A stretch of DNA of 63,419 bases, the filler included, from Basidiobolus ranarum (taxonomy: Eukaryota): the NCBI GenBank assembly GCA_040143965.1. It is 53 parts of 53 records of this genome, joined end to end, with 100 filler letters (N's around TTAATTAATTAA, not from the genome) between each part and the next. Parts side by side here need not be neighbours in the genome. Positions count along the whole stretch, not along the records: positions 12,021 to 13,121 come from JASJQH010013304.1; 52 more parts are not named here. One strand, given 5' to 3'. Every line of letters starts with the position of its first letter. Position 1 is the first letter of the stretch. The notes beneath the pieces are model-generated. The model was not told where the DNA came from. It did not search any database and saw nothing but the letters and a program-made list of their open reading frames with translations. Below, one piece after another: positions 1 through 63,419 of this stretch. A program made the translations under genes and the position numbers.

Positions 1-610
1 ATATGATTCAATTCTGGTAATTGTTGACCGTCTAACAAAGATGGCCCACTTTGTGCCCTGCAACAAGTCAATTGATGCAAAACAAACAGCAGAATTGGTA
101 ACTCAAAACATCTTCCACCTACATGGACTCCCTGAAACTATCATCTCTGACCAAGGACCTCAGTTTGCTTCCAAATTCTGGAAAAGTCTCCTCCATACCT
201 TGGGTATCTCTGCCAATCTCTCCACTGCCTTCCATCCCCAATCTGATGGCCAAACAGAAAGAGTCAATCAAGTTTTGGAACAATATTTGCAATGCACTAT
301 CAACTATAATCAAGATAATTGGACACAACTCTTGCCTCTTGCTGAATTTGCTTACAACAACTCTTATCATACCTCAATAAAGCAAACTCCTTTCTTTGCA
401 AATTATGGATTCCATCCTTGTTTTACAATTCACCCACCATCCAATCTACCTTGCCCTGCTGCTTCAGACCATGCCACTTTCCCAAAGGACATCCATAAAC
501 AATTAACATCCAAGTTGGAGCATGCTCAATTCCAATACAAGAACTTTGCTGATAAGAAAAGAAAGCCAAGCCCAGATCTCAAGCCAAGAGATTATGTTTG
601 GCTACTCCAG
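1..610 (+). mobile_element. Ty3/gypsy (Tf1/sushi-like) integrase core fragment
   Basis: HGLPETIISDQGPQF, TAFHPQSDGQTERVNQ, LPLAEFAYNN motifs; paralogs at 4810-5623 and 54259-55058. Confidence 0.93.
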
Positions 611-1103
611 TATAGTTGTTTTAGGGTTTAAGCAGCAACTATAACTGCAATATCCTAAGGGTTTTGTGAGGTGTCCAAAGGGTGTGATAACCATGGTTGA
701 ATAACTCTGGGATGTACTGTGATATAGGTCTCTCTCTTACCTCTTGGGTCCTTGTGAAAGGGAATCAAGCCTCTGGAAATGTCTAAGGACTGATAAACCA
801 CAATGCAATGTCCAGCTTTCTGTTCAATAATATGCTGGCGCCTGACAAAAGAATATACTAGCTTCAGCATCCTTTGAGAATGATCAAATAAAAAGGGTAT
901 ATCTAATCAAAAATAACTGTAAACTCAGCTAGCAGGGTCTTGAACAAGGATGCACTAGTAGTGATTTATCCAAGGATATGAAAAGTTCCTTGCCTATGGA
1001 GACAAAGCTATGGAAAAAATATAAAGTATCAGAAATATAACACCAACATGTCAGTACTTCTTTTGAGCTGGTCAAGTCCTTTCTAGTCACACAGTAGCCT
1101 GTA
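611..1103. repeat. Non-coding repeat, probably an LTR or leader of another retroelement, interrupting the integrase
   Basis: Same terminal sequence (TRTASTTGYTTT...AGCAACTATA) recurs at ~10570-10719; internal similarity to 47245-47420. Confidence 0.55.
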
Positions 1104-1203
1104 NNNNNNNNNNNNNNNNNNNNNNNNNNNNNNNNNNNNNNNNNNNNTTAATTAATTAANNNNNNNNNNNNNNNNNNNNNNNNNNNNNNNNNNNNNNNNN
1201 NNN
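1104..1203. other. Artificial scaffold linker (N44-TTAATTAATTAA-N44); first of 52 identical linkers, one every ~1.2 kb
   Basis: Identical 100-nt spacer with stops in all six frames; contig lengths fall monotonically from 1103 to 1094 bp. Confidence 0.98.
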
Positions 1204-2305
1204 GCTACCCACCAATTCCTGGAAAGATGCCCAAGACCACTTTTGCAAGCACTTTGATGATCCACTCAAGAAAGCTCACTTACACCGTGATCTTTGGAGA
1301 ATTAGAATGCAAAAGGGAGAAACTGTCCAACACTTCTGTGACAGATTTCAAAGACATATGCAAGAAGCTGGAGTGCAAGACTCTGATCCCTCACTCACTG
1401 CCTACTTTCTCTCCAACTTCAATACCACTCTGCAGAACAACCTGGAGATTATTAAAGCTGCAAATCCAACACGTAGCTATGATAAGGTTTCAGAAGTTGC
1501 TTCCATAGCAATCACCATGCTTGCTGCTACAAGTAGTACTACTTACTCTGCTCACCGCCAACCTTATCAATCAAGTTCCCAAAACACCAATTCTGCTAGG
1601 AATACCTCAAGTCCAAAGTACTGCCAACTTCATGGGAAAGGTTCCCATACTACCAATGATTGTAGAACTTTAGCCAATCAAGCAAACAAGTCAAACTCAA
1701 CATCTGGCAAGCCAAACCAACCAACCACCAAGCAAGAAAACCCCTATGCTGATGACCGCTGCTTTAAATGCAATGAACTTGGTCATAGAGCACCTGCATG
1801 CCCACAAAACAAAGCACCTACTGCTAAACTCACCCAAGTCTCTGAGGAATCATCATCTCAACTGGATGTTACACCTGCAGAAGATTTCACCAGCTTTGAA
1901 GAAGCTTATCAAGAACTCACGGTACAAGACTACCAAAATCTCTTTGACTGTTCAGCCAAAATTGCCACTGTCAAAGATAAGAAGCAATCAACCAACCACC
2001 TCAAAGCTATTGAAGTACCCTTAAAACTTAATGGTCACCAATACATAGCACTCTTGGATACTGGATCTACCAACTCTATTGTCTCACCCACAGTAGTTGA
2101 AGAACTCAATTTGGAAATAGAAAAGCAACCTGGAAACATTATTCTTGCTGCCAAAGATGTTTCTGCCCCAAGAATAGGAGTCACCAACTCTGTCAATATT
2201 CAATGTGGAAATTCTCAAATTTCACACCGCATGGAAGTCATGAATATCCCTGATGGACCATTAGTTGTTATTGGTCTAGATATATTCACTCAACTTGGCT
2301 TCAAT
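1204..2305 (+). mobile_element. Ty3/gypsy gag-protease fragment
   Basis: Zinc knuckle CFKCNELGHRAPAC, YCQLHGKGSHTTNDC, aspartic protease ALLDTGS, VVIGLD. Confidence 0.9.
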
Positions 2306-2406
2306 NNNNNNNNNNNNNNNNNNNNNNNNNNNNNNNNNNNNNNNNNNNNTTAATTAATTAANNNNNNNNNNNNNNNNNNNNNNNNNNNNNNNNNNNNNNN
2401 NNNNNA

Positions 2407-3061
2407 AACTGTGTGATTAATTTATCTCCCAATAAAAAGCTGGTAATTGCTGGAGTCTTTGGTGCTCTCAGAGAAGGAGGTATATACGAATGCTAAAGAA
2501 ATTCACCCGCATCAATTCTGATGGTCATTGTCTAGGGGAGTTCTATTTCTCTGATGTGTATGCCGATAGACCGGTACCGGAAGAAGTTCGTCAACATCCT
2601 ATCTTGGTAGGAGAGTGTCTTGGTGGAGCACTTGAAATTGAGGTAATTTTAAGTCCACTTAATGCTTACACGTAGAATGCTTTTCATTGACAGCCATGTT
2701 CAGGAGGATATGTCAGAATGTTGGTTTTGTAGATACTCGTATGCTTTCCAAATCCCCTATTGAAGTAGTAGATCAGGAACTTTTAACTCTAGTGGGAGAT
2801 GTTAAATTCTATTCCATCACTTATCGATTATTCAAGATATCTACTTTGAAGCAAGCCCGTAAATACCAAGGTCATACCGCCACTTATCTGGGGACAATTC
2901 CTGGGCACCCAGAAGGGTATTTACTTGATGCTTGTACCTATTTATTGAAGGATCAGCCCATTTCAGTAAGTGTTAATTCTGCTGAGATTCTTTCGAAGAC
3001 TTGGTCAAAGTTGAGCAAAATTTTGCCAAAGCAGCAGCGCCTGTTCCCATACCCCTTTTAA
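2407..3061 (+). pseudogene. AS3MT: Arsenite methyltransferase (AS3MT/ArsM-like), C-terminal part, probably degenerate
   Basis: Exons 2407-2479 (NCVINLSPNK...EGG), 2536-2642 (EFYFSDVYADR...GECLGGAL) and ~2694-3061 (FRRICQNVGFVD...KFYSITYRLFK...YLGTIPGHP); the second intron's obvious acceptor is out of phase. Confidence 0.8.
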
Positions 3062-3607
3062 GCAACAACTGCCTCAATGATCCAAAGAGCTGTTGCTAAG
3101 TATCACACAAACTGAACAATAAATCATTAATACGATCCTTGTGAGTGGGGAATGACAACTAATAATGGCAAATGGTATTCCAATGGCTGTATCTGAACCT
3201 TAATTTTTAATCCAACCTATAACAGATAACAATTCCAAATCAATTCCAATTCCGATTCAGGGTTTGATTGATCGTTGTGCATCCCAAAATTCATTGAGTC
3301 TAGAGATTAAGTATACTCGCTTCAATAGTAGTTAGTATCAAAGCCACATTCCGTTGTAATTTGAAATTAAACAGAAACCATTGGATAGATCAGGTGACAT
3401 GATCAAAGTATTTCATCATCCGAGAAAGATATACCCACGAATACTGATATCCAAGGCTCTATTGTGGCCCATTTAGATTTCTGTAACAATCCAAACAGCA
3501 CCGTTACNNNNNNNNNNNNNNNNNNNNNNNNNNNNNNNNNNNNNNNNNNNNTTAATTAATTAANNNNNNNNNNNNNNNNNNNNNNNNNNNNNNNNNNNNN
3601 NNNNNNN

Positions 3608-4709
3608 AATATCACCTAACTGGAAATTGGGACATATATTTTATATATATGTGAATAATGTGAGAATTAGCAATTCAATATTGGAAATTTCAAACTTGTC
3701 CAAATTACCCCAAAGATAGCTCATTTTACTCCCACAGATGTTCTGAACACAACACCAGTGTTAGTTTTCTTTATTTCCACCAAAATGTATAAATGCTTTA
3801 ATTCTGGACAATAAATAATTATCTCACAAAGCTTTCCACAACTTCACTTTTCTAAAGTTCCTTGAAACAGCCCATATTTTCCCAATAGTTTGAGGATCTT
3901 GACTTAATGGGAGTAGACTTTGTATATTGGAGGCAACTTATGATAGTGTTTTAGTTACTTTATTCTTAAGAGAATAAGGTTACTTATATAGTAGAGAAGT
4001 AAATAAATTGTTAGAGATATTCAGGAGTTTGTGTAATAAAATATATTAGATAAGTGAGGGTAATAAGACATACTGATTATAGAGATATAGAGATATTCCT
4101 AATTATAATATAGGGGCTATAGATATGTTGCTTGCTGTTTCTGATACACATATTGTAATTAAAGTTAACTAAGATGTTGAATAAAGACCAATTATCCAAC
4201 ATGCTTACTCTTAGACCAAATTATATATGTTGACTTTCAACTCAATAAATCAAAAAGTGGAAAGCATCAATTCTTTTGGTTCTCCAAACTGCTTCCAACA
4301 AACTCCTAAAATACTTCAACAGTAAGCAAAAATTGATTTGGCATAATAGCCCAAAGTCATGGAATTTAACTAGAGAACTTAAGAAACACTGCTTGGCTCA
4401 TGGATCAATGAAGTGTGATGGTAAAGATAGGAACTATGCCAATTATGCTACCAAAGCAAAATCTACCAGTTACTATTCCCATATTTACCTAATTTCCTTA
4501 GGTTGTATAACATATCTAGACCAACTTGAGACTGTATATCTCTCAAAAGGTCTACAAGGGAAGATGCTTGCCAATAGGTTCACCACTAAGTTGAATATTG
4601 TTGAAATTAGCATTGCCTAAACACCTATATAGTCATATATAGCTTAGTACTTAGTTATCTTGTAACTCACTAAGATACTATCAATTATTCTCAATCGGAA
4701 TTTACTTAG
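3608..4709. repeat. Cluster of copia LTR pieces: LTR-A 3' part (3608-3887), LTR-C inverted (~3888-4201), LTR-B pieces (~4202-4321, ~4599-4709)
   Basis: Similarity to LTRs at 52060-52437, 55504-55820 and 59073-59420. Confidence 0.75.
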
Positions 4710-4809
4710 NNNNNNNNNNNNNNNNNNNNNNNNNNNNNNNNNNNNNNNNNNNNTTAATTAATTAANNNNNNNNNNNNNNNNNNNNNNNNNNNNNNNNNNN
4801 NNNNNNNNN

Positions 4810-5623
4810 GTGGAGAGATTGGCCACAATATCTATGGTTAGGAGAAGATTTTCCAGAATTTGGAGGCAAACTGAGATCCTTGGTCGGAGATGATAGTTTT
4901 AGGGAGTCCCTGTAGGCAGAAGATATTTTAAGTCACCAATTCTGCTGTTTGTTTTACATCAATTGACTTGTTGCAGGGCACAAAGTGGGCCATCTTTGTT
5001 AGATGGTCAACAATTACCAGATTTGTATGATATTTGGCAGACAAGGGTAGGTCAGCTAAAAATCCAAGGATATTGATTTCCACTGATGATTGGGAATTAG
5101 CAGCGGCTGTAGGAGCCCATAGGGTGGATGTCTTTAATTCTTCACTATAACATAAGTATCATAAGTGGAAACATAAATCTTGACAAATGATACATTTCAG
5201 GCTGCCAATAATCATCTGATACCAATATATATGATTTGGCAGTACCAAAGTGTTTGGCAAGTGGTGAGTCATGTCTTTCCCTTATGATATTGAGTCTGGG
5301 AGTGTGGTCTGGAAATTAAAGGTGCTTCTTTTAAAACAAGAGATTGCCAATGAAGGAGAAGTGGTGTTGCATGTCAAAGCTTGAGAGGCCTTGGGTGTAT
5401 GCTGTGGTTTTGTGATTTATATTACCAACGGGTCTTCAGATTGATGTTTACAAATGTTTTCAATGAAAATGCTCTGACTAGGCAGAGGAAGAGCAGTTGC
5501 ACAAATTTGAAGCTGGTGGAGCTTCTGTAAGACAGTATTTAGTTGGCCAAAGGCCTCATTGACTACTTTAGGCTGCTATTCTACTCTATGTGCTAAGGCA
5601 TCAGGTCTTCCTTTCTGGCTACC
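4810..5623 (-). mobile_element. Decayed gypsy RNaseH-integrase region
   Basis: Reverse complement matches 24500-25125 and 1-200; many stops and frameshifts. Confidence 0.85.
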
Positions 5624-5911
5624 CCCTCACAGAAATTTGAGGATTGTTATTGTAGGAAAACCATCACAATTTTAATCCATTTGGGACTGAACATTTACTT
5701 ACCATCATAGAATTGTCAAGTTAGCTTAGATTTTAATCAATTTTTTCAGTTTCAGGAGTGAAATTTCAAGATCTTGCAAAATAGTTGCACATGATTGGCA
5801 ACAATCTCAGTGAACTATGGATCAACACATGTGCAAAAAACATAACTCAAATCTTATACAATTACCACTTGAATGCTAATTTGTCACCTTTGAAATCCTT
5901 AGTCTCTTTGA
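5624..5911 (+). mobile_element. CACTA-like DNA transposon end B inserted in gypsy pol
   Basis: CCCTCACAGAAATTTGAGG start, matching the ends at 53606, 60155, 33185 and 22502 (rev). Confidence 0.85.
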
Positions 5912-6011
5912 NNNNNNNNNNNNNNNNNNNNNNNNNNNNNNNNNNNNNNNNNNNNTTAATTAATTAANNNNNNNNNNNNNNNNNNNNNNNNNNNNNNNNN
6001 NNNNNNNNNNN

Positions 6012-7113
6012 CTCAAGTATATCTTGTTTTGTCATCAATAAAGGTCATAAAGTAATTTTTCCCACCCTGTGAGATGTTTTTCATGGGCCCACATAGGTCA
6101 GAATGCATCAGGAAAAAATTGTGAGTGGATTTGATCTCTCCAGGGCTTGAAAACGGCTGTCTGTGATGTTTTCCATATATGCAACCTTTACACAGATCCA
6201 ATTGAGTGATATTTCAAATTTCCAAGCCTGAAACAAGCTGTTTTGGATCATTTGGGTCAGTTTTTTGTTCACCAATATGGCTTAAACTTCTATGCCTTGT
6301 TTGACTACTTATTTCACCAGTTTTGGCCAAGTTTGCATGCTCAGAATGCAATTTGTTGATTTCTAGCTTGTATAAGTTTTGATTTTTAATACCAGTAGCT
6401 AATTTGGTATTATTCTGATCGGTGATAGTACATCCAGCCTTACTGAACATGAAATTTAATCCTTGAGTTGTTGCTTGGCTTAATGAGAGTAGATTCTTGG
6501 CTATATTTGGTACATAGAGTACTTCATCTAATATTGCCAATGGTATAGCTGAATTCCGGTCTAAATTGAGTACAACTATGCCCTTACCAACTGCAGCTAG
6601 AGCAAAGTCATCACCCAAGTAGACTTTCCTTATTTGGATTGGTTTTAAGTTGGAAAACCAATCTTTTCTGTTTGACATATGATGGGAAGCTCCTGAATCA
6701 ATTTACCACATTCCTGAGTCTTCTTTAGTGGTTACTGATAGGGTAGACACATATAGATGATCTCTATCAGTGCTTACTTGATTTGCTTGTTCCAATTTTA
6801 GCTTTTTACAAAAATCTTTTTTCTGCAATATTTGATTAAACGGCCTGGTATCTTGCAATACTTGCAGATGACTAATTTCCTGATAGGGGCACCATTATTG
6901 AAGCCTGTTGGTTATTGGACAGCTCCAAAAAATGCCTGTTCTGCATTATTTTGCTGAGAATTAGATCTCCTTAATTCTTCATTTAAAAGCCTAGCATCAA
7001 CGTATTCCATTGTTAATGGCTCTGATCTTGATTCTAGGGCAATTATGAGGTTCCCAAACTTGTCTGGCAGGCTCCCAAGTAGTGTCATGACTAAGTCATC
7101 TTCATTTAGAGGT
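6012..7113 (-). mobile_element. Ty1/copia gag-protease-integrase N-terminal fragment, decayed
   Basis: DSGASHHM, VLYVPNIAKNLLS, CKGCIYGKHHRQPF, HSDLCGPM, FIDDKTRY. Confidence 0.92.
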
Positions 7114-7213
7114 NNNNNNNNNNNNNNNNNNNNNNNNNNNNNNNNNNNNNNNNNNNNTTAATTAATTAANNNNNNNNNNNNNNNNNNNNNNNNNNNNNNN
7201 NNNNNNNNNNNNN

Positions 7214-7504
7214 AGGTGTATTGGTTGAACTTTGCTCAACTATTGAATTACTACATAATTGGAGGATTACAATCTCTTCACTTGCACTATTGCTGGAAAA
7301 GAACACATCTGGTAAATTGATTAATGCTTCATCATCACTTGAGTTAGTTTCCAGCATGTTAATGCCTCCCAAAGTGGATAGTGGATTGCCAGACTGCTCC
7401 ACAATTAAGTCCTTGGTTCTTGCTGGTTTTTTTCCTTTTAAGCCAGCAGGCTTTGGCTTGGAAGCTGATTTTGATTTAGATTTTGAATACTTTTTGAATG
7501 GCAT
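7214..7504 (-). mobile_element. CACTA-like element: 5' part of accessory ORF2 (Lys-rich N-terminus)
   Basis: MPFKKYSKSK...MLETNSSDDEALINLPDVF overlaps ORF 10823. Confidence 0.7.
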
Positions 7505-7740
7505 TGAAACTTTCAGATGGTAAACTTGGTGTAATGAAATTGCTTAGAAAAAGCTTATAATAAACCAAAATTGCCATCCATTACCAGAAATATCTTGTAA
7601 ATCCCCTGATGACTCATTTGTGACACTGTCTCAGAATCAGCTAATGATATTGATTGGTTATACCTAAAATACTACCCTTATGTGGGAGGTGTTCTTTTTT
7701 CGACAATATTCTTCCCATGCCATAACACTAACATTCAAAG

Positions 7741-8315
7741 AAGCCCAGCTATTATTGTCACAAATTCTTGTGCCATGAAAGCCGGAGGCCTCATAGAAAA
7801 ATAATTACAAGCATGGTCACTGTACAAAACCACCAGCTGCACAAAGCCTGGTTTATAACAATAGTAATAAGTGAGCTAAATCAACTTTGGTTTTGCTCAT
7901 TGGGTCCACTGACTGTAGTTTGCCTCAAAGTTCTGGTAACACAGCCAAAAGTCAAGATACTGTGGAGTTACCACAGTTATATGAACAGAATGATGTAGAT
8001 CAAAATGTAACTTTGGTCAAACCAGTAAGTCCAGACAACTTTGAGGACTTGCCGCTAGTTGTTGACCTAGGTTATTCCAGTATCAATGATAGTATATCAG
8101 TAGTGGAAGAAGAAGACAATGGCTTTATTACAGACACTTTGTTATTGGCAAACATTAGTCCACTCATAACACTTACTGTAAAGGAAGCAGCTTTGATTGT
8201 TGAGGAGTGGAGATTTCAATCCAATCATAGCAACTAGGTATATATTGGTTTTCTTACACTTTTACCAGAGTTGATTGGCAACTGTTGCTAGCCACAGACC
8301 TGGTACAAGTGGAAA
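7741..8315 (+). mobile_element. CACTA-like element: 5' part of the transposase gene, divergent from ORF2
   Basis: PSYYCHKFLCH...LANISPLITLTVKEAALIVEE...PQTWYKW; the homologous stretch in 51573-52059 (-) runs directly into the (M)TYNPSVIKLPSCPNG sequence of 13226. Confidence 0.7.
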
Positions 8316-8415
8316 NNNNNNNNNNNNNNNNNNNNNNNNNNNNNNNNNNNNNNNNNNNNTTAATTAATTAANNNNNNNNNNNNNNNNNNNNNNNNNNNNN
8401 NNNNNNNNNNNNNNN

Positions 8416-9104
8416 AATAGCTAAGTGGGGGGAATAAGACATACTTGTTACATAGATATAGAGAAATTTCTATTTAGAATATAGTGGCTATAGATATATT
8501 GCTTTCTGCTTCTGATATAAGTATTGTAACTAAAGTGAACTATGATGTTGAATAAAGATTAATTATTCAACAGAAACACTTCTCCTTTGCTTGACAGAAG
8601 ATATGAAACTGTGAAGTGAGATTCATCATCAATAAAGATGAGTTCATATTTTTGCTTACTTTCTGTCAGAGTTTGCATTGGGCCAGATCAGTTTGTATGA
8701 ATGAGATCCAATAAATCTTTTGCTTTGCTAGTCCCTTCTTTTGGAAATGGGCTTCTGGTGATTTTCCCTTGAGTACAGCTTTCACATTTAGTAATATCTG
8801 AGGGCTTAAGATCCATTCCAGTACATAGGCTATTTTTATATAATAGTTTCACACTATTATAATCTAGATGACCCAAGTGCTGATACCAACTCATCAAGTT
8901 TCCCGAAGTAATTGTTGCAAAGTTAGAAACAGCCTCAGTTATTGGTGCTATATCCAGGTGATATAGGTTCCCAATTCTTGTTCCAGTTGCTACTATCAAG
9001 TCCTTTGACTTGTATATGGTTGCTTTTCCTTGGCTGAATTTGTAATCATAATGTTTCTTTTTAATTGCTCCAATTGAAAACAGATTTGTTGTAAATAATG
9101 GAAT
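8416..9104 (-). mobile_element. Copia GAG-pre-integrase/integrase fragment (8573-9104) with inserted LTR-C (8416-8572)
   Basis: WYQHLGHL, CESCTQGKITRSPF, LDLIHT; LTR-C similarity. Confidence 0.85.
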
Positions 9105-9517
9105 TGTCACAATAAAGAACTGGACAAGGACTGGAAACAACAACAAGAGGCTAGAAGACAGGAGAGTACTTGGGTGTAGACCACAAGACAAGACAAGACA
9201 AGACAAGACAAGACTGGACAAGGAAGATACTTCGGCACAAATCTTTATTGATAACTGGTGTTGATCAGACTGAGGTCTGATCAAGGAATACATGGGGCTT
9301 ATATAGATATTGCAAGGTGAAACATAAAATACTGAATAGGGAATATACTGTGGCAAGTTTGAGAGTTCAGGTGTTGGGGACTACAAGGACCAATACAAAG
9401 AGGGAAGATGTAAGGATGATCAGGTGACCTTCCATGGAAGGTCTTGGCAGAAATACACTATGTGTGGGATGACATGATTGGTTAGGTTTCATGGAATGTT
9501 CCAAAGAACATGATTTC
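9105..9517 (-). repeat. Gypsy (sushi-like) LTR, 3' part ending ...TTATTGTGACA
   Basis: Same LTR abuts the gag leader at 47557-47884; 5' end TGTCATGA at 45242; TATATAA box, AATAAA, (GACAA)n microsatellite. Confidence 0.85.
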
Positions 9518-9617
9518 NNNNNNNNNNNNNNNNNNNNNNNNNNNNNNNNNNNNNNNNNNNNTTAATTAATTAANNNNNNNNNNNNNNNNNNNNNNNNNNN
9601 NNNNNNNNNNNNNNNNN

Positions 9618-10719
9618 GTGGGAGTAAAATGCGCTATCTTTGGGGCAATTTGGTTGAGTTTGAAACTTCCATTATGGAATTGCTAATTCTCACATTATTC
9701 ACATATATATATAATTTATGTTCCAATTTTCAGCTAAGTGATATTTGACTAAGTAATGTTAACACTCCCTGCTTTCCTTGATCAGACTTCATTCTGATCA
9801 ATGCCAGTTGTCAATAAAGATTCTTGCCAAAGTCCCTTGCCTTTCCAGTCTTATCTTGTCTTGCCTTGTTAGCTACACCCACCTACCCTCCCACTTTCAA
9901 GGCACTTGTGCCTGTTTTGAGTCCTTGTCCAGTTCCTTATTGTGACAGTGAAAGATGAAGCAGGAAATGCATTCAATACTGGCATAGATAAAGTCTATAT
10001 TCATAAATCTGTAAGCAAGTTCCTTGTATCCAATCACAAAATCTTTGCATAGTTGCTGTATTTGCCTGAGATCTGCCATTGTGAGTAGATACCATAAGTA
10101 TATATTAACAATATCCACACACAACTCTCAATTTTACCAATACTTATCAGGCTGAACTCTTTGCAAGATTCCAATTGAATATATACAAGTCCCATGCTTC
10201 CATTTTTTGCATTTGAATAAACACCTGGACAAGTGGTGTGCATGGAAATCCTGGTAAAATATGATGGTATCTTGATGGTTTCAAGCATTTTGATAATTGA
10301 TTCAAACTTTGATCCTATCTTGTAAAGCTTGTTCAGATGGAATTTTCCATTACACAGCCAATTAAGTAGTGTTCAAATGTTGTTATATAGTAAGTGCATA
10401 GTGCCTAATGGGAAGCTCTGGCTCCAGCTGATCCCCTTTGACAATATAACCTTAGGCCTACAGCTAGTCCCAAGTTTGATGATTGACTGACTATTTGGTG
10501 AATTGATATCAGCAAGCATGTTGAAATCTGACTGGGCTCTTGATGGTAATATCATGGACTTTAGTGCAGTGTACTTGCTTTTGGGTGTTAGTAGCAACTA
10601 TAAATGCAATGTTTTAAGGGCTTTGTGAGGTATTGAGAGAGTGCAATAAACATGGTTGAATGACTCTGGAATCTTGCCTCTTGGGTCTTTGTGGAAGGGA
10701 ATCAAGCCTCTAGAAAGAT
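9618..10719. mobile_element. Nested mosaic: copia LTR-A (-, 9618-~9763), gypsy LTR 3' end (+, to 9947), CACTA transposase fragment (-, 9948-~10570), repeat as at 611
   Basis: Internal similarity; ISWSQSFPLGTMHLL and IKIPSYFTR peptides. Confidence 0.8.
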
Positions 10720-10819
10720 NNNNNNNNNNNNNNNNNNNNNNNNNNNNNNNNNNNNNNNNNNNNTTAATTAATTAANNNNNNNNNNNNNNNNNNNNNNNNN
10801 NNNNNNNNNNNNNNNNNNN

Positions 10820-11920
10820 AACATGCTGGAAACTAACTCAAGTGATGATGAAGCATTAATCAATTTACCAGATGTGTTCCTTTTCAGCAATAGTGCAAGT
10901 CAAGAGATTGTAATCCCCCAATTACAAAGTAAATCAATAGTTGAGCAAAGTTCAACCAAAATACCATTAAGATTGTCAACTTCCACAATGGCTACTTTGA
11001 CCACTAGTTGAACAACCCTCTGCAGAAAGCTTGGATGGAATTATTACAACAATGGAATTGCAGGAAGAACACCATAATGATTTGTATGCAATCATAAGTA
11101 AAAATTACAAAGTTGCTATACAGGCCATGACAAGTTATAATACTGCAACATTGCAATTAATGCACCATTCTGAAGTAATTAGTCATCAGTTAGATAGTCA
11201 CTCAACAATGATACAAGACCTTCAGAATGCTGTAGTTGAGCTACAGCAACATGCTGCTCCCTCCATCCATTCTCATATGGGATTTCAATCAATCCCACAC
11301 CATTCATATGAATATCACCATGCCAATTGAGCAGAGCAGAATATGTTAAACCATTAAGCCTACAGAATGACCTAAAATTACTTGGGCACATGAAAGTAGA
11401 GATCTCATAGGAAAACCAGCAAACCAAAAGACCCTGAATGTCAGAGCTGCCATTACTTGCTCTGATAATGAGTGGTTTAACATTTTGGAAACTGTGTGGA
11501 ATCTTGCCCTAAATCACCTGGATTTTAGCCAATTGTGGAAAAACCAAAAACCAGGCATTACTCTGAAGATTCTTGACTTATTTCATGTTGCTTATCATGG
11601 GTTTTTGCAAGCCAATGGCAATTGGGCTAGTATAGGCCTATTCATGAAACATCTCAAAAATGTGCACAATTATCAACTTGAAAAGAAAGAAAAGCAGCTA
11701 AAGAAGTACTCAAGGAGCAGGAAGTTAATAAACCCAAGGGAAAAGCAAAGGAGCCAGTGAGTTTAGGCTCTACTGTCCCACTTACCAAATTCTTCACACC
11801 ATTACAAAGATCTGCATTTCCAGAGTCAGATATACTGGCAAAAAAGCTTAATTTCACTATGGAACTGGGTACACCAGTTGGAAGAGTGCAAAATTTGGAA
11901 GTTTATCCAACACCTGGCAC
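10820..11920 (+). mobile_element. CACTA-like element ORF2, middle part (coiled-coil-like), with stops and frameshifts
   Basis: Overlaps 7214-7360 (-) and 50377-50860 (+). Confidence 0.7.
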
Positions 11921-12020
11921 NNNNNNNNNNNNNNNNNNNNNNNNNNNNNNNNNNNNNNNNNNNNTTAATTAATTAANNNNNNNNNNNNNNNNNNNNNNNN
12001 NNNNNNNNNNNNNNNNNNNN

Positions 12021-13121
12021 TTCATAAAAAATAAAAAATCCTTAGTTAAAGTTACGTTTACGAATTATTTAAACATGAAAAATTTTGTCAAGCACACCAA
12101 TCGTTCCTTATGTCATATGTATGAACTTGAGTGTATTCCTGTTCTTACATCCAAGTTTGGTTTAGATTTTGTCGGATGGGTAAATGTCAAAGATGCTTAC
12201 ACTAAGCCAGGCGATGATATTACTAACTTAAGTACTTATCACGTTTCTCATCCTAATAAAATCTCTCCCACCGATGGCAACGATCCAACATTCCCAACAG
12301 TCCTGGCTTTTGATATAGAATGTATGGTTTCTGCAAAATCTGGAATGCCAAAAACTTATAAACCAGGTGACAAAGTCGAGATGATTAGTTTGGTTATGAC
12401 CAAATATATGTCTGGTAAAATGGACAAATATCTTCTTTTTATTGGAAACTCACAGTTCGATGATGCTGCCTACGAAGATGTTACCCAACTTTTTTTTCCG
12501 ACCGAGTTAGAACTTCTTAGGGCTTTTTGTTCGATGATAAAAGAATTAGACCCAGATATAGTTACTGGATATAACATTTACGGGTTTGATTACAAATACA
12601 TATTCGAAAGATTAAGCTTTTATTTGGAGCCACTTCAGAATATGTCAAGATTAAATAATGGTACGACCAGACTAGTCAGCGTAGATTGGGAAAGTAGTGC
12701 TTATGGACATAATACGTACAGCAAAGTCGAGATGGATGGACGTCTGGTTGTTGATTTGATGCTTTACTTTAAACGTTTTAAATTGGAAAAGTATAGTTTA
12801 AACTTTGTTTCCGAAAAGTTTCTGGGTGCTGGCAAAGATGATGTACATTATGAAGAAATATGGGATGCGTTTGAGTCCAGGGATCCATCTAAGATGAGTC
12901 TCGTTGGAAAGTATTGTGTCAAAGATTCTGTTTTAGTTATCCAACTATTTGAAAATTTTAATTTGTGGACTGATCTTTGCGAGATGTCTAAGGCTATGCG
13001 ATGCAGGATTGGGGAAATTTACACTCGGGGTGAACAACTTAAAGTTAAAAATCAGACCATCAAAGAGTGTATTAACAGGAACATAGTTCTTGCTCGAATT
13101 AAGCGCACGAATGTTACCTGG
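12021..13121 (+). CDS. polB: Family-B DNA polymerase, 3'-5' exonuclease region, NCLDV (iridovirus/Pimascovirales)-like; open at both ends
   Basis: 367 uninterrupted codons, no introns; ExoI LAFDIEC, ExoII VTGYNIYGFDYKY, ExoIII VGKYCVKDS; WESSAYG..DGRLVVDL; YTRGEQLKV. Confidence 0.9.
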
Positions 13122-13221
13122 NNNNNNNNNNNNNNNNNNNNNNNNNNNNNNNNNNNNNNNNNNNNTTAATTAATTAANNNNNNNNNNNNNNNNNNNNNNN
13201 NNNNNNNNNNNNNNNNNNNNN

Positions 13222-14322
13222 TTGTATGACTTATAATCCTTCAGTAATTAAGCTACCTTCATGTCCAAATGGTTGTTTGGCTTTCACTGGTGATCTGAAA
13301 AACCTGAAGTCATGTACTGTTTGCACACAATTTGCAATCACTGAATCAGGTAAATATTGTTCATATTTTGCTTACATATGGTTGAATCCCTGTCCTAAAG
13401 TTTTGATGAAATCATGCAAATATAGATCACTGATCCAATACCAAAGTACTCACCATAGAGCTGATGGTATTACCAATATACTTGATGGATACCACTATCA
13501 GAACCTGAAAAGTCAAGGTTTCCTTGAGAACATGTATGATCAATTATTTATATTGGCTCTGGATGGTTTCTCACTAAACAAATATATCATTGGAAAGGCT
13601 CACTGGCCAATAATTTTAATTAACTTAAATCTTCCTCTTTCTGATTGGTTTAAGAGTCATAATATTTTGATACTATCTGTCATATCTGGACCTAAATCAC
13701 CAGTGCTTATAGATAGTTTCTTAGAGCCTTTGATTGCAGAATTGCAATGGTGATCTAATGGGGTTCAGATGGGTGAATATTTTATTAAAGCTAATATCAT
13801 TGTATGTATTGGTGACACTCCTGCCATCAGTCAACGTGGAGATTTTTGTTGGCACAGTGCACTATCTTGCTGTATATTTTGTCAAATCAATGGGGTCTAC
13901 TCTATCAGGCATATGCATTACTACTATCCAAATACAAAACTAAACTCCATGATTTTACCATCAAGAGCCCAGTCAGATTTCAACATGAGCACAGATATCA
14001 ATTCACCAAATAGTCAGTCTAATAGCAAACTTTGTATTAGCCATAAGCCTAAGATTATATTGCTAAAGGGGATCAGCTGGAGCCAGAGCTTCCCATTAGG
14101 CACTATGCACTTACTATTCAACAACATTCCAATACTACTTACAAAGCTTTACAGTGGAAAATTCAATATGAATGGGCCATTCAAGATAGGATCAAAGTTT
14201 GAATTGAATAAGAAAATGCTTGAAAACATCAAGATACCATCATATTTTACCAGGACTCCCATCAATATCCACTCATCTAGGCATTTATTCAAATGCAAAG
14301 ACTGGAAGTATTGGATTTGTAT
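13222..14322 (+). mobile_element. CACTA/En-Spm (Transposase_21-like) transposase, decayed
   Basis: CPNGCLAF..CTVC; LALDGF..WPIILINLNLP..ISGPKSP..DSFLEPLIAEL; GDTPA..CxxC; GTMHLLFNN. Confidence 0.88.
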
Positions 14323-14422
14323 NNNNNNNNNNNNNNNNNNNNNNNNNNNNNNNNNNNNNNNNNNNNTTAATTAATTAANNNNNNNNNNNNNNNNNNNNNN
14401 NNNNNNNNNNNNNNNNNNNNNN

Positions 14423-15523
14423 CTTGTTGTACCATGCCCTGGGTGCTTGCTTGAGTCCATAGAGCAATTTTTGCAGTTTACAGACCATATCAGGATGTTT
14501 TGGGTCAACAAATCCATCTGGTTGCTCCATATAGATCTCTTCTTCTAGATTTCCATTCAGAAAGGCTGTTTTTACATCCATTTGATGTAGATCAAGGTTA
14601 TGGATGGCTGAGAGTGCCAGGATTGATCTAATGGAGCTAAACTTAGCTACTGGAGCAAAAGTTTCATTAAAATCAACTCCTGGAGTCTGGGAATAGCCTT
14701 TTGCAACTAATCTTGCTTTGTACCTTTCTATGGTTCCATCAGCTTGGTTTTTGACTTTGTAGACCCATTTGCAACCTATTGGCTTTCTCCCTGATGGAAG
14801 AGGACTTAAAACCCACGTTTTATTGTCCTGAAGTGAAGAAAACTCATCTGACATTGCTTTTTCCCATAATTTTGATTCTGGACACTCCAAAGCTTGATCT
14901 AGTGTCTGTGGCTCGTCACAGAATGCTGCATAAGCATATACATCATCATTGGAAGTGTTCCACCAGTTTCCTGGCTTATTTCTCCTTCTGGATGATCTTC
15001 TGGGTCCTGCATCATCCTTTGATATAATTGGGACTGAAATTTTGGTTGAATTGGGCTCAGATAGAGCTGGAATTTTGTCAGACACTTCCTGAATAGTGCT
15101 GATTGTGTTTTCTGGATCAAGAACTGTGATTTGAGGTGAAAAATTTGCTTTTTCATCAAAAATCACATCTCTGCACTTAATTAACTTCTGATTTTTGGTA
15201 TCAAACAGTCTGTAGGCCTTGGATCCATCACAGTAACCAAGAAATATGCATTTTCTGCTTTTGGGTTCCAATTTTGAGCATTTTTGAGCTGGAATTAGGC
15301 AATATGCTGTGCAACCAAAGATCCTGAGATGATCCACACTTGGTTTTGATCCATATAGGGCTTCCAATGAAGTTTAAATTTGTAGCAATCTTGTTGGGCA
15401 TCTGTTTTTGATATAGACTGCAGTGGAGACAGATTCAGCCCAATATTGGTAATCTAACTTTTGATCATGTAACATTGATCTTGCCATCTCCACTATGGTC
15501 CTATTAGCACGTTCTGCAACTCC
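14423..15523 (-). mobile_element. Ty1/copia integrase C-terminus to reverse transcriptase
   Basis: [58 protein letters not shown]. Confidence 0.96.
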
Positions 15524-15623
15524 NNNNNNNNNNNNNNNNNNNNNNNNNNNNNNNNNNNNNNNNNNNNTTAATTAATTAANNNNNNNNNNNNNNNNNNNNN
15601 NNNNNNNNNNNNNNNNNNNNNNN

Positions 15624-16610
15624 CATAGCCTATTAATGTATTTTATTCATTCTTTTGGTTGGATCCCAATTGGCATAAATCTTCATCTAGAAGTCTGCCA
15701 AGTATATAATTTAAGGTCAAATTTTCAGTTCCTATTCTAGAGCCATTACTAGGCTCTGAAACTCATGTGGCAGGCTATTCAGGACAATAACTATGATATT
15801 CTGATCTGTAGTAGATACTCCAATGAATTACATTTCAAGCACTAAACTAGCCACTCCATTAACTAGTGATTTAATGTCTTCTCATAGCTTCATCATTAAC
15901 TTTAAGAATTGTCTTCTTAGAAATATCTTGTTGGCAGCAGAACATGCTTGGTAGCTGTCTTCCAAAGCTTTTAATACCTTCTTGGTAGTTTTGGCTATTG
16001 AAAATTGGTTTAGTAATTTGAACTTAACTTGAGACAAATTGGGTAAAGAAAAAAGCACTTTGTTCTTATTAGCCTGGAGTAAAACCTTGGTTTCAGATAG
16101 CTTTGCATTGTTTTCTTTGCCTACAACAGTGTCCAAAAGTATGTTTTCTTGCAATAGCATTTCATTTTAGTATTCCAAACCTGAAAATTGGATCCACCCA
16201 ATTTTTCACAAGAGGGAAAAGTTCCAGAAATTTGAGAAGTAGACATTACAGAGAGTGCAAGCTTGGGGCTCATTATCGGTTTAAGTATTTGGGAGCCTGT
16301 TGGAAGTGGTTTGGAGAATTAGAGAAATAAATGGTTTCACTTATTGATTTATTGAGTTAAAAGTTGGCATTGATAGTTTTGTCAAGATATAAGCAAACTA
16401 ATGCACAGAATCTGTCCAAGAAGGTCCCAAAATCATATGTACCAAGCTTGGGGCTTCTAGCACCATTTTGATAAATCCATATATCTGAGAACTTGTAAGT
16501 TGGTGTCAATATTGTAGGTAAATTTCCCATGAGATTAATGGGTAACATCTTAGTTCAATATAAGCTATATATTACCATATAAGTGCTTAGGTAATGCTAG
16601 TTTCAACATT
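15624..16610 (-). mobile_element. Copia 5' LTR-B, degenerate PBS and gag, decayed
   Basis: LTR-B similarity ~16277-16610; GATAATGAGCCCC PBS remnant; NKIFLRRQFLKLMM gag peptide. Confidence 0.75.
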
Positions 16611-16827
16611 TGATGCCTCCTGCTACACTTAACAGTGTCTTAGACTCTACTAATGTAACTTTTCTACTTTGCCACATTCATACCAATACTTGAGATCTTC
16701 ACACTTCAATTAACAAACTACAACNNNNNNNNNNNNNNNNNNNNNNNNNNNNNNNNNNNNNNNNNNNNTTAATTAATTAANNNNNNNNNNNNNNNNNNNN
16801 NNNNNNNNNNNNNNNNNNNNNNNNGAA

Positions 16828-17245
16828 ATCCAGTGAATTTAGTATTTAAGTGATGACACAGTAGTTGTTTATTGATGGTTAATATGCCCATACGCTTTTT
16901 GCTTGCAACCAATCAGAGATCCAGTGAATTTGGTATTCAAGTGATGTCATAGAGTTGTTTATTGATGGTTAATGTCCATACGCTTTTTACTTGCAACCAA
17001 TCAGAGAAAAACTTGTGTTCCGAATTAGCGGGAAGATTAGCTCAATATGAATAACAAACAGATATCTTCAGTTCTAATTTCGTTGATCCAGGGATGAACA
17101 TAGAGGGATGAACATAGATATAGCTGTCTGAAGTGTAGCCCAATGCTTGGGAATTCTCAACAGATAAGGCCACTTTTGCTGCCTCCAATATTGTGAGAAC
17201 CATCAACAGATAAGGCCTTTTTTATTGCCTCCAATATTGTGAGAA
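16828..17245 (+). repeat. Three tandem duplications upstream of the secreted-protein gene (~90 bp x2, 14 bp x2, 46 bp x2)
   Basis: 16828-16918/16919-17006, each with AACCAATCAG; 17091-17118 GGGATGAACATAGA x2; 17157-17245 with AGATAAG x2. Confidence 0.85.
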
Positions 17246-17503
17246 TTGGAATCTTCGATCGATCAATATCCCTGCTGGTGCTCGTAGAAAAATCTATTTT
17301 TCTCCTCTGATTACTACATTCATAATCTGGTAGAAAAGTCAAAGAATCCTTATATGGAGATATGAAGAAGTAAGGGAATATGATCCTTGATTTTTTCGGC
17401 TGATAGAAGATTCTTTTGACTTGAAGGGCCTTGGGGTCCATTAGGACACGGATAGGTAGAGTGGAGTCTTCTTCAACAGGTACGGTGATAATGTTCGGGG
17501 GAA

Positions 17504-17511
17504 TATATAAA
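17504..17511 (+). promoter_or_regulatory. TATA box
   Basis: TATATAAA 56 nt before an ATG with A at -3. Confidence 0.6.
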
Positions 17512-17559
17512 GGCTATCTCAAACAGTACTCAAGCATTGTGAAAAATTACAAACTAAAT

Positions 17560-17925
17560 ATGCATCTTCCTTGGACTTGCTTGGTTGCTTCTGCTGTGTT
17601 ATCTGCTTCTGCCATAGCTAAACCTGTTGCTATTAACCTGGGTATTTCAGGAAAGCTTCCTCCTCTTACGTCAGTCCCAATTGTTCAAGAGTACCCCGCC
17701 GGAACCCCTTGCATTGATTCCGGAGAGGCACTTGAGCCAGCAACGGGCTATGGTGGTGCTCCTGTTTGCTATCCTCCGTGGTTCTCCGCAAGTCTATCCT
17801 CGGAACTGGATGACCAGTTTCTGAAATGGACAGCCGTACCAAATCAAGCAGCTATCATCAATGGTGATAGCAATGTATCCCCTGCCGCAGTTACCACCAT
17901 TAACTACAAGGAACCCGTCGTAAGC
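17560..17925 (+). CDS. Putative secreted protein of unknown function, 5' part
   Basis: Signal-peptide-like MHLPWTCLVASAVLSASAIAKP, open frame to contig end, TATA box, CpG retained. Confidence 0.7.
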
Positions 17926-18025
17926 NNNNNNNNNNNNNNNNNNNNNNNNNNNNNNNNNNNNNNNNNNNNTTAATTAATTAANNNNNNNNNNNNNNNNNNN
18001 NNNNNNNNNNNNNNNNNNNNNNNNN

Positions 18026-19125
18026 GGGTGCCCCCCATCTTTCGATGGGGGGGTCTTTAGATGGGGGGGGGTCGGCACTGGAAGGGGCAAACCGAGACCC
18101 CACCCCGGTGGTGGGAGTAGGGGGGGTCAGTAATCGGTAGAGCCTGCCAGGGGTTGGCCTCCCGATAGGGGGGGGGGCCACACCAAAACCAATGGGGCGA
18201 AGGGATCGAAGCGAGGGGGATCGAGGGGGGGGGAAACGTTAATCCATTCGGGGGTGCAGCCAGGGGAAAGCATCTCTCCCCCAAAGTCCCCCCCGCTTTG
18301 GGGTGGGGGCGGGGGGGGGGTGATAAAAGAGGGGGGAACCCCCGGCCGGAGGGGGGGGCAATTCCCGGGGTCGGTATTCGGGAACCCACTGCTCCCTTCG
18401 CATTGGCGATCGTGGAGCCCCGGTTTGGGGGGGGGGGGACGAGAACTAAAAATGCCCCCCCTTTGGTGATGCTTCGCATTGGGGAAGCGCTCCTCGCCAA
18501 TCATATATTGTACCAATCAACTCCCGGACTTTCCTAAAGCTTGGCTCCCTCTCCTCATTGCCGGTTACGCACCGTTAAATGGCCAAGAAGTGGCCCTCAC
18601 TTCGGGCTACGCACCCCGCCATTTTGCAATTGGCTCTTTCTTCCACCCATTGACCGGAGGGTGGACTCAGCCGGTAAATTGTTCCTCCTCCTGCCCCCGA
18701 TCACACCCATTCTGAACTGGGCTCGCCCAGTGGGTGAAAGGATCAATCCGGGGAAGCCCTGCAAATTGCCTCTCCTTGCTGGATGGGGGGGGGTTCCCGC
18801 CCCCCCCCCGATCCCTTTGGGGTGGCTCCCCCCGTGGTTCATTCGGGGTTAAGCCAGCGATAAGCCCGAAGGGGCCAATGCAGTTATTGATCCTTCGGGG
18901 GGCAGATTGGCGAAATCCACCATCCCCCCCCCCCAAAAGGGGGGGGGGGGGGGGGGGGGGGGAGCACCAGCCCCCCCCCCCCCACCCGCGGGGGCCCCCC
19001 CCCCCGGGGGGGGGGGGGGGGGGTGATTTGCCGTATTTCCGCGATCACCATGGTGAGGGTTGGCCTTTACAGGGCAATCGGGGCGAACTCTCCTTTATTC
19101 CCCAATCTCTGCTGGGGGGTTATTC
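18026..19125. other. Very GC-rich non-coding contig of G/C homopolymer runs and hairpins, probably mitochondrial intergenic DNA
   Basis: Same composition as the atp9 flanks at 31221-32319; hairpins such as CCCCCCATC-TTTC-GATGGGGGG (18031-18052). Confidence 0.55.
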
Positions 19126-19225
19126 NNNNNNNNNNNNNNNNNNNNNNNNNNNNNNNNNNNNNNNNNNNNTTAATTAATTAANNNNNNNNNNNNNNNNNNN
19201 NNNNNNNNNNNNNNNNNNNNNNNNN

Positions 19226-20325
19226 TTCATCATAGATCTTGCCATCTCTATTATAGTCCTGTTAGCTCTTTCAGCAACTCCATTTTGTTGAGGTGAATAG
19301 GGAGCAGTAGTTTATTGCTTAATTCCATGAACTTTACAAAAGTGCTTAAATAGTGTTGAAGTATATTTTCCACCATTATCAGTACATATTTTCTTGATTT
19401 TAGTTCCAGTTTCAGTCTCCACAAGTGTTTTAAAATCTCTAAAGATAGAGAGAGCTTCTTCTTTTCTTTCCATGAAGTAGACCCAAGTATATCTTGTATA
19501 ATCATCAATAAGTGTGATTAAATATCTTTTTCTGCCTAAAGATAAATTTGCATAGGTCCACACAAATCTGAATGAATTAGATCCAATTTTTTGACAGATT
19601 TGATTAAACCAGAGTTCTTGAATGGTTGCCTGGCTTGTTTTCCATATATACAACTCTCACAAATTTCCAATTTGGTTGGGGGGTTAATTTGAATTCCAGA
19701 AATTAGGCAATTTTTGATGATTTTGCTGAAATAATCAAATCCAATATGGGCAAATCTCTTAGGCCATAATTGAATAGTTTCTTGATTGGAATAACTCATA
19801 TTTACACATAAACCTCTTGGATTATATGTAAGTTTGTATAAGTTGTGATCTTTTTCTCCCAAAGCTAAATAATTCCCATTTTGATCAGTGATGATGCATT
19901 GTGACTTATCAAAATTGAATTTTAGCCCTTCTGAGGTGGCCTTCCATACAGATATTAAATTCTTGGCAATATCTGGAACATGTAGTACATCCTTAAAAGT
20001 ATATACTTTCTCTTCAGAAGCTTCAGTTGAATTGACTTGTATTGTTCCCATTCCAACAGCATCCAATGTGCAGTCATCTCCTATAAATGCCTTTCTAATT
20101 GGGACTTCTTTGTAATCCACAAACCAATGTTCTTCATTTGTGAAATGTTGGGAAGCTCCAGAATCAATATACCACATCTGAGAATCCTTTTTGGTAGTCA
20201 TTGATAGAGCAGAAATGAACAAGTGATCTTCTGTTGTAACCACATTTCCAGATTCAGTATGTTTTTCTTCTTTTGCAATTCTTTTAAAGCAATCTTTGCT
20301 TAAATGGCCAGTTCTTTTACAGTAA
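19226..20325 (-). mobile_element. Ty1/copia gag zinc knuckle-protease-integrase
   Basis: WYIDSGASQHF, VLHVPDIAKNLIS, IHSDLCGPM, LIDDYTRY, TDNGGKY. Confidence 0.94.
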
Positions 20326-20426
20326 NNNNNNNNNNNNNNNNNNNNNNNNNNNNNNNNNNNNNNNNNNNNTTAATTAATTAANNNNNNNNNNNNNNNNNNN
20401 NNNNNNNNNNNNNNNNNNNNNNNNNC

Positions 20427-20576
20427 AACACTGCTGGTGAATTCGAGCAAGTCTTGAAGAAGGTCGAATCTCACAGTGACAAGATCAATCTTGTTGAATT
20501 GATGATGGACTGGTTGGATGCTCCTGAGAACTTGGTTAAGCAAGCTGAAGCCTCTGCTGCCCTTAACCGTTCTTAA
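20427..20576 (+). CDS. PDC: Pyruvate decarboxylase, C-terminal end (absent from the ORF track)
   Basis: NTAGEFEQVLKKVESHSDKINLVELMMDWLDAPENLVKQAEASAALNRS* aligns by eye with the yeast Pdc1 C-terminus (TTGEW...KIRMIEIMLPVFDAPQNLVEQA); strongly biased codons. Confidence 0.8.
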   Translation, partial: NTAGEFEQVLKKVESHSDKINLVELMMDWLDAPENLVKQAEASAALNRS

Positions 20577-21296
20577 TCTTCTCTTATTTGACGCTTATAG
20601 ATTTTAGATCAACTTACGAATTTTTTCATTGAGTTTCATAGAGTTTACCAAATGTAATATATAAATTGGTGCTAGAAGTTTATTCACCACAAAGTTTTCA
20701 AAAGTATTCGAATAAAACTTTTATCATTATACTTTATTTTGAGTTTCTTTGCTTGTAAATATTTAATTTCTATTTAATTAATTTTAAATTCCAATGGTAG
20801 TGGTACAGGTTTTTTTATTAAGTTTTCAAGCTCTGTTCTTATTGAAAACGAGTTCAGGGACCAACTAATTTGATCAAAAAAGAATACTCGATAAACAGCA
20901 TCTCGTTTCAAGAGACCTTTTCCCTACTGAAGACTTCAACATGGTCAAGAAATATGTCCTTAATATGCTGGTTACCACTGATGACGCTATACAAAACATA
21001 CTTAAAACAAGTCATAGACTGAATATTGAGCTAATGATTTAGTAGTCGATAACCAGTATCTATGTCACACCCTTAAGGTAAGGAAATGGTCATAGTTTAT
21101 CATTAGTACTTATTGCATTCATTTTAAACAGCCAGTATATATTAGAAACAGTATTCTCCACAAGCAATATTGCTACGGTTTTTCGGTGTCTATTACAAGT
21201 AAAGTATTTCTTTCTCAATCAGACAGGAGATTTGATGTAAAACTGAATTTATTTATGCATCTAATAACATATATATATTACAAATTGATTGCCAAA

Positions 21297-21524
21297 CTAA
21301 TGGTTATGCATATCAAGAACGATACGTCCAGCAATCTTACCGGCATGCATATCTTCATATACTTGAGGAATGGTCTCCATATCTTGGACCTTGTAGTGAC
21401 ACTTGACCTTACCACGAGCAGCAAAGTCGAGAGCCTCAGCAAGATCTTGACGGTTACCAACAATAGAACCACGGATGGTCAAACGTTGGAGAACAAGATC
21501 GAAGACAGGGAAAGTTCCCTTAGC
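21297..21524 (-). CDS. adh: Zinc-dependent alcohol dehydrogenase (AdhP/Adh1 type), C-terminal end
   Basis: AKGTFPVFDLVLQRLTIRGSIVGNRQDLAEALDFAARGKV...GKIAGRIVLDMHNH*. Confidence 0.9.
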   Translation of the reverse strand, partial: AKGTFPVFDLVLQRLTIRGSIVGNRQDLAEALDFAARGKVKCHYKVQDMETIPQVYEDMHAGKIAGRIVLDMHNH

Positions 21525-21625
21525 ANNNNNNNNNNNNNNNNNNNNNNNNNNNNNNNNNNNNNNNNNNNNTTAATTAATTAANNNNNNNNNNNNNNNNNNN
21601 NNNNNNNNNNNNNNNNNNNNNNNNN

Positions 21626-22725
21626 AGCTGAAGTCTTGGCAGTGAAAGATCATTGGTTATGAATCTTGTGACTCAAATTGACTTGTGTCTAGGCAGATGA
21701 CTCAGAGGTTAATACTGATTGGATAATGATCATGTGTTAGGTCATATGATCTGATAGAAGGGATAAGCAAATAGATAGTTAGTCAGGTGATAGGTCACAT
21801 GATAAAGTCACTGGAAAAGGTCAGATGACTAGTTAGCGAGGATGATAAACTAAACAGATATTCATGCAAGTTGTATAGATATGGCGTATGTTAAACAACT
21901 TTGTATGTTGGTGCACAACACCATATAAGGTAATATGGATTAACCAACACCAGATTGCCAAGAAGGGATGGCACAGCAGATAAGATGTCATAATCTAATA
22001 ATAGAGAAGTCCTATTTGTAGTGGATCAGTGTGCCAAGATCAGAATCATGACAGGCACAATATTGAAGGGTATCTGCCAGATAGCTGGAAGAATGTTGAT
22101 TCAGCAGCATTAATTCAATGGTCAGCTTTGATGAAGATATTGATACAAACTTGTGCTGAGTATGAGCTAAACCTTGAATATGAAGAACTCTATAAAAATA
22201 TTCAGGAGAATTTATCAAAGAGCCTAGGGATTTTGAAGGTGACAAATTAGCATTCAAGTGGTAATTGTGTAAAATTTGAGTTATGTTTTTTGCACATGTG
22301 TTGATCTATAGTTCACTGAGATTGTAGCCAATCATGTGCAACTATTTTGTGAGATCTTGAAATTTCTCTCCTGAAACTGAAAAAATTCACTAAAATCAAA
22401 TCCAACTGGACAATTTAATGACTGTAAGTAAATGGTCAATCCAAAATGGATTAAAATTGTGATGGTTTGCCTATGATATCAATTCTCAAGTTTCTGTTAG
22501 GGCAGGTAAGTTGGTTAAAATCCAAGTTTGATAATCAAACAGATCCTGGTACTCATCAGCCATTGTAGATCTTCAAAATTTTATGTGAGGGCCATTCAGG
22601 GCCTCTTTTACAGACTGGGGTTCATGTATTTGAGCTGTGCAGGCATAGGCCCAATTTTGGGACTCATTGATATAGTAATCCAGGCTATTTCTGATCCAAT
22701 TTGATCTCCTGGTTTGGGATAAAGG
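21626..22725. mobile_element. Nested mosaic: unknown LTR ending CACAACA (to 21920), gypsy LTR 5' end (-, to 22053), CACTA ORF2 3' end plus end B (to 22502), copia RT piece (-)
   Basis: Internal similarity; TTTCTGTTAGGG terminus at 22502. Confidence 0.75.
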
Positions 22726-22857
22726 NNNNNNNNNNNNNNNNNNNNNNNNNNNNNNNNNNNNNNNNNNNNTTAATTAATTAANNNNNNNNNNNNNNNNNNN
22801 NNNNNNNNNNNNNNNNNNNNNNNNNTAAAAACTTTTTTATCATATATGCATCTTTGT

Positions 22858-23925
22858 CTATTCTAGATACACTTGCTCGTAGGCATATTCATCTGGGTTT
22901 TTAGTACCAATAACAATTGTTATTATTGCCATTACTGTGCTCAACAATGGTACATATGTATGCGTTTTTAAAGCCAATATAATCCCTGTATAAGTTTGCG
23001 ATAAATCTCCTATCGCATGTCCAAGTATTTGAAAATATCCTTTCTCAAATCTCAGGTTTAACATGTAAAACATTGCTGATATAATTGCTGCAGTAAAATG
23101 CAAGACAACAATTGTATCCATATATCCAATTACAATCATCCATATTAATACAAATGCATCGACTAGAAAATCTAAAACCCAGAAATATTTGTATACAGCT
23201 TGTTTCCACCCTCTTTTTATTTTTAGTGTTATAAACAATACAAGTAAGGCCAACACTATTACTAATGTTATCCAATCTCCATAGACTGGCCCTCTTGTAC
23301 AATCTGTATTGCAAAGCTGCCTCCACGGACTGTTCAAATAATGTCTGTCACATATAATTGGATTATGTTTTACACTACAAGAAACTAAATTTTTTGGTGG
23401 ATCCGTTGTTGGAAATCTTCTAATATTATTATTATCAAGATTTAACGTTCTTGTATTCGGAGGAAATTCTACTTCTTCCAACGCATTATCTTTAAACACA
23501 AACGTCTTTATATCTTGATTTTCTAAAAATATTTTTGGAACCCATTTTAGTTTGTTTTTACCAATATAAAAAGATCTGTATGTTTGACTAACATGCTCCG
23601 TATTAACTAGTTCTAATTCCTCTATTTGGTTTCCAGAAATTTTGTCCAAATTAGATAAACGAACTCTTGCTTTACCCGATATCAAATTATTCTTTAAACT
23701 ATAAGAAAAATCAAATCCATCATCAGGTATAACTTTTTTGGGTTTCCACGGTTCCCATCTTGAATTGTCTTGAATACGTTCTATTAAAGGTCCTTTAATA
23801 AAATTATTATCCAAGTCTAAACTACCTTTGAAATTTGGATCAACAGTTGAAATACTACCCGTAATACTATTATTTTTTAACGATATTTTCAAGTGGACTC
23901 CTTTGTCTGTATTTTTGTTGACGAA
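22858..23925 (-). CDS. Leucine-rich-repeat protein with a C-terminal multi-pass membrane region, 5' truncated
   Basis: LRR units (SLDLDNNFIKGPL, TLNLDNNNIRRFP, VKHNPIICD cap) followed by 4-5 hydrophobic segments; 355 open codons, no introns. Confidence 0.8.
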   Translation of the reverse strand, partial: FVNKNTDKGVHLKISLKNNSITGSISTVDPNFKGSLDLDNNFIKGPLIERIQDNSRWEPWKPKKVIPDDGFDFSYSLKNNLISGKARVRLSNLDKISGNQIEELELVNTEHVSQTYRSFYIGKNKLKWVPKIFLENQDIKTFVFKDNALEEVEFPPNTRTLNLDNNNIRRFPTTDPPKNLVSCSVKHNPIICDRHYLNSPWRQLCNTDCTRGPVYGDWITLVIVLALLVLFITLKIKRGWKQAVYKYFWVLDFLVDAFVLIWMIVIGYMDTIVVLHFTAAIISAMFYMLNLRFEKGYFQILGHAIGDLSQTYTGIILALKTHTYVPLLSTVMAIITIVIGTKNPDEYAYEQVYLE

Positions 23926-24025
23926 NNNNNNNNNNNNNNNNNNNNNNNNNNNNNNNNNNNNNNNNNNNNTTAATTAATTAANNNNNNNNNNNNNNNNNNN
24001 NNNNNNNNNNNNNNNNNNNNNNNNN

Positions 24026-25125
24026 AACTTTTACCGACGGTTTGTCAAGAACTACTCCAAACTATCTGCTCCATTAACAAACCTTACAAAGAAAGAACTC
24101 CCATTTGACTGGAACCAATCTTGCCAACAATCATTTGTAACTTTTAAGGGTGCTTTTACCTCAGCACCAATCCTGGCACATCCCAAGCTAGACAAGCCAT
24201 TGATTGTTGAAACTGATGCATTGGACTTTGCTCTAGGAGTAGTATTATCACAGTTTGATGATGACAGCTTGCTACACCTTGTTGCCTTTTACTCAAGAAA
24301 GTTTTCTGTCACAGAAATCAACTACAACTTCTATGACAAGGAACTATTAGCAATTATTGCTGTGTTTGAACAATGGCAACAATACTTGGATGGAGCAAAT
24401 CACAAATTCACAGTTTATTGTGATCACAAGAATCTGCAGTATTTTAGTACAACCAAAGTTCTCAACCATTGTCAAGCAAGATGGTCATTATTTCTTGCGA
24501 GTTTTGATTTTGTGATCACATATTGACCAGGCAGCCGGCAATGAAAGCCTGATGCCTTATCATGTAGAGCAGAATATCAGCCTAAAGAAGGGGATGAAGA
24601 CTTTGGCCAACAAACTACTTCCTTACTGAAGCCCCACCAACTTCAAATTAGTGCCACTGCCCTTTCTCTGCCTAGTTAAAGCACATTCCATGAAAACATC
24701 CACAAACTTCAATCTGAAGACCCATAAGTAATATTAATCAAGAAAGCCCAGGAAACACCCAAAGACCTCTCAAGCTTAAACCGGTACCACCATTTCTGTA
24801 TCATAAATGATATCTTGTTTATTAGAAGCAACTTTACATTCCAGACCATACTTCCAGATTCAAAATTGTGCAGGAAAGACATGACTGACCACTAGCAGGA
24901 CACTTTGGTTTTGCCAAATCATATATGTTGGCATCAAGAGATTATTGGTTGCCCAAATGTTTGCATTTGTCAAGACTTATGTTTTGACATGTGATACTTG
25001 TGCTTGAGTGAAGACTCCAAGACATCAGCCCTATAGCCTCCTACAGCCTCTTCCAATTCCTGATCAGTAGTGGAAATCTATATCCCTGGTTTCATAACTG
25101 ATCCACCCTTGTCAGCCAAATATGA
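24026..25125 (+). mobile_element. Gypsy RT connection-RNaseH-integrase zinc finger, decayed
   Basis: IVETDALDFALG, VAFYSRK, YDKELLAII, VYCDHKNL. Confidence 0.93.
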
Positions 25126-25225
25126 NNNNNNNNNNNNNNNNNNNNNNNNNNNNNNNNNNNNNNNNNNNNTTAATTAATTAANNNNNNNNNNNNNNNNNNN
25201 NNNNNNNNNNNNNNNNNNNNNNNNN

Positions 25226-26324
25226 AATTTCTTGATTTGCAATCTTTTATCTGGGGTCCTGGTTTGTTACAACCATAGCATAAGCCTGGTTTCCTTCTTT
25301 TGTAACCTTTGTACTTGCCAAAGCTATGTTTTCCAGCTCCAAAAAGTGCCACTTCCTCAGATTCTTTTTCCAAATTCTTACTTCTGAGATGTTGATCCAT
25401 TAGCCTTGCTACCACAACCTCCAAAGACAACTTGTCAGATCTTGCTCCCAAAGCTGTGAGCAAGTTTGAATACTGTTCTGGTAGACTACTTAGATGAGTC
25501 AAAATGACATCTTTTTCCTCTAAAGTTGAACCAATATTTTCCAGTTGTTTTGTCAAAGATCTCACATTTGCAAAATGAGTAAACATGCTTTCAGACTTTT
25601 CCATCTTTATATTGAAGAATCTTTGCTTGAGAAAGAGTCTGTTAGCAAGAGTCTGTGCTTCATAACACTCTTTCAATATAGTCCAAGCTTAATGGGATGT
25701 CTCTGCATATTGAATATGCACAAGTTGTGAATCCTTCAAACTTTGACAAATGACATTAAAGGCCTCCTTGTCTCTTTTCCTGTAAGCTTCCAATAAAGAA
25801 GGGTCAGAAGGTTCCTTTTCATCTCCAGAGACTACATCCAAAAGCTCCCTGTCTTCCAGCATGATTTGCATCTTGAACTTCCAGAAATTTTAATTTTCTC
25901 CATCAAGCTTTTCAACACTGAGTTGATAAAAGTGGTAGTAGTGGTTTTTGTCATGCTGTAAAGGTTAGAACACAATGTTCATAACCTATTGTGAAAATAT
26001 GGGCTGTTTGGAGGAACTTTAGAAAAGTGGAGTTGTGAATAGCTCTGTCAGATAATCATCTATTGTCTAGAAATAAAGCATTTATACATTTTGATGGAAA
26101 TAAAGAAAACTAACACTGGGGTTGTGCTCAGAACATCTGTGGGAGTAAAATGAGCTATCTTTGGGGCAATATTGACAAGTTTGAAATTTCCAAAATGGAA
26201 TTGCTAATTCTCACATTATTGACATATATATATAATATATGTTCCAATTTTCAGCCAAATGATATTTGCCTAAGTAATGTTAACTAACTTATATGCAATA
26301 TATGGAATAGTTTGGTGTATAAAG
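25226..26324 (-). mobile_element. Copia LTR-A, PBS remnant and gag
   Basis: LTR ends ...CACAATA|GGTTATG; KLDGEN..WKFKMQIMLEDRELL; CYGCNKPG zinc knuckle. Confidence 0.9.
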
Positions 26325-26424
26325 NNNNNNNNNNNNNNNNNNNNNNNNNNNNNNNNNNNNNNNNNNNNTTAATTAATTAANNNNNNNNNNNNNNNNNNNN
26401 NNNNNNNNNNNNNNNNNNNNNNNN

Positions 26425-27523
26425 TTAAGGAAGGTCCCAGCAACATGTGTGCAAAGTTTGGGGCTTCTAGCACAAGTTTGAAAAATCTATATATCTGAGA
26501 ACTTCTAAGTTGGTAAAAATATTCTAGGTAAATTCCAATTGAGAATAATTGATAATATCTTAGTGAATTATAAGATAACTAATTACTAAGCTATATATGA
26601 CTCTATAGGTGTTTAGGCAATGCTAATTTCAACAAAACTGACATAAACAAGAAGGTTTATATGGGAGATGACCAGCCACTAGAAGCTCTGGGAGTGGGAG
26701 AAATTGATGTGGATCTTGGGGGCATCTCTGGGGACATGTATTTGACACTGGAAAATGTGCTATATGTGCCTGGGATAGCAAAAATTTTGTTATCAGTGAG
26801 TATAGCTACATCTGAGGGTTGAAGCTTTAATTTTGATCAAAATGGCTGTAAAATCAGGGATCAAAAAGGGAATTACATAGCTTCTGGTGCTAAGCAAAAT
26901 AACTTTTATAAGCTTCATTATACTAGGGCAATATATGAACAAGTTAATACTGCCACAGCTGAAGAGATAGACTGGAAAATCTGGCATAGGAGATTGGGTC
27001 ATTGAGGAGCTGAAAATATGAGAAATTTAGTCTAAAACCAGTTGATTTTGAGACAAACTTTTGTAATTCCACCAGATCTGGAGCTATGTGAAGGTTGCCT
27101 ATATGGTAGGCAACACAGACAGCCATATGTGGGCTCTGGAATGGGCAAAATTGATCAGAAATTGGGCCTTATATATTCAGATCTGAGTGGCCCAATGCAG
27201 ACAAAATCCTTAGGTGGAAAAAGGTACTTTATGACCTTTATTGATGATAAGACAAAGTATACTTGGGTGTACTTTCAGGCCAGCAAGGATGAACCCTTTG
27301 ATACCTTCAAGAAGTTCAAAGCAATGCTGGAGACTGAAACAGGTCTAAAGATTAAGATTATTCATACTGATAATGGAGGGGTATATACCTCAAAACTCTT
27401 CTCTAACTTCTGCTTAACACATGGGATAAAACAGCAGACTACAGTGCCATATTTTCCACAGCAGAATGTGCAAACAGATCAATAATGGAAAAGGCAAGAT
27501 CAATGCTTCATGATCAAGATTTA
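26425..27523 (+). mobile_element. Inverted LTR-B (26425-~26633) inserted in a copia protease-integrase region
   Basis: CEGCLYGRQHRQP, YSDLSGPM, FIDDKTKYTWVYF, HTDNGG. Confidence 0.9.
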
Positions 27524-27623
27524 NNNNNNNNNNNNNNNNNNNNNNNNNNNNNNNNNNNNNNNNNNNNTTAATTAATTAANNNNNNNNNNNNNNNNNNNNN
27601 NNNNNNNNNNNNNNNNNNNNNNN

Positions 27624-27870
27624 TCAATACATGCATACTCAAAGATATCCATTGAGAGCTCTAGACTTAAGACACTATGAATAAAGCTTTCATTATCTTT
27701 TGAATGTGCAATAATGTCTAAAAGTACTTTTCTTAAACATTGCACATAAGTAAAATAAACTGTTTCCAAAACGGTAAATAACATTGTGTCGGATAGTGCC
27801 CAATCATGCCAATTTGTGCTGGCACACTTTTTAACTGGCCTGATCTGGCTCAATAAAATGGAACAAGTCT
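27624..27870 (-). repeat. Unclassified element terminus AGACTTGTTCCATTTTATTG...
   Basis: Same terminus at 38203-38309 (+); both copies interrupt copia RT. Confidence 0.6.
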
Positions 27871-28722
27871 CATGTAGATCTCTTCTTCTAGATTTCCATT
27901 CAGAAAGGATGTTAATAACATCCATTTGATATAAATTAAGGTTATGGACAGCAGAGAGTGCCAGGATTGATCTAATGGAGCTAAACCTATCTACTGAAGA
28001 AAAGGTTTCATCAAAATCAACTCCTGGAGTCTGGGAATAGCCTTTTGCAACTAATTTTGATTTGTATCTTTCTATGGTTCCATCAGTTTGTTTTTTGACT
28101 TTGTAGACCCATTGGCAACCTATTGGCTTTCTCCCTGATGGTAGAGAACATGGAACCCATATTTTATCATCCTCAACTGAAGAAAACTTGTTAGATATTG
28201 CTTTTTCCCATAATTTTGATTCTAGACACTCCAGAGCTTGATCTAGAGTTTGTGATTTGGCACAGAATGCTGCATTAGTATATATGTCATCATTGGAAGT
28301 GTTCCATCAGTTTCCTAGCCAAATCTGATGTAATTGGGGATGGAATTTGGCTGAATAGGGCTCAGATATAGCTGGAATTTTGTCAGATAATTCCTGAGAG
28401 TGTTGATTGTGATTTCTTGATGAAGAACTGTGATCTGAAGTGAAAATGTGCTTTTTCATCAAAAACCACATCTCTGTACTTAATTAATTTCTGATTTTTG
28501 GTGTCAACTGGTCTGTAAGCCTTAGATCCCTCACAGTAACCAAGATATATGTATTTTCTGCTTTTGGGTTCCAATTTAGAGTTTTTTGGAGCTGGAATTA
28601 CACAATATGCTGTGCAACCAAAGATCCTGAGATGATCCACACTTGGTTTTGATCCATATAGGGCTTCAAATGGAGTAGAATTTCATAGCAATCTTGTTGG
28701 GCATCTGTTTTTGATATAGACT
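27871..28722 (-). mobile_element. Copia integrase-RT, decayed paralog of 14423-15523
   Basis: [10 protein letters not shown]; high nucleotide similarity. Confidence 0.92.
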
Positions 28723-28822
28723 NNNNNNNNNNNNNNNNNNNNNNNNNNNNNNNNNNNNNNNNNNNNTTAATTAATTAANNNNNNNNNNNNNNNNNNNNNN
28801 NNNNNNNNNNNNNNNNNNNNNN

Positions 28823-29053
28823 CAAGACATCACCTATGCTTGGATTGGAGGAACATCAGCCACCAAGAAGATCTCTGGTACCAGTATGGCCAGTCCCCAT
28901 GTTGCTGGTGTTGCTGCTTTGTACCTATCCCAAGGAGGTTTGAACACTCCAGCTGAGGTATACTCTGCGCTTGTTTCTAAGGCTACTAAGGATGTAATCA
29001 CTGGATTAAAGGGGACCACTCCCAACCTTTTGGTATTCAACTCGAACCAATAA
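28823..29053 (+). CDS. Subtilisin-like (proteinase K family, S8A) serine protease, C-terminal end
   Basis: ISGTSMASPHVAGVAAL catalytic Ser motif; ATKDVITGL..TPNLLVFN*. Confidence 0.95.
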   Translation, partial: QDITYAWIGGTSATKKISGTSMASPHVAGVAALYLSQGGLNTPAEVYSALVSKATKDVITGLKGTTPNLLVFNSNQ

Positions 29054-29847
29054 TCGGGTTTATCCTGATCTGCTCTTTATTACTACCATGTTTCATGAAA
29101 TAAAGTTACCCAATTCCAACAATTCCTCTAATTTTGAATGATATGTGATTAAAGAAAAATATTGAAACGACGCCATACCAGTATATTATACTTCGTGCAA
29201 CCAAATGAAAAGATCAGTCAAATATAAGTTTATCACATATTAATTACTACATCAAGCTATCATTTCTGTACCTCGAGGTTTTCTAACCTTCAATCGATCA
29301 CATGATTTAATTCACTCACTAATTCATAAGAATTGGAATTCAAGCGTTAATATATTCATCTATTCAATCTGACCAAGCGGCTCCGATGACTAAGAAATCA
29401 ATACGGTACTCCCCTCAGCAGTAAGCGAGGTAATAATTAGTTAGATAGTACGTACCGTTAGCCCATCCCATCAATCCTAATAAGTAAGTTAACAGTAGAC
29501 TTACACAACTGAGTCGAATTTTGATATCCATTGTCATAATAATAACCAAACAAAGAAAGATCGCGAAATTCTCTCACTGTTTCTCATCATTTTATAAGAG
29601 TTAATAAATGGCAGAAGATCGACCTGGTTTCCGGTATCGAGTCACCAGATACAAGCTCAAGATGAGTTGCTGAGGGAAAAACTGAGAACTAGAATTGCAA
29701 TAGGTACAGCCGAAAACCGGAGACTGTGAGAGAAAATGCGAGATTAGGAAAGAGGACTCAACTCCTGAGATCCTGCGAGGAATATAAATTCAAGTTGAAT
29801 ACACAAGTAAAAAGTCATCAGTTCTATCTCATTGTCTTACATTCACC

Positions 29848-29921
29848 ATGGTAAACATCCGTTGCTTCGCCTTAGGTTCTCTAGTTGCTATCGTTTTAGC
29901 TGTATCCGTTACTGATGCCCA
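29848..29921 (+). CDS. Start of a secreted protein (signal peptide), possibly a tandem protease paralog
   Basis: TATAAA at 29783-29788; CACCATGG context; MVNIRCFALGSLVAIVLAVSVTDA. Confidence 0.6.
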
Positions 29922-30021
29922 NNNNNNNNNNNNNNNNNNNNNNNNNNNNNNNNNNNNNNNNNNNNTTAATTAATTAANNNNNNNNNNNNNNNNNNNNNNN
30001 NNNNNNNNNNNNNNNNNNNNN

Positions 30022-30310
30022 ATATCAGCAATAGCTTGGGTATCAGCAGCACTGCCAGAACGGCAACACCAAATTCTATCATGGACTGGTGTCAACTTGT
30101 CTGTAACTCGATTAGCAATATAGGAACCGGTGGTTGTACGTGAATCAGCACCGATGATAACACCTTTGTCAAATTCGACGGCCATAATGGTAGTCTATAA
30201 ACAATACCAAATATAAAGTTAAATTCTAGGCTTTCTTCATCAAATAGAGCTTTTAGATAACTTCGAAAGAAACCTACACCAAGATTAGCTTCCCCGGGTT
30301 TCAAACTCAT
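30022..30310 (-). CDS. PRE3: 20S proteasome beta-1 subunit, 5' part (exon 30310-30278, intron 30277-30195, exon 30194-30022)
   Basis: [74 protein letters not shown]...TAG intron. Confidence 0.95.
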
Positions 30311-31699
30311 TGTTTAGTTGAGGGTTTGGGATAACGGTATAAAATAAAGAAAACTTGGTAGAGTAGCTGGATGAAGCTAGTAATTATGTAGCGCTTAATT
30401 TCCTCGTAACTCCCACTCTATCCTGAACAAAAATCAATCGCTTGCGTCACTGACAAATCCTCAGAGCGATTTAGCTAGCATAGAATGACCATCTAAATCA
30501 TGAAGATTTTAATCAAGATCACACAGATCACTCGTATATCAGAGTACTTTGAGCAGCCTTTAACTAACTAATCCTTAATCCTAATGATTTTCTGATGTTT
30601 CTTGGTTAAGAGTTAGCATTGACACCATGATTCGGAAAAAAAAGGAAAAAAATCGCAGTGTAATAGCTGTAGGTTGGCTCAAGTATATACCTTTGAGAGA
30701 GAACAGTGTAAAGAGCATACAAATTAAAGAAACATGGAGCACCCACCAATTCAATTTGCTTGTATGTATAAGGAAACGTGATACCCTCTCTGTGATTCCT
30801 TACTAACCGTAGTGTTGTTTCCTTCTCTTAAGATCGTTCTATCAACGAACTTGGAATCACCAATGGCCCACCCAGTGTTAAACCTTTCGAAGCTTTCGAA
30901 AAGTAAACATTTTATTCTTTTAACTGGAAATATTTCCCATTACTCAGTCGCAGCATTTAACAAATTTTCTTTTCCTCTCGAAAAGGCAGGTAGGAAGTGT
31001 TAGAAATTTCAAGTATAGCAAGGATGGAAAGTTCCTTGCTTGGGCCACTACCGACTCGTGAGTAGTTTTATTTACGTTGGTATAGTGAGCTTGGAAGTTA
31101 ACTTGTTGTAGGGTAAAGGTNNNNNNNNNNNNNNNNNNNNNNNNNNNNNNNNNNNNNNNNNNNNTTAATTAATTAANNNNNNNNNNNNNNNNNNNNNNNN
31201 NNNNNNNNNNNNNNNNNNNNGGTCGTAAGGGCAAAGGGATCGGGGGGGGGGCGAAGCACAGGGGGGGGTTTTACCCCCCCCATGGGGGGCCCACCCACAA
31301 TAAAAAAGAGGGAAAAAGGGGGGAAGAGCCAGGCCGAGGGGAGTGATTTGATCAAATCAAATGTGGCAAGAGGGGGGACTAGAGGGGGTTCGCAAATGAT
31401 GCCCCCCCAACTTTTTAAGCGGGGGGCCGATTACCCCCCTCTCTCCCCTCCTCCCTGCCCGAAGGGACCAAGGGGGGGGGCCAAGTGGCTCCCCCCTCCC
31501 GATACCGTCCCCCTGTGCTTCCCCCCTCGGGGGTGGGCAACCCCCCCCTCCCCTCTTCGGGAGGGGGGGGGTGCGAGGAGGGATCGAAAGGCCAAAGGAA
31601 TCGGGGCCCCCCTGCTGGGAGCCCCTTTGGAGGGGCAAATGGAAGGGGGGGAGAGGTGAACCGGGAGGGATAGCACGGGGGGGCCTTCGGCCCCCCTAG

Positions 31700-32011
<312 letters not shown>

Positions 32012-32419
32012 TGAGTGATCTACATTCGTAGGGGGGGGGGCAGCAATATTTTGATTCCTCCCCCCCCCCTTGTCTGAGGGGGGGGGCATCTCTCCCCTTC
32101 CTACCCGGCTCCCTGGGTGGGGGTAGGTATTTAGCCGGGGAAGGATCACCCCCTCCCTCCCCCCTCAAAGAGGGAAAGGGGGGGGGTTTGATAAGGGGGG
32201 GGGCTAGGGGGGGTGGAAAGCTTCTTCCCAGCTCCACCTTCCCCCCACTTCGTGCTTCCCCTCCCAGGGGGCAGCACCCAAGGGAAAAAGGAGGGGCCCT
32301 CTTTGGCTACCCCCCCCCGNNNNNNNNNNNNNNNNNNNNNNNNNNNNNNNNNNNNNNNNNNNNTTAATTAATTAANNNNNNNNNNNNNNNNNNNNNNNNN
32401 NNNNNNNNNNNNNNNNNNN

Positions 32420-33517
32420 CACATATAAGTTAGTTAACATTACATAGTCAAATATCACTTAGCTGAAAATTGGAACATATATTATACATATATGTGAATA
32501 ATGTGAGAATTAGCAATTCCATATTGGATATTTCAAACTCATTCAAATTGCCCCAAAGATAGCCCATTTTACTCCCACAGATGTTCTGAACACAACCCCA
32601 GTGTTAGTTTTCTGTATTTCAACCAAAATGTACAAATGCTTTATTTCTGGACAATAAATAATTATCTCACAAAGCTATTCACAGCTCCACTTTTCTAAAG
32701 TTCCTCCAAACAGCCCATATTTTCCCAATATGCTTATCAGCTTGCTCTATAAAGGAGGCAAATTTCATGACTTCAGGATCTCCCATAAGTATTCCTAACA
32801 AAAATAAAATAGATTTGAACCGGATTGCATCCACCCTCTGAACTAGCAAAACTATCAAAGAACCATCACAATATTGGTGGCTTGCATTCTGCCAGGGATT
32901 TTGATGGTGTGATATTAATTCTGGAGCCTCTCAACATTTCTCTAATTAGTAAAACTGGTTTAAGACATTCCAAACTGACATAAACAAGAAGGTTTATATG
33001 GGAAATGACTGGCCACCTGAAGCTCTGGGAGTGGGAGAAATTGTAGTGGATCTTGGGGGCATGTCTGGGGACATGTACTTGACACTAAAAACATGCTATA
33101 TGTGCCTGGGATAGCAAAAAATTTGTTATCAGTGAGTAAAGCTACATCTGAGGGATATACCTTTAATTTTGATCAAAATTGCTGCCCTAACATAAATATG
33201 AGGATTATTATTATAGGAAAACCATCACAATTTTAATCCATTTGTGATCAACTGTTTACATACCATTGTAAAATTGTCTAGTTAGAATTGCTTTTAATCA
33301 ATTTTTTCAGTTTCAGGAGTGAAATATCAAGATCTTGCAAAATAGTTGCACACAACTGGCTAAAATCTCAGAGAACTATGGATCAACACATGTGAAAAAA
33401 ACATAACTCAAATTTTATACAATTACCACTTAAATGCTAATTTGTCATGTTCAAAATCCCTAGTCTCTTTGATATATTCTCCTGAATATTTTTATAGAGT
33501 TCTTCATACCCAAGGTT
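32420..33517 (+). mobile_element. Mosaic: LTR-A (to 32730), CACTA end A piece (~32793-32911), copia protease piece, CACTA end B (33185-33517)
   Basis: Internal similarity to the defined termini; DSGASQHF-type copia protease remnant. Confidence 0.78.
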
Positions 33518-33617
33518 NNNNNNNNNNNNNNNNNNNNNNNNNNNNNNNNNNNNNNNNNNNNTTAATTAATTAANNNNNNNNNNNNNNNNNNNNNNNNNNN
33601 NNNNNNNNNNNNNNNNN

Positions 33618-34715
33618 TTTTGGAGATCTTTAAAGGCTGAGGAGTGGCATGCTTTGATTGATAATCAAACTTGGACTTTAACCAACTTACCTGATGAGAG
33701 AAAATCAATTGGCTGCCAATGGGTTTTTTAAGCTAAATACAACTCTGATGGTAATATAGAGAGGTACAAAGCTAGACTAGTATCCAGAGGCTATTTCAAA
33801 CACCAGAAATAGGCTATAGACTTTTGAAAATTCAGCTAAATATCAGTTTATTACACATCAAATTGATGTTAAAGCTGACTTTTTAAGTGGTGAGCTTGTT
33901 GAGGAAATCTATATAGACCAGCCAGAAGGATTTGTGGGCCCAGAAAACCCCAAAAAAGCTTGCAGACTCCAGAAAACACTCTATGGCTTAAAACAATCTC
34001 CAACAACTTGGAATAGTAAAATAGATGCTGTTTTGGAAACACTCCAATTCCAATAGAGTAATGCTGACTATGGTATCAACTTCAGGCCAGATAAGACAAA
34101 CCCAGTTTTATTAGCAATATATGTAGACAACCTGTTTATAGCAACCAATGACTTGAAGACTTTAGAGAAAACCAAATCCAGCTTATCTGCCAAATTCAAA
34201 ATGACTGATCTTGGTGAGCTGATGTACTATCTTGGAATCCAGATTAAGATAGATAAAGCTAACAAAACAATAACTTTAAACCAGTCTAAGTATATCCTAG
34301 ATATACTTGAAAAGCTTAAAATGGAAGAATGTAATATAGTTTCTATCCTAATGGAGACAAATCTTCACTTGACTGAAAATGGCTTAAATCAGATGTTATT
34401 GGATTCAAACAAAAGCCAGAAATTTCCTTTTCAATCTATGGTTATTGGTTGAATATATATCATAGTTAGAGCATGGCCAGGTATTGCATATTCTGTGTGA
34501 GCTATCAGCCAATATCTTCCAATTATGGATTTGATCAAATCATAGCAGTTAAGCAGATTTTCAGATATTTGAAAGGTACTGTGGATCTCTGCCTGAAATA
34601 TGCTTATTCTGGATCAAACTTTGATCTGATGGGATATTCAGATGCAAATTGGGGAAGAGATATTGAAGACAGGAGATCTACAACAGGATACCTATTTCTT
34701 TGCTGTAATGGAGCT
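33618..34715 (+). mobile_element. Copia RT-RNaseH, decayed
   Basis: LYGLKQ, FKMTDLGEL, YLKGT, GYSDANWGRDIEDRRSTTGY. Confidence 0.93.
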
Positions 34716-36013
34716 NNNNNNNNNNNNNNNNNNNNNNNNNNNNNNNNNNNNNNNNNNNNTTAATTAATTAANNNNNNNNNNNNNNNNNNNNNNNNNNNNN
34801 NNNNNNNNNNNNNNNATGACGTCGTTCCTCCATTTTCGTTGGTTTTAGGGTTTAGCAAAGATATGTTGTTTTTGTTTAACCGCGTGGAAAATCTTGATCT
34901 ACGTTGATAAAAATATTTTGTATAACCCCCTGGTATTTGCTTTGCATGGCGAATGTTGCGAGATTCTTATCGCAGAGCTGCTGCGTGTACTCGGGCGGGA
35001 GAATTGAACCAGCGACTCTCAAATAGCTGAAGATGAAAGTAGTCCCTCATAACCATTCGGCCAACAAACACTCACGTATGTGAGAGATGTTACGAAAATG
35101 TCAACCTTGTTCTATATGCAGACAGACAAGTGATTTTTTTGACTTCCTCGATACTCTTCACATCCCTCCCTAGTGTGGACCTTCTTTAATGACGTCAATT
35201 TTCTCCGTTTTACGCAAGCAAACAAAAAACTGAGCAGAGAATGTTGATGGCATTGGACATTTTTTATTATTAATTGGAATAGAGATTCATTGTAATAATA
35301 CGCGCTGCTATTTGGAGATAAGTTTTAGAAGAGATATTCCCCTCCATATTTAGCGGTTGTCAAGCTAGCCCGCACTATGGGCAGGCATATGGAATCACTT
35401 GATTACGCCGGTGATCCTCTTTCGGACTATGTGAGAATCAATTAATTGCACTTACCCATGATAGTAATATTCTAAGAAAAGATAGCCAATAAAAGGTTCC
35501 AATTCGCACCGAAATGATCGGAGAGTAAGATCAAATGAAGCTAAGGGGATAGAATGTGCCAACACATGTTGAGATGAGTAGATCGAAAAATCGTAAAGAA
35601 TATCTATTTATATTCAAGACTAGTTTTCCTCGGCTATATTTATGCGGAAAAATCTATTTTAGCCAACGGGGATATGGATATTTTCGCATAGTATATACAG
35701 TGAAAAATACCATTCTAGTTCAAGAAGACGTAAATACTCTAAATCAGATTCAATAATGCGAGTGAATAGAATGTATTTTATTCCATCTATCGATACATAG
35801 GAATATATATATATATATGGATACACATATTCACACACGTGATGAGAGAATTGTTGCCGGTGGCGCTGTTGTAGTAGAATTCAAATGTTTTCACTATTTA
35901 TATAAAAGTTCAANNNNNNNNNNNNNNNNNNNNNNNNNNNNNNNNNNNNNNNNNNNNTTAATTAATTAANNNNNNNNNNNNNNNNNNNNNNNNNNNNNNN
36001 NNNNNNNNNNNNN

Positions 36014-37111
36014 AATAACGCATGCCAAATTTGAGGATCAATATTTTAACATGTATGAATACCATTAAGATACCGTCAAGAAACTGCCATCACACCATCA
36101 AAATCCCTGGCAGAATGCAAGCCAACAATATTGTGATGGTTCTCAGATGGTTTTGCTATTTTGAAGGGTGGATGCAATCCGGATCAAATTGATTTTATTT
36201 TTGTTAGGGTTAGCGAACTCAATAGTCAAGTCTTGTCAAGGTAAATCAAAACTTTGGCACAAAAGCTGCACTTAGCACTATGGGCTGACAGGATCACTAC
36301 AAAGAGAACAACTGCAATGTCACTATACAGACTGATATAAGGACAAGAGTGCATCCTTCCCATTGAAACTGAAGTCACAACTTGGAACACTTTGATCTGC
36401 AAGGTTTACATGCCCACCAAAATATTTCTCACCAACAGGATAGCCCAAATTGACAGACACCATGTTGATGTAGAAAAAGCTGCTGAAGAACTGAAGAAAG
36501 CCAGAAATGCTAACTAGGAATACTTTTGGCAAAAACCATCCCCTCCAACTAAAGCCACTACAAGCCAATGATATTGTCCTGGAATATGATTCCACCCTTG
36601 ACAAACAATGCAGAGGACCATACAAAATTGTTAAAGTTGTAGGTAATGGAAGTTATTACATAGCTGAACTTGATGGACCAGAACTCAGACTACCAGTTAC
36701 AGGGAACCAACTGAAGTGGAAGATTCTACAATCTTCTGGAACATTCTACAAGATTCTTGGAATATATGTTAATTGTTTCAATGTTGACCAATCAAAACTT
36801 GATTTTTCCAGAATATGCTAAGACTTTCTGGATTAATCTACAACCTGATGGAACATTCCAAGGACTACCAATCTCATGATTTATGTTGATATCATAAACC
36901 CAGATCCCCACCAATAGAATTCTCTGGAACTTTCCGGAAATTGTCATCAGTAATCACTTCAACCTTCAGAAAAGCATAAACCCTAACAAAAATAAAATCA
37001 ATTTGATCCGGATCGGATCCACCCTCCGAAATAGCAAAACTGTCAGAGAACCGTCACAATATTGTTGGCTTGCATTCTGCCAGGGATTTTGATGGTGTGA
37101 TGGTGGTTTCT
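36014..37111. mobile_element. Two inverted CACTA end-A copies (36014-36209, 36981-37111) flanking a gypsy integrase C-terminal fragment (+)
   Basis: TTTTTGTTAGGG and CCCTAACAAAAA termini; LWADRITT, GPYKIVKVVGNGSYYIAELDG. Confidence 0.85.
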
Positions 37112-37211
37112 NNNNNNNNNNNNNNNNNNNNNNNNNNNNNNNNNNNNNNNNNNNNTTAATTAATTAANNNNNNNNNNNNNNNNNNNNNNNNNNNNNNNNN
37201 NNNNNNNNNNN

Positions 37212-38309
37212 AACATAACAAGATTCTGGTATTTTATGATTCTCATTATGGCTGTAACATAAAGCCTAATATATCTAAATATAGGCATGGATATTAATTC
37301 AAATTCCTACAGCAGTAAACCCACTAATTTGCCATTTGAAAATTAGAGTTTTGCAAAAATTGCTGGAAATTCAATAGAGCATGCCAAATATGAGGATCAA
37401 TATTTTAACATGTATGAATACCATCGAAAACTGTCAAGAAGCCACCATCTCAACATCAAAATCCCTGGCAGAATGCAAGCCAGCAATATCATGATAGTTC
37501 TCTGATGGTTTTGCACTCCAGAAGGGTGGATCTGGTCTCGATCAAATCAATTTTATTTTTGTTAAGGCAATGTTTAATTCAATTAGATTCATTTCAGCAA
37601 TTTCTTCCAATAATCAGTTTGTTATTTATCAAATGGATATTATACTGCATTTTTGAATGATGAGCTTTCTGAGGAGATCTCTAGGGATCAGCTGGATGGA
37701 TTTGTGTACCCAGAAAGCCATAAAAAGTTGGCAGACTCTGAAAAAAATGCTATGGCTTAAAACAATCTCCAAGAGCTTGGAATAGCAAGATAGATGCTTT
37801 TTTAGAAATAATCAAATCCAAAAGAGTAATGGTGACTGTTGTGTCCACTTCAGGCCAGATAAGATAAAACCAGCTTTATTAGCCCTGCATGTTGATAACC
37901 TTATTATAGTAACCAATGACTCAAAGACTCAGGAGAGAACAAATCCAGCTTTTCTGCCAAACGCAAAATGGCTAATCTTGGTGAACTGATGATTTATCTT
38001 GGAATACAAATTATAATAGATAGAATTACCATAACAATAGCTTTAAACCAGTTTAAGTATACACTAGATATACTAAAGAAGCTCTAACAAAAAGAATGTA
38101 GTCCAGTATCTACCATAATGAAGACAAATCACAACTTGACCAAAAAAGGCTTGAAGCAGATATTCTTGGATTCAAATTAAAGCCCAAAAGTTTCTTATCA
38201 ATAGACTTGTTCCATTTTATTGAGCCAGATCAGGCCAGCTAAAAAGTGTGCCAGCACAAATTGGCATGATTGGGCACTATCCGGCACGATGTTATTTACC
38301 ATTTTGGAA
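37212..38309 (+). mobile_element. CACTA end A (to 37567), decayed copia RT (37568-38202), unclassified terminus (38203-38309)
   Basis: Internal similarity. Confidence 0.8.
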
Positions 38310-38409
38310 NNNNNNNNNNNNNNNNNNNNNNNNNNNNNNNNNNNNNNNNNNNNTTAATTAATTAANNNNNNNNNNNNNNNNNNNNNNNNNNNNNNNNNNN
38401 NNNNNNNNN

Positions 38410-39506
38410 TATCCTGTTGTAGATCTCCTGTCTTCAATATCTCTTCCCCAATTTGCATCTGAATATCCCATCAGATCAAAGTTTGATCCAGAATATGTGT
38501 ATTTTAAGCATAGATCCACAATACCTTTCAAATATCTGAAAATCCACTTAACTGCAATGATTTGATCAGATCCATAATTTTGAAGGTATTGCCACATAAC
38601 TACCACAGAATAAGCAATATCTAGCCATGTTCCAACCATGATATACATCAAACTACCAACCATAGATTGATAAGGAAATTTCTGGCTTTCATTTGAATCA
38701 AAAATGTCTGATTTGAGCCATTTTTGGTCAAGTTAAGATTTGTCTCCATTAGGGTAGATATTGTATTATATTCTTCTATTTTAAACTTCTTCAGTATATC
38801 TAGGATATACTTGGACTGGTTTAAAGTTATTGTTTTGGTAGTTCTATCTATCTTAATTTGGATTCTAAGATAGTACATCAGTTCACCAAGATCAGTCACT
38901 TTGAATTTGGCAGATAAGCTGGATTTGGTTTTCTCCAAAGTCTTCAAGTCTTTGGTTGTTATAACAAGGTCATCTACATATAAGGCTAATAAAACTGGGT
39001 GTGTCTTATCTGGCCTGAAGTAGACACTATAGTCAGTATTACCCTTTTGGAATTTGAGTGTTTCTAAAAAAGTGTCTATCTTGCTATTCCAAGTTATTAG
39101 AGATTGTTTTAAGCCATAGAGTGTTTTCCAGAGTCTGCAAACTTTTCAGGGTTTTCTGGGTCCACAAATCCATCAGGCTGGTCCCTACAGATCTCCTCAG
39201 TAAGCTTACCATTCAAAAAAGCAGTTTTAACATCCATTTAATGTATAATAAACTGACATTTAGCTGAAATTGCTAAAATCAATCTAATTGAATTAGACTT
39301 TGCTACATGAGCAAAAGTTTCTGTATAATCTGTTGCTGGTGTTTGCAAATAGCCTTTGGCTATTAGTCTAGCCTTGTGTCTTTCTATATTGTCATCAGAG
39401 TTGTATTTAACTTCAAACACCCATTGGCAGCCAATTGATTTTCGCTCAGCAGGTAAGTTGGTTAAAATACAAGTTTGATTACCAATCAAAGCCTGGTACT
39501 CATCAG
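38410..39506 (-). mobile_element. Copia RT-RNaseH, decayed
   Basis: KARLIAKGY, VGSLMYIMVGT, GYSDANW. Confidence 0.93.
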
Positions 39507-39606
39507 NNNNNNNNNNNNNNNNNNNNNNNNNNNNNNNNNNNNNNNNNNNNTTAATTAATTAANNNNNNNNNNNNNNNNNNNNNNNNNNNNNNNNNNNNNN
39601 NNNNNN

Positions 39607-40703
39607 GAGATAAATTTTGTGCATTTATCATAGAACTTGCCATTTCTATTATAATCCTGTTAGCTCTTTCAGCAACTCCATTTTGTTGAGGTGAATAGGG
39701 GGCAGTAGTTTCTTGCTTAATTCCATGAACTTTGCAAAAGTGCTTAAATAGTGTAGAAGTATATTCTCCAACATTATCAGCAGGTATTTTCTTCATTTGA
39801 GTTCCAGTTTCAGTCTCCACATGTTTTAAAATCTCTCAAGATAGAGAGAGCTTCTTCTTTTCTTTCCATAAAGTAGACCCAAGTGTATCTTGTATAATCA
39901 ACAATAGATGTGATTAAATATCTTTTTCCACCTAAAGATAAATTTTGCATAGGTCCACACAGATCTGAACAAATTAGATCCAATTTTTTGACAGATTTAA
40001 TTAAACCAGAGCTCTTGAATGGTTGCCTGGCTTGCTTTCCATATATATAACCCTCACAAATTTCCATTTAGGTTGGGGGGTTAGTTGGAATTCCAGAAAG
40101 TAGGCAATTTTTGATCATTTAGCTCAAATAATCAAATCCAATATGGCCAAATCTCTTATGACTTAATTGAATAGTTTCTTGATTGGAATAACCTATATTT
40201 ACACATAAACCTCTTGGATTATATGTAAGCTTGTATACGTTCTGATTGTTTTCTCCCAAAGCTAAATAATACCCATTTTGATTAGTGATGGTGCATCCTG
40301 ACTTTTCAAAATTGAATTTTAGCACTTCAGAGGTGACCTTGCATACAAATATTAAATTCTTGGCAATATTTGGAACATGTTACTCTATTTCACTTGCCGC
40401 TACCACATTGGAGGATCTTGACATAATGGGGATTGACTTTTGGTATTAGAAGCAACTTATGATAGTGTGCTTTAGTAACTTTATTCTTGAGAGTATGTAG
40501 TGACTTATATAGTAAAATAGTTAATATTTGTTTGAGATATCAAGGAGTTTGTGTAATAAAATATAATAGATAAGTGGGGGTAATAATACATACTTGTTAT
40601 ATAGATATAGAGATATTCCTATTTAGCATATGGAGGCTTTAGATATATTACTATCTGTTTTGGATATATGTACCATAACTAAAGTTAACTATGATGTTGA
40701 ATT
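39607..40703 (-). mobile_element. Copia integrase (39607-40380) plus LTR-C (~40406-40703)
   Basis: SDLCGPM, PYSPQQNGVAERANR; LTR-C similarity. Confidence 0.9.
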
Positions 40704-40979
40704 NNNNNNNNNNNNNNNNNNNNNNNNNNNNNNNNNNNNNNNNNNNNTTAATTAATTAANNNNNNNNNNNNNNNNNNNNNNNNNNNNNNNNNNNNNNNNN
40801 NNNCAGCTTAAATTTTTGACTATACACCCAACTAAGTAGTATTCGATCGCGGTTGAATACTAAGTACATAGTGCCTAATGGGAAGCTCTGGCTCCTGCTG
40901 ATCCCCTTTAGCAATATATTCTTAGGCTTATAGCTAATCTCAAGTTTTATGTTAGACTGGCCATTTGGTGAAATATTTA

Positions 40980-41900
40980 TTCACACATGTAAGCTTCTAA
41001 TTGGGTAAGAATATCAATGGCTTGAGCCATATTTAGCCAATACAGCTGCACAAGCTTTTAATTTACAGATATTTTTCATATAATTGTAGTGAAACTGCTT
41101 GTAATAATAGCACATCATTGATTTTTTTGATATATTTCAACTTTAAGCTATCAGTTTCTCATAAACACATAAGCAATCATGATCCAACTGAAGCAATTTA
41201 TGTTTTATTTAACTGCAATCCATTTTGATTATGCATGATTTGGTCAACAGTAAAGATAGGATAGTGTAAGTATTAACAATAGTTTTCAGCAGTTGCCCAG
41301 GTTTGAAGCAGTACATGCTGTTCCATTTGTGTTATTTTTGTTGTCTTCTTGATATATCCCAGGAGGAACTTTGCTTGAACCTTTGCACTGTGTTGGTTAG
41401 TTTGATCCTGCTGAAGTTCCTCTATCTTGGCCAGCATAAGTTGTGGTTTGAGGTAGGTTTGCTATGGTATATGTTGGCTTTTCTGGTCTAGCTTGCAGTC
41501 CATTTGTATCTACAGTCTCTTCTTCAGATGTGGAGCTTTCACTCAATGGGTCAGCCAGCCATTGCTGCTGGTGTGCAGTTCTACATGTTGACCCAAAATG
41601 TCTCACTTGAGGTCTGCACTTGACAGCTATTGATTCTTGAACCACAGTAGAAGCTTCATCTTTTTCAACTGGCCATGGCCATGGTTGCATGGCAGCATAT
41701 GTTTGAGCAAGTTGTCTACCTTGTGGTTTGTGTTTGGCAGTTGCTGCTTCTTCAACCGCTGTAGAAGCTTCATCTTGTTTGACTGGCTATGGCCATGGTT
41801 GCATGGCAGTATATGTTGGAACAAATTGTCTACCTCAAGGTTTGCGTTTAGCAGTTCTTGCCTCTTCAACCACAGTAGAAGCTTCATCTCTTTTGACTGG
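40980..41900 (-). repeat. Unclassified repeat family with a decayed ORF containing 114-nt (38-aa) tandem repeats
   Basis: GTAGAAGCTTCATC at 41647, 41761 and 41875; second copy at 47985-49080. Confidence 0.75.
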
Positions 41901-42000
41901 NNNNNNNNNNNNNNNNNNNNNNNNNNNNNNNNNNNNNNNNNNNNTTAATTAATTAANNNNNNNNNNNNNNNNNNNNNNNNNNNNNNNNNNNNNNNNNNNN

Positions 42001-43097
42001 AGGAATCCATATTCTGAAAAATCCACAAGCAGCCACAAATCCTCTAGCTTGGGTTAAGTTGCTTGGTGTTGGCCATGTGAGAAGTTTCTCAATCTTAGAT
42101 GGTCCTGGTGTTCTTCCATGAATGTCACATTTCTGCCCAACTATGGATATTTCTGGCATTCCAAAGTCACTTTTCTCACCACTTATAGTGAGTCCAGCTC
42201 TCTCAATTTTGGTCAAAATATGGTCATTGTCTAGTATATGGTCATATACAAATCTTCTTACTCCTGGGAGTACTTCAGTTGTGTCTTTGATAGGTGATCC
42301 TTTTATGCCAATGTCATCTACAAATACAGCTAACTTGTCTGGGATGAACTTGTAAAGGACATTGACCATCATACATTGAAACTGTGCAACAGAGTTAGTT
42401 CCACCTTGGCTAAGTCTTGTCATTCTAAGCAGCCCAAATGGAGTCTGTAGTCCAAACATGTCTCTTGAGGTTTCATCAATGGGTATTTGGTCATATCCTG
42501 AGTATAGATCATAGGTTGAATATATGGAGTCTCCTGCAAAGCTCTCTGCAAGTTCATCAATCAATGGGAGTACTGAAGCATCTCTTATTGTAACTGCATT
42601 GGTTGGCTGCATATCTTGTATGAATCTCAGTTTGCCATTCTTCTTCTTTGTGACAAACCAGCAATTGGCGTAGGGTCCATAGCATGATTCTAGGATTCCA
42701 GCTTTGATCTTACTCTTAAGAAGTGTATGTACATCTGGTTGCAGGCCTCTTGGTAGTGGGTAAGGATTAAAAGACCATGGTGTGTGTTCTACAATGTGAA
42801 ATTTTATTGGTTTCTCAAATAAGGGCAGTAGTAGTCCCATTTCCTGGTCATTGTATGCAAAGACTTGGTCATGTCTAACAATCATATCTCTGAATAGTTT
42901 AACTTCCTGAGGGCTGAGGTTGCTGTTGTCAATCTTGACAGTGCTAGTCTCTTTGGAGTTAGTCTGACACTAGTGTTGTTGTCTAGTGGTTCCCTTTCTA
43001 TATTGGCTGGTCTGGGTCCATCAGTGAGTGGTTCAAGGGAAGGTTTTACTTTAGTAGCAATTGTCTTGTACTTTGTCCTGACAATGGCGTCTTGTAC
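42001..43097 (-). mobile_element. Gypsy reverse transcriptase of a second, fungal-type clade
   Basis: KLRFIQDMQPTN, YDLYSGYDQ, QGGTNSVAQFQ, FVDDIGIKG. Confidence 0.93.
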
Positions 43098-43197
43098 NNN
43101 NNNNNNNNNNNNNNNNNNNNNNNNNNNNNNNNNNNNNNNNNTTAATTAATTAANNNNNNNNNNNNNNNNNNNNNNNNNNNNNNNNNNNNNNNNNNNN

Positions 43198-44294
43198 TAG
43201 GAAAGCTGCAAGACAGACTTCTTGGTGAGATAAATGGAGATATGCAGTATTATTGTTTTAGCCATGGGGTAATCTATTCAATCAATGAAACATCTACTTG
43301 TGGCAGGACATTTGTTGACTCCAAGTCAGGGATATATTGGCTGAATTCTTTATGGAAATTTGCCAAAATCCAAGAGCTTAATTTGAATTCCTACAGTAGT
43401 AAACCCGGTAATTTGCCATTCAAAAATTATATTTCTGCAAAAACTGCTGGATATTGAATCACACATGCCAAATTTGAGGATCAATATTTTAACATGTATG
43501 AATCCCGTTAAGTTACCATCAAGAAACCCCCATCACACCATCAAAATCCCTGGCAGAATGCAAGCCAATGATATTGTGACAGTTCTCTGACGGTTTGGCT
43601 ATTTCAGAGGGTGGATCCAATCCAGATCAAATTGATTTTATTTTTGTTAGGGTATGGCTGGTCCAGTGACCGTGACTGATGCTATCCACCAGGCAGTCAA
43701 ATGCAACAACCAGTTGTTTGAAAGACAACAACAAAGAAATATGATTCCTTTCTTCTCTCCTTCATCATCTACTTTCAGACCCCCCTTCCATTAAACACAA
43801 AATACAGCTCAAGCTGATGACCCAATACCTAACAAAAATAAAATCAATTTGATCCAGATTGGACTCACCCTCCAAAATAGCAAAACCATCAGAGAACCAT
43901 CATAATATTGTTGGCTTGTATTCTGCCAAGGATTATGATGGTGTGATGATGATTTCTTGATGGTACCTTAATGGTATTCATACATGTTAAAATATTGATC
44001 CTCAAATTTGGCATGCCTTATTCAATATCCAGCAATTTTTGCAAAAATATAATTTTCAAATGGCAAATTACTGGGTTTACTGCTGTAGGAATTCAAATTA
44101 GTATGCATGCCTTTATTTAGATATTTTAGGCTTTGTACTCCAGCCATAATGAGAATCAAAAAATACAAGAATCTGGTTGTGTTTAGTCTCTACATATGCA
44201 CATATTGGACTGATTAGACATAACTCAACAACATCAATATGCTTTACAGGCAAACTAACTGTGGATAAATTGCTAAATATCCAAAATTTTGAAT
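43198..44294. mobile_element. Two inverted CACTA end-A copies (43198-43652, ~43828-44294) 175 bp apart
   Basis: TTTTTGTTAGGG and CCTAACAAAAATAAAATC; both carry transposase 3'-end sequence. Confidence 0.87.
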
Positions 44295-44394
44295 NNNNNN
44301 NNNNNNNNNNNNNNNNNNNNNNNNNNNNNNNNNNNNNNTTAATTAATTAANNNNNNNNNNNNNNNNNNNNNNNNNNNNNNNNNNNNNNNNNNNN

Positions 44395-45491
44395 ATGTAA
44401 GTTTGTATAAGTCTGATCCTTTTCTCCTGAAGCCAAATATTACCCATTTCGATCAGTGATGATGCATCCTGACTTGTCAAAATTGAATTTTAGCCCTTCT
44501 GCGGTGGGCTTGCATAAATATATTGAATTCTTGGCAATATCTGTAACAAATAGCACATCTTTAAAAGTATCCACTTTCTCTTCAGAAACTTCAATAAATT
44601 GACTTAAATTGTTCCCACCCCAATAGCATCCAATGTGCAGCCATCTCTCATGAAAACCTTTTAATTGGGATTTCCTAAAAATCCACAAATCAATGTTTTT
44701 CATTTGTGGAATGTTAGAAAGCTCCAGATTCAATATACTAGATCTGAGCGTTCTTGTTGGTAGTCATAGATGGAGCAGATATGAACAAGTGATCTTCTGC
44801 TGTAGCCACATCTCCAGATTAAGTATGTTTTTCTTCTTTAGTAATTCTTTTAAAGCAATCCTTGCTTAAATGGCCAGTTCTTTTATAGTAGTCCCAGAAT
44901 GTGTTACTTTTCTTCTTAAAGTGCTTTGTACATTTATAGGAAGGTTTCCCATAGCTTATTAAAGCATTTCCTTCATTTTTTTGGTTGGATCCTGATTTGC
45001 CTAACTGTGACAGAAAATTGAGGATTGTAATTGTAAGAAAACTGTCACAATTTTACTCTATTTGAGATTGACTGTTTACTTACCATCATAAAATCATCAG
45101 GTTAGATTTGATTTTAATCAATTTTTTTGGTTTCAGGAGTAAAATTTTAAGATCTCACAAAATAGTAGCACATGATTACCTACATTCTCAGACAACTATG
45201 GATTAACACATGTGCACAAAACATAGCTATCTGGAGGTTGCTGTCATGATTCTAATCTTGGCATACTGATCCACTGCAAATAGATCTCTTCTATTATTAG
45301 AGTATGACATCATATCTGCTGTGACATCCCTTCTTGGCAATCTTGTGTTAGTTTATCCGGATTACCTTATATGGAAGTTATGCTCTTTGGAACATTCCAT
45401 GAATCCTAACCAATCATGTCATCCCACACATATTGTATTTCCACCAAGACCTTCCATGGAAGGTCACCTGATCATCCTTACATCATTCCTC
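44395..45491. mobile_element. Copia gag-protease (-, to ~45005), CACTA end B (~45007-45225), gypsy LTR 5' part (+, 45242-45491)
   Basis: Similarity to 19850-20325, to end B, and to the reverse complement of 9400-9517. Confidence 0.8.
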
Positions 45492-45621
45492 NNNNNNNNN
45501 NNNNNNNNNNNNNNNNNNNNNNNNNNNNNNNNNNNTTAATTAATTAANNNNNNNNNNNNNNNNNNNNNNNNNNNNNNNNNNNNNNNNNNNNAGTGGCTTG
45601 TATTTACGTTGTTTCAACTAG

Positions 45622-46663
45622 ATGTGAATGCGATGGATTATTACCGTGCACTTGCCAATGTAGAGGAAATATCTGAACGAGCTTTGGATTTAACCTCCTA
45701 CGTTATTGAGATGAATCCAGCTCATTACACTGTTTGGTATTGAAATACTACGAAATAGTCTCTTTCAACTGTTGAATCGCATATTGAAACTGTCAATCTC
45801 TTCTAGGATTTATCGTGAAAAGTTATTGTTTGCTCTGAATAAGGACCTAACGGAAGAACTAGATTTCATTGATGAATTCGCCGAGGAAAACCCGAAATGC
45901 TATCAATTATGGTATGTAGCAGTTTATGTGGCTCATAGAGTATTATTTAAACTTTGAATAGGCATCATCGACAAGCTGTTGTGGACAAATTAGGGGACCC
46001 AAGTAGAGAGTTGAACTTTATCAATGGTATTTTGGCTGACGACTCGAAAAATTACCACGCATGGAGTTATAGGTGAGTTCAGTGTGTAGACTCTATCCAT
46101 TGATCACTATATTGATTCAAAGTTCACAAATATGAAAATTTAGACAATGGGTTAATTCTCGATTCGAACTCTGGGACCAAGAGCTCAGTGATATTGACTC
46201 TTTGCTAGCAGCCGATATTCGAAATAACTCTGCATGGAATCAAAGATTCTTCGTATTTACCAAAGGACCAAATAAGCTTACCGCAGAAACCATTGAAAGC
46301 GAAATTCCGTTAGTATGAACTGGTTCAATAGACTTCTCGAACAGTAGTGACTTATATTCTCAAACAATCTAGCTATGTCATCTCTAAAATTCGTCTGGCT
46401 CCTCACAACGAAAGTCCTTGGACATACCTTCGAGGGTAGAAAAAACTCTATATTAATGACTGACCGATTGATCATTAACTGTTAATTGTTGTTTATGGTT
46501 TAGAATCGTTGAGTACACTGGATACGAAAAGCTTGATTTCATTGGAGACCTTTGTCAAGAGTTAAAGGACTCGCAATCTCCATACATGTTCGGTACGTTG
46601 GTGGATATTTGTGAAAAGAAAGCGCGCAAAGGTGACAAGCAGTCAATTGATTTGGGTGTTGCT
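45622..46663 (+). CDS. RAM2: Protein farnesyl/geranylgeranyltransferase type-I alpha subunit, six internal exons
   Basis: Exons 45622-45736, 45807-45911, 45962-46072, 46144-46308, 46373-46435 and 46504-46663 join in frame: NPAHYTVW, PKCYQLWHHR, DSKNYHAWSYRQW, DIRNNSAWNQR, PHNESPWTYLRG (PFTA repeats). Confidence 0.93.
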
Positions 46664-46788
46664 GTAAGTAATGTAGTCTATGATTAATNNNNNNNNNNNN
46701 NNNNNNNNNNNNNNNNNNNNNNNNNNNNNNNNTTAATTAATTAANNNNNNNNNNNNNNNNNNNNNNNNNNNNNNNNNNNNNNNNNNNN

Positions 46789-47884
46789 CTGCATTTCCAA
46801 ATGTGGCCTTCAGTTCAGCAAGAAAGGCAAGAAAGTCTGACAGAAGTGGAGATTGACTTTCCATCAAAGGAGCAAACCAAGATAGAGCTGTTCCTGATAA
46901 TAGTGTTCCCACTGAGCCTACTTTTGTTTGATAAGGGGGGTAGCAATGGGGATGTAACTGGATGATGAGCTTTACTTGGTAAATAAAGCCACTATAGTTT
47001 TGGTGAGTGCCATCAAACTTATTTGGTAAGGAGATTTTGGGTTCAGGAGTTGAAATTGCATTAGAGTTGGGTGGAGCTGGACTCTGTACTTGAGCAATAG
47101 AAGCACAAAGCTCTTGATTTTCTTGCTGAAGCTGAGTAAGAGCTTGCATAATATCTTCCATTGTGGGGGCTGGCATAGAGATAATACTTATTATTTTGGG
47201 AGGGGGAAGTTTTAAAAACCACAAGTTTCTCTAGGAATGATAATCACAATGCAATGTCCAACTTTCTGTTGAAGAAATGATTGGTGCCTTAACAAAAGAA
47301 TATGCTGGTATCAACGTCCTTTGATCTTGATCAAGCACTAAAGCTTCTTTGTTCAAAAACAACTATAAACTCAACCAGTAGTGTCTTGACAAGGATGCAC
47401 TTAGAGCAATTATCTAAAGGTGGAAGGTACCTTTGCCTTAGCAGGGAAGCTTGGGAAAGATGGGGAATAAGAGGGAAGCCAACCTTGGGGGGTTTCAAGG
47501 TTGGAGAACAGGGATGGAGAGAAGTCTACAGGCAAGTATAAGTAGTCCAATCAAACTGGCACAATAAGGAACTAGACAAGGACTGGGAACATTGACAAAA
47601 GGCTAGAAGGCAGGAGAGTACCTGAGTGTAGACCACAAGACAAGACAAGACAAGACTGAACAGGGAAGATACTTAGGCAAGAATCTTTATTGATAACTGG
47701 CATTAATCAGACTGAGGTCTGATCAAGGAATACATGGGGCTTATATAGATATTGCAAGGTGAAACACAATATACTGAATAGGGAATATACTGTGGCAAGT
47801 TTGAGAGTTGGGATGTTAGGGACTACAAGGACCAATACAAAGAGGAATGATATAAGGATGATCAGGTGACCTTCTACGGAAGGT
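46789..47884 (-). mobile_element. Sushi/Tf1-like gypsy 5' LTR (47557-47884), PBS (47544-47554), leader and gag N-terminus (~47175-46789)
   Basis: PKISLPNKFDG...KVG..LLSGTALSWFAPL (sushi/Peg10-type gag). Confidence 0.88.
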
Positions 47885-47984
47885 NNNNNNNNNNNNNNNN
47901 NNNNNNNNNNNNNNNNNNNNNNNNNNNNTTAATTAATTAANNNNNNNNNNNNNNNNNNNNNNNNNNNNNNNNNNNNNNNNNNNN

Positions 47985-49080
47985 CTGCATTACAAAACAC
48001 CAGTAGTTTGGGCACACTGGTGACAAATCGCAGCACTCAATGATGGATCAATCTGCAGTATGATAGTAGTGATCAGGATTGCTTGATTCATCATTTTTAG
48101 ATCAGCAAATTATTCATTCAATCATGAAAGCTTCTAATTGGGTGAAAATGTGAACGGATTAATGCATATTGAGCCAATACAGCTGTGCAAGCTTTTTATT
48201 GACAGACATTTTTCATTTGATTGTCGTGAAATTACTTGTATTAATAGGCTATCATTGATTTTTTCATATATGACAATTTCACGCTATCAGTGTTTCATAA
48301 ACACATACGCAATTGTGATCTGACTAAAGCAATTTATGTTATATTTAACTGCAATCCATATTGACTTTGCATGATGCACTTAACAGTAAAGATAGGATAA
48401 TGTAAGTATTAATAAGAGTATTCAGCAGTTGCCTAGGTTAGAAGCAGTATATGCTGATTTGCTTCTGTTACTTTTGTTGTCTCCTTGATATTTCCATGGA
48501 AGGAACTTTGCTTGAATCTCTGTGCTGAGTTTGTTGGTTTGATCCTGCTGAAGTTCCTTTACCTTGGCCAGCATGAGTTGTGGCTTGACATCAATGCACT
48601 GTGGTATGTGTTGGCTTGTCTGGTCTAGTTTGTGGTTTGCTTGTATCTACAGTCTCTTCTTCAGATGTGGAGCCTTCACTTAATGGGTCAGCCAGCCATT
48701 GCTGCTGGCACGCAGCTCTATGCGTCAATCCAGAATGTCTCACTTGAGGTTTGTGCTTGACAGTTATTGCTTCTTCAACCACGGTAGAAGCTTCATCTCT
48801 TTCAACTGGCCACCGTGACCTCTGTTGCATGGCAGAATGTGTTGGAGCAAGTCATCTACCTTGAGGTTCATGTTTGACTGTTGTGGCTTATTCAAGCTCA
48901 GTAAGAGCTGCACTATCTCTCTCAAACACCTGTTGTCTTGGTCTTGTGGGGGTACGCATTGTAATGGACTGCTGTCTTAGTAGATTGCTCTCAGGTGTCA
49001 GATCTTCATCCAACAAAGTGGAAGGTTCAATAATTCTTGTGGTTGGCCTTTGTTGCTGTTGTATGGTTGTATGCATTAAA
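47985..49080 (-). repeat. Second copy of the unclassified repeat family of 40980-41900
   Basis: QQQWLADPLSE.STSEEETVDT shared; fewer 114-nt units. Confidence 0.75.
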
Positions 49081-49180
49081 NNNNNNNNNNNNNNNNNNNN
49101 NNNNNNNNNNNNNNNNNNNNNNNNTTAATTAATTAANNNNNNNNNNNNNNNNNNNNNNNNNNNNNNNNNNNNNNNNNNNN

Positions 49181-50276
49181 AAATTGGTACCCCTTGCCTT
49201 TGATCAACTCACTCTTGTTTCAGCTTGCTTCAGCCAAGGTGTTTACAAAGATTGATCTAAAAGGTGCACATAATCTTGTAAGAATCAAACCTGGAGACCA
49301 ATGGAAAACTGCCTTTTGAACTTGCTGTGGACACTTTGAATACAATGTCATGCCATTTGGACTTACCAATGCCCCTGCAGTCCTTCAATGTATGATGAAT
49401 GATATCTTCAGAGAGTATCTTGACCAATTTATGGTAATCTACCTTGATGATATCTTAGTCTTCTCAAGCTCTTAAGAAAAACCTAATATTCATATTTGAC
49501 AAGTCCTAGATAAGTTGAAAACCTCTGGGCTATATGCTAAACTTGAGAAATATGAATTTGAGCATGCTAAAGGTGAATTCTGTGGATATACCATTAGCCC
49601 ATCAGGCATCTCCATGGACCCTAAGAAGGTTGAATCTGTTCTGTCTTGGGATATTCCCAAAAATGTGAAGGTTGTCCAATCTTTCCTTAGATTTGCAAAC
49701 TTTTACCAACAGCTCATCAAGAACTACTCCAAAATATCTGTTCCATTAACAAATCTCACAAAGAAAGAACTGCCATTCAACTGGAACCCATCTTGCCAAC
49801 AAGCATTTGTAACTTTAAAGAGTGCTTTTACCTCAGCACCAATGCTGGCACATCCCAAGCTAGACAAGCCATTTATTGTTGAAACTAATGCGTCTGACTT
49901 TGCTCTAGGAGCAGTACTATTGCAGTTTGATGATGACAACTTACTGCACCCTGTAGCCTTTTACTCAAGAAAGTTCTCTGCAACAGAAATCAACTATGAC
50001 ATCTATGACAAGGAACAATTAGCAATCATTGCTGTATTTAAACAATGGCAACAATACTTGGATGGAGCAAATCACAAAATCACAGTATATTGTGAGCATG
50101 AGATTCTTCAGTATTGTAGTACAACCAAAGTTCTCAACTATTGTCATGCAAGATAGTCATTATTTCTTACTGGTTTTGATTTTGTGATTACATATAGATC
50201 AGGTAGCCAGCAAGGAAACCCTGATGCCTTATCATGTAGAGCAGAATATCAGCCTGAAGAAGGGGATGAGGCCTTT
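49181..50276 (+). mobile_element. Gypsy RT-RNaseH, decayed
   Basis: [34 protein letters not shown]. Confidence 0.94.
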
Positions 50277-50376
50277 NNNNNNNNNNNNNNNNNNNNNNNN
50301 NNNNNNNNNNNNNNNNNNNNTTAATTAATTAANNNNNNNNNNNNNNNNNNNNNNNNNNNNNNNNNNNNNNNNNNNN

Positions 50377-51472
50377 GTCAGAGCTGCTATCACTTGCTCT
50401 GATGATGATTGGTTTGACATTTTGTAAACCGTGCAGAATCTTGCCCAAAATCATCTGGATTTGAGCCAATTGTGGAAAACTAAAAACCAGGCATTGCTGA
50501 GAAGGTTCTGGACTGATTTCATGTGGCATACCCTGGGTTTTTGCAAGTAAATGGCAATTAGGCTAGTATAGCCCTATTCATGAAACATGTCAAAAATGTA
50601 TGCAATTATTGACTTTGAAAAGAAAGAAAAGCAGCTAAAGAAGTACCAAAGGAGCAGGAAGTTAGTAAACCCAAGGGAAAAGCAAAGGAGCCAGTGAGCT
50701 TAGGCTCTACTGTCCCACTTACCAAATTCTTCACACCATGATGAAGATCTGCAATTCCAGAGTCACATATACTGGCAAAAAAGTTTAATTTCACCATGGA
50801 ACCAGGTACACCAGTTGGAAGAGTGCTAAATTCAAAAGTTTATCCAACATCTGGCACCTCTCAGCAAGCCCAAACACCAGCAAATAAAACTCATGGCTCT
50901 CCAACCTCAACTGGTACTTTTCTAAGTGTTGAAATTATTCCTAAACTTAAAGGCAAGCAAAAAGCAACACAGACACCACAAAGCATCCTCAGTAGTGTCA
51001 CACTACAAGAATGTACAAAAATAGTCAAAGTGCTTGGGGAGTATTTTCAAAAGTATGAGGGGAAAAACGCAGTGCAAGTAGGCAGAAAGTGGCTTCAGAA
51101 GAAGAACATTTAACTTGACATTCAGTCTGGTGTTGACCATGCAGATATCTGGGAAGAACTTAATACAGAGTAGCACAATATTGCAGGGTATCTGCCAGAT
51201 AGCTGGAAGAATGTTGATTCAGCAACATTAATACAATGGTTGGCTTTGATGGAGATATTGATACAAGCTCAGATTGGTATGAGCTAAACCTTGGGTATGA
51301 AGAACTCTATAAAAATATTCAGGAGAATATATCAAAGAGACTAGGGATTTCAAAGGTGACAATTTAACATTCAAGAGGTAATTGTGTAAAATTTGAGTTA
51401 TGTGTTTACCCTAACAAAAATAAAATCGATTTGATCCGGATCGGATCCACCCTCCGAAATAGCAAAACCGTC
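50377..51472 (+). mobile_element. CACTA ORF2 3' half with a young end-A insertion at 51409
   Basis: Overlaps 11440-11920 and 22054-22290; CCCTAACAAAAATAAAATCGATTTGATCCGGATCGG with CpGs intact. Confidence 0.82.
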
Positions 51473-51572
51473 NNNNNNNNNNNNNNNNNNNNNNNNNNNN
51501 NNNNNNNNNNNNNNNNTTAATTAATTAANNNNNNNNNNNNNNNNNNNNNNNNNNNNNNNNNNNNNNNNNNNN

Positions 51573-52059
51573 ATCAGCTTTACGGTGAGTATTTTGGTAT
51601 TGGATCAATGATCTATATTTGGGTGATTACATCAAAACTTTACAATGGGGAATCTATGGTATATAAGCCAAATATGAACAATGTTAACCTGATTCAGTGA
51701 TTACCATTTGTGAGCTAACAGTACACAACTTCAGGTTTTTCAGATCACTGGTGAAAGCCAAAAACCATTTGGACATGAAGGTAGTTTAATTACTGAGGGA
51801 TTTTAAGTCATATGATTGGCAAGTGTTTTCCACTTGTACCAGGTCTGTGGCAAGCAACAATTGCCAATCAACAGTGGTAAAAGTGTCAGAAAAACAATAA
51901 ACACCTGGTTGCAAAGATTGGATTGAACTCTTCACTCCTCAATAATCAAAGCTGCTTCCTTTACAAAAAGAGTTATGAGTGGACTAATGTTTGCCAATAA
52001 AAAAGAGACCTTCACAAAACTATTGTCTTCTTCTTCAACTTCTGATATACCACCATTGG
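51573..52059 (-). mobile_element. CACTA transposase N-terminal region (bridging fragment)
   Basis: Links the 8080-8315 sequence to 13226 onward. Confidence 0.8.
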
Positions 52060-52668
52060 TGTTGAAGTTTATTGTTTTTATCATATTTGTTATCTCTATC
52101 TTTATACACCTAACTATTTTATATATCACATATAAGTTAGTTAACATTACTTAGTCAAGTATCACTTAGCTGAAAATTGGAACATATATTATATATATAT
52201 GTGAATAATGTGAGAATTAGCAAATCCATATTGGAAATTTCAAACTTGTCCAAATTGCCCTAAAGATAGCTCATTTTACTCCCACAGATGCTCTGAACAC
52301 AACCTCAGTGTTAGTTTTCTGTATTTTTACCAAAAAGTATAAATGCTTTATTTCTGGACAATAAACTATTATCTCACAAATCTATTCACAACTCCACTTT
52401 TCTAAAGTACCTCCAAACAGCCCATATTTTCCCAATAGGTTATGAGCCCCATGATCTAACCTTTACAGCATGACAGAAACCATTACTACCACTTGTATTA
52501 GCTCAAGTGTTGAAAAGCTTGATGGAGAAAATTACAATATCTGGAAGTTCAAGATGGAAATCATGCTGGAAGACAGGGAGCTTTGGGATGTAGTCTCTGG
52601 AGATGAAAAGGCACCTTCTGACCCTTCTTTATTGGAAGCTTACAAGAAAAGAGACAAGAAGGCCTTTA
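52060..52668 (+). mobile_element. Copia 5' LTR-A (52060-52437), PBS GGTTATGAGCCC (52438-52449) and gag start (52470)
   Basis: TGTTG...CAATA ends; VEKLDGENYNIWKFKMEIMLEDRELWDVV. Confidence 0.9.
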
Positions 52669-52768
52669 NNNNNNNNNNNNNNNNNNNNNNNNNNNNNNNN
52701 NNNNNNNNNNNNTTAATTAATTAANNNNNNNNNNNNNNNNNNNNNNNNNNNNNNNNNNNNNNNNNNNN

Positions 52769-53863
52769 CTGTTTGCACACAATTGGCAATCACTGAATCA
52801 GGTAAATATTTTTCATATTCATCTTACATACCATTGAATCCTTGTCTTAAAGTTCTGATGAAATCACCCAAATATAGATCATTGATCCAATACCAAAGTA
52901 CTCACTATAAAGCTGATGATATTACCAATATACTTGATGGATATCACTACCAGAATCTGAAAAGTCAAGGTTTCTTTGAGAACAGGTATGATCATCCATT
53001 TGCATTGGCTCTGGATGGTTTCTCACTAAACAAATATACCGTTGGAAAGGCTTGATGGCCAATAATTTTAATCAACTTAAATATTCCTGAGTCTTAATGG
53101 TATAAGAGTCATAATATTTTGATACTGTCCATCATATCTGGAACTAAATCACTAGTACTTATAGATAGCTTCTTGGAGCCTTTGGTTGCAGAATTTGAAT
53201 TGTTATCTAATGGGGTTTAGATGGGTGAAAACTTTATTAAAGCTAATATCATTGTATGTATTGCTGACACTCCTGCCATCAGTAAACTTGGAGGTTTTGG
53301 TGGGCACTATGCACTATCTTGCTGTAGATTTTGTCAAATCAATGGAGTTTACTCTCTCAGGCATATGCATTATTACTATCCAAATACAACTCTAAGCTCC
53401 ATGATTTTACCATCAAGGGCCTGGTCTGATTTCAACATGATCATTGATATCAATTCAACAAATAGTCAGTCTAACATCAAACTTTGTATTAGCCGTAAGC
53501 CTAAGATTATATTGCTAAAGGGGATCAGTTGGAGCCAGAGCTTCCCATTAGGCACTATGCACTTACTGTTCAACAATATTCCAATACTACTTACTCAGCT
53601 ATATACCCTAACAGAAATTTGAGGATTGTTATTGTAGGAAAACCGTCACAATTTTAATCCATTTGGGATTGACCATTTACTTGCCATCATATAATTGTCA
53701 AGTTAGATTTGATTTAAATTAATTTTTTCAGTTTCATGAGAGAAATTTCAAGATCTTGCAAAATAGTTGCAAATGATAGGCTAAAATCTCAGAGAACTAT
53801 GGATCAACATATGTGCAAAAAATGTAACTCAAAATATACACAATTACCACTCAAATGCTAATT
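52769..53863 (+). mobile_element. CACTA transposase fragment interrupted at 53606 by end B of the same family
   Basis: ALDGFSLNKY, DTPAISKLGGFGGH..CCRFC; CCCTAACAGAAATTTGAGG. Confidence 0.9.
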
Positions 53864-53963
53864 NNNNNNNNNNNNNNNNNNNNNNNNNNNNNNNNNNNNN
53901 NNNNNNNTTAATTAATTAANNNNNNNNNNNNNNNNNNNNNNNNNNNNNNNNNNNNNNNNNNNN

Positions 53964-55058
53964 CTGAATTCCTGTGTTCTGAATATATGCTAGTGTTGAT
54001 TTTTGTGTTAGCAATTTTGAAATGGATGTAGCTCCACCAATAGTTGATTAAGTCTTATGATTCTTGCATGGTTGCAAAGCTCTAAATCCGGACTTTTTTA
54101 TTGCAGCTTAAATTTTTATGCTATATCAAGTATTGATGTAACCATGAGCAATCAAATATTCTTGTTCTTTTTCTTGATCTGTAAAATATTATAAGATAGC
54201 ATTAGATAATTTTCTTCCTACTTATTACATGCAATATATGATCCAAATATTTCCAACACTACAGCAGAAGGCTACTGAATTGATTTGCTTAATAATCTTA
54301 AAAGGCCCTAGTCGTTTATGATCGAGTTTATCACAAGGTCTAGTGGTTTTGATATTTTTCCGGAGAACACAAACATAATCTCCAGGCTTGAGATCTGGGC
54401 TTGGCTTTCTTTTCTTATCAGCAAAGTTCTTGTATTGGGATTGAGCATGCTCCAGCTCAGATATTAATTGTTTATGGATGTCCTTAAGGAAAGTGGCATG
54501 GTCTGTGGCAACAGGGCAAGGTAGATTGGATGGTGGGTGAATTGTGAAACAAGGATGGAATCCATAATTTGCAAAGAAGGGAGTTTGATTTGTTGAGATA
54601 TGAAAAGAGTTGTTGTAAGCAAATTCAGCAAAAGGCAAGTGTTGTGTCCAATTATCCTGATTATGGTTGATAGTGCATTGCAAATATTGCTCCAAAACTT
54701 GATAAACTCTTTCTGTTTGGCCATCAGATTGGGGGTGGAAGGCAGTAGAGAGATTGGCAGAGATACCCAAGGTATGGTGGAGATTTTTCCATAATTTGGA
54801 AGCAAACTGAGGTCTTTGGTCAGAGATGATAGTTTCAGGGAGTCCATGTAGGCAGAAGATGTTTTGAGTTACCAATTCTGCTGTTTGTTTAGCATCAATT
54901 GACTTGTTGCAGGGCACAAAGTAGGCCATCATTGTTAGATGGTCCACAATTACCAGAATTGAATAATATTTGGCATACAAGGGTAGATCAGTTATGAATT
55001 CCAGGGATATGGATTTCCACTGCTGATCAGGAATTGGATGAGGCTGCAGGAGGCCATA
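53964..55058 (-). mobile_element. Gypsy integrase (54259-55058) interrupted by an LTR ending CCAACA (53964-54258)
   Basis: HPQSDGQTER, KLDHKRLGPFKI (GPY/F module). Confidence 0.9.
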
Positions 55059-55158
55059 NNNNNNNNNNNNNNNNNNNNNNNNNNNNNNNNNNNNNNNNNN
55101 NNTTAATTAATTAANNNNNNNNNNNNNNNNNNNNNNNNNNNNNNNNNNNNNNNNNNNN

Positions 55159-56253
55159 AAAACAACTGGAAAATATTGGTGCAACTTTACAGGAAGAAGA
55201 TGTCATTATGACTCTTCTAAGTAGTCTACCAGAACAGTATTAAAACTTGGTCACAGCTTTGGAAGCAAGCTCTGACAAGTTATCTTTCAACTTTGTGGTG
55301 GCAAGACTAATGAATCAACTCCTTAGATGTAGGAATTTGGAAAAAGAATGTGAGGAAGTGGCTCTCTTTAGAGCTGGAAAATGTAGCTTTGGCAAGTACA
55401 AAGGTTACAGAAGAAGGAAACCGGGTTTATGCTATGGTTGTAACAAACCAGGACACCAGTTAAAAGAATGAAATCAACAAATTACAACAAAAATGAGAAG
55501 TCATGTTAGATAATTAATCTTTATTCAACATCATAGTTAACTTTAGTTATGATACATATATCAGAAACAGAAAACAACATATCTATAGCCCCTATATTCT
55601 AAATAGGAATGTCTCTACATCTATATAACAAGTATATTTTATTACCACCACTTATCTGTTATATCTTATTACACAAACCTCTGAATATCTCAAACAACTG
55701 ATTTACTTTTCTACTATATAAGTCACCATATACTCTTTAGAATAAAGTAACTAAAACACACTATCATAAGTTGCTTCTAATACACAAAGTCTGCCCCAAT
55801 TATGTCATGATCCTCCAACAGTGGATATATAAATTGCATGGTCAATAATGGTCAAAATGAGTCCTTACTTTTTTTTGAGTCCCTGTTTTCATGCAAGAGC
55901 TATTTGCTATCAACTAGCAAAAATTCTTTAGCATTGCAAAAATTTTGAAATATTTGGTGTATATACTCATTATATGGATTTTCAGATAATCCATGGGATT
56001 ATGAATATATTGTTAATATTACCATTGCCTAAGCACGTATATAGTGATATAAAGCTTAGTACTTATTTATGTTATAATTCACTAAAATATTATCAATTAT
56101 TCTCAATCGCAATTTACTTGTAATATTTTTACCAACTTAGAAGTTCACAGATATATAGATTTTTCAAACTTGTGCTAGAAGCCCCAAACTTTGCAAACAT
56201 GCTCCTGGGACTTTCCTTAACACATTCTACACGTTAGTTTGCTTTCATCTTGA
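55159..56253 (+). mobile_element. Copia gag C-terminus, complete LTR-C (55504-55820), LTR-B piece (~56020-56253)
   Basis: CYGCNKPGH; TGTTAG...CCAACA termini. Confidence 0.83.
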
Positions 56254-56353
56254 NNNNNNNNNNNNNNNNNNNNNNNNNNNNNNNNNNNNNNNNNNNNTTA
56301 ATTAATTAANNNNNNNNNNNNNNNNNNNNNNNNNNNNNNNNNNNNNNNNNNNN

Positions 56354-57448
56354 AATTTGAATGTAGGGGCCACAAATATGTTGCTTTCTGCTTGTGATAT
56401 AGGTATCATAAAGCAGGTTAACTAAGATGTGGAATAAAGATAAAATATCCAACACCTTCTTGTAATTCTTATGCAGCATTGTGCTTAACCCCATCAATGA
56501 CTATGCCTGCTCTTAACTTTTCAGCACTTGTAATTTTGAGTTGATGTGTTAGTTTCTCTGCAATCATGTTCTCAGTATTCCAATGAACAAAGTTCTCTTT
56601 TTTGTCTTGAACTTTCTCTTTTATAAAACAATGACTTGTGCAAATATGTTTCATCCTTGAGTGTTGTTCAGGATTGTTGGTGATCTGAATATAGCAAATA
56701 TTTTCTTGATACTACAGGGTAGGATTAACTTGAGTTTATCTTGTTTCCTTGAGGAAACTTCTTAGCCATGTAGTTTCTTGCACCACCATAGGGCTTGCCA
56801 TATATTCAGCTTCTGTAGCTGATAATTCCACAGCTTGTTGTTCCTTAGTAATCCAGCTAACTGGTCCACTAGTTAGCTTAAGCATATGTCTAGTTCTAGT
56901 CTTTCAGTCTTCTGTACAATTAGCCCAAACTGCATAAGCATATCCTTCCAAATTGTCAGACATGGTGTGCTACTTGCTAAGTTGAGTGTGATGAAGTCTT
57001 GTTCCTTTAAGATAGTGTACTATCTGTATCATAGCTATCCAATGTTTCATTGAAGAGTTTTCCATATATTTGTTTACTATACTTACAGCTGTAGTAACAT
57101 CAGGCCTTGTATCAGCTGTCTCATTTACAAGACTTCCAACTGCACCATGCTCAGGAATTTGTTTTGTGACCTCAATATTCTCTCAGGTATTTGGTATCAT
57201 ATTGTTAGTGGCTTACAGCATATGTAGTAGGTTTGAAGATTCTTTACATCAGACCCTATTGAATCAGTTCAAGAAATCTTTGATGTATTTTTCTTGTGCA
57301 ATACAGAGCATTCAGATACCAAATTGCTGATATATCTACATTCCAAGACAATATATCAGTGATTCAAGGACTTGCATATCTAACTTGGAAGACATCTTGG
57401 TCTTGATTTGTTGTATCAGATATTAGCAATTACCAACTATTGTGATAT
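56354..57448 (-). mobile_element. Heavily decayed copia RT-RNaseH of another family
   Basis: LSATEAEYMA, KHICTSHCFIKEKV, MIAEKLT remnants. Confidence 0.75.
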
Positions 57449-57548
57449 NNNNNNNNNNNNNNNNNNNNNNNNNNNNNNNNNNNNNNNNNNNNTTAATTAA
57501 TTAANNNNNNNNNNNNNNNNNNNNNNNNNNNNNNNNNNNNNNNNNNNN

Positions 57549-58643
57549 AAGGGGTTCAGATGGGTGAATATTTTATTAAAGCAAATATCATTGTATGTAT
57601 TGGTGACACTCCTGCCATCAGTAAACTTGGAGGTTTTTGAGGGCACAATGCACTATCTTGCTGTAGATTTTGTCAAATCAATGGAGTTTACTCTAAGAAG
57701 CATATGGATTACTACTATCCAAAAACAATACTAAACTTCATGATTTTACCGTCAAGAGCCAGGTTGGATTTCAACACAATCACTGATATCAATTAACCAA
57801 ATAATCTGTCTAACATCAAACTTGGTATTAGCTGTAAGCCTAAGATTATATTGCTAAAGGGGATCAGCTGGGGCCAGAGCTTCCCATTAGGCACCATGCA
57901 CTTACCATTCAACAACATTCCAATACTACTTGCTCAGCTTTATAGTGGAAAGTTCAACATGAATGGGCCATTCAAAATAGGAGTAAAGTTTGAATCAATT
58001 GGGAAAATGCTTGAAACCATAAAGATACCATCATATTTCATCAGAACTCCCATCAATATCTACTCATCTAGGCATTTACTCAAATGCAAAGACTGGAAGT
58101 ATTGGATTTGTATATATTCAAGTGGAACTTGGAAAAGACTTCTGCCTGATAAGAATTGGTAACATTGGGAGTTGTTAGTTGATATTGTTAATATATTCTT
58201 ACGGCATCAACTCACATTGGCAGATCTCAGACAGATAGAGCAACTGTGCAAAGATTTTGCAATTGGATATGAAAAACTTTATTACAGGTTTAAAGAAGAT
58301 AGACTGAATCTATGCTGGTATTCAATACATTCACTGCCGCATCTTTCATAATGCTTAGAGATTATAGGCCCTTGCTATACATTCCGGAAGTTCCCAATGG
58401 AGCACACCTGCGGTGAAATGATGCTTTGTGTGATATAGCCAGTATTACCATATGCTAATCTGTTTAACAATGTATCAGCAAAATCAATGATGGATGTAAT
58501 GAGATGGGTTAAGGACACTCCAGAGTATATTAACCTGCTGACAAAGGGCTCTTTTGAATGAGCTCACTGGTTTTCACATTGTTTGAGCACTATTACAGCA
58601 ACAAAGGCCAATCCATGGACACAGAGTAAGTACCTTTATAATA
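57549..58643 (+). mobile_element. CACTA transposase central/C-terminal region, decayed
   Basis: GDTPAISKLGG, GTMH, KCKDWKYW, IHSLPHL, YGPCYTFRKFPMEH. Confidence 0.88.
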
Positions 58644-58743
58644 NNNNNNNNNNNNNNNNNNNNNNNNNNNNNNNNNNNNNNNNNNNNTTAATTAATTAAN
58701 NNNNNNNNNNNNNNNNNNNNNNNNNNNNNNNNNNNNNNNNNNN

Positions 58744-59837
58744 TATTTTCACTTATTGATTTATTGAGTCAGAAGTTGACATTTATTGGTATGTCAAGAT
58801 TTAAGCAAGTTAACATGTAAAATGTGCTTAGAAAGGTCCCAGAAACATGTGTGAAACATTTGGAGATTCCAACACAAGTATATAAAATCTGTATATCTGA
58901 GAACTTCTAAGTTGGTAAAAATTTTCCAAGTAAATTCCAATTTAAAATAATGGGTACAATCTTAGTGAAATAAAAGATAACTAAATACTAAGCTATATAT
59001 GACTATATAGGTGTTTAGGCAATGCTGACTTCAACACTCTCCTTCAACCAAATATGCATATAAACCTATCCTTGTTAAAGTATTTGGGAGACTGTTGGAA
59101 GTGGTTTGGAGAATTAGAGGAATTGGTGGTTTTCACTTATTGGTTTATTCAGTAGAAAGTTGACATTTATAGTTTTGTCAAGAGCTAAGCAAACTAACAT
59201 GTGGAATGTGTAAATGAAGGTCCCAGGAACATGTGTGCAAAGTGTGGGGCTTCTAGCACAAGTTTGAAAAATCTATATATCTGAGAACTTCTAAGTTGGT
59301 AAGAATATTTCAAGTAAATTCCAATTGAGAATAATGGATAATATCTTGGTGAATTATAAGATAACTATGTACTAAGTTATATATGACTTTATAGGTGTTT
59401 ACACAATGCTAATTTCAACCCTCTCTCAACTAAATAGTCATGTAAACTAATCCTGATAAAAGTCTATATTTCTCAAATTTTGGTCTAGCTAATGGTTTGG
59501 TTAATATATTAGCAATCATGTCTTTTGTAGAGTAATAAGTTAAGTCAATAAGCCTATTATCTATAGTCTCTCTAATGAAGTGGTATCTAATATTTATATG
59601 TTTGCTTCTATTATGAAACATGGTATTTTTAGCTAATTTGATACAACTTTGATTACCTTGAAATATTCTAGTTGGTAAATTTTGAGAATAACTTAAATCT
59701 GTTAAGAGTTTTCTAACTATATTGGCTCTTTTGTTGCTTCACAGGCAGCTATGAATTCTGCTTCTGTTGTTGAAAGTGCTATGGTAAGTTGTTTCTTTGA
59801 ATTCCACAAAATAGCTTCATTACAGCAAAGAAATAAG
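58744..59837 (-). mobile_element. Copia RNaseH end (stop 59430), PPT, 3' LTR-B (59420-59073), then a second PPT and LTR-B (59036-58744)
   Basis: HNRSKHINIRYHFIRE..MIANILTKPL; GAGAGAGG and GAAGGAGAG purine tracts before (T)GTTGAA. Confidence 0.88.
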
Positions 59838-59937
59838 NNNNNNNNNNNNNNNNNNNNNNNNNNNNNNNNNNNNNNNNNNNNTTAATTAATTAANNNNNNN
59901 NNNNNNNNNNNNNNNNNNNNNNNNNNNNNNNNNNNNN

Positions 59938-61031
59938 AAACTCATAGCCCTCCAACCCCATTGGTACATTTTTAAGATGAGTGGATATTGATGAGAGTCC
60001 TGGTAAAATATGATGGTATCTTGATGTTTTCAAGCATTTTCCCAATCAATTCAAGCTTTGATCCCATTGTAATTTGCTTGTTCATATTGAATTTTCCACA
60101 CTCTAGCTGAGTAAGTAGTATTGCAATGTTATTTAATAGTATGTGCATAGTGCCCCCTAACAGAAATTTCAGGATTGCTATTGTAGGAAAACCATCACAA
60201 TTTTAATCCATTTGAGATTGACCATTTACTTACCATTGTGACATTATCATTTTAGATTTGATATTAATCAATTTTTTCAGTTTCAGGAGTGAAATTTCAA
60301 GATATCACAAAATAGTTGCACATGATTGGCTACACTCTTAGAGAACTATGGATCAACACATGTGCAAAAACCTAACTCAAAATTTACACATTTATCACTT
60401 GAATGATAATTTGTCATCTTCAGAACCTATAGTTTCTTTAATATATTCTCCTGCATATTTTTATAGCATTCTTCATACCCAAGGTTCAGCTCATATCTGA
60501 TACAAGTTTGTATTAATATGTCCATCAAAGCCCAACATGTATTACTATTGCTGAATTAACATTCTTCCAGCTATATGGCAGATACTCAGCAATACTATGC
60601 CACTCTGTATTAAGTTCTTCCCATATGGTTGCATCTTCAACACCAGACTGAACATCAAGTTGAATGTTCTTCTTCTGAAGCCACTTTCTGCATACTTGTA
60701 TTGCTTTTTACTCTTCATACTTTTTAAAATACTTCTCAAGCACTTTGACTACTATTATATGGCCTTACAATATGACCTTACTGAGAGTGCTTTGCAGTGT
60801 TTGTGTGGCTTTTTGCTTGCCATTAAGTTTGGGGCTAAATTCAATACTTTCAAAAGTACCTGTTGAGGTTGGAGAGCCCCAAGTTTTATTTGCTAGTGTT
60901 TTGGCTTGTTAAGAGGTGCCAGGTGTTGGAGAAATTTCCAAATGTAGCACTCTTCCAACTGGTGTACCTGGTTCCATGGTGAAATTAAGCTTTTTTGCCA
61001 GTATATCTGACTCTGGAATTGCAGATCTTTG
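59938..61031. mobile_element. CACTA transposase fragment (-) interrupted at 60155 by end B plus ORF2 3' part of another copy
   Basis: CCCTAACAGAAATTTCAGG; reverse complement of 50740-51400. Confidence 0.87.
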
Positions 61032-61131
61032 NNNNNNNNNNNNNNNNNNNNNNNNNNNNNNNNNNNNNNNNNNNNTTAATTAATTAANNNNNNNNNNNNN
61101 NNNNNNNNNNNNNNNNNNNNNNNNNNNNNNN

Positions 61132-62225
61132 TCATATAGGTTAATATTTTATTAAAGCTAATATCATTGTATGTTTTGGTGACACTCCTGCCATCAGTAA
61201 ACTTGGAGGTTTTCACAGGCACAATGCACTATCTTGCTGTAGATTTTGTCAAATCAATGGAGTCTACTCAATCAGGCATATGCATTACTACTCCCTAACA
61301 TAAATAAAATTGGTTTCAACCGGATTGGATCCACCCTCCAAAATAGCAAGACCATCAGAGAACCATCACATTATTGTTGGCTTGCATTCTGCCTGGGATT
61401 TTGATGGTGTGATGGCAGCTTCTTAATGGTATCTTAACAGTATTCATACATGTTAAAATATTGATCCTCAAATTTAGCATGCATTATTCAATATTCAGTA
61501 AATTTTGCAAAAATATAATTTTTGAATGGCAAATTACTGGGTTTACTGCTGTAGGAAGTCAAATAAATATGCATGCTTTTATTTAGATATTTTAGGCTTT
61601 GGATTGCAGCCATAATGAGAATCAAAAAATACAAGAATCTTGTTGTGTTTAGTCTGTACATATGCACATACTTGACTATTAGACATAACTCAACAACATC
61701 ACTATGCTTTACCAACAAACTAATGGTGGAAAATTTGCTAAACATCTGAAATTTTGAATAGCACTAATACTTGACAAATAGCTGACTCTTGTTACCATTG
61801 ACAATTAGATCTTGGATTTTGGCAAAATCCTCCAAAGAATTCAGCCAATATATCCCTAATTTGCAGTCAACAAATATCCTGCCACAAGTAGATGTGTCAT
61901 TGCTTGAATAGATTACCCAATGGCTAAAACAACAATAATGCATATCTCCATCTATCTCACCAATAAGTCTGTCTTGCAGCTTTCCTACAAATACCATCAG
62001 ATTATCACTCAAGCAAATTAGCCCAATTATAGAGGTACTTACTTTATGTCCATGGATTGGGCTTTGTTGCTATTATTGTGCTCAAACAATGCCAAAACCT
62101 GTGAGCACATTGAAAAGAGCCCGTTATTGGATGGTTAATTAAATCTGGAGTCTCCTTAACCCATCACATTACATCCATCTCTGATTTTGCTGATACATTG
62201 TTAATCAGATTAGCATACAGTAAAA
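61132..62225. mobile_element. CACTA transposase fragment (+) interrupted at 61293 by end A plus transposase 3' end (-) of another copy
   Basis: CCCTAACATAAATAAAAT; 62030-62225 is the reverse complement of 58440-58643. Confidence 0.87.
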
Positions 62226-62807
62226 NNNNNNNNNNNNNNNNNNNNNNNNNNNNNNNNNNNNNNNNNNNNTTAATTAATTAANNNNNNNNNNNNNNNNNNN
62301 NNNNNNNNNNNNNNNNNNNNNNNNNCAGTATTTCTCAAATATAGCCTCTAGGGTGGTGATAGGAAAGCCAGTAGTTGCTTTTGGATTAATGAGGAATGAC
62401 CATTTAGAGTAGATGGAGAGCATGATATTAATCTTGTATTGGGCTGGCACAATACTGATCAATCTGGCGTGCGCGAGTTATTTATCTAAGAATTTCAATT
62501 ATCATGGTAAAATTCCCTACATTCTGTATAATAAAATTTCTGTTTGCGTTTATTATCCTAATTATTTCAATTATGTGTAATTGCATGGAAATTATATAAT
62601 AAACTGCATCAGCAAAGTTAATCATAGTTTGATCCAAATCAATTTATTAGGCACATATATTGAAACGGCTCAAAGCAGAATGCATTATGCTTGATCACAC
62701 TATAGGAAATTAACTTTGACATTTTAACCAATAATATAAAAAGATCCCTAATTCTGATTGAAACCAATAAAGTCTAACATCATAGATAGATATCATAGTT
62801 ATGTATC

Positions 62808-63419
62808 ATGTCAAAGGAGATTCTTCCTGATTCACAACCTATTTTGGTACAGGAAACAACCACTTCCAAAATTTCATGTGTGCAGTCAAATGAAGGTGTG
62901 GGTGGCACAAAGCAGTGCGCACCTAATGATTTTACAGATGCCCAGGTATCCACTATGAATTCTTGCTTGGATATATGGGAGTTATTGATAAACTTGACAG
63001 AAGCTGGGGAAGGGGGCATTAGACAAAAGTGGAAGCAACTTTCAACTCTGCTTTGGAGAGAATACTATATCTTCATGCCTTCAGAAGTCTGCAAGAAAAT
63101 ATACAATAAGACTCATGAGGATAGAAAGCGTGAATTGAGAAATAGGAATTTTGATTTTGAGTCCGCAAAGACATGATTCCAATCACGTTTTTGCTTGTAT
63201 GGACCAGAAGCAACCGTTGCAGCCTCAACTTTAGAGACAAAAGATGTTCTAAATAGATATCTACCACTGCTCAATGAGACTTTGCAGCAACTGTTGATGG
63301 AGGTTGCAGAGTTCAAAACAACATTTCAGGACACTATGGCAAGAGTAATCAACAGAGGTGTAAAGAGAAAAGCAAGACAATTTATTGAATCAGAAGATAT
63401 TTGTGAAGGCAAATTGGAG
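62808..63419 (+). pseudogene. Myb/SANT (trihelix)-like protein with an internal stop at 63174-63176
   Basis: KWKQLSTLLWREY...EVCKKIYNK pattern; frame continues after TGA (FQSRFCLYGPEA...) into a coiled-coil-like stretch. Confidence 0.35.

Follow-up and report, generated by a model that had tools for sequence, protein, structure and literature searches.

To our knowledge, no DNA virus of the fundsalphavirus lineage has been isolated from a fungus, and all that is known of it are presumed genomic fossils in fungi and moss. The name 'fundsalphavirus' was introduced for endogenous NCLDV-like elements found, via their family B DNA polymerase (PolB), in 14 fungi belonging to six phyla (Gong, Zhang & Han, 2020, Virus Evol 6:veaa008, PMC7017919). 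Among the hosts are Basidiobolus meristosporus, B. heterosporus, Bifiguratus adelaidae and Mortierella elongata, and the common neighbours of PolB are D5, a D6/D11 SNF2 helicase, a SAM methyltransferase, RPB2, RPB5 and a split RPB1 (PMC7017919). In the published DNAP tree the group adjoins Pithovirus sibericum, its nearest cultivated virus, and moss sequences are placed inside it (PMC7017919). Stop codons, frameshifts and long host contigs have been reported for the fungal elements, which are described as pseudogenised nuclear insertions (PMC7017919, and the accessible text of later literature); that later literature, in its accessible text, treats these sequences as NCLDV-derived pseudogenes. 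Within our literature search the term 'fundsalphavirus' was confined to Gong et al. (2020), and no pairing of 'Basidiobolus' with 'Nucleocytoviricota' was found.

The NCLDV-like regions of the moss Physcomitrella patens carry DNAP, D5, an SNF2 helicase, RP1, RPB2, RPB5, FEN, UDG and a capping methyltransferase (Maumus, 2014, Nat Commun 5:4268). According to the accessible part of that report, the regions are without MCP and packaging ATPase, their parent genomes may have been extraordinarily small, and the copies, clearly integrated, are silent and heavily methylated (Maumus, 2014). Two further systems resemble the present case in that they represent Nucleocytoviricota-derived DNA in early-diverging fungi, namely the Mycodnaviridae of zoosporic fungi and a 1.5-Mb region of Rhizophagus irregularis; unlike our locus, the latter is Asfarviridae-related and the former constitute a separate clade, and in the accessible parts of these sources Basidiobolus is mentioned for neither. 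The Mriyavirus group is excluded because it is without PolB and RNA polymerase.

The window analysed here (a stretch of 63,419 nucleotides from the Basidiobolus ranarum assembly GCA_040143965.1) strings together 53 contigs, each ~1.1 kb long, with N/TTAATTAATTAA spacers between them. Positions 12021-13121 are one separate contig of 1101 nt, flanked by such spacers, and frame 1 runs through it without a stop across 367/367 codons, 18 of which lie ahead of an ATG at 12075; across 1000 mononucleotide shuffles, the longest open frame per shuffled contig had a mean of 75 codons and a maximum of 137. In alignment A1 the frame runs colinear with 16 relatives of full length, so the PolB fragment is intron-free. 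Family B exonucleases are recognized by the motifs Exo I (DxE), Exo II (Nx2-3[FY]D) and Exo III (Yx3D). The features of the contig are as follows.

12021-13121, plus strand: open frame of 367 codons (translation; Pfam; 16 colinear relatives; tblastn of relatives covers 12024-13121)
12021-13121, plus strand: content of the frame, the predicted N-terminal domain and 3'-5' exonuclease domain of a compact family B DNA polymerase, cut off at either end of the contig
12075-12077, plus strand: internal ATG, the start of the public gene model P0132 (homology of the relatives starts upstream, at 12024)
12309-12320, plus strand: Exo I motif FDIE, residues 97-100, with the two catalytic residues, Asp and Glu, of the proofreading site (D98, I99 and E100 invariant in A1)
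12573-12590, plus strand: Exo II motif NIYGFD, residues 185-190 (N185, F189 and D190 invariant in A1)
12912-12929, plus strand: Exo III motif YCVKDS, residues 298-303 (Y298, C299, D302 and S303 invariant in A1)
13023-13046, plus strand: TRGEQLKV, residues 335-342, a conserved segment 3' of the exonuclease domain (aligns with 'ARGQQIKV' of yeast Pol delta, 3iay)

The window protein (P0001) matches the Pfam family DNA_pol_B_exo1 over residues 47-262 (E=1.8e-34; 119.6 bits against a cut-off of 23). It keeps 52 of the 55 positions that are invariant among the 16 relatives and 77 of the 87 that are conserved in at least 14 of them, and carries WESSAYG at residue 223. In alignments to relatives, the contig corresponds to residues 23-376 of P0002 (768 aa) and, in P0213 and P0234, begins at residue 77; since it spans only that part, the start proper and the polymerase domain in its entirety must lie off the contig, including motifs A (DxxSLYPS), B (KxxxNSxYG) and C (YGDTDS), which are present in 16/16 full-length relatives. 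The ATG at 12075 is internal and not the true start, because homology begins upstream of it. The gene family and the intact exonuclease motifs are evident from the Pfam match and the alignment, and, judged by sequence comparison, the contig appears to hold about the first half of the gene for a compact, primer-dependent family B DNA polymerase. The frame reaches past both contig ends, and a host-virus junction is absent from the contig. An earlier note on this DNA had described an intact, intron-free polymerase frame with several diagnostic motifs; the single frame of 367 codons (including the 18 before the ATG), the lack of introns and the quoted motifs (WESSAYG, YCVKDS and TRGEQLKV, at residues 223, 298 and 335) are all borne out, whereas 'intact' is more than can be said of a contig that holds about half of the gene.

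A public protein is 100% identical to the window protein over 77% of the frame; in one source it is a hypothetical protein of Basidiobolus ranarum, and another labels it 'DNA polymerase delta catalytic subunit'. Its model (P0132) begins with the internal ATG, and the final ~28 residues depart from the homology-supported frame in what looks like a spurious splice. The present analysis corrects both the misleading public name and the faulty gene model. Across the whole window no Rfam family was matched, and 319 ORFs from the loci of relatives gave no match to the other 52 contigs (another search gave one marginal match, E=9e-5). These 52 contigs are a tiny sample of the assembly; retrotransposon pieces account for nine of the window's ten longest frames, and the host genes in it have short open frames only.

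The best full-length matches of the window protein are PolBs of 738-835 aa, with P0002 at 53% identity (423 bits) followed by P0003 (46%) and by others at close to 40%; scores against the clade of compact PolBs defined below range over 235-423 bits. Among solved structures the best match is yeast Pol delta (3iay; 103 bits, E=1.9e-28, residues 74-359), followed by human Pol delta (95 bits, E=4.3e-26), herpes simplex polymerase (94 bits), Pol zeta (39) and Pol alpha (27). An exhaustive HMMER search added P0242, a partial protein of 177 aa from Basidiobolus meristosporus CBS 931.73, encoded on a 33,329-nt contig and 90% identical to the window protein (160/177 residues shared). A profile of compact PolBs matched 972 proteins at E<=1e-10; the best 120 of these are full-length and score 938-1184 bits. 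Among the 120, the proteins longer than ~950 aa mostly carry inteins, and the contigs of the 120 reach up to 95 kb. Metagenome searching gave 570 relatives, and among the best 80 of these one (L020) is of the compact clade, with 42% best-segment identity, and the other 79, at 25-34% identity, are more distant PolBs. A scan of viral contigs with the window protein alone, in which one stretch matched the pattern and none was confirmed, indicates that the profile was required. The ESM Atlas search with the window protein returned generic PolB-exonuclease clusters only, from all domains.

For the trees, the region homologous to the exonuclease was excised by HMM from 86 sequences. The quick tree was rooted on Pol zeta; the careful maximum-likelihood tree (62 rows x 354 columns) left out Pol zeta and 23 second-tier rows, two of them long-branched, and neither tree took in labelled NCLDV or Pol delta sequences. 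The window protein pairs with P0242 at 100/100 in the careful tree, P0002 and P0003 join this pair at 100/99, and all four fall into a compact clade of 43 rows at 100/100. This clade holds every named fungal sequence (Bifiguratus adelaidae, Linnemannia elongata, Mortierella sp. and Clydaea vesicula), the alga Spirogloea muscicola (P0249), and the PolBs of two IMG/VR contigs (L002 and L003). Outside it fall the herpesvirus polymerases in the careful tree and Pol zeta in the quick tree, and the grouping with Pol zeta that had earlier been named as the refuting outcome is thus not seen. Full-length members of the compact clade are mostly ~710-890 aa without inteins and end just past the thumb; zf-C4pol is absent from their precomputed Pfam lists and present in that of the Pol zeta P0119.

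The window itself contributes PolB only, and the NCLDV replication and transcription hallmarks (PolB, D5, multisubunit RNA polymerase and capping enzyme) were encountered in the environmental members of the clade. We analysed two IMG/VR contigs, one of 35,106 nt in its entirety and one of 51,666 nt over positions 2640-51666. Both carry, beside PolB, a D5-type primase-helicase, Rpb2, an Rpb1 split into N and C parts, a capping-enzyme/methyltransferase, an SNF2/DEAD helicase of 850-870 aa, UDG, an XPG/FEN nuclease and a DUF5757 protein, and Rpb5 stands beside PolB on the 35,106-nt contig. In all, ~15 genes are common to the two contigs, in an order that is partly conserved, and the 51,666-nt contig has a lysozyme, a GNAT, a second helicase and a MutS-HNH protein in addition. 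The same gene cluster accompanies PolB on a 24-kb metagenome contig, and IMG/VR virus contigs of 17-52 kb carry the dense core. For DUF5757 no mention was found in the literature search, and an ESM Atlas search with the DUF5757 protein gave no usable match.

Pfam families for the capsid, the A32-type packaging ATPase and VLTF3 were found neither in the 18 ORFs scanned on the complete 35,106-nt contig nor in the 31 ORFs within positions 2640-51666 of the 51,666-nt contig. When a capsid was sought among three ORFs of the relatives without assigned function, 0/3 had a PDB sequence match, and a Capsid_NCLDV search of the 17-kb record gave no match, and neither did its control anywhere. The morphogenesis genes of the relatives could be divergent or off-contig. 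We also considered a discrete genome of ~35 kb, given that many clade contigs measure 33-37 kb, and found it unsupported: terminal direct or inverted repeats are absent from the 35,106-nt contig, and other clade contigs measure 60-95 kb. Likewise, an apparent inverted terminal repeat of a 17,169-nt IMG/VR record was discarded, as its 145-nt arms contain a repeat also found internally; this record is without the Rpb2-D5 segment that follows PolB in a close relative, and the structure probably reflects a break in the assembly where dispersed repeats lie.

With respect to composition, the PolB contig has a CpG o/e of 0.90 (31 CpG). In the window, 43 of the 53 contigs are CpG-depleted (median o/e 0.06) with an excess of TpG (1.32) and CpA (1.35), a pattern that marks decay driven by methylation. 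Among the remaining nine non-depleted contigs the median CpG o/e is 0.71, and a RAM2-like prenyltransferase contig among them reaches 0.94. The PolB genes of three environmental relatives in the compact clade lie at 0.77-1.20, and a more distant giant-virus PolB (L004) at 0.55. CpG retention, which had been taken as a mark of foreign origin, does therefore set the PolB contig apart from the repeats, but not from host genes. Its GC content of 35.6% is inside the host range; since the relatives span 34-51%, GC carries little weight as evidence. Two other contigs of the window have a foreign-looking GC of 64% and 59%.

Taken together, the B. ranarum gene very probably belongs to the NCLDV-related fundsalphavirus/moss lineage, because it lies in a 100/100 clade with published host taxa and because the relatives have the same neighbours. 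In particular, the window protein and the fundsalphavirus elements were both found via a family B polymerase, proteins of three published host taxa (matched by taxon, not by locus) are in the window protein's clade, and the neighbour set is identical, here on the contigs of relatives, the window contig being filled by the PolB frame. As to differences, B. ranarum is absent from the 14 species of the main text (PMC7017919), and its copy has no stop or frameshift in the 367 codons present, whereas disrupted copies are reported in that paper. The moss regions are comparable in that a streptophyte alga (Spirogloea) falls inside the compact clade and in that the dense core is the same in clade relatives, as far as the accessible part of the moss report goes; they differ in that the moss copies are methylated and integrated, whereas the fungal fragment keeps its CpGs. 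With Pol delta the window protein shares the fold family and motifs Exo I-III, and the 'RGQQIKV' of 3iay corresponds to TRGEQLKV; it differs by scoring 103 bits against this structure as opposed to 423 against P0002, and in that clade members are ~300 residues shorter and without the C-terminal metal-binding domain.

Pithoviridae are placed in Pimascovirales. The position next to the PolB of Pithovirus sibericum, taken from the published tree alone, agrees with an earlier guess of 'Pimascovirales', for which motifs had been likened to iridovirus and marseillevirus PolB, only if this classification holds, and unlike Pithoviridae the present clade has compact PolB genes and, among the matches listed, contigs of no more than 95 kb. 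The B. ranarum PolB is hence a new member of a lineage already described, with its genus already on record. The earlier note was right in its core inference and overrated its novelty: the viral-type assignment, as opposed to Pol delta or zeta, holds (423 bits to P0002 as against 103 to yeast Pol delta and 39 to Pol zeta, with NCLDV-type neighbours in the relatives); 'giant' was overstated for a clade whose contigs, among the matches listed, do not exceed ~95 kb; and 'poorly described fungal NCLDV lineage' was correct in substance, although the lineage is in print with two other Basidiobolus species (PMC7017919).

As regards what the fragment represents, it is scarcely conceivable that we are dealing with the host's own Pol delta or Pol zeta catalytic subunit. 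The name given to the identical public protein would suit that explanation, as would the fact that yeast and human Pol delta (1.9e-28 and 4.3e-26) are the best solved-structure matches, but 95-103 bits to Pol delta compare with 235-423 bits to the compact clade, and Pol zeta, at 39 bits, is outside the clade in the tree. Clade members, at ~710-890 aa, end after the thumb without the C-terminal zinc-finger domain, unlike the Pol zeta P0119; viral genes adjoin PolB in the relatives; and the fragment is intron-free, whereas host genes in the window have short open frames only. Contamination by another organism or by environmental DNA unconnected with the fungus is conceivable for a lone 1.1-kb contig to which host sequence is not attached, in a window where two other contigs stand at 64% and 59% GC and for a protein whose nearest full-length relatives (P0002 and P0003) derive from sequencing-run assemblies. 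We consider it very unlikely, however, given that the sister sequence at 90% identity and 100/100 comes from an independent Basidiobolus assembly, with the next relatives being 46-53% identical; a genus-specific pair across two assemblies is not expected from chance contamination, and the GC of 35.6% is that of host contigs.

Considering the two explanations that tie the sequence to the fungus, we lean towards an endogenous element in the Basidiobolus genome, with host integration, and any present activity, being what we infer. This endogenous state is favoured because stop codons, frameshifts and long host contigs have been published for such elements (in the accessible text of those reports), because the contig is short like its neighbouring host contigs in a length-sorted, fragmentary assembly, and because its GC is within the host range. 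It is disfavoured by the lack of a stop, the invariant residues kept and the CpG o/e of 0.90, which fit a live virus or a very young insertion too; an old methylated insertion should have lost its CpGs, since the moss regions are methylated (in the accessible text of that report) and the host repeats are CpG-stripped. Alternatively, the fragment may stem from an agent of this lineage that is not integrated, either an extant virus or a virus-derived episome without a capsid, which persistently infects the culture and was co-sequenced; we regard this as possible, if doubtful. The uninterrupted frame with 52/55 invariant residues and intact Exo motifs would be expected of such an agent, and the CpG o/e of 0.90 resembles that of environmental PolBs of the compact clade (0.77-1.20) and differs from that of host repeats (0.06). 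Moreover, living members of the lineage clearly occur in the environment (972 matches at E<=1e-10, those listed being full-length and some having inteins), and persistent giant-virus infection of fungi is documented, in the accessible text, for another lineage, the Mycodnaviridae. Yet a replicating virus usually leads to high depth and long contigs, whereas here there is a 1.1-kb piece like the host contigs; the published view of the lineage in fungi, in the text accessible to us, is one of pseudogenised nuclear insertions; and the B. meristosporus homologue is located on a 33-kb contig of a genome assembly, where it is annotated only as a 177-aa partial protein.

Returning to the endogenous element, which we prefer, the fragment would most likely be a well-preserved endogenous viral element residing in the Basidiobolus genome, shared with or related to that of B. 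meristosporus. In the parent virus, PolB would copy a linear dsDNA genome together with the D5-type primase-helicase, and transcription would be carried out by the virus-encoded multisubunit RNA polymerase, capping enzyme and SNF2 helicases, as in cytoplasmic NCLDVs.

More speculatively, the 'fossil' lineage might be an extant one, either an unusually compact relative of giant viruses or a derived, capsid-less cytoplasmic element, with a Basidiobolus copy that is still functional and of which the PolB fragment, uninterrupted and CpG-rich, is a part. We regard this joint proposal, which includes a replication and transcription core of ~15 genes in a few tens of kb without a recognisable NCLDV capsid module, as unlikely. 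The cytoplasmic killer-plasmid-like elements of fungi have RNA polymerase, helicase and capping genes that are NCLDV-derived, and a fungus-associated lineage of this kind may be a natural donor of these genes.

The result from the window alone is modest. Nevertheless, the well-preserved B. ranarum copy adds a third Basidiobolus species to the lineage and provides a genus-specific sister pair, which could date an insertion or reveal co-divergence of virus and host. In addition, the published 'fossils' are now linked to environmental genomes with full-length PolB, contigs of 35-95 kb and a dense core without recognisable capsid genes. Finally, these compact environmental relatives bear on the question, raised in 2014 in the accessible text of the moss report, of whether the parent viruses may have been exceptionally small NCLDVs.

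The public protein model on the window polymerase contig (P0132, window 12075-13121) has its start placed at an internal ATG, and its final ~28 residues depart from the frame supported by all relatives, a departure that probably results from a spurious predicted intron. Pol delta is the name given to this protein by one source.

Within the window, extreme CpG depletion affects 43 of the 53 contigs (median observed/expected ratio 0.06, with an excess of TpG and CpA), and the depleted contigs bear copia- and gypsy-type retrotransposon domains, namely gag, protease, RT, RNase H and integrase; the CpG sites of these repeats are heavily mutated. That CpGs are retained in host genes follows from the ratio found in one contig, where the open frames are all short, consistent with introns:

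45592-46688, RAM2-like prenyltransferase alpha-subunit repeat, CpG observed/expected 0.94

Additionally, GC content reaches 64% in contig 18026-19125 and 59% in contig 31221-32319, compared with 31-42% in the remaining contigs; a Pfam search with their longest frames gave no match, and these two contigs may be foreign (bacterial?) or represent an unusual host region. Another contig is occupied by a single frame:

22861-23925, minus strand, 355-aa open frame filling nearly the entire contig, GC 31%, CpG observed/expected 0.76

Judged by eye, this product carries repeats resembling leucine-rich repeats, with several hydrophobic segments after them; it found no match in a Pfam search and none when compared with the viral loci.

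Turning to the contigs of relatives, the intergenic regions of the 17,169-nt IMG/VR record (L013, 1-17169) are packed with short inverted repeats of one family, including 13 pairs of at least 30 nt, and its 145-nt 'inverted terminal repeat' includes a copy of a repeat that is also present internally. Two further genes were located:

L100 (51.7-kb contig of a relative) 774-3527, plus strand, MutS with a C-terminal HNH nuclease, 917 aa
L016 4717-7044, plus strand, and L019 3273-5150, plus strand (loci on two relatives' contigs), DUF5757 protein (Pfam), 625-775 aa

MutS with a C-terminal HNH domain is an architecture of mimivirus-type giant viruses. The DUF5757 protein is kept on both relatives' contigs, where it adjoins RNA polymerase genes; a literature search for the domain found no mention of it.

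Finally, an 834-aa gene model from the zygnematophyte alga Spirogloea muscicola (P0249, eukprot) was placed within the compact clade; since its N-terminal portion appears unrelated, an integrated copy may here have been modelled as a chimera. Moreover, among the matches listed, several compact-clade polymerases (e.g. P0012, P0153 and P0162) contain inteins (PF14890) or long inserts directly before the DTDS of YGDTDS, which points to actively propagating lineages.
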